Source of the DNA: an uncultured virus (IMG/VR IMGVR_UViG_3300032069_000750)
Lineage: Duplodnaviria; Heunggongvirae; Uroviricota; Caudoviricetes
Virus record (IMG/VR): IMGVR_UViG_3300032069_000750
Length of the DNA: 20,000 nucleotides
Strand: one strand, 5' to 3'
Notes under the pieces: model-generated
Told to the model about the DNA's origin: nothing
Seen by the model: only the letters and a program-made list of their open reading frames with translations
Database searches by the model: none
Translations under genes and position numbers: made by a program
In this document: positions 1 through 20,000 of the stretch, piece after piece
Numbering within the stretch: the stretch's first letter is position 1
Layout of the letters: each line of letters opens with the position of its first letter

Positions 1-471
1 CCTATTGAACTATACAGATACAAGTCACAGAAATCTTTCCATTGCAGTTTTGAATGCAGAAGATCAAAACCGATAAACTGTGATTGGTGTGGAAAAGAAT
101 TTAGGAGACGACCAGCAAATAAAAAAGCACATAATTTTTGCTCAAAGAATTGTGAACTTGAGTGGCGATCAGAAATTATGAGAGGAAAAAACAATATAAA
201 TTGGTCTGGTGGATTATGGAATGGTAATTATGGACCAAATTGGTATAAACAGAAGAAAAAGGCGAGAGAACGGGATAAATATATGTGTCAAAATTGTGGA
301 ATTACAGAGGAAAAATACGAAAAAGCCCTTGATGTTCATCACATAGAACCGTTCATAAAATTCGGATTAAAAAGATATGAAGAAGCAAATAAATTAGAGA
401 ATCTCATATCTGTCTGCAATCCTTGTCACAGTAAGATTGAACCCAGAAGGAGAAAAAATGAATATAATTAG
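1..471 (+). CDS. HNH endonuclease with N-terminal Zn-finger repeats (5' truncated by window)
   Basis: Frame 1 is open from base 1: FHCSFEC..NCDWCGKEF..NFCSKNC, then RDKYMCQNCG..LDVHHIEP..NLISVCNPCH. Confidence 0.88.
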   Translation, partial: PIELYRYKSQKSFHCSFECRRSKPINCDWCGKEFRRRPANKKAHNFCSKNCELEWRSEIMRGKNNINWSGGLWNGNYGPNWYKQKKKARERDKYMCQNCGITEEKYEKALDVHHIEPFIKFGLKRYEEANKLENLISVCNPCHSKIEPRRRKNEYN

Positions 472-826
472 CTTCAGTTGGACAAAAGATAGTTTTCTGG
501 CGAACAGAAAGACCAAGACCCGCAGGGAATGGTCCGATGACTACGCCCGGAAGTTCCATGTCTATGACTGTTGCAGGGCGTACGACAAGCAGCCTCGGTT
601 CGGCGGCCAGCAGATCGGCATGATACAGGTAAGATCCCTTGCTTATGAGGACATCAGCACCATGGCAAACAGCGACTACGAGTTCGAGGGATTCGCCTAC
701 CTGGAGGAACGGGGGCTCAAGATCTGGGGAAAGGAGCCACGGCGGGCATTTGAGGACTGGCGGAAAAAGGGCGGGTGGTACTGGGTGCTCGGGTTCAAAA
801 AACTCAATGTCCTAGATGTCCTATAA
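458..826 (+). CDS. ASCH/PUA-like domain protein
   Basis: ATG 458 after AAGGAGA; MNIISFSWT..RKTKTRR and later D-x3-EGF pattern typical of phage ASCH proteins. Confidence 0.6.
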   Translation: MNIISFSWTKDSFLANRKTKTRREWSDDYARKFHVYDCCRAYDKQPRFGGQQIGMIQVRSLAYEDISTMANSDYEFEGFAYLEERGLKIWGKEPRRAFEDWRKKGGWYWVLGFKKLNVLDVL

Positions 827-896
827 AAACTCTCCTGAGCATTACAATTAGCTGTAACGCTTTTAAAACCGTTACACATTTGTTGTCTTACAAGTT

Positions 897-980
897 GTAT
901 TACTGTATTACACGGTAATACGAAGTGTAATACGTACTAGAAAAAAAACGTATTACAAAATGTATTACACAGTGTATTAC
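897..980. repeat. Seven GTAWTAC quasi-palindromes
   Basis: Copies start at 897, 905, 915, 927, 950, 962, 974; three of the spacings are 12 bp. Confidence 0.85.
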
Positions 981-1070
981 CAATATCTTCCCCTGATGAT
1001 ATGCAGTGCATTAATGTTGTGAACGATTTTTAAGTTTTTAGCAAGTTTTAAATAGAACGGACGCAGTTAT

Positions 1071-1244
1071 CGTACCCTTAATGGTATCATTAGTGATACC
1101 GTTAATGGTATCAATGTCAATGTGGATGTGTATTTACATGTGAATTTACATCTATACATCCATCTGTATGTATATATGGACATATATTTGAGCCCCAATT
1201 CTGGGCCCCATATGTCTGACCTATTCTCAGCGACATGGTCAGCA
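1071..1244. repeat. Drifting degenerate 12-bp tandem arrays
   Basis: cgtacccttaat/ggtatcattagt/gataccgttaat/ggtatcaatgtc (1071-1118), then gatgtgtattta/catgtgaattta/catctatacatc/catctgtatgta/tatatggacata... from 1125. Confidence 0.75.
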
Positions 1245-1366
1245 ATGATGCTAACTCGCCAATTTCTTTTTATAGTTTTTGCTTTGATATCGAAAATAAC
1301 GGAAATTGTAGGTTTTTCTACAATCCATTGTCGAATAAAATACAAAAAGCGTTTTTGGTGATCCGC

Positions 1367-1426
1367 AAAGTTCCCTTTGAAGGGAACCTACAAGGGATCT
1401 CAGAAGGTTCCCTACAAAGGGGACCT
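1367..1426. repeat. Five degenerate 12-bp units
   Basis: aaagttcccttt/gaagggaaccta/caagggatctca/gaaggttcccta/caaaggggacct. Confidence 0.8.
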
Positions 1427-1459
1427 TAAACTGGCCGTTTTCTTTATATAATTTTCGCT

Positions 1460-1519
1460 TCTGTCGGACATTTCGTCGTACACCTTAGCGAGATCTTTGT
1501 CGGACAATTTGTCATACAG
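1460..1519. repeat. Five degenerate 12-bp units
   Basis: tctgtcggacat/ttcgtcgtacac/cttagcgagatc/tttgtcggacaa/tttgtcatacag. Confidence 0.8.
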
Positions 1520-1554
1520 CAACCTTTTTCAATTACGAACGAGTTCCATGACCC

Positions 1555-2328
1555 ATGACGAATCAAGCGTATGGATGGAAGCCGGACCTGCCGGACCACC
1601 GGGACTTCGTGTACTCGAAGCTTTTCGCGATGCCGGTGACGCTGCCTAAGACCGTTGATCTGAGACCCAAATGCTCCCCCATGGAGAACCAGCGGAGGCT
1701 CGGGAGCTGCACCGCGCAGGCCCTCGTGGGAGCCCTGGAGTTCCTCGAGAACCTTAAGAACATGCCCTTCATGGACCTCAGCCGGTTGTTCGTCTACTAC
1801 AACGAGCGGGTGATAGAGGGGACGGTACTCTGGGACTCAGGAGCAATGCTCAGGGACGGCGTGAAGACCCTGCAGCAGCAGGGCGTATGCAACGAGAAGA
1901 GCTGGCCGTACATCATCATCCGGTACAAGTGCAAGCCGTGGAAGAAATGCTACGCTGATGCGCTGAACCACCAGATCACGGCGTACGAGCGTATCAACAC
2001 CCTCGACGAGATGAGGGCATGCCTCGCGGACGGCTACCCGTTCGTGTTCGGGTTCTCGGTGTACTCGAGCTTCGAGTCCTTGGAGGTCTCAAGGACCGGC
2101 GTCGTGAACATGCCGCAGCCCGGGGAGCGCCTCCTCGGGGGCCACGCGGTCATGGCGGTCGGGTACAATGACGACGATCAGCGGTTCATCGTGAGAAACT
2201 CCTGGGGGACAGACTGGGGCCAGAAGGGGTACTTCACGATGCCGTACGCGTACCTGGAGGACCGGAACCTTTCGGACGATTTCTGGACGATCCGCGACCT
2301 GGAAGGAGCGGCCGCCCGACCGGCGTAA
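1555..2328 (+). CDS. Papain-family (C1A) cysteine peptidase, xylellain-like, no signal peptide
   Basis: YGWKPDLPDHRD N-terminus; Q..GSC catalytic Cys, GGHAV His, RNSWG Asn, WGQKGYF. Confidence 0.95.
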   Translation: MTNQAYGWKPDLPDHRDFVYSKLFAMPVTLPKTVDLRPKCSPMENQRRLGSCTAQALVGALEFLENLKNMPFMDLSRLFVYYNERVIEGTVLWDSGAMLRDGVKTLQQQGVCNEKSWPYIIIRYKCKPWKKCYADALNHQITAYERINTLDEMRACLADGYPFVFGFSVYSSFESLEVSRTGVVNMPQPGERLLGGHAVMAVGYNDDDQRFIVRNSWGTDWGQKGYFTMPYAYLEDRNLSDDFWTIRDLEGAAARPA

Positions 2329-2333
2329 AAACA

Positions 2334-2377
2334 AAGGTTTAAATAGTTCCTTCTAAAGATTCAGCAAGGTTTAAATA
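2334..2377 (+). promoter_or_regulatory. Two tandem archaeal BRE/TATA-like boxes
   Basis: Identical AAGGTTTAAATA at 2334-2345 and 2366-2377. Confidence 0.5.
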
Positions 2378-2484
2378 AAACATACGCGGTTTGACTATTG
2401 CGTTCGATTACACAACCTTTTTCAGCATCGTTTTCCAGTTCCTTTTTTTGTCGCACGACTAGTACTAATGACTACGATTTTTTT

Positions 2485-2575
2485 AGTAGTGAGCAATAAT
2501 CGTGAGCAATAACGATCACCAATAGTAACTATTAATAGTGGCTACCAATAGCGACTATCAGTAATGATCACCAAT
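2485..2575. repeat. Seven degenerate 13-bp tandem units
   Basis: agtagtgagcaat/aatcgtgagcaat/aacgatcaccaat/agtaactattaat/agtggctaccaat/agcgactatcagt/aatgatcaccaat. Confidence 0.85.
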
Positions 2576-2688
2576 ATCGGCGAGGCCGCCGACCGACACT
2601 ATCGACCAGCACAGGTTTCTCTTAAATTTATCTATTTTTTGGGATTATCGCCAAAATCTTAATATAATAGAAAGAATACAATTATATT

Positions 2689-3366
2689 GTGGAAAAAATA
2701 AAAAAGGGCCGTATCCTAGAAACAGGGGCCGTAATTACCATCTTGCTTCTCGCGTCGTTAGGGGCGAGCATCACTTTTGTCTGCGGAAAACCGTATGCAG
2801 TGACCGAAAAAAACCGCCAGCCATCAGCGACAGAAAACATCACCGAGATGCAGGGAGACATCCTCATCAAGAAAACCGGATTCAACCGTTTGTACCCCTC
2901 GATAGAGATACCAGACAACCAGCTCCTCAACGTCACGGCGACCACAGTCGGCGACTTTTTCTACGTCAACTCGGTGCTACGGATCCGCATTGACACGCAT
3001 CTGCTGGACCCGGGTTTCACGTACAAAATAGGGAGGCACCTGAGGACATTCATCGCCATCACCAGGCCGGAGTACTCCTTCCTGGGAAAAATCGTCGGCA
3101 AGCCTGTTAACTACAACCGGAGCGATTTTCTTTCGGGGGCCACGACCATCGACGTCCCTCTCAAATTCAAGTCGACGGAGAACTATGAGGAATTCAGAAT
3201 CAGGATACTCGCAGTCGGGAGCATCATCGGTGCCTTTTCATTGAGTTATCCGTCAATTACTTACAAAATTCTCGATTTCAAATGTTGCTACGTTCAACCC
3301 CCAACAGATACAACTCCCCCTTTTACTTCATGTTATCTACATGGCAATGAGATATATCCAGGATAG
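2689..3366 (+). CDS. Secreted beta-rich protein ending in an orphan Ig-type strand (DTTPPFTSCYLHGNEIYPG)
   Basis: GTG start just downstream of TATA-like cttaatatata; basic N-terminus plus hydrophobic signal; C-terminal motif shared with the next gene. Confidence 0.8.
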   Translation: MEKIKKGRILETGAVITILLLASLGASITFVCGKPYAVTEKNRQPSATENITEMQGDILIKKTGFNRLYPSIEIPDNQLLNVTATTVGDFFYVNSVLRIRIDTHLLDPGFTYKIGRHLRTFIAITRPEYSFLGKIVGKPVNYNRSDFLSGATTIDVPLKFKSTENYEEFRIRILAVGSIIGAFSLSYPSITYKILDFKCCYVQPPTDTTPPFTSCYLHGNEIYPG

Positions 3367-3404
3367 ATAACAAAAATATGGTACACGATTTGGAGGCACA
3401 AAAA

Positions 3405-3845
3405 ATGAAAGCAAACATAAGCAAAAAACAAAAGGCAGGTATCATCGCAACCCTGTTGCTGGCTGGAAGCATCATCGGGCTTTCAACAACAACTCTCGCA
3501 CACCCACCACAACCATCCAAAGATGTCAGGATGTTCCAAGGGAATGTGACCGTCTCGCTGAGTGCGATTGACAACGACTCGGGGGTAAACTATACTGTCA
3601 TCAGTGTATGGTATAGGTCACTAACGTCCCATAACGCTTCTTGGACACTTCTGTTGGCTCCAACGAACTACACTGGGAACATCACGTACTCAGTTCAAGG
3701 TCAGTACCAAGTGCATTTCTACTCAGTAGATAAACTTGGGAATGTCGAAGCTGAGAAGTATGCGGATTTTGCCCTGTGGCAAGATAACACATGTCCATAC
3801 ACGCAGATAACCCTAACGGGGAATGAGATCTTCCCAGGCAAGTAA
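3405..3845 (+). CDS. Secreted single OmpL47-type/Ig-like domain protein with displaced first strand
   Basis: GGAGG RBS then ATG 3405; signal peptide ..TTLA|HPP; NVTVSLSAIDNDSGVNYT..G.Y.VHFYSVDKLGNVE; C-terminal DNTCPYTQITLTGNEIFPGK. Confidence 0.85.
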   Translation: MKANISKKQKAGIIATLLLAGSIIGLSTTTLAHPPQPSKDVRMFQGNVTVSLSAIDNDSGVNYTVISVWYRSLTSHNASWTLLLAPTNYTGNITYSVQGQYQVHFYSVDKLGNVEAEKYADFALWQDNTCPYTQITLTGNEIFPGK

Positions 3846-3856
3846 CACAACTAAAG

Positions 3857-3929
3857 TAATACACTGGGTGAAAAGAAGTTCCCTTTCCTCCGCCTTTTTC
3901 CCTCATCCGGTGTATTATAATTTTTTTTT
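3857..3929 (+). terminator. 3' UTR stem-loop followed by a T-tract
   Basis: taatacactgggtga (3857-3871) pairs with tcatccggtgtatta (3903-3917) using two G-U wobbles on the + strand; T-run follows. Confidence 0.7.
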
Positions 3930-3982
3930 AACCGCGTTTTCCCCGGATTTTGGGTAAAATTTAAATAGAATGAGGCAAACTA

Positions 3983-4056
3983 ACGTGTACATTGATGTGC
4001 AACATAAATGTACACGAGGTATGTGCACACTAATGTACAACATTGATGTTGCACAT
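3983..4056. repeat. Six quasi-palindromic units (ATGT-n3-ACAT type) at 12-13 bp period
   Basis: Units start at 3983, 3995, 4008, 4021, 4033, 4046; atgtgcaacat (3995) is the reverse complement of atgttgcacat (4046); directly upstream of the TATA of the radical SAM gene. Confidence 0.8.
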
Positions 4057-4092
4057 AAAGTTTTTAATATATCATTCTCTATATAATAAAAC

Positions 4093-4959
4093 ATGAAGGT
4101 CGCTGTCATACGAGTGGATGGAAAGCTAGCCAATTTAGCGCTAATGAAGATCTCCAGTTGGCACAAGAAACAAGGGGACGACGTGGTGCTCGTGGATCTC
4201 TCCGGCATGGAATTCGACCGGATATACGCGTCCCAGGTGTTCGCGGGCGGGTCCGGCTACGACCTCGAGGCGAAGCTCCCGGACGAGATCGAGCACTGCA
4301 AGCCGGACTACGATTTGTTCAACGCCGACTACAGCATGGGGTTCACGAGCCGCGGATGTGTACGGAACTGTAAATTTTGTATCGTTAGAAGAAAAGAGGG
4401 GAAGCTACAAGAGCACTCACCCTTCAAGGAATTTGTCGACAACCGGTTCCAGAAGATCATCCTCATGGATAACAACTTCCTCGCAAGCCCGAAGGCCAAT
4501 GAGAATCTCCACACTATCATCAATAAGAAGTGGAAGGTAAACTTCAATCAGGGACTCGACCTCCGGCTGATCAACGATGAGAACGCCGAGATCCTCAGCA
4601 GAGTGAAGTACTACAACTGGACGTTTTCGAGGAGGCTTATCCATTTCGCGTGGGACAGCATGAAGGACGAGGACGACATCATGGTCGGGCTCCAAACCCT
4701 CCTGAATTACATCCCGTCGCACCACATCATGGTGTACGTCCTGGTCGGGTTCGATACTGGACTGGTACAGGACCTGTACCGTATAAAAACGCTCGCGGAT
4801 CTGAAAGTGAAGCCGTTCGTCATGATCTACAATAACAAGAGAGATCCCAAGCTCCGACACCTCAGCCGATGGGTGAACAAACGGTACTACGAGGTCGTCA
4901 CCTGGGAGGAGTACCTCAAGAAGAAGATTTCGGTTAAGCACGTTAACCGAAAGTCTTAA
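4093..4959 (+). CDS. Radical SAM protein, phage/mobile-element type
   Basis: SRGCVRNCKFC (CxxxCxxC), NLALMKISSWHK, DNNFLA, FNQGLD, VYVLVGF motifs. Confidence 0.92.
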   Translation: MKVAVIRVDGKLANLALMKISSWHKKQGDDVVLVDLSGMEFDRIYASQVFAGGSGYDLEAKLPDEIEHCKPDYDLFNADYSMGFTSRGCVRNCKFCIVRRKEGKLQEHSPFKEFVDNRFQKIILMDNNFLASPKANENLHTIINKKWKVNFNQGLDLRLINDENAEILSRVKYYNWTFSRRLIHFAWDSMKDEDDIMVGLQTLLNYIPSHHIMVYVLVGFDTGLVQDLYRIKTLADLKVKPFVMIYNNKRDPKLRHLSRWVNKRYYEVVTWEEYLKKKISVKHVNRKS

Positions 4960-5066
4960 ACCGTCGCCGCCCATGTGTCTTTGAGGAGACCAGAGAGTAT
5001 TTTGTCATTTCGGATTCACCTCCCTTTGACTTTTTTTCTGGTCCCCCTCACCATACGGGGAAATTC

Positions 5067-5879
5067 ATGTCGAAAATCGAGGAGTACTTCGAGGGATTCA
5101 TCAACCGGTCAAGAGCGACCGAGCGGCTGCACAGGAAGGTCCTCAACCAGTACGACGCGTTCGTCGACAGCGACGAGCAGCTCTACACGGTGCACACCGT
5201 CGAGCGGTTCCTGAGGAAGTGCAAGAACCGCGGCCTGGAGAATATCTCGATAGCGACCTACACCTCCGTCCTGCGGTCGTTCCTCAAGTTCCTCGGGACG
5301 CCCGACAAGGAGCTCAACGCCGTGCAGGCGCCCAGGGTGGGCTTCAAGATAAAGCAGGCGATCGACGAGGACCGCTGGGTGAGCTTCCTCAAGCAGCCGA
5401 GGACCCTGAGGGACATGGCGATCGCCCACGTCCTGCTCTACGGGGCCTCCCGGGTCGGCCAGCTCCGCAGGATACGGGTCGGAGACATAAACTTCGAGAC
5501 GAAGATGATCGTCATAGAGGGCATGAAGGACGCGAAAATTCAAAGCTCGCTGCAGGTCAACGCCGACACCATGGACATCCTACAGACCTACATAAAGGCG
5601 TACAAGCTCACGAAAAAAGACTACCTGATCACCCTCTCGGAAAGGCGCATCGAGCAGCTGGTAAAAAAATGGGCCGTCGCGGCTCGGATCCCGAATGCGG
5701 AGAAGATAACCCCGCACAGCCTCCGCAGGAGCCTCGGGAAGGCGTTCTACAAGAAAAGCGGGAAGGACATTGAGAAGACACGGATCATCCTCGGCCACAA
5801 GAACATCTCCTCGACCCAGCACTACCTCGCTATCGAGGAGGAGGAGGTCAGATCCGACTACGACAGATTATTTGGGTGA
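5067..5879 (+). CDS. Tyrosine recombinase/integrase (XerC/XerD-like)
   Basis: Catalytic set: SRVGQL (R), GMKD (K), PHSLRR (HxxR), LGH, TQHY (Y). Confidence 0.95.
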   Translation: MSKIEEYFEGFINRSRATERLHRKVLNQYDAFVDSDEQLYTVHTVERFLRKCKNRGLENISIATYTSVLRSFLKFLGTPDKELNAVQAPRVGFKIKQAIDEDRWVSFLKQPRTLRDMAIAHVLLYGASRVGQLRRIRVGDINFETKMIVIEGMKDAKIQSSLQVNADTMDILQTYIKAYKLTKKDYLITLSERRIEQLVKKWAVAARIPNAEKITPHSLRRSLGKAFYKKSGKDIEKTRIILGHKNISSTQHYLAIEEEEVRSDYDRLFG

Positions 5880-5883
5880 ACAC

Positions 5884-6054
5884 ATGACGATAAAAGTAAA
5901 GGCGCGACCAGGAAAGAAGGCGATTGTAAGGTTCAACGACAAGAAGGACGAGGATTTCTTCTTCTACATAATGGTGCGGGCGAGGGACACCATCGGTGAC
6001 CACCCGAGGATCAGCGTCGAGGATCTCAATGGCTTCGAGATGAAGATCAAATAG
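5884..6054 (+). CDS. Hypothetical protein, 56 aa
   Basis: GGGTGA RBS then ATG 5884, directly after the integrase stop. Confidence 0.65.
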   Translation: MTIKVKARPGKKAIVRFNDKKDEDFFFYIMVRARDTIGDHPRISVEDLNGFEMKIK

Positions 6055-6090
6055 CGGAATTTTTTGAATCGTAAATATAATTAACCACCG

Positions 6091-6303
6091 ATGACTACTG
6101 GTTCAATGAAGATCATGCCATTAGGAAGCCGTCTGCCAGACGAGATGAAAACAAGGGTCCGCAACATACTGACGAGGATACGGGAAAGCGCGGTGGAATT
6201 GCAGACCCTCGCTGGCGAGATGGACGGCCTCAGGGCGATTTTCCTTGAGGGGATCGCGTCGCGCATCATCAATCTCGTCGACATCGCCCTTAAGGAGATA
6301 TGA
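6091..6303 (+). CDS. Small helical hypothetical protein
   Basis: ORF after AT-rich TATA-like stretch; amphipathic helical pattern. Confidence 0.6.
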   Translation: MTTGSMKIMPLGSRLPDEMKTRVRNILTRIRESAVELQTLAGEMDGLRAIFLEGIASRIINLVDIALKEI

Positions 6304-6320
6304 GGATTCTCTAGATACAA

Positions 6321-6429
6321 GAGAGTTGGCTTGAGAGAGCCTTTAACCAGGGCCGAGGAACGTTAGGCAAGGTCGTAATGCTGAATGCAGTCGAAAACCA
6401 CCTGCCGGGAGGCCCTGGCCAATCTCTCA
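6321..6429. ncRNA. Candidate structured RNA element (unclassified)
   Basis: Nested pairings tgagaga/tctctca, ccagggcc/ggccctgg, ggcaaggt/acctgcc. Confidence 0.35.
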
Positions 6430-6449
6430 CAAGATAATGGAGGAAAACT

Positions 6450-6590
6450 ATGCCAGGACGAAGATTAGGTATTCTGGAGGGTATTCAGCCCCCAGGCGGA
6501 TTACTCAAGACCGAAGCAGGGAAGGGGCCGCTCGGGCTGGGCATCATACCCAGCATCCAGGAAAGAGTGAACAAGATCCTTAAAAGATGA
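6450..6590 (+). CDS. 46-aa Gly-rich protein with amphipathic C-terminal helix (not in ORF track)
   Basis: GGAGG RBS; MPGRRLGILEGIQPPGGLLKTEAGKGPLGLGIIPSIQERVNKILKR; stop 4 bp before the next ATG. Confidence 0.7.
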   Translation: MPGRRLGILEGIQPPGGLLKTEAGKGPLGLGIIPSIQERVNKILKR

Positions 6591-6594
6591 TAGC

Positions 6595-6990
6595 ATGGAG
6601 AAATCGGTATTGGATTCTCTTCTCGAGTCGTTCGAGGAGAGGGTTCGTGGCGCTCGGTTGATTGACTGGATTGCACATGAGAGCCCAGGGATACTCGTGA
6701 ATCCCGCTCGCGCCGAGGCAGATCCAGTGTGCAAGTGCTACGGCATTGATGGAAAATCTCTATGCTTTCATGCGGGCGTGATCGGAGGGCTTGATGAATC
6801 CCAGAAAAGCGCCTACTGCAAAACGATCCACACCGAGGAGAGCCCGGAGCTGAAAGAGAGGGTCAGGAAGTTCCGGGAGGCGTCTGATGTCTGCGTGCAG
6901 GAGTGCGTGACCCTGCCGAAGGGCGAGAGGCTCGGTTGCAGGCTGTCGTGCATGTCCAGGGAGCTCGAGAAACGGGGCCTCAAAGTATAA
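6595..6990 (+). CDS. Cys-rich hypothetical protein with twin CX3C motif
   Basis: 8 Cys; C-terminal CVQEC-x10-CRLSC helical hairpin. Confidence 0.8.
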   Translation: MEKSVLDSLLESFEERVRGARLIDWIAHESPGILVNPARAEADPVCKCYGIDGKSLCFHAGVIGGLDESQKSAYCKTIHTEESPELKERVRKFREASDVCVQECVTLPKGERLGCRLSCMSRELEKRGLKV

Positions 6991-6997
6991 ATACTTT

Positions 6998-7091
6998 TTG
7001 AAAATACGTTTTCAACGCGGTATTTAAAGAATTGAAAATGAGCGGTTTTTGTGTCCGTCATATATAAATCTTTTCAAAATACGTTTTGAAA
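6998..7091. promoter_or_regulatory. Pair of related palindromes sharing an AAAATACGTTTT core
   Basis: ttgaaaa-tacg-ttttcaa (6998-7015) and tttcaaaa-tacg-ttttgaaa (7072-7091). Confidence 0.55.
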
Positions 7092-7197
7092 GACGGCAAG
7101 CACAAAATTTTTATCCCCCAGCCCCCATACATCCGTGGCAGGCAGGATAATATTTGAAATATTACTCCTAGTTCCTCCCTTATTATCCTGCGGCCAG

Positions 7198-7755
7198 GTG
7201 GTGAGGAGCATCCCCTCTGATAGGAAGAAGCCGCTGAGAGATCTTCTGTTGCCGAGGACGACAAGCCTTCGCCCTAGATCCCTGTTTGACACATCATTTA
7301 CCTACGAACAAGCACTGGCCTCGGAGGAGCCCGGTACGGGGGTGGAAAAAGTTCCCTCTTCTCCCCCCGTATCTGGGACATCGATACGTGAGTCGAAGAC
7401 GACCGCGTGCATCCCCTGCGTGAAAAACCACTTGAGTGCCGTGGCGGGCATACTTTCCGAGTCGAAACGGTTCATATCCAACGGCATCAAAGATCCGAAG
7501 ATAGTGGAGGCGATCGACATAGCGACCAAGGAGCTCACCGCGGCCGAGAGGGGAGATCTTGACCCAGCGAAAGTCGCCTCGTTGCCCGAAAAGGAGAAAG
7601 AGGTCGCGGAGTGGGCCGCCGAACAGACCCGGGATCTCCGGCACAGCATCGACGGCATACGGGACAAGGAGACCCTCGAGGAAGCGATCGTCAAGGCGGA
7701 TCAGATAAACAAGGAGATGATCTCGAAGTTCATCGACCTCGTGGGGACTTTCTAA
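7198..7755 (+). CDS. CxxC-containing helical-bundle protein (start uncertain)
   Basis: Disordered N-terminal region, then ACIPCVKNH and several amphipathic helices; GC3-rich codon usage. Confidence 0.7.
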   Translation: MVRSIPSDRKKPLRDLLLPRTTSLRPRSLFDTSFTYEQALASEEPGTGVEKVPSSPPVSGTSIRESKTTACIPCVKNHLSAVAGILSESKRFISNGIKDPKIVEAIDIATKELTAAERGDLDPAKVASLPEKEKEVAEWAAEQTRDLRHSIDGIRDKETLEEAIVKADQINKEMISKFIDLVGTF

Positions 7756-7813
7756 TTTGAAATCATAATATTTAAACATGCCTTTCTTTTTTAATCAATA
7801 TATCTAATAATAA

Positions 7814-8737
7814 TCAAGGAGTTTCTAATTTGCTTTTATCGTTATTATTTATCATGCTACCTAAAATCTTATCACGTTCTTCTTTAGAAACTTCTATATC
7901 TTCACCTACTTCCAACATTGTTTTTAACGATATTTCTTCTGCAATAAACGATTTGCTTTCTTTCCATTCTCCCGTTTCTTCTCTCCAAATTATAAGTTTA
8001 TTCTTCAGAAATGTCGGTAGCCAAATTCTTACTCTTTCAGGATGATTTACCAAATCCTCTTTTGATTCCGTATAAATGTCATCTTTTCCATGATGAAAAC
8101 ATTTCAAACTTCTTTTACCCATTATCGTCCGTATGTGTTTTGTTCTGACAATCTCTATAGATTGTATATCCATAGGTTTACGTGTCAAACCTGGCAACCA
8201 TCCATCACGCTGTTCTACAGTGCCTGCTCCTAATAACTGATATGTACCACTAAAAGATGCAAAAGCACAACGGACACCATCATAAAATTTATCCTCATCA
8301 CTTGCGGGATTATACGGACGTTCATGATAATTCGGGTCTTCAACAGGCAATTCCAAAAGAATAATATCTTTTATGAAAAGCCTGTCTGAAATTGGTGTAT
8401 CCGTTAACTCATGCCCATCATTTCGGAAATCAAACCTACTGCAAAGTCTGTCTACTTCATCTAGTTCTTTGACAAAGTTTTCCCAATCGTTACTTTTATC
8501 GAATCTGCTCCCATTCACCCATAAAGGTGTTGAAAAAACTAGAGTCTGTCCAGGAACATATAAATTTGGATAAGTCTGTTTTGTTCTAAACATCTGAGTT
8601 TCAGTTCTTGGTATATCATTTTCATAGATTCTGCATGCTTCGATAGTTATCCGTTGAACATATATATTATCTGGCAATCTCGGTATCAATTCTCTCAAAT
8701 GGGCAGTAGTCAAGCATGGTTCATTTCTTGTCACCAT
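7814..8737 (-). CDS. Hypothetical protein, 307 aa, in AT-rich island
   Basis: Long ORF with AAAGGGA upstream, co-oriented downstream of the ParB gene; no family recognised. Confidence 0.8.
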   Translation of the reverse strand: MVTRNEPCLTTAHLRELIPRLPDNIYVQRITIEACRIYENDIPRTETQMFRTKQTYPNLYVPGQTLVFSTPLWVNGSRFDKSNDWENFVKELDEVDRLCSRFDFRNDGHELTDTPISDRLFIKDIILLELPVEDPNYHERPYNPASDEDKFYDGVRCAFASFSGTYQLLGAGTVEQRDGWLPGLTRKPMDIQSIEIVRTKHIRTIMGKRSLKCFHHGKDDIYTESKEDLVNHPERVRIWLPTFLKNKLIIWREETGEWKESKSFIAEEISLKTMLEVGEDIEVSKEERDKILGSMINNNDKSKLETP

Positions 8738-8759
8738 AGATTATTTTTCCCTTTTTAAT

Positions 8760-10130
8760 TTATCCCAAGTTATATTTGTCTAATCTTTCTTGGTAGTCTT
8801 CCTTTTTTATCTTATTTGTCTTCAACAATTTATCCAGACTAGCAATATATGAACTGGCTACCTCATCGAATTTCTTAATCAAAGTCCCGAGTTCCCGTTT
8901 CATCTTTTCAGCCTTATTCCTAACCTTATCTTTATCCTTGATTTTCTTCTGAATATCATGTACTTTATCCAATATATCTTCTATCCGCTTCTGGATATGG
9001 TCTTCATTTACATGACTGCCGCAATAAACGCAGCTCTCTTCCTCAAGTTCTTTCTTACCAGTTATCAATTTCTCCCGTTTGACTTCAAAATCATCATTGC
9101 AATCATCCAATAGCGTATTCTTTGTTAACCCCATGACAAAATTATCCATACCGTTATAGATTTCATCAGCGTAATCACGATACTTCTCATCCTTCTTCCT
9201 ACTACGAAACGCAGGGATTTCAATGCCATCATCTGATTCTATTAACTCTTTTGGCAATTCTTTTAAAATAGAATTACTGGAATCAGGTTTCAACCAATTA
9301 GCTATATCTCCCTCTATCCAAGTAGACATTTCTCCAATCCGCTTATCTAAACTTTTCTCAAGAGTTTTCAACTCTTTTTCTAAGATTTCATCACTTTCCT
9401 TATATGCTTCAAGAATCTTAGAAACATATTCATTGATAACAGAAGCATCTTCTTTACCCCATTTTTTCCATATCGTCATCATCTGTTCTTGTGATTCTTC
9501 TTTATCTCCCATCAACCGTAATCTAGCTATGACTTCTGCCGTCGTTGTAACTAATCGTGCATCTTTTTCATCAATTTCTTCAAAGAATGTTTTAATGGTT
9601 AGTTCCTGCAATTCCTCAGGCAATGCAAGAAGGGGAAGGCGATGTTCTATGATGGTTGGTGTGGTCCCTAATTCTTTTGCAAGTTTTATAACTTCAGGAT
9701 GACCATGACTGGGAAGGGGGGGTTCACCACTGGTGACCGATTCTGTTTGTGGCATATACAACTGCTCTTTGTGGAGAGCAAGCATCTTGAAGAACCATCC
9801 TGCTTCATCAATCGGGTTAAGCTGTTCACGTTCAACATTTTCTTTATATGACTTTAACATAGCAGTTTTATCATCCATATCCTGAACGGTGCAAACAACC
9901 TTTTCATTTTTGTTGTACAAATCCTTTAAACAGTAATATCGCCTCATTCCTGCAACAACTTCATATTTTCCGTCTTTTATTGGTCTAACCAATACCGTCT
10001 GTAATTGTCCATCTGTTTTCAATGATTCTTTCAATGATTCCAGATATTTCTTGGTCATCCGCTTTCTTGGGTTATATTTATTCGGTTCTAATTTACCTAA
10101 TTCAATTTCCATTATTTTCACATCTTTCAT
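8760..10130 (-). CDS. ParB/Srx N-terminal domain protein with coiled coil and zinc-hook-like CxxC
   Basis: PNKYNPRK..L.ES.K.DGQLQ.VLVRP..YEVVAGMRRY..EN.ERE.LNPIDEA; HTH-like LAKELGTTP; C-terminal CVYCGSHVNEDH between heptad-rich helices. Confidence 0.88.
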   Translation of the reverse strand: MKDVKIMEIELGKLEPNKYNPRKRMTKKYLESLKESLKTDGQLQTVLVRPIKDGKYEVVAGMRRYYCLKDLYNKNEKVVCTVQDMDDKTAMLKSYKENVEREQLNPIDEAGWFFKMLALHKEQLYMPQTESVTSGEPPLPSHGHPEVIKLAKELGTTPTIIEHRLPLLALPEELQELTIKTFFEEIDEKDARLVTTTAEVIARLRLMGDKEESQEQMMTIWKKWGKEDASVINEYVSKILEAYKESDEILEKELKTLEKSLDKRIGEMSTWIEGDIANWLKPDSSNSILKELPKELIESDDGIEIPAFRSRKKDEKYRDYADEIYNGMDNFVMGLTKNTLLDDCNDDFEVKREKLITGKKELEEESCVYCGSHVNEDHIQKRIEDILDKVHDIQKKIKDKDKVRNKAEKMKRELGTLIKKFDEVASSYIASLDKLLKTNKIKKEDYQERLDKYNLG

Positions 10131-10259
10131 CTATTTTTCCTCCTTGACAATTATTATTTTTGCTTTTCTTCCATTCCATTGGGTGAGTCCTATAATCCGA
10201 CCATCTTTTATTTCTTTTTCTAAAATTATCTCCACATTATCAATTTCCATTTTAGTCAT
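10131..10259 (-). CDS. 42-aa DUF2080/AbrB-like small protein (not in ORF track)
   Basis: GGAGG RBS; MTKMEIDNVEIILEKEIKDGRIIGLTQWNGRKAKIIIVKEEK; stop abuts the ParB ATG. Confidence 0.6.
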   Translation of the reverse strand: MTKMEIDNVEIILEKEIKDGRIIGLTQWNGRKAKIIIVKEEK

Positions 10260-10445
10260 CAGATTGCCTCCATAGGCATTTTTAGTGGTATATTCTTGCA
10301 CTATTATAATACTTTCGGTGTTATCTTATATACTTGGAGAGACATATAGAATATTAGGATATGTAACCTACATCAAACCATCAATGTGAAATAGTAGAAA
10401 GAAAGAGTAATTAACCACCAACGCCATAATATTTTTTGTGATACT

Positions 10446-10673
10446 ATGCAAGAGGAGACGCACTATTGTTTCTGCTGCATGGAGCCGTTCCAGGTGGTGA
10501 TGCCCCCGAAGGGCCACGAGTCGAACAACCCGGAGGGCTGCCCCGTGTGCGGTTTCTTCAGGTGCCCGCACTGCGGGAAGTGCGCCTGCGACCTCCAGCC
10601 TGGGGAGAAGCGGGTGCTCGAGGCGTTCTGGCAGACCCACTGTAGCGCATCGTGCGGAAAAAGACGGAGGTGA
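10446..10673 (+). CDS. Zinc-finger protein
   Basis: CFCC..CPVC..CPHCGKCAC. Confidence 0.75.
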   Translation: MQEETHYCFCCMEPFQVVMPPKGHESNNPEGCPVCGFFRCPHCGKCACDLQPGEKRVLEAFWQTHCSASCGKRRR

Positions 10674-10676
10674 ACC

Positions 10677-10877
10677 ATGGTAGAATCATGCTCATGTGAA
10701 GAGTTAAACAAGAAGATAGATCAGCTCATTGAGCAGACAAGATCCTGCTCTGCAGTAAGAGGCAAACGTGCCCCGAGCGAGTGGCAGAAATTCCTTCATA
10801 TGTGCCTCCCCAGCAAGACAGGGCTCCTGCCGGAGAGGATAAAGGCATGTAGCACTAAGTACAAGCAGAGGAGATAG
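10677..10877 (+). CDS. Small basic protein with HMG/YABBY-like motif, paralog A
   Basis: GGAGGTGA RBS; CSCEE coiled coil, then KRAPSEWQKFLHMC..IKACSTKYKQ. Confidence 0.75.
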   Translation: MVESCSCEELNKKIDQLIEQTRSCSAVRGKRAPSEWQKFLHMCLPSKTGLLPERIKACSTKYKQRR

Positions 10878-10879
10878 GG

Positions 10880-11098
10880 ATGGCAAGAGACTTTTGTAGC
10901 TGCGAAGAAATATCAATGATGTTCGAGCAGATCCTCGAGATCCTGCAATCTGCGCCCGCCCCTGGTGCATCAGGGGCAGTAATGCGTAAGAAACGCGCGC
11001 CATCAGAGTACAACCTGGCCATCAAGGAGTGCATGACCGGGGGTCAGAACAGCATGAAGGAATGCGCGGCCGAGTACAAGCAGAAAAAGGGGATGTAA
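10880..11098 (+). CDS. Small basic protein with HMG/YABBY-like motif, paralog B
   Basis: CSCEE.. KRAPSEYNLAIKEC..MKECAAEYKQ; clear similarity to the previous ORF. Confidence 0.75.
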   Translation: MARDFCSCEEISMMFEQILEILQSAPAPGASGAVMRKKRAPSEYNLAIKECMTGGQNSMKECAAEYKQKKGM

Positions 11099-11599
11099 AT
11101 GGTTTACGAAGAGGGTGGCACAGAAGGTTTGATGATCAGACAGAATGGAAAAAAGCTCTGTGAATGCCCCATAGACACTACGTTAGTTCAGCTGAAACCC
11201 ATACGGCCAGTCCCAGAGATCAAAATTACTGAACCGGACGATGTCGTCCGAGCGATGAAAGGCATGGAGGACTTCGACAGGGAACACATGCGGATCCTGC
11301 ACCTTGACACAAAAAACAGGGTTGTTGGCATTGAAACAGTAAGCATAGGGATACTCGATGCCGCTCTTGTGCACCCCAGGGAAGTACTAAAGGGAGCACT
11401 GCTCGACAACGCGAGCGGGATCATCATGGTCCACAACCACCCTTCAGGGAGCTGCGAGCAGTCACAGATGGACAAGGATGTAGCGAAGTCGCTCAGTGAC
11501 GCTTGCAAGATCGTAGGGATAAAATTCCTGGACAACATAGTTATAGCTAAAGAATGTTACAGCAGCAAAGAGTGTCCAAGTTGCATTATTCCAAGTTGA
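11099..11599 (+). CDS. radC: RadC-like JAB/MPN domain protein
   Basis: DREH..LDTKNRV..VHPREV..HNHPSG..S..D..LD; extra Cys at both termini. Confidence 0.92.
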   Translation: MVYEEGGTEGLMIRQNGKKLCECPIDTTLVQLKPIRPVPEIKITEPDDVVRAMKGMEDFDREHMRILHLDTKNRVVGIETVSIGILDAALVHPREVLKGALLDNASGIIMVHNHPSGSCEQSQMDKDVAKSLSDACKIVGIKFLDNIVIAKECYSSKECPSCIIPS

Positions 11600-11603
11600 T
11601 ATC

Positions 11604-11828
11604 ATGACCGAAGAGTGCTCCCCCTGCAAGCAGATGATGGCCGCCGTCGTCGCGGTCGGGATATGCGAACGGGCCAAGAAAGAGGGCCTTGACTGCAGGC
11701 AGCTCACCGACGACCTCATAAACAAGAGGATAACCACGAAAGAGTTCATAGACAAACTCAAGCTCGAGCTCAAGGACGATCCGGAGAACCTCGCGATCAT
11801 TGAGAAGGTTGAGAAGATAATAGCATAG
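11604..11828 (+). CDS. Small four-Cys helical protein
   Basis: CSPC..GIC..LDC..ITTKEF; similar layout to 13065-13286. Confidence 0.75.
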   Translation: MTEECSPCKQMMAAVVAVGICERAKKEGLDCRQLTDDLINKRITTKEFIDKLKLELKDDPENLAIIEKVEKIIA

Positions 11829-12018
11829 CCTCTTTCTTGTCTTTTGTGACCGGCAAAATGAACTGTTTCCCCCCGCGGTCCCTCATGAGGAGAATGATCG
11901 CGTCCTCGAAACTGTACGACTTGTTGTCCTGAAGCTCGTAGAGGTTCTTGAATTTCCTCAGCTCGTCGTGGGTGAGCTTGTGGACCCGGATGTTTTTGTA
12001 CATGACCCTTGTTGGCAT
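11797..12018 (-). CDS. Ribbon-helix-helix-like DNA-binding protein
   Basis: KNIRVHKLTHDELRKFK..SFEDAIILL matches the archaeal RHH/VapB-like pattern. Confidence 0.65.
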   Translation of the reverse strand: MPTRVMYKNIRVHKLTHDELRKFKNLYELQDNKSYSFEDAIILLMRDRGGKQFILPVTKDKKEAMLLSSQPSQ

Positions 12019-12096
12019 AGTGAACACAGTACACAATGTTTGCATAATATTTAAATCCTACCAAGTTTTCAATCACATCAAAGAAAGGTGAAATGA

Positions 12097-12354
12097 ATGT
12101 CCGTAATAAAAAGCTTGACCAAAGGCTTCTACCTCAAAAGCCGACCAAAAGCGTACAAGGCGAGCGACGCCGCGTATCCGACCGGTGGGAACCAGGGTTA
12201 CGTGATCGCGAGCCTCCCGCGCGAGTACCCGATAACGTCCCAACAGAAAAAAGTACGTGAGGCCGCTCACGGCTGTGGGATCCACAAAGGCATCAGCAAG
12301 TCCGCACTGCAGAAGGCCATGGTCGACTGCGTCGGTCCCAAGATGATCCACTAG
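12097..12354 (+). CDS. Small basic protein, paralog C
   Basis: AAGGTGA RBS; GYVIASLPREYPITSQQKKVREAAHGCGIHKGISK..MVDCVGPKM. Confidence 0.8.
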   Translation: MSVIKSLTKGFYLKSRPKAYKASDAAYPTGGNQGYVIASLPREYPITSQQKKVREAAHGCGIHKGISKSALQKAMVDCVGPKMIH

Positions 12355-12455
12355 AGGAGCTAGAACAATCATCGTTCCCTCCCCCCTTTTTTTCTTTTTC
12401 GTTAACGTTAGTTTTAACGTTAATTTTAAGTAGCACCAAACCCTTTGTTTCTCCC

Positions 12456-12671
12456 ATGACCGAGTACGCTGGCGGAGAAAAGGGTTTCGTCCTCAAGGCG
12501 CGACCTCGGAAGTACCCGATGACCGAGCAGCAGAAAAAAATGAGGGGCGTCATAAAAGAGTGCGGGATCAAGAAGGGGATAAAGAAGGCCGAGCTACAGC
12601 GCCTCATGGTCGAGTGCGTCGGGCCGAAGATGCAGAACCACCAAGGTGAGACTGACCAGGCAAGCGCCTAG
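12456..12671 (+). CDS. Small basic protein, paralog D
   Basis: GFVLKARPRKYPMTEQQKKMRGVIKECGIKKGIKK..MVECVGPKM; aligns with paralog C. Confidence 0.8.
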   Translation: MTEYAGGEKGFVLKARPRKYPMTEQQKKMRGVIKECGIKKGIKKAELQRLMVECVGPKMQNHQGETDQASA

Positions 12672-12976
12672 TGTTTTTTCTTTTTTTGGATCCCGAGTTT
12701 TTCCCGGGCCCGTTTCGTCATCTCGCTGTGTTTTTTCAGGTCGATGACTGATCCTTTTTTCTTGAAGACCATGCAGTAGCAGGCGTTCGCCTCCCGGATC
12801 TCCTCGAGCGCCTCGGGGCATGGGCAGGTCTTACGCCAGTGCACCAGGCAGGGGCACGCGTCACCGTACAGAGAACACACATAGGCCTTGAGCTTTATGT
12901 CGACATCAGGGTTGAGATCAAAGCCGTGTTTTTTCGCGTAGATCTCCCATTTTCTGAGTATCTCTTCAAGGCTCAT
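12668..12976 (-). CDS. Ferredoxin-thioredoxin reductase catalytic subunit-like protein
   Basis: YAKKHGFDLNPD..YG..CPC..CPC..EEI....CYC..F matches the FTRc CPC/CPC/CxC signature. Confidence 0.85.
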   Translation of the reverse strand: MSLEEILRKWEIYAKKHGFDLNPDVDIKLKAYVCSLYGDACPCLVHWRKTCPCPEALEEIREANACYCMVFKKKGSVIDLKKHSEMTKRAREKLGIQKKKKH

Positions 12977-13064
12977 AATCGTCCCCTACATTTTAATTTC
13001 CCTTTTGAATAGTTTTTCCTGATCAGCATATCAGCATAGTTTTTCATTAAAAACTCGTATAAAT

Positions 13065-13286
13065 TCATAGTTTCACTTCCGCTAGTTCATCCCAGGTCTT
13101 GAAAAACTTCTCCTGGTCGAAGTTTTTCGTGATCGTGTCCATGACCTCCTCGATGGGTATCTTGTTGTCTTTGAAGTCCTGGATCGCGGTCTCGCAGACC
13201 TTCCGGTTCCCGAGCCTGTCGCACACCCTGATCATGTGCTCGCAGATCCGGCATTTCTCGTCCTCGTTCATGCTGCTTTCGTCCAT
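13065..13286 (-). CDS. Small four-Cys helical protein
   Basis: MDESS..CRIC..VC..VC..IPIEEV; start inferred at 13286. Confidence 0.7.
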   Translation of the reverse strand: MDESSMNEDEKCRICEHMIRVCDRLGNRKVCETAIQDFKDNKIPIEEVMDTITKNFDQEKFFKTWDELAEVKL

Positions 13287-13333
13287 GCGTCCTTCTAAAT
13301 TAATATGGTTATTTAAACATATCTGAGGGGGTT

Positions 13334-13453
13334 GCGGGGCGTATTGCGCCGGCCTAGGGGATAAAAACTCTTTTGATGGTGAACATATGGAAATTGTCTG
13401 GGATGGGGTGATAAGGAGATTTTTTTCCCCGCGGCCACTGGCGTACGCCCCGC
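13334..13453 (+). ncRNA. Candidate ~120-nt hairpin RNA
   Basis: gcggggcgta/tacgccccgc perfect 10-bp closing stem; inner ggcc/ggcc and ggggataaaaactc/gagatttttttcccc; TTTAAA box at 13312-13317. Confidence 0.4.
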
Positions 13454-13556
13454 GCCGGCGACGGCATATATCGCGAACGGAGACCATGAGAATTTGGGAG
13501 GATAATGAACGACTTAGAAGAGTTTGGATCTCCGGTACTCGCGTATGCCTCGCTGA

Positions 13557-13646
13557 TCATTTCAGGATCGTGTGCACTGCCTTGACTACTTTCTGGCCTA
13601 TCCCGAGGACGGCCTCGCAGATGTCAGTGACAAAGCTCAGTATCAT
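13557..13646 (-). CDS. 29-aa amphipathic peptide (not in ORF track)
   Basis: AAAGGAGGTGA RBS; ATGA overlap with the upstream gene; MILSFVTDICEAVLGIGQKVVKAVHTILK. Confidence 0.7.
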   Translation of the reverse strand: MILSFVTDICEAVLGIGQKVVKAVHTILK

Positions 13647-13855
13647 GGTTCACCTCCTTTGAAGCTCCCCGCGCAGGGGGCTATTCCGATGTTCAGCTTG
13701 TTGCACCACTGGCACACCAGCATCTTTTTTTGTCGCCGGTGCCTCCCGCGGGAATCCATAATGATAAACCGCAGCTCGGCATAGTACCGGTTTTTCTCCG
13801 TCTCCGGGGTCTCCGTGACGGATCGCCCACATATAGAGCAGTTTTTAGGTCTCAT
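13643..13855 (-). CDS. Small Zn-binding protein
   Basis: AAAGGAGG RBS; CSIC..CQWC. Confidence 0.75.
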   Translation of the reverse strand: MRPKNCSICGRSVTETPETEKNRYYAELRFIIMDSRGRHRRQKKMLVCQWCNKLNIGIAPCAGSFKGGEP

Positions 13856-13867
13856 ATTGCCTCCTTT

Positions 13868-14020
13868 TTATCGTATGATTTTTTTCGAGATCTTGATCAG
13901 TACCGACAGCGCCAGAAGTACTACCGCGACGGCCGACAGGACGATCACGGCCCCCAGGAGCGTCCCGAAGAACGCTCCCAGGAGGACCAACAGCTTCAAA
14001 ATCGCGCCGAACAGTACCAT
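13868..14020 (-). CDS. 50-aa hydrophobic membrane protein (not in ORF track)
   Basis: MVLFGAILKLLVLLGAFFGTLLGAVIVLSAVAVVLLALSVLIKISKKIIR fills the gap between neighbouring genes. Confidence 0.7.
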   Translation of the reverse strand: MVLFGAILKLLVLLGAFFGTLLGAVIVLSAVAVVLLALSVLIKISKKIIR

Positions 14021-14029
14021 GGTACCCCT

Positions 14030-14668
14030 CTAGCCTAGCGGGTTGTCGAAGGTCGCGTACACCGTCCTGTTGCCGTTCATCGTTATGGCCGCGGGGTTGG
14101 TCGTGCCAGTGAGGTCCCCGGACCATTCCATGAAGCACCATCCAGGGTCCCCGGTCGCGTTTAACAGGACGGAGGTACCCGAGGAGTAGCTCGTCTGCTG
14201 CGGTTTTTTAATGACTGATCCTTTTCCCACCACGATTATATCTAGGGTGTACTGGTGGGTGAGGTTTCCTTGTTGGCCCCCTAGGTCGGGAGTCAGTTTC
14301 ACCCAGTGGGACGTATGTCCCTCGCAATAGTAGAAGTTCCACTGGCCGGTCGTCGCGTTGTACTCGTACTCCACATACGGGGGGTTGGTCGAATTGTTGC
14401 CGTTGTTCCCCCCAGGCCTGAAATTGAACCGCGCCATGTAGTCGGTGACGTTTTCCATATTCTCTGTACAAACCTTGAATGCCTCAGCGGCAGAGTCAAA
14501 GGATGCCTTAAACTGTGTCGTCATATTGCCCATCGCCAGTGCCACTACTGAGACCAAAGGCACCATGATGGATATCATCATAAGGGTCCCTAACACGGTG
14601 GACACTCCGGTTTTGTCGTTACGCAGCTGCCTTATTTTGTTGTTTGCTTTCATATTTTTTTCCTCCAT
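14030..14668 (-). CDS. Archaeal type IV pilin-like protein with C-terminal InlB B-repeat-like domain
   Basis: Class III signal RNDKTG|VSTVLGTLMMISI; C-terminal YTL..G.GSV..Y..GT.V.L.A....GW.F..WSGD..NP..ITMNGN.TV.ATF. Confidence 0.85.
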   Translation of the reverse strand: MEEKNMKANNKIRQLRNDKTGVSTVLGTLMMISIMVPLVSVVALAMGNMTTQFKASFDSAAEAFKVCTENMENVTDYMARFNFRPGGNNGNNSTNPPYVEYEYNATTGQWNFYYCEGHTSHWVKLTPDLGGQQGNLTHQYTLDIIVVGKGSVIKKPQQTSYSSGTSVLLNATGDPGWCFMEWSGDLTGTTNPAAITMNGNRTVYATFDNPLG

Positions 14669-14674
14669 GTTTTC

Positions 14675-15754
14675 TTAATCTTTTTTGTAGACCTCCACGA
14701 GGTCCCGGTCGATCTCGACCGGTTTCTTGAGCGTTTTAGATGTCATTCCATGGAACAGGACCATGTACCCGGTCTCCGTGACCTCCGTGATCTCACCGAT
14801 AAGACGCGCCTTTGTTCTCAGGATCACGAAACAACCGATCTCACTATTTTCCCTTACTCTTGTTTTCTCTGTCGTTTCTAAAACTGGTTCTGTTTTGAAT
14901 TCTGGCTCTTGTGTGGTTGGCTCTGAGACCTGTTTCTCAGATACCTCTTCCAGGGGTACCGCTCTTGTTGTTTCATCTTCTTGTATTATCCTGGGTGCCA
15001 GTAAGTACTGTACCCTCAGGTACTCGGTCTCACCGGTTATACGAGTCGGATGGTTATAGTCAAACTCCATAGTGATAGTAGGAAAATACTTCTTGACCGC
15101 TTTAACGACCGGATGTAAAAATTCATAGCCGTAGACGGACCGTTTGTCGTTATCCGAAGTGACCGCTACAATAAGCGCCTTAGGGATTGTCGCCTCGGAG
15201 TTCTCGGTCCCTTCGTTTTCATCATATCTTTTGACAATCAATCCCTGGGACGTAATCGAAAAGCTTATGTCCCTCATAAAACTCTTCTTTTCCCCTTTGG
15301 GCATCACCCGCTCCATTGTCGAAAGGTACTGATCCGTTCCGAGTTGCACTATTTTTTTGAGGGTAAGCGCGGGTAGCTTAAACTCAGGGTACCCCTCGGG
15401 GTCGATAAGACCGAATGTCCGCATAAGGTTATCATTATAGGCCACGAGCCTGTTTTTTTCAGGGTCGTACGTGAAAAGGAGCATGTCCTTATTTTTGTAC
15501 AACTTCAGGTGGTCTCTGAGCTTGTCAAGGTCTACAACGATCTCGAGCTCTCCCGAGTCATTCTCGCTAAACGACGGGTCGTACTCCTCGCAGGCCTCCT
15601 TTTTCAGGATAACGAAGAGCATCGACACATGACCGGGGTCTAAGGCCCACATGTGGATGCCGTCCTTCTGAAACACCAGCTTTAACTCGTTGGTCATGGG
15701 CTTGAAAAGGTCCACGACCGCTTGTATTTTCTCTTTTTTTATGCTCATACGCAT
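14675..15754 (-). CDS. pcn: Divergent PCNA (DNA sliding clamp) with C-terminal extension
   Basis: ALDPGHVSM, VDLDKL, NRLV..N..R.F.LID..G..P.L, YLLAPRI; about 100 extra residues follow. Confidence 0.85.
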   Translation of the reverse strand: MRMSIKKEKIQAVVDLFKPMTNELKLVFQKDGIHMWALDPGHVSMLFVILKKEACEEYDPSFSENDSGELEIVVDLDKLRDHLKLYKNKDMLLFTYDPEKNRLVAYNDNLMRTFGLIDPEGYPEFKLPALTLKKIVQLGTDQYLSTMERVMPKGEKKSFMRDISFSITSQGLIVKRYDENEGTENSEATIPKALIVAVTSDNDKRSVYGYEFLHPVVKAVKKYFPTITMEFDYNHPTRITGETEYLRVQYLLAPRIIQEDETTRAVPLEEVSEKQVSEPTTQEPEFKTEPVLETTEKTRVRENSEIGCFVILRTKARLIGEITEVTETGYMVLFHGMTSKTLKKPVEIDRDLVEVYKKD

Positions 15755-15804
15755 TTTCTCACGACTCCTATTATATTTGTACTTAGATATATTTAATACT
15801 TCTG

Positions 15805-15960
15805 TTACTCTCCCGACCCGGACCCCGGGCCGGTTTTCGCTGTTGGTGTGACCGCTCCGCAGCGCCTACACACGATCCCCTTTTTCGTGACGTAGACATA
15901 CCCGCTGTTGCACTTCCCGCACACGGGCCTCTGCGTGCCTTTAACGTTACTCCCGCTCAC
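15805..15960 (-). CDS. Small zinc-ribbon protein
   Basis: GTG start overlapping the upstream stop; CGKC..VY....CRRCG. Confidence 0.7.
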   Translation of the reverse strand: MSGSNVKGTQRPVCGKCNSGYVYVTKKGIVCRRCGAVTPTAKTGPGSGSGE

Positions 15961-16217
15961 GAGACCACCCGGGGGATTTTCCCATTTTCTTTTATGATAT
16001 CTTCCTCGAGTACGGTCTTCTGGTTTCCCTCGGTGTATAACCGTTTGCATATCCCGCTCATGTGTGTTTCTATCAGCGCGTTAAGATACCCGATCTCTTC
16101 CTGGATCGCTCGGTCGCTTACCTTAAAGCGGACCCTGCAGCCTCGGGGGACCTTGTAGTAGGCCTCCTCCCGCATGCGGGCTTTTACGTTTATCACGTTT
16201 GATTTTTTCCCGCTCAT
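15957..16217 (-). CDS. Divergent histone-fold protein
   Basis: KVSDRAIQE..long helix..EGNQKTVLEEDI parallels HMf RVSDDA..AGRKTIKAEDI. Confidence 0.65.
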   Translation of the reverse strand: MSGKKSNVINVKARMREEAYYKVPRGCRVRFKVSDRAIQEEIGYLNALIETHMSGICKRLYTEGNQKTVLEEDIIKENGKIPRVVS

Positions 16218-16225
16218 GCGACCTC

Positions 16226-16675
16226 CTAGTATTCTCCCTTAAGGCATTGCTCCTTAGTGGCCCTGAGTAACCGCTCGATGAACCGCTCGAAGCAATTCTC
16301 CCTAGGCTCGTTTTTGTCCTTCGAGTAGCATTCGTACTCTTCCCCTTTGTAGTCGTGGATCATGGGCCTGAAAGTGATACTCTCGAAGCTCACGATCTCA
16401 GTACTGAAGAACTTTAGGGTTAGCCATTCGTCCCCTCCGTTTACCTGGTTGATAAAAACGAGGTCCTCGTACGTAAAGCATTGACCGATGGCCCAGTTAC
16501 CCTGTCCGAGCTTTTTCTTGAGCTCCTGTAATGTTTTGCACTCGTGGATAGAAGATTTTTTGAATTCGTACTCCAGAGCTGCGAAAGGGTCCCCATCGTC
16601 AATAGAGGCCTTCCCGCTTATCCAGTAGTTCTTTTTCGCAGCTGCGATGATCAATTTAACCCGATCGCTGTTCAT
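16226..16675 (-). CDS. Conserved mobile-element hypothetical protein
   Basis: GNWAIGQCF.Y.DL.FINQVNGGDEWLTLK..FESITF motif, recalled from phage/conjugative-element proteins; function unknown. Confidence 0.75.
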   Translation of the reverse strand: MNSDRVKLIIAAAKKNYWISGKASIDDGDPFAALEYEFKKSSIHECKTLQELKKKLGQGNWAIGQCFTYEDLVFINQVNGGDEWLTLKFFSTEIVSFESITFRPMIHDYKGEEYECYSKDKNEPRENCFERFIERLLRATKEQCLKGEY

Positions 16676-17091
16676 GGTCTCACCGTGATCCCGAGCTCCC
16701 GCATCTTCTCCTGCTCGAAGGCATAGTCGTACGTCACGCTAGAGTAAAATCGCACGTCGAAGTAGTCTATGGAGCTGTCCGAGTTGTCGCGGTTATACCG
16801 GTTCACTATCCGCTCGAGGTCCCTCAGGAGCGTTTTTCCCCGCTCGGTGTACCTCGGGTTGTTGTCCATGGATGTCATGTAGTCGTTTGGGTCCCAGGCC
16901 GGGTTTATCGGGTTGAAATCGCACGACTTTACCCGTATGTCTATGCTTGATCCCCCGCTGTAGTACTCAGATCGGACGAAAATTTTGAGATTGGGGAACT
17001 GCTTTTTTATGTCCTGTCGTATCAGTGCCGCGACCTGGACCGTCGTAAGGTCCCGGGTCTCGGTGTACCGCTCCCCTATGAATTTGGTCAT
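16672..17091 (-). CDS. LPD29-like (large polyvalent protein-associated) domain protein
   Basis: AALIRQDIKKQFP..VRSEYYSGGSSIDI..YN.DNSD...DYFDV.FY. Confidence 0.8.
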   Translation of the reverse strand: MTKFIGERYTETRDLTTVQVAALIRQDIKKQFPNLKIFVRSEYYSGGSSIDIRVKSCDFNPINPAWDPNDYMTSMDNNPRYTERGKTLLRDLERIVNRYNRDNSDSSIDYFDVRFYSSVTYDYAFEQEKMRELGITVRP

Positions 17092-17192
17092 TCTCCCGAG
17101 CCTCCGGTCCTCTGATACTTCATGTAAGTAAGATCGAGCTCCCCGAACATGTCCTCATATTGCTCGACCCACGCGATCTCATTTACTCTCAT
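17088..17192 (-). CDS. 34-aa hypothetical protein (not in ORF track)
   Basis: MRVNEIAWVEQYEDMFGELDLTYMKYQRTGGSGE; ATGA-coupled to the LPD29 gene. Confidence 0.55.
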   Translation of the reverse strand: MRVNEIAWVEQYEDMFGELDLTYMKYQRTGGSGE

Positions 17193-17201
17193 GGTCCCGC
17201 C

Positions 17202-17543
17202 TTACTCCAGTTTCGTTATCATGTGGTGTACTTCGTTTTCTCCGTTACTATCGTAGTACTCCTCTCTCTCTGCCGCGTCATAGGGTACTTCTAGCTCCTT
17301 GCATAGGGTCTTCTCGTACTCTGTCGCCTTCTCTGGATCGGTAAATACCTTTACATCCTCAAGGCATCCCTGGTATATCCCTATAATGACGTACACCTCG
17401 TTATTGGGGACCTCTATGAGCTCCATAGACCCACAAGGGCACACTTTAGGCTGCTCCGGGTATAGCATCATGTTCGTATCGCATTTGATGCAATGGTACG
17501 CGATCTTACCAGCCTCAAACAGATTTTCCTTTTTCGTTTCCAT
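17202..17543 (-). CDS. Hypothetical protein with N-terminal zinc ribbon
   Basis: CIKC..CPCGS then an acidic domain; start inferred at METKK. Confidence 0.7.
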   Translation of the reverse strand: METKKENLFEAGKIAYHCIKCDTNMMLYPEQPKVCPCGSMELIEVPNNEVYVIIGIYQGCLEDVKVFTDPEKATEYEKTLCKELEVPYDAAEREEYYDSNGENEVHHMITKLE

Positions 17544-17759
17544 TTTCTCATGACTCCCATATACATGTTTTATAGATATATGCGAAAGCCCCGCAATCGC
17601 ACACACACAATTAATAAGATATTTGGCGGCCCAAATATAAAAATGTTTGCTGGAAAAAAGTCAAAATGGAAAAATGCCAGCAACGGGAGAAAAAGTCATA
17701 AAATCGCTCCATATAGTCATAATTGCGGTTATTGTGATTAACCGAAATCTGGTATTGAA

Positions 17760-17777
17760 ATAGTGTAATTACACTAT
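17760..17777. promoter_or_regulatory. Perfect 18-bp palindrome
   Basis: atagtgtaattacactat in the AT-rich intergenic region upstream of the leftward operon. Confidence 0.5.
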
Positions 17778-17867
17778 ATTTTTTTTATTGATTTTTTTTT
17801 AAGATATGGCCTAAAATTAATAATTTATTCAGAAATAAGAATTTTAAAAATTTTCTCCTTATTTTTT

Positions 17868-18212
17868 TTATTTAAATATTTTATTTAATTCTTTTATTGA
17901 TTTTTTTATGTTATCATAGAGCTCGGGATACTTTTTTTTTACTTCCTCTATTTTCATACTCTCTTTAGAGTTAAGGAAAAATCCGGACCCGCGGCCTCTG
18001 CTAGATCGGGCCTGGATCAGGAAATAGTCGGGTTTTACCTGGAATGTTATTTGTTTTCCCCAGCGTTCGAGAGGCCGGTTGAGGCCGCAGAGCGGACATG
18101 TCAAAAATAGGGTAATCTGGCCCTCAGCTAGAGCTTTTTTTTTACGATTTTCATAGGTTTTATCTCGTTCCGATCTGCTCTCTTTTTTCCTCTCTCGGTA
18201 CATGTTCTCCAT
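17868..18212 (-). CDS. Basic hypothetical protein with a single CxxC
   Basis: AAAGGA RBS; TCPLCG..RGRGSGFF. Confidence 0.7.
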   Translation of the reverse strand: MENMYRERKKESRSERDKTYENRKKKALAEGQITLFLTCPLCGLNRPLERWGKQITFQVKPDYFLIQARSSRGRGSGFFLNSKESMKIEEVKKKYPELYDNIKKSIKELNKIFK

Positions 18213-18619
18213 GATCCTTTAAAAGGAAAAGTGCCTTAAAACAGTTTCTATGCACGTAAAGCCCAGCTTTTCAGGAGAACATAAGATGGGCGGGTCAATG
18301 ACCTGCATATGGGGGGGAACGGAGGGTAGCTGCGATGTGCCCGGCCCCACACCTATTTTTACATCGCTTATGAAAGAGCGGCGATCTTGGACGTACCAAG
18401 GGAAATCGTCGACCTTAGCACATATTTACGATGTGGGTAAGCTCATTATCCATGGAAGAGCTCGGTACCCAGACCCCAAAATTGTGTCAAGGGGGGAGGT
18501 TATAGGGGGCGCCTCTGGGCCCGCAACCACCCATGTATTAGTGGTTTTGTGGGTATTTAAATTTATTGTGCGCCAGGTGCACAAAAAATTTATATATCAA
18601 ACAATATAATATTATACAT

Positions 18620-18976
18620 ATGATAAAGATGAGACGGAACGTCAGGATGGGGAGGGACTTCATGAAAAAGCTCGAGGAGTTCACCGACGACCGGTTCAGC
18701 TACACGGGAGCGCACGGATTCGAGTACGCGGTCACCTGGAAGTCGTCCGCTGGAGCCGTGCTCAAGGGCATCTACTCCCCCGAGCTGGAGTCCGCGATCA
18801 GGCTCGAGCCTTACGAGGTCTACAAGCACTTCCTAAAATTCCCCCGGGAGAAGGTAAAATTCCATATCGTCAACAGGTCGCCGGGGCCGTCGTCGAAGAG
18901 GATCTCCGTGGGCTACTTGATAAATATCTACATCACCATCGAGAGGCACAAGACCGGCGGCCGACAAAACAGCTAG
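18620..18976 (+). CDS. Hypothetical protein (start uncertain)
   Basis: GC3-rich ORF downstream of TATA-like tttatatat. Confidence 0.65.
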   Translation: MIKMRRNVRMGRDFMKKLEEFTDDRFSYTGAHGFEYAVTWKSSAGAVLKGIYSPELESAIRLEPYEVYKHFLKFPREKVKFHIVNRSPGPSSKRISVGYLINIYITIERHKTGGRQNS

Positions 18977-18993
18977 GCGATCTTAAATTTTTT

Positions 18994-19060
18994 AGCAGTG
19001 CACCGACAAAAAAAATAGGGGATAATATGAAAAGCATACCGTCAGTGCACTGCTTTTTTT
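18994..19060. repeat. 14-bp inverted repeat (one mismatch) with 33-bp spacer, followed by a T-tract
   Basis: agcagtgcaccgac (18994-19007) / gtcagtgcactgct (19041-19054). Confidence 0.7.
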
Positions 19061-19170
19061 GTAGAGGAGCAATCTTGCTCTACGACGGTATAATTGTTCT
19101 GGCTGGTATATTATTGTTCTGAACAACATTTATATAGTTAGAGGAATATAATATACTGTCACGTCGTGTC

Positions 19171-20000
19171 ATGACGAAAAAGGAGCAAGAAAAGATGAAA
19201 CGAAAAGAGAGAACGAAAAATAGGCTACTGGTCTACATCTTGGTGCTCGCGACCGCGCTTCTGGTGGTCTCGTCCGTGAGCGCGATCCCGTACACCCAAG
19301 GGAGCGAAATAAGAAAGATGAATATCTACCAGGAGAAAATCGACAGGATACTGGACAGCCGGGTCTACAAGCGGCTGAAGAGCCTGGTCGACCCCATGTA
19401 CAACAACACCTATAACGCGACACAGAGGGCGCACATCAGATCCGCGATAGAGGCGAACATCACGGCGGCGTTGCCGAAGCTGGACGGCCCCATGTACCCG
19501 GGTCTCGTGGAGTTCCTGAACACGATGGCGGAAGTGTTGCTGTTATTCCTCGGGCACAACATGGTGGGGGGGATCATAACATGCTCCATCATATACGTAC
19601 TCGCATTTCTTCTGAGCATCGTCATCGGGATAGGGAACGCCCCCCGGGAGATACTCGGGGGGCTCGCTATGCTGGGCGGTGCATTGTCCCAGCTGATAAC
19701 CGATGAACTCATATATGAAATCGGTTACCTCGGGGTGATCGTTTTAGGGCTGCTGCTACTGCCCGTGGTCCTGGTCCTGATCGTCATAGCGATACCCGCC
19801 AGCGTCATAGGGAGTACGATCATCGTCTTCTTCGACACGCTAAGCTACATTGTTCTCCCCGGGGGCGACCCGCCGCAGAATCACCCGCCGAATGCGCCCT
19901 TCGATCCCCGCCCTCTCGTCGGCGAGGCGATCTACCAAGAGGGGTACTGTCTGGAATGGCGCTATAGCGACCCGGACCCCAAAGACTCGGTGACCTGTGA
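19171..20000 (+). CDS. Secreted/membrane protein with multi-TM region and start of an Ig/FN3-like domain (3' truncated; not in ORF track)
   Basis: Open frame to the window end; signal ..SSVSA|IP; several hydrophobic helices; NHPPNAPFDPRP..LEW..SDPD. Confidence 0.85.
   Translation, partial: MTKKEQEKMKRKERTKNRLLVYILVLATALLVVSSVSAIPYTQGSEIRKMNIYQEKIDRILDSRVYKRLKSLVDPMYNNTYNATQRAHIRSAIEANITAALPKLDGPMYPGLVEFLNTMAEVLLLFLGHNMVGGIITCSIIYVLAFLLSIVIGIGNAPREILGGLAMLGGALSQLITDELIYEIGYLGVIVLGLLLLPVVLVLIVIAIPASVIGSTIIVFFDTLSYIVLPGGDPPQNHPPNAPFDPRPLVGEAIYQEGYCLEWRYSDPDPKDSVTC

What the first reader, a model, noticed from the sequence alone, without database searches (positions are those of the whole stretch)
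2689..3845. Candidate donor-strand-complemented surface filament: shaft subunit plus tip protein
Seen: both genes have their own signal peptides and end in the same ~20-aa motif (DTTPPFTSCYLHGNEIYPG and DNTCPYTQITLTGNEIFPGK), though they are otherwise unrelated. Known: OmpL47-type Ig-like repeats normally begin with a D-T-T-P-P-x-T-x-x-x-L-x-G strand, followed by V-T-V-x-L-x-A-x-D..SGV..Y-S-V-D-x-x-G-N-x-E. The 3405 protein has the body of that domain without the first strand and carries that strand at its C-terminus; the 2689 protein carries only the strand. Inference: each 3405 subunit donates its tail to complete the next, forming a head-to-tail polymer capped by the 2689 protein. This is conceptually like type V or chaperone-usher pili but built from a different fold. 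Both tails contain a Cys.
Basis: partly seen in the sequence, partly recalled or inferred. Interest (0 to 1): 0.88.

Follow-up and report, generated by a model that had tools for sequence, protein, structure and literature searches.

The report
Split FN3 domain plug-and-socket surface proteins
Two neighbouring secreted proteins on an archaeal-type mobile element share a short tail that is the missing first strand of the small domain in one of them, so they probably snap together outside the cell, perhaps into a bead chain, though binding was not tested.

Summary
Gene A (2689-3366) and gene B (true start 3405, to 3845) each have an N-terminal export signal and end in the same 19-residue motif (11 of 19 identical). 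Nothing else in them is alike.

B is an OmpL47-type, FN3-like domain. Its fold lacks the first 10-14 residues (strand A), and its signal peptide sits where that strand would be. In relatives of A, the same motif runs straight into a complete domain. There AlphaFold2 builds it as strand A with pLDDT above 90. So the tail is strand A, carried at the C-terminus.

B's tail is as conserved as its folded core. It is disordered in the monomer model. In 15 of 16 sequences the tail stops 6-7 residues after L-x-G, at the A-B turn.

The pair recurs in three metagenome loci, and probably in two more contigs.

The donor-strand idea is therefore structurally well founded.

The "tip protein" reading is weakened. 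Most A relatives complete their own domain in cis and have no free tail. The tail cysteines are not conserved.

Verdict: a plausible new variant of donor-strand assembly, unproven.

The parts
2657..2672 (+). AT-rich TATA-like element about 17-32 nt upstream of the GTG of gene A. It is a candidate archaeal promoter for a near-leaderless A-B transcript.
   Evidence: Direct repeat D5 pairs it with a like element at 4076-4091, just upstream of the next gene's ATG at 4093. The promoter role is inferred.
2689..3366 (+). Gene A (225 aa): N-terminal signal or anchor, a beta-rich body of no named family, and the strand-A tail. This is the short form of the A family.
   Evidence: ORF. No Pfam, NCBIfam or PHROG family. 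Homologues P0010, P0011, the L002 gene and the long forms P0012-P0017 and L003.
3307..3363 (+). Tail of A (residues 207-225, DTTPPFTSCYLHGNEIYPG). It is the homologue of strand A of the OmpL47/FN3-like domain, with no domain behind it.
   Evidence: It aligns column for column with residues 235-253 of the long form. Those residues are a pLDDT >90 strand in the model. D, P, L and G are invariant in 11 of 11 A-family sequences.
3392..3396 (+). GGAGG ribosome-binding site 8 nt upstream of the ATG at 3405.
   Evidence: Read from the sequence. Homologues begin at the equivalent Met.
3405..3845 (+). Gene B (146 aa plus stop): signal peptide, HPPQP motif, FN3-like OmpL47-type domain without strand A, and the strand-A tail.
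3405..3500 (+). Signal peptide of B (residues 1-32). The predicted cleavage is TLA|HPPQP.
   Evidence: Small residues at -1 and -3 before [HDN]PP in 11 of 11 B-family sequences. No signal-peptide predictor was run.
3528..3782 (+). Folded domain of B (residues 42-126), strands B to G of an FN3-like sandwich.
   Evidence: AF2 pLDDT is about 75-86. VIA alignments to FN3 structures start 10-14 residues into the target, unlike the long-A domain. NF047446 hit.
3783..3842 (+). Tail of B (residues 127-146, DNTCPYTQITLTGNEIFPGK), the proposed donor strand.
   Evidence: Mean pairwise identity is 0.54 (core 0.60), against 0.58 for the domain and 0.40 for the signal peptide. pN/pS is 0.25-0.64, against 0.22-0.61 for the domain. 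pLDDT is 36-38 in the monomer.
3857..3929 (+). Inverted repeat (3857-3871 / 3903-3917) followed by a T-run (3921-3929). It is a candidate transcript end of the A-B pair.
   Evidence: Inverted repeat I5 and the T-run read. The role is inferred.

Best explanation
A and B form a two-gene operon for exported proteins built around one FN3-like (OmpL47-type) domain whose first strand has been moved. After signal-peptide cleavage, B is strands B-G of the domain, with the edge of strand B left open (the socket). A correctly trimmed strand A follows directly after strand G (the plug). In an FN3 fold the start of strand A and the end of strand G lie at opposite poles, and B has only the normal 8-residue inter-domain linker. 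The plug therefore cannot reach its own socket in the native orientation. It should instead pair antiparallel with strand B of another B molecule. That gives a head-to-tail bead chain with the geometry of a tandem-repeat adhesin stalk, but with the chain breaks shifted by one strand. Proteins that carry only the plug can occupy the one free socket at the end of a chain, so they act as exchangeable terminal subunits. These are short A in the window and a different small body in L001. Whether that end is the tip or the base is unknown. Shown here: the architecture, the homology of the tail to strand A, the missing strand in B, the conservation, and the recurrence of the pair. Inferred: export and cleavage, binding in trans, polymer formation, and the role of A.
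For: 1. B matches NF047446 above its cutoff.
2. In seven long A-family sequences the same motif is followed at once by a complete domain.
3. In the AF2 model of the L003 long form, residues 241-251 (the motif) form a strand with block pLDDT 91-93, in a hairpin with 254-265.
4. Residues 235/236-334 of that model align to whole FN3 domains from their first residue: 2vkw_A Z 10.0, rmsd 2.9, 88 aa; 1lwr 1..95, Z 9.4.
5. B's model aligns to the same chains starting 10-14 residues later. Examples: 2vkw_A 612 against 598, 7u01_A 182 against 171, 3b83_A 10 against 0, 4xed_A 12 against 0. Z values are lower, 5.4-6.5.
6. B's tail is disordered in the monomer model, pLDDT 36-38, and does not fold back.
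7. The tail is as conserved as the core in 11 B sequences, with similar pN/pS.
8. In L001 the plug of the upstream gene and B's plug keep 14 of 15 residues from the Pro on. Over the last 16 codons synonymous sites are saturated (pS 0.91, pN 0.07).
9. Fifteen of 16 tails stop 6-7 residues after L-x-G, which is the A-B turn of the long form.
10. Canonical tandem proteins align through the tail into their next repeat, for example P0061 40-141 and P0127 45-141 of 142 profile positions. L004 shows D-x-x-P-P-x-T before its domains.
11. The pair recurs in L001, L002 and L003. It probably also recurs on the contigs of P0015/P0005 and P0017/P0008, inferred from equal contig lengths.
12. B has 2-6 N-x-S/T sequons per mature protein, and NYTG is invariant. 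This fits an exported archaeal glycoprotein.
Against: No complex was modelled and no binding was measured.

The long A forms complete their own domain in cis and end without a plug. In those loci A cannot join a B chain by this route, yet B is unchanged. So A is not an obligatory partner.

Tails of short A forms in the window's clade diverge faster than the body: 7 of 19 identical against 68% for window versus P0010. This fits relaxed constraint.

Within-locus similarity of A and B plugs is only weakly above between-locus similarity: 35 of 720 permutations reach the BLOSUM score and 95 of 720 reach the identity score, and this is confounded by relatedness.

Residues 41-50 of B (HPPQPSKDV) have pLDDT 75 in the model and could cover part of the open edge.

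The alignments behind both models are shallow (9 and 11 sequences).

Nothing found here would tether a chain to the cell.

The B family is tiny. Only 3 short B-like representatives appear among the best 150 rows of a search of 1.84 billion proteins.
Confidence: 0.5

Rival explanations
1. Circular permutation. B's tail folds back on its own domain, running in the reverse direction along strand B, and B is a monomeric single-domain surface protein. A's tail would then be unrelated to B's function.
For: At the sequence level B is a circular permutant of the canonical domain. Type V pilins keep their C-terminal donor strand self-complemented before exchange (PMC13655056, passages read). Structure rows for the ESM Atlas model of B extend to residues 140-146, so that model may place the tail in an ordered position.
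Against: AF2 leaves the tail disordered at pLDDT 36-38. The linker is only the usual 8 inter-domain residues, too short to reach the far pole for the native orientation (inference from FN3 topology). This reading does not explain why plug-only proteins with two different bodies sit directly upstream and keep the same plug under purifying selection.
Confidence: 0.15
2. Common docking tag for a third partner. Both tails plug into some other strand-deficient domain, such as a host S-layer or envelope protein or another protein of the element. This would fix A and B to the cell surface. B's open edge would be covered by its own HPPQP segment, by glycans, or by that partner.
For: The plug sits on at least three different bodies: the A body, the B domain and the small L001 body. 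A solved precedent exists in phage Tuc2009, where a C-terminal beta-hairpin of BppU completes a sheet of BppA's Ig-like domain (PMC4742702, passages read). No cell anchor was found in A or B.
Against: The only strand-A-less domain of this type seen in the window and loci is B itself. B's N-terminus has three prolines in five residues, which makes it a poor substitute for a beta strand. Only 20 kb of a contig of about 67 kb could be examined, so a third partner cannot be excluded.
Confidence: 0.2
3. Evolutionary leftovers. The tails are the start of a lost next repeat of an ancestral tandem-repeat protein and have no binding role.
For: Tandem OmpL47 proteins are abundant: 5637 hits at E<=1e-3, mostly giant multi-domain proteins. 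Long A forms exist, so short A could be a truncation. Short-A tails drift faster than the body.
Against: B's tail is as conserved as the core. The stop codon sits at the same structural position in 15 of 16 sequences. The L001 plug pair keeps its residues over saturated synonymous sites. B also lacks its own strand A, which a simple truncation does not explain.
Confidence: 0.1

Closest known systems
Type V pili of Bacteroidota (FimA, Mfa1)
   Same: A C-terminal donor strand fills a groove in the next subunit, and the groove is vacated when an N-terminal segment is removed. The product is a head-to-tail non-covalent polymer with tip and anchor subunits (PMC13655056, passages read).
   Different: Type V pilins are two-domain lipoproteins, are cleaved by an Arg-gingipain, and exchange a self-complemented strand. 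B is a single FN3-like domain. It has no lipobox Cys (0 of 11 have Cys at +1). The only N-terminal removal implied is signal-peptide cleavage. No sequence relation was found.
Archaeal threads (Saci_0406, with putative cap Saci_0405) and other archaeal strand-donation filaments (cannulae, bundling/Tafi pili)
   Same: These are Sec-exported, chaperone-free filaments joined by donor-strand complementation. A neighbouring co-transcribed protein has a donor tail but no acceptor site and is proposed as the cap (PMC9715654, passages read). Others appear in the listing and the passages.
   Different: In threads the donor strand is N-terminal, the subunits have a different fold, and isopeptide bonds are proposed. 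Here the donor is C-terminal and the fold is FN3/OmpL47-type. Sequence comparison with those proteins was not run.
Tandem-repeat OmpL47-type / Big-type surface proteins (NF047446 domain)
   Same: Same domain family, and the same D-x-x-P-P-x-T...L-x-G first strand and inter-domain linker.
   Different: In those proteins each domain is complete within one chain. In B the chain break falls between strands A and B rather than between domains, and a signal peptide replaces strand A.
Tuc2009 baseplate joint BppU-BppA
   Same: The C-terminal extension of one protein completes a beta-sheet of an Ig-like sandwich in another protein. This is solved by crystallography (PMC4742702, passages read).
   Different: That joint uses a two-strand hairpin, is a heterotypic 1:1 joint inside a virion, involves no export signals, and has no potential for self-polymerisation.

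Membership tests
OmpL47-type beta-barrel domain (NCBIfam NF047446) | HMM score above the curated cutoff | tested here: met
   B residues 54-131 (155-aa numbering), E 2.1e-11, 44.1 bits against cutoff 40. A has no hit.
OmpL47-type beta-barrel domain (NCBIfam NF047446) | Canonical first strand D-x-x-P-P-x-T...L-x-G directly N-terminal of the domain, as seen in tandem proteins | tested here: not met
   In B the signal peptide and HPPQP occupy that place, and the strand is at the C-terminus. The canonical layout is seen in L004, P0120, P0131 and the long A forms.
FN3-like beta-sandwich fold | Seven-strand sandwich that aligns to solved FN3 domains over the whole domain | tested here: met
   Long-A domain: Z 8-10, rmsd 2.5-3.3, 85-89 residues, aligned from the first residue of the target. 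B: Z 5.4-6.5, aligned from target residue 10-14 onward, so strand A is missing. Both are predicted models built from shallow alignments.
Donor-strand-complemented filaments (general) | Subunit fold lacks one strand, and a terminal extension has the sequence of that strand | tested here: met
   This is shown by homology and predicted structure only.
Donor-strand-complemented filaments (general) | The strand of one subunit is inserted in the neighbouring subunit, and polymers form | not testable with these tools
Chaperone-usher pili | Dedicated periplasmic chaperone and outer-membrane usher genes in the locus, and an N-terminal donor extension | tested here: not met
   Pfam and PHROG scans of the window and locus ORFs give no chaperone or usher family. 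The donor motif is C-terminal.
Type V pili | Lipoprotein signal with Cys at +1 and an Arg protease site after a first strand | tested here: not met
   Residue +1 is H, D or N in 11 of 11 B sequences. The nearby C1 peptidase (1555-2328) has no export signal. No peptidase family was hit among the neighbouring ORFs scanned in L001-L003.
Archaeal threads (Saci_0406 family) | Sequence or fold relation to Saci_0406, and an N-terminal donor with conserved Asp | not tested
   No thread sequence was compared. The difference in donor terminus is taken from passages of PMC9715654.

The most novel reading that the evidence does not exclude
An archaeal mobile element encodes a chaperone-free, self-assembling bead chain of single FN3-like domains joined by C-terminal donor strands. 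It would be a tandem-repeat adhesin stalk made non-covalently from one small gene. Interchangeable head proteins carry only the same plug and snap onto the free socket. This would be a natural modular plug-and-socket system built from the most common extracellular fold. It would also show how multi-domain surface fibres and strand-donation pili can convert into one another by shifting a gene boundary by one strand.
Probability: 0.4. Interest if true: 0.8.

Novelty: new variant of a known kind. Interest (0 to 1): 0.62.

Why it matters
Filaments built by strand donation are known from several unrelated folds. None described in the papers found here uses an FN3/OmpL47-type domain with a C-terminal donor.

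If the chain forms, it gives a minimal subunit of about 114 residues that needs no chaperone. It also gives a direct evolutionary link between covalent tandem-repeat adhesins and non-covalent pili.

The pair could serve as a compact peptide-and-domain docking tool. It would also show that archaeal mobile elements can remodel the host surface with self-assembling cargo.

If the chain does not form, the pair is still a clear case of a domain split between gene products.

Tried and rejected
- No whole genome is held for this window.
- B-family scans of viral contigs (158 pattern matches, none confirmed) and of reference genomes (24 pattern matches, none confirmed) found nothing.
- tblastn of A and of B against 50,697 phage records found no match.
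- A PDB sequence search with the B profile gave only a chance antibody hit at E 0.18.
- Foldseek of the B model gave no match at E<=0.001.
- Foldseek of the long-A model gave only low-TM (<=0.24) multi-sandwich hits, such as the CfaE/CfaB fusion and RbmA. I do not read these as kinship.
- ESM Atlas for A gave no usable feature hit. Its structure rows had TM below 0.5 (LEA_2, ApaG, CARDB-like sandwiches) and came from a poor model with pLDDT 0.43.
- Co-variation of A and B plugs within loci was weak and is not counted as support.
- Homology of the small L001 body to the L003 gene at 4162-4521 is only 24% over 85 aa (E 0.002 in the small database; 6e-6 pairwise). It is left open.
- A disulfide lock through the tail cysteines is rejected. 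In B only the window copy has a tail Cys (1 of 11). In A the Cys is seen in the window and L002 only.
- A role for the neighbouring C1 peptidase as a gingipain-like trigger is rejected for now. It has no signal peptide, and no peptidase was hit among the neighbouring ORFs scanned in the other loci.
- Earlier notes of this scan describe look-alike split-domain ideas in phages. They were used as leads only.

Full report
**What is there**

The window holds two adjacent same-strand ORFs. A runs 2689-3366 (225 aa) and B runs 3378-3845. Homologues of B begin at the Met encoded at 3405, which is preceded by GGAGG at 3392-3396.

An AT-rich element lies at 2657-2672 and has a twin in front of the next gene. 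An inverted repeat and a T-run follow B. Together these fit a two-gene operon. That reading is inferred.

Both proteins start with a basic stretch followed by a hydrophobic stretch. In all 11 B-family sequences the residues at -1 and -3 before [HDN]PP are small. This fits signal peptidase I cleavage and a mature B of about 114 residues. No predictor was run.

**The shared tail is real and specific**

The last 19 residues of A and B share 11 identities. tblastn finds no other similarity between the two proteins.

Across the window and four related loci there are 557 stop-to-stop frames of at least 50 aa. Seven carry P-x-[TS]-x-x-x-L-x-G in their last 30 residues, and all seven are A-type or B-type genes. 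The motif occurs only twice elsewhere. One is the internal copy in a long A form. The other lies in a 57-aa frame and is probably chance.

**What the tail is**

B matches the NCBIfam OmpL47-type domain model above its cutoff. Pfam finds nothing in A or B.

The B family is small:
- 8 proteins at E<=0.01 among 86 candidates.
- Two more from loci.
- One more, P0064, from the exhaustive search. That search returned 5637 hits at E<=1e-3, but only 3 of the best 150 rows are short B-like proteins. The other 147 are multi-domain proteins of 461 aa or more.

The A family has 3 close members. A profile search brought it to 10 among 5810 candidates. The key finding is that A comes in two forms.
- Four sequences are short, like the window's: body plus tail.
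- Seven are long, 315-334 aa (two of them 98% identical). In these the same motif runs straight into a complete OmpL47-type domain that ends right after its last strand, with no further tail.

I folded the L003 long form with AlphaFold2. The motif, residues 241-251, is a strand with block pLDDT 91-93, in a hairpin with 254-265. VIA-align places residues 235/236-334 on whole FN3 domains from their first residue: 2vkw_A Z 10.0, rmsd 2.9 over 88 aa; 1lwr residues 1-95, Z 9.4. So the tail is strand A of an FN3-like fold.

A canonical giant protein (L004) and the tandem proteins P0120, P0131 and P0142 show the same D-x-x-P-P-x-T...L-x-G before each domain. Profile matches of tandem proteins run on through B's tail into their next repeat.

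**B lacks that strand**

The monomer model of B has a confident core and a short first strand. Residues 51-133 in 155-aa numbering have pLDDT about 64-86. The last 18 residues are below 50, with blocks at 38 and 36, so the tail does not fold back.

Against the same PDB chains, B's alignment begins 10-14 residues later than that of the long-A domain. For example, 2vkw_A starts at 612 against 598, 7u01_A at 182 against 171, 3b83_A at 10 against 0, and 5x83_C at 735 against 723. Z values are lower, 5.4-6.5.

In sequence, B's signal peptide and the conserved HPPQP occupy the place of strand A. Both models rest on shallow alignments of 9 and 11 sequences.

**Selection on the tail**

- Across 11 B sequences the tail's mean pairwise identity is 0.54, and 0.60 for its core. 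The domain scores 0.58, the signal peptide 0.40, and the loops 0.30-0.37.
- For the four B genes with DNA, tail pN/pS is 0.25-0.64 and domain pN/pS is 0.22-0.61.
- Fifteen of 16 tails (10 of 11 B, 5 of 5 plug-only proteins) stop 6-7 residues after L-x-G. In the long form that position is the turn between strands A and B.
- In L001 the gene upstream of B has a different, smaller body but nearly B's own plug. Over the last 16 codons pS is 0.91 and pN is 0.07, so the residues have been held while synonymous sites saturated. These counts rest on about 11 synonymous sites.

**How it most likely works**

In FN3 folds the N-terminus of strand A and the C-terminus of strand G lie at opposite poles (established knowledge). 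B has only the normal 8-residue inter-domain linker between strand G and the plug. The plug therefore cannot reach its own socket in the native direction.

Inserted into another B, it would recreate the geometry of a tandem array. Each subunit has one plug and one socket, so the product would be an open head-to-tail chain.

Plug-only proteins would occupy the free socket at one end. This is the same logic proposed for the thread cap Saci_0405 (PMC9715654, passages) and for the tip and anchor subunits of type V pili, whose donor strand is also C-terminal (PMC13655056, passages). A solved case of a C-terminal extension completing an Ig-like sandwich of another protein is BppU-BppA of phage Tuc2009 (PMC4742702, passages).

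I put this reading at about 0.5.

**What speaks against it or limits it**

- No complex could be folded.
- Long A forms satisfy their own domain and carry no plug. In those loci A cannot be a cap, yet B is unchanged.
- Short-A tails in the window's clade drift faster than the body.
- Plug similarity within loci is only weakly above that between loci, 35 of 720 permutations.
- The HPPQP segment has pLDDT 75 and might shield part of the open edge.
- No cell anchor was seen.
- The tail cysteines are not conserved.
- The rivals are cis fold-back, a third docking partner, and a relic. They are scored in their own section.

**Context**

The neighbours are:
- an HNH endonuclease, a C1 peptidase without an export signal, and a phage-type radical SAM protein;
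- a tyrosine integrase, ParB and RadC;
- a PCNA-like clamp;
- a protein with a weak archaeal type IV pilin N-terminus.

The related loci carry an integrase, a helicase, a methyltransferase, a glycosyltransferase and large repeat surface proteins. No virion hallmark genes were seen in the parts held.

The radical SAM protein's phage relatives include viruses assigned to Methanomassiliicoccales, at 33% identity. I read the element as an archaeal virus-like or plasmid-like mobile element carrying surface-protein cargo. The archaeal host is inferred and the taxon is open.

**Novelty**

The four literature searches returned strand-donation filaments of other folds, and OmpL47 only as a Leptospira surface protein. 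None describes an FN3/OmpL47-type C-terminal donor system. Supplements were not consulted.

Earlier notes of this scan report similar split-domain ideas in phages, so the theme may be wider than this family.

I rate this as a new variant of a known kind. It is structurally well argued but biochemically untested.

Noticed in passing
window 3984-4059: A dense cluster of inverted and direct repeats built on TGTACATTGATGTGCA-like units. It lies between gene B and the radical SAM gene and could be an operator or a recombination site.
   Followed up: partly
window 14030-14668 (-): A 212-aa protein with a weak archaeal type IV pilin N-terminus (Pilin_N, 19 bits, below cutoff) and a divergent InlB B-repeat domain (Flg_new_2, E 1.2e-12). 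It sits next to a PCNA-like gene and is another surface protein carried by the element.
   Followed up: partly
window 19171-19998 (+) and L001 3351-4052: A signal peptide followed by a multi-pass membrane protein of no known family. By eye it looks present in both elements. No formal comparison was run.
   Followed up: no
L002 3840-10121: A 2093-aa exported protein directly downstream of the A-B pair. It has dozens of repeats of the type GTHQSRWNS...WANYTG and a C-terminal hydrophobic anchor with a basic end. It has no Pfam family.
   Followed up: partly
L003 7535-8521: A class II aminoacyl-tRNA-synthetase-like gene (tRNA-synt_2, E 6e-26) on the mobile element, near a group 1 glycosyltransferase and a methyltransferase.
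   Followed up: no
L003 4162-4521: A small exported protein whose signal-peptide end (TAMAHEPSP) resembles B's (TAMAHPPQP). Its body is weakly similar to the plug-bearing small protein of L001 (24% over 85 aa), but it has no plug.
   Followed up: partly
window 2460-2580: An intergenic stretch upstream of gene A rich in short repeated units (GTGAGCAATAA, CACCAATA and a TAGTAACTATTAA palindrome). Its role is unknown.
   Followed up: partly

Follow-up and report, generated by a model that had tools for sequence, protein, structure and literature searches.

Does an uncultured virus carry its own disulfide system? A 20,000-nucleotide stretch of its DNA (hereafter the window) raises this question, since an earlier note proposed that, in the region 6450-13286, a stand-alone FTRc homologue switches disulfide-locked DNA-packaging or virion proteins belonging to a set of at least eight small helical proteins, one of which, a CxxC protein, would stand in for thioredoxin. 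We address (i) whether the FTRc homologue is a genuine member of its superfamily; (ii) which of the neighbouring cysteine-bearing proteins are tied to it; and (iii) what the enzyme and its neighbours may do for the element. Our preferred reading, to which we assign a probability of roughly 45%, is that the enzyme and one neighbour, here called family B, would constitute a ferredoxin-driven thiol-reduction module with family B as the carrier partner.

The ORF at 12668-12976 (minus strand; 102 amino acids) contains six cysteines (residues 41, 43, 51, 53, 66 and 68) arranged as CPC-X7-CPC-X12-CYC. Its match to PF02943 (E-value 2e-4, 21.8 bits) falls 0.2 bits short of the Pfam gathering cut-off of 22; all eight of its homologues match the same profile at E ≤ 0.1 (best 5.5e-5), and none of the eight has a change at any of the six cysteines. 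The top PDB sequence match is the FDR of M. acetivorans (4tpu), which aligns to residues 4-83 with the three cysteine motifs in register. An AF2 model of the protein (pLDDT 82.7) was compared with known structures. The top 8 of the 11 Foldseek matches listed were all FTRc/FDR entries, with E-values of only 0.03-1, while VIA gave Z-scores of 9.0 against 7pwe_B (93 residues aligned, rmsd 3.4), 8.0 against 4tpu, and about 6, over 74 residues, against plant and cyanobacterial FTRc (e.g., 2pvg and 7bzk). By Foldseek and VIA together the model has the FTRc fold, and the ORF genuinely belongs, as had been claimed, to the FTRc/FDR superfamily, as a compact, stand-alone protein. In an exhaustive profile search, the wider compact family had 65 representatives at E ≤ 1e-3, most of them 75-135 amino acids long with the pattern CPC-X5-8-CPC-X12-CxC. 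PF02943 was matched by 22 of the 34 members tested, and this compact branch lies mostly at or below the Pfam threshold.

Family B is represented at 13065-13286 (minus strand) by a 73-residue orphan helical protein with the pattern CxxC-X6-C-X8-C, and at 11604-11828 (plus strand) by a 74-residue paralogue (CSPC-X12-C-X9-C) that matches the family profile with an E-value of 2.4e-15 and whose cysteines align with the four invariant columns. These four cysteines lie within 20 residues and are retained in 17 of 17 members. Profile searches placed family B in no known family, and its nearest Atlas structures are generic helical bundles (TM ≤ 0.51) without a thioredoxin fold; the four-cysteine pattern is as characteristic of metal sites as it is of redox dithiols.

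In the window and in four related loci (L001, L002, L003 and L005), the family B gene lies directly upstream of the FTRc-like gene on the same strand, overlapping its start by 29-38 nt in the related loci and separated from it by an 88-nt gap in the window; a further locus (L004), whose sequence ends at the family B position, is outside this count. Both proteins have a narrow distribution (17 clusters for family B, 8 for the FTRc-like enzyme), and seven of the eight FTRc-like contigs recur by size among the family B contigs (67198, 65067, 54421, 36549, 12025, 945 and 796). Family B is the sole neighbouring small protein specifically tied to the enzyme.

The position of family B can be compared with that of known redox carriers. 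In cellular Thermoplasmatota genomes, a glutaredoxin or thioredoxin gene adjoins all six true FTRc-like matches: five FDR-like genes are preceded by one for glutaredoxin (PF00462), and the sixth gene, of the compact FTRc-like type, overlaps one for thioredoxin (PF00085). Since the gene beside these enzymes is consistently a carrier, and no adjacent thioredoxin-fold CxxC gene of the kind seen in the cellular pairs lies beside the FTRc-like gene of the window, family B appears to hold the carrier slot. The proposal of a CxxC helical protein in place of thioredoxin thus gains from the position of family B and from the matched narrow distributions, but does not extend to all copies of the enzyme. 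A Thermoplasmatota MAG (G001) has two more distant FTRc-like genes, each on its own contig (loci L006 and L007) and each encoding all six cysteines; families A, B and C are absent both around these genes and elsewhere in the MAG, so the enzyme does not always have family B as its partner.

If the analogy with solved FTRc applies, a [4Fe-4S] cluster would be ligated by four of the window enzyme's six invariant cysteines, and the remaining pair would form the redox-active disulfide. Electrons would pass from a host ferredoxin to the enzyme, which would in turn deliver them to the disulfide of a small dithiol carrier; in the slot occupied by glutaredoxin or thioredoxin in cellular relatives, this carrier would be the family B protein at 13065-13286. 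During replication such a module may be of use to the element, supplying thiol-dependent host enzymes, for instance, or reducing the element's own proteins. Homology, fold, conservation of the cysteines, synteny and distribution are observed; cluster binding, the electron donor, catalysis and the partnership with family B are inferred.

Family A consists of basic proteins with an invariant C-X17-C, present in the window as a pair of paralogues (blastp E-value about 1e-20): a long form of 85 amino acids (12097-12354, plus strand) and a short form of 71 amino acids (12456-12671, plus strand) that is convergent with the FTRc-like gene, the 3' ends of the two overlapping by 4 nt. Among the 120 homologues listed, both cysteines are kept in all 120 and the mean net charge is about +12; 119 have exactly two cysteines, so that a monomer would be unable to form a four-ligand metal site alone. 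The AF2 model of the long form (pLDDT 86.9), for which no PDB fold match was found, comprises a beta-hairpin followed by a helix (48-59), a loop (60-67) and a second helix (68-84). Because C60 comes directly after the first helix and C78 lies ten residues into the second, a simple intramolecular cysteine staple looks unlikely, as far as the predicted secondary structure indicates. With family A as the modelled member of the set, neither the helical character of all eight small proteins nor a helix-pair staple arrangement of their cysteines is confirmed. Family A comprises at least 424 clusters (E ≤ 0.01), which in the same database exceeds the spread of the FTRc-like enzyme (8 clusters) by a factor of at least 15, and none of its long contigs (92390, 53179, 51859, 49375 and 48544 bases, among others) is matched in length by an FTRc-like contig. 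It is a large, unannotated family of very basic two-cysteine proteins and is probably important to this group of elements.

The remaining cysteine-bearing ORFs lie where the earlier note placed them and have the cysteine patterns it gave. Family C comprises two tandem paralogues (10677-10877 and 10880-11098, plus strand; blastp E-value 1.3e-8) with an invariant CSC...C...C, its four cysteines being unchanged in five of five sequences. Family D (7198-7755, plus strand) has a CIPC-x3-H motif where its C-terminal region starts; the motif is present in both sequences available, the second being an L005 homologue of 49% identity, and the family has no match in Pfam, NCBIfam or PDB. The product of 6595-6990 (plus strand), a 131-residue protein with eight cysteines including a twin CX3C (C100/C104 and C115/C119), weakly matches phrog_28243 over residues 79-127; no homologue was found in related loci or in phages. 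The RadC-like JAB protein at 11099-11599 (plus strand; PF04002, E-value 1.3e-36) does have the extra N- and C-terminal cysteines reported for it, at positions 21, 23, 153, 159 and 162.

In families A to D the conservation of the cysteines greatly exceeds chance expectation. Cysteine accounts for 3.4% of residues in selected ORFs of the region versus 1.9% outside it. Ordinary zinc-ribbon-type proteins (10446-10673 and 13643-13855) are present in the region as well. The former, family E (plus strand; 75 amino acids), has 11 cysteines, including a CPVC-x4-CPHC that may be read as zinc-ribbon-like, and 10 of the 11 are retained in an L005 homologue of 61% identity.

Families A, B, C and D are real conserved families, and small cysteine-bearing families flank the FTRc-like enzyme in all five close loci; a conserved small protein without conserved cysteines (11797-12045, minus strand) belongs to the same syntenic block and occurs in L001, L002, L004 and L005. 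These loci are relatives of one element lineage and hence not independent, and it is solely such synteny, in close relatives of a single element, that links families A, C and D and the 6595 ORF to the enzyme.

The FTRc-like gene is carried by an integrative element or virus of archaea that comes from anoxic sediment. The block around the FTRc-like gene is replication-proximal and includes a tyrosine integrase (5067-5879, plus strand; PF00589, E-value 6.7e-18; 64% identical to the L005 copy), a PCNA-like gene (14675-15754, minus strand; PF00705, E-value 3.1e-5), RadC and an archaeal-pilin-like gene. The PCNA-like gene lies upstream of the FTRc-like gene and is co-directional with it, an order also found in L003, L005, L006 and L007 and thus in all five contexts whose sequence extends far enough upstream. 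Families D and E, which adjoin in L005, are separated in the window by a low-GC block (7814-10301, minus strand; GC 0.36-0.37 versus about 0.5 elsewhere) that encodes a 307-residue ORF, a ParB-like protein of 456 residues (ParB_N, E-value 2.2e-17) and a 56-residue ORF. A Pfam scan of the 35 window ORFs yielded no match to Erv/ALR, thioredoxin (PF00085), glutaredoxin (PF00462) or ferredoxin, no ribonucleotide reductase gene, and no FTRv (PF02941) at E ≤ 0.01.

These findings must be weighed against other readings. The enzyme may be an auxiliary redox gene that draws on ferredoxin to reduce thioredoxin or glutaredoxin of the host and so raises the reducing power available to, for example, ribonucleotide reductase during replication, family B being an unrelated metal-binding or regulatory operon-mate. 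The MAG copies, which keep six cysteines without family B, are consistent with this, as are the constant position downstream of the PCNA-like gene, the pairing of cellular FDR genes with glutaredoxin or thioredoxin genes, and phiCrAss001 gp5, a lone compact FTRc-like gene that has been read as auxiliary metabolism. We nevertheless consider an auxiliary gene rather unlikely, as it leaves unexplained why the gene is so closely paired with family B, often with overlap, and why the two share so narrow a distribution; moreover, the window contains neither a ribonucleotide reductase nor a thioredoxin-fold gene. A non-catalytic Fe-S sensor, whose cluster would sense redox state and control element genes, would follow the logic of phage-borne WhiB-like Fe-S regulators and would suit a gene located among small regulators and replication genes. 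It would also suit the invariant basic C-terminal helix of the close clade (H83, S84, M86, T87, R91, L94, G95 and I96), which most compact relatives lack. However, the helix is part of the alignment to solved FDR chains as well (model residues 1-99 to 7pwe_B), profile searches detected no DNA-binding domain, and the cysteines that are redox-active in FTRc are as invariant as the cluster ligands, all of which makes a purely sensory role very improbable.

An element-wide disulfide system, in which the enzyme switches disulfide-locked packaging or virion proteins (families A, C, D and the 6595 protein) through a CxxC helical protein acting as thioredoxin, would account for the strict cysteine conservation in families A, B, C and D, for their presence around the enzyme in the close loci, and for the highly basic family A, whose two-cysteine monomer could not make a four-ligand metal site. 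Yet family A vastly outnumbers the enzyme and occurs on long contigs without an FTRc-like counterpart, none of families A, B and C accompanies the enzyme in G001, the modelled placement of C60 and C78 speaks against a simple staple, and the window has no thiol oxidase; a system embracing all eight proteins is accordingly improbable. Also speculative, and in our estimate a long shot, is a thioredoxin-fold-free relay in which the enzyme and its family B carrier would act on the element's abundant family A proteins. These would be part of a nucleoprotein or virion, their subunits joined to one another by disulfides or metal sites in common, such that genome packaging or release would be gated by the low-potential redox state of the host.

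In anaerobes, FTRc-like enzymes connect ferredoxin of low potential with thiol chemistry, and few of their partners are known. The present analysis suggests that a compact FTRc branch has been taken up by archaeal mobile elements, as it has by a gut phage, and that one lineage couples it to an orphan four-cysteine protein in the position usually held by glutaredoxin or thioredoxin. If family B is indeed a redox carrier, it would be a new partner of the FTRc class, one without the thioredoxin fold.

Among known systems, FDRs, which PMC6262447 describes as Fe-S enzymes related to FTRc, one of them reducing a Methanosarcina thioredoxin, are compared here through the M. acetivorans enzyme (4tpu) and the Desulfotalea Grx-FDR fusion (7pwe). 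Both resemble the window enzyme in having the three motifs in register, CYC as the third motif, an X12 second spacer and a similar fold (Z 8.0 and 9.0, respectively), and a CxxC-protein gene lies immediately upstream of the window enzyme as it does in cellular Grx-FDR pairs. Unlike these FDRs, the window enzyme has neither a rubredoxin nor a glutaredoxin domain, ending at residue 102 with no extra cysteine motif where the 173-residue 4tpu carries the C-terminal rubredoxin domain of the Methanosarcina type; its first spacer is X7 rather than the X14 of archaeal FDRs, seven residues shorter, which could change its activity; its upstream partner is a helical four-cysteine orphan instead of a thioredoxin-fold protein; and its gene resides on a mobile element. 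Classical FTRc (2pvg, 7bzk) shares the six-cysteine signature, the core fold and PF02943. Its spacing, however, is X16/X8 with CHC, and the heterodimeric enzyme has a variable subunit, for which the window ORFs gave no PF02941 match.

With the poxvirus cytoplasmic pathway (E10R/A2.5L/G4L), which oxidizes thiols via a flavin oxidase of the Erv/ALR type together with a thioredoxin-like protein, the window shares no more than the concept of a thiol-disulfide relay encoded by a virus: its enzyme is a reductase, and with no Pfam match to Erv/ALR, thioredoxin or glutaredoxin among its 35 ORFs it has no equivalent of the oxidase arm. Closer in kind is phiCrAss001 gp5, annotated in PMC6235969 as a ferredoxin-thioredoxin reductase. 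This 65-residue protein was not found by tblastn with the window protein, but it aligns to the window family at all six cysteines (hhalign probability 79.7%, E-value 1.5e-5). It differs in its pattern (CPC-X8-CPC-X8-CHC), in its bacterial host and in its location among tRNA genes, with no family-B-like neighbour. Like the window enzyme, it is a virus-borne, stand-alone, compact FTRc-like protein from an anaerobe, and a compact FTRc-like gene in a virus is thus already known from this phage.

The ORF at 12668-12976 (minus strand) encodes a compact protein of 102 residues with the cysteine arrangement CPC-X7-CPC-X12-CYC, which an earlier note had called a homologue of FTRc, the catalytic subunit of ferredoxin:thioredoxin reductase. 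That call proved correct: the protein (hereafter the enzyme) matches PF02943 and the structure 4tpu, its model has the fold of FTRc and ferredoxin:disulfide reductase (FDR), and its six cysteines are invariant. The PF02943 match had an E-value of 2e-4 and, at 21.8 bits, fell 0.2 bits below the cut-off. Searches recovered seven further homologue clusters (59–75% identity); all eight enzyme-family proteins matched PF02943, and the six cysteines were conserved in each of them. The best match among PDB sequences was 4tpu, the Methanosarcina acetivorans FDR, which aligned with residues 4–83 with the three Cys motifs in register. When an AF2 model of the enzyme (pLDDT 82.7) was submitted to Foldseek, the top eight rows were FTRc/FDR entries, with weak E-values (0.03–1), and VIA-align gave Z-scores of 9.0 for a Desulfotalea Grx-FDR fusion, 8.0 for 4tpu and about 6 for plant and cyanobacterial FTRc. 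We accept the enzyme as a true FTRc/FDR relative. It had no match in PHROGs or in a tblastn search against phages, and the best E-value in a BFVD fold search with its model was only 3.4.

We read the 20-kb window as a portion of an archaeal-type virus or mobile element. Among its products, Pfam and PHROGs identified an HNH endonuclease, a papain-family C1 peptidase (1555-2328), a tyrosine integrase, RadC and proteins resembling ParB, archaeal pilins and PCNA, and the radical SAM protein at 4093-4959, which contains CX3CX2C at residues 89–96, matched phrog_9298 (E 4e-69). A tRNA gene search detected no tRNA genes in the window, which also showed no hallmark gene for a capsid. Of 16 window proteins scanned against NCBIfam, 14 lacked any match; the assignments of DpdH to 7198-7752 and of two radical-SAM models to 4093-4956 scored far under their cut-offs. 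No RNA runs containing the window DNA are listed, the sole run being sediment metagenome DNA that is probably its source.

To define families, we compared the window with five close metagenome loci (L001–L005) and two loci (L006, L007) of a Thermoplasmatota metagenome-assembled genome (MAG). Around the enzyme, which is 53–61% identical across them, the five close loci share the gene order of the window. Family B (13065-13286, minus strand; paralogue at 11604-11828, plus strand) lies directly upstream of the enzyme, on the same strand, in all four loci having sequence there; it overlaps the enzyme start by 29–38 nt in four loci and is separated from it by an 88-nt gap in the window. The two family A genes (12097-12354 and 12456-12671, plus strand) are convergent downstream of the enzyme in 5/5 loci, followed in four of the five by the 11797 family. 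As the five loci are relatives of one element, this synteny is not independent evidence. L005 additionally retains families C, D and E, the integrase and PCNA. In the window, a low-GC block (7814-10301; GC 0.36 versus about 0.5) containing three minus-strand genes, including the ParB-like one, separates family D from family E; since D and E are adjacent in L005, this block was apparently inserted later. Between family C and the 11797 family, L005 likewise has neither RadC nor the 11604 gene (11099-11828 in the window).

Database-wide distributions set family B apart from family A. While the enzyme forms eight clusters and family B 17, family A comprises at least 424, and for seven of the eight enzyme contigs a contig of identical size recurs among the family B clusters. 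Many family A clusters, conversely, lie on long contigs whose sizes are unmatched among the enzyme contigs. The distribution of family B is similarly narrow to that of the enzyme, and that of family A is far wider. When viral contigs were scanned with the enzyme, its alignment or family A as query, no distinct locus emerged; the few matching stretches were assumed to be the window's own contig.

In the MAG, two FTRc-like genes, 59–62% identical to the window enzyme, follow a PCNA fusion gene and lie near RadC. Neither in their vicinity nor elsewhere in that MAG did we find families A, B or C; a zinc-ribbon gene is convergent with the FTRc-like gene instead. In 5/5 contexts the enzyme gene is co-oriented with PCNA and lies downstream of it. 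The MAG PCNA-like protein (L006 8254-9651; L007 8285-9640) carries a fused C-terminal domain whose last residues are WIAQTVKKVE, and in L005 (6824-7654) the same domain ends a separate 276-residue ORF just downstream of PCNA.

The eight small ORFs highlighted previously all exist, with the Cys patterns ascribed to them. Family A proteins are very basic, with an invariant C-X17-C, and the profile search that yielded the clusters (at 90% identity) extended to contigs of up to 92 kb. Among the 120 matches listed (64–107 residues, most 83–86, usually two tandem paralogues), both cysteines were kept in 120 and 119 contained exactly two. The AF2 model (pLDDT 86.9, pTM 0.48) comprises a beta-hairpin, a helix (48–59), a loop (60–67) and a second helix (68–84), placing C60 just past helix 1 and C78 ten residues into helix 2. 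From this predicted secondary structure an intramolecular Cys staple looks unlikely, and an inter-subunit link or a shared metal site would be possible. The model matched no PDB fold (Foldseek best E 0.37), and the best scores in a wide VIA search (Z 3.8) were for generic helical hairpins; two coat proteins of filamentous archaeal viruses were rejected as candidate folds, being tied at Z 3.2–3.6 with unrelated rows. Large and lacking annotation, family A may represent a nucleoprotein or virion component in this group of elements.

Invariant cysteines also characterize family B (CxxC-X6-C-X8-C, 17/17) and family C (two genes, 10677-11098, plus strand; CSC...C...C, 5/5), and the CIPC of family D (7198-7755, plus strand) is kept in 2/2. 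ORF 6595 (6595-6990, plus strand) had no homologue in the searched loci or, by tblastn, in phages, while 10446 (family E, 10446-10673, plus strand) and 13643 have zinc-ribbon-type patterns. No meaningful match to families A–D or ORF 6595 was obtained in Pfam, NCBIfam or PDB sequences, the PDB rows being at chance level, and an Atlas search with families A and B was uninformative, the neighbours of family B being generic helices.

Among 401 Thermoplasmatota genomes, eight were matched by the enzyme profile, strongly only in the MAG, and none by family A; one apparent relative (L020) was spurious (E 1e-3, lacking the Cys motif). At five loci an FDR-like gene has a glutaredoxin gene directly upstream; four of these were scanned and matched PF02943 at 1e-22 to 1e-25, the fifth (L023) being cut. 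At another Thermoplasmatota locus a compact 77-residue FTRc-like gene overlaps a thioredoxin gene. A thioredoxin-fold CxxC partner thus adjoins all six true cellular matches, whereas none was present among 35 window ORFs scanned, where family B occupies that position. Three chromosomal Grx-FDR pairs (L018 2501-6418, L019 1201-3785, L022 417-3697) lie beside ORFs that by sequence reading appear rubrerythrin-like, desulfoferrodoxin-like, nitroreductase-like and ABC-ATPase-like (Grx and FDR were the genes scanned with Pfam), and such groups would be an oxidative-stress cluster.

These results largely bear out the earlier observation of an FTRc-like enzyme amid small Cys-bearing proteins. An element-wide disulfide system is not supported, given the at least 424 clusters of family A against eight for the enzyme, and the MAG copies without families A, B and C. 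We propose instead that the enzyme would act as a [4Fe-4S] disulfide reductase drawing electrons from host ferredoxin, and that with family B it may form a two-gene thiol-reduction module used by the element while it replicates. The position of family B upstream of the enzyme fits the suggestion that a CxxC helical protein replaces thioredoxin; against this carrier role, family B has no thioredoxin fold, and its four invariant cysteines within 20 residues would suit a metal site equally well. A complex prediction of the enzyme, family B and a 4Fe-4S cluster scored 0.01 (mark 0.32), which is evidence neither way. The main rival is that the enzyme is an auxiliary gene acting on host Trx or Grx, a reading that the MAG copies lacking family B fit, as does gp5 of phage crAss001; it would not account for the matching narrow distributions of the enzyme and family B.

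An exhaustive profile search with the enzyme recovered 65 representatives at E<=1e-3, nine of them at E<=1e-10. Most of the 65 are stand-alone proteins of 75–135 residues with CPC-X5-8-CPC-X12-CxC; PF02943 was matched at E<=0.01 by 22 of the 34 scanned, few above cut-off, and one of 30 compact relatives matched PHROGs, in a family of unknown function. Two (P0040, P0042) are tandem duplications, one repeat being partly degenerate, a sign that the working unit is perhaps a dimer.

In the open-access literature we found no archaeal element described as carrying such a gene, and crAss001 was the only viral case found. Its gp5 is annotated as a ferredoxin-thioredoxin reductase and interpreted as auxiliary metabolism in the excerpt consulted (PMC6235969). 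The protein (65 residues, CPC-X8-CPC-X8-CHC) aligned with the enzyme family at all six cysteines (hhalign probability 79.7%, E 1.5e-5); its gene lies within the array of crAss001 tRNA genes, with a Dps-like gene close by (region L026 999-5800). FDRs, Fe-S enzymes related to FTRc, reduce a Methanosarcina Trx, according to an excerpt of PMC6262447. In the branch containing the enzyme, the first spacer has shrunk by seven residues relative to the X14/X12 spacing of archaeal FDRs.
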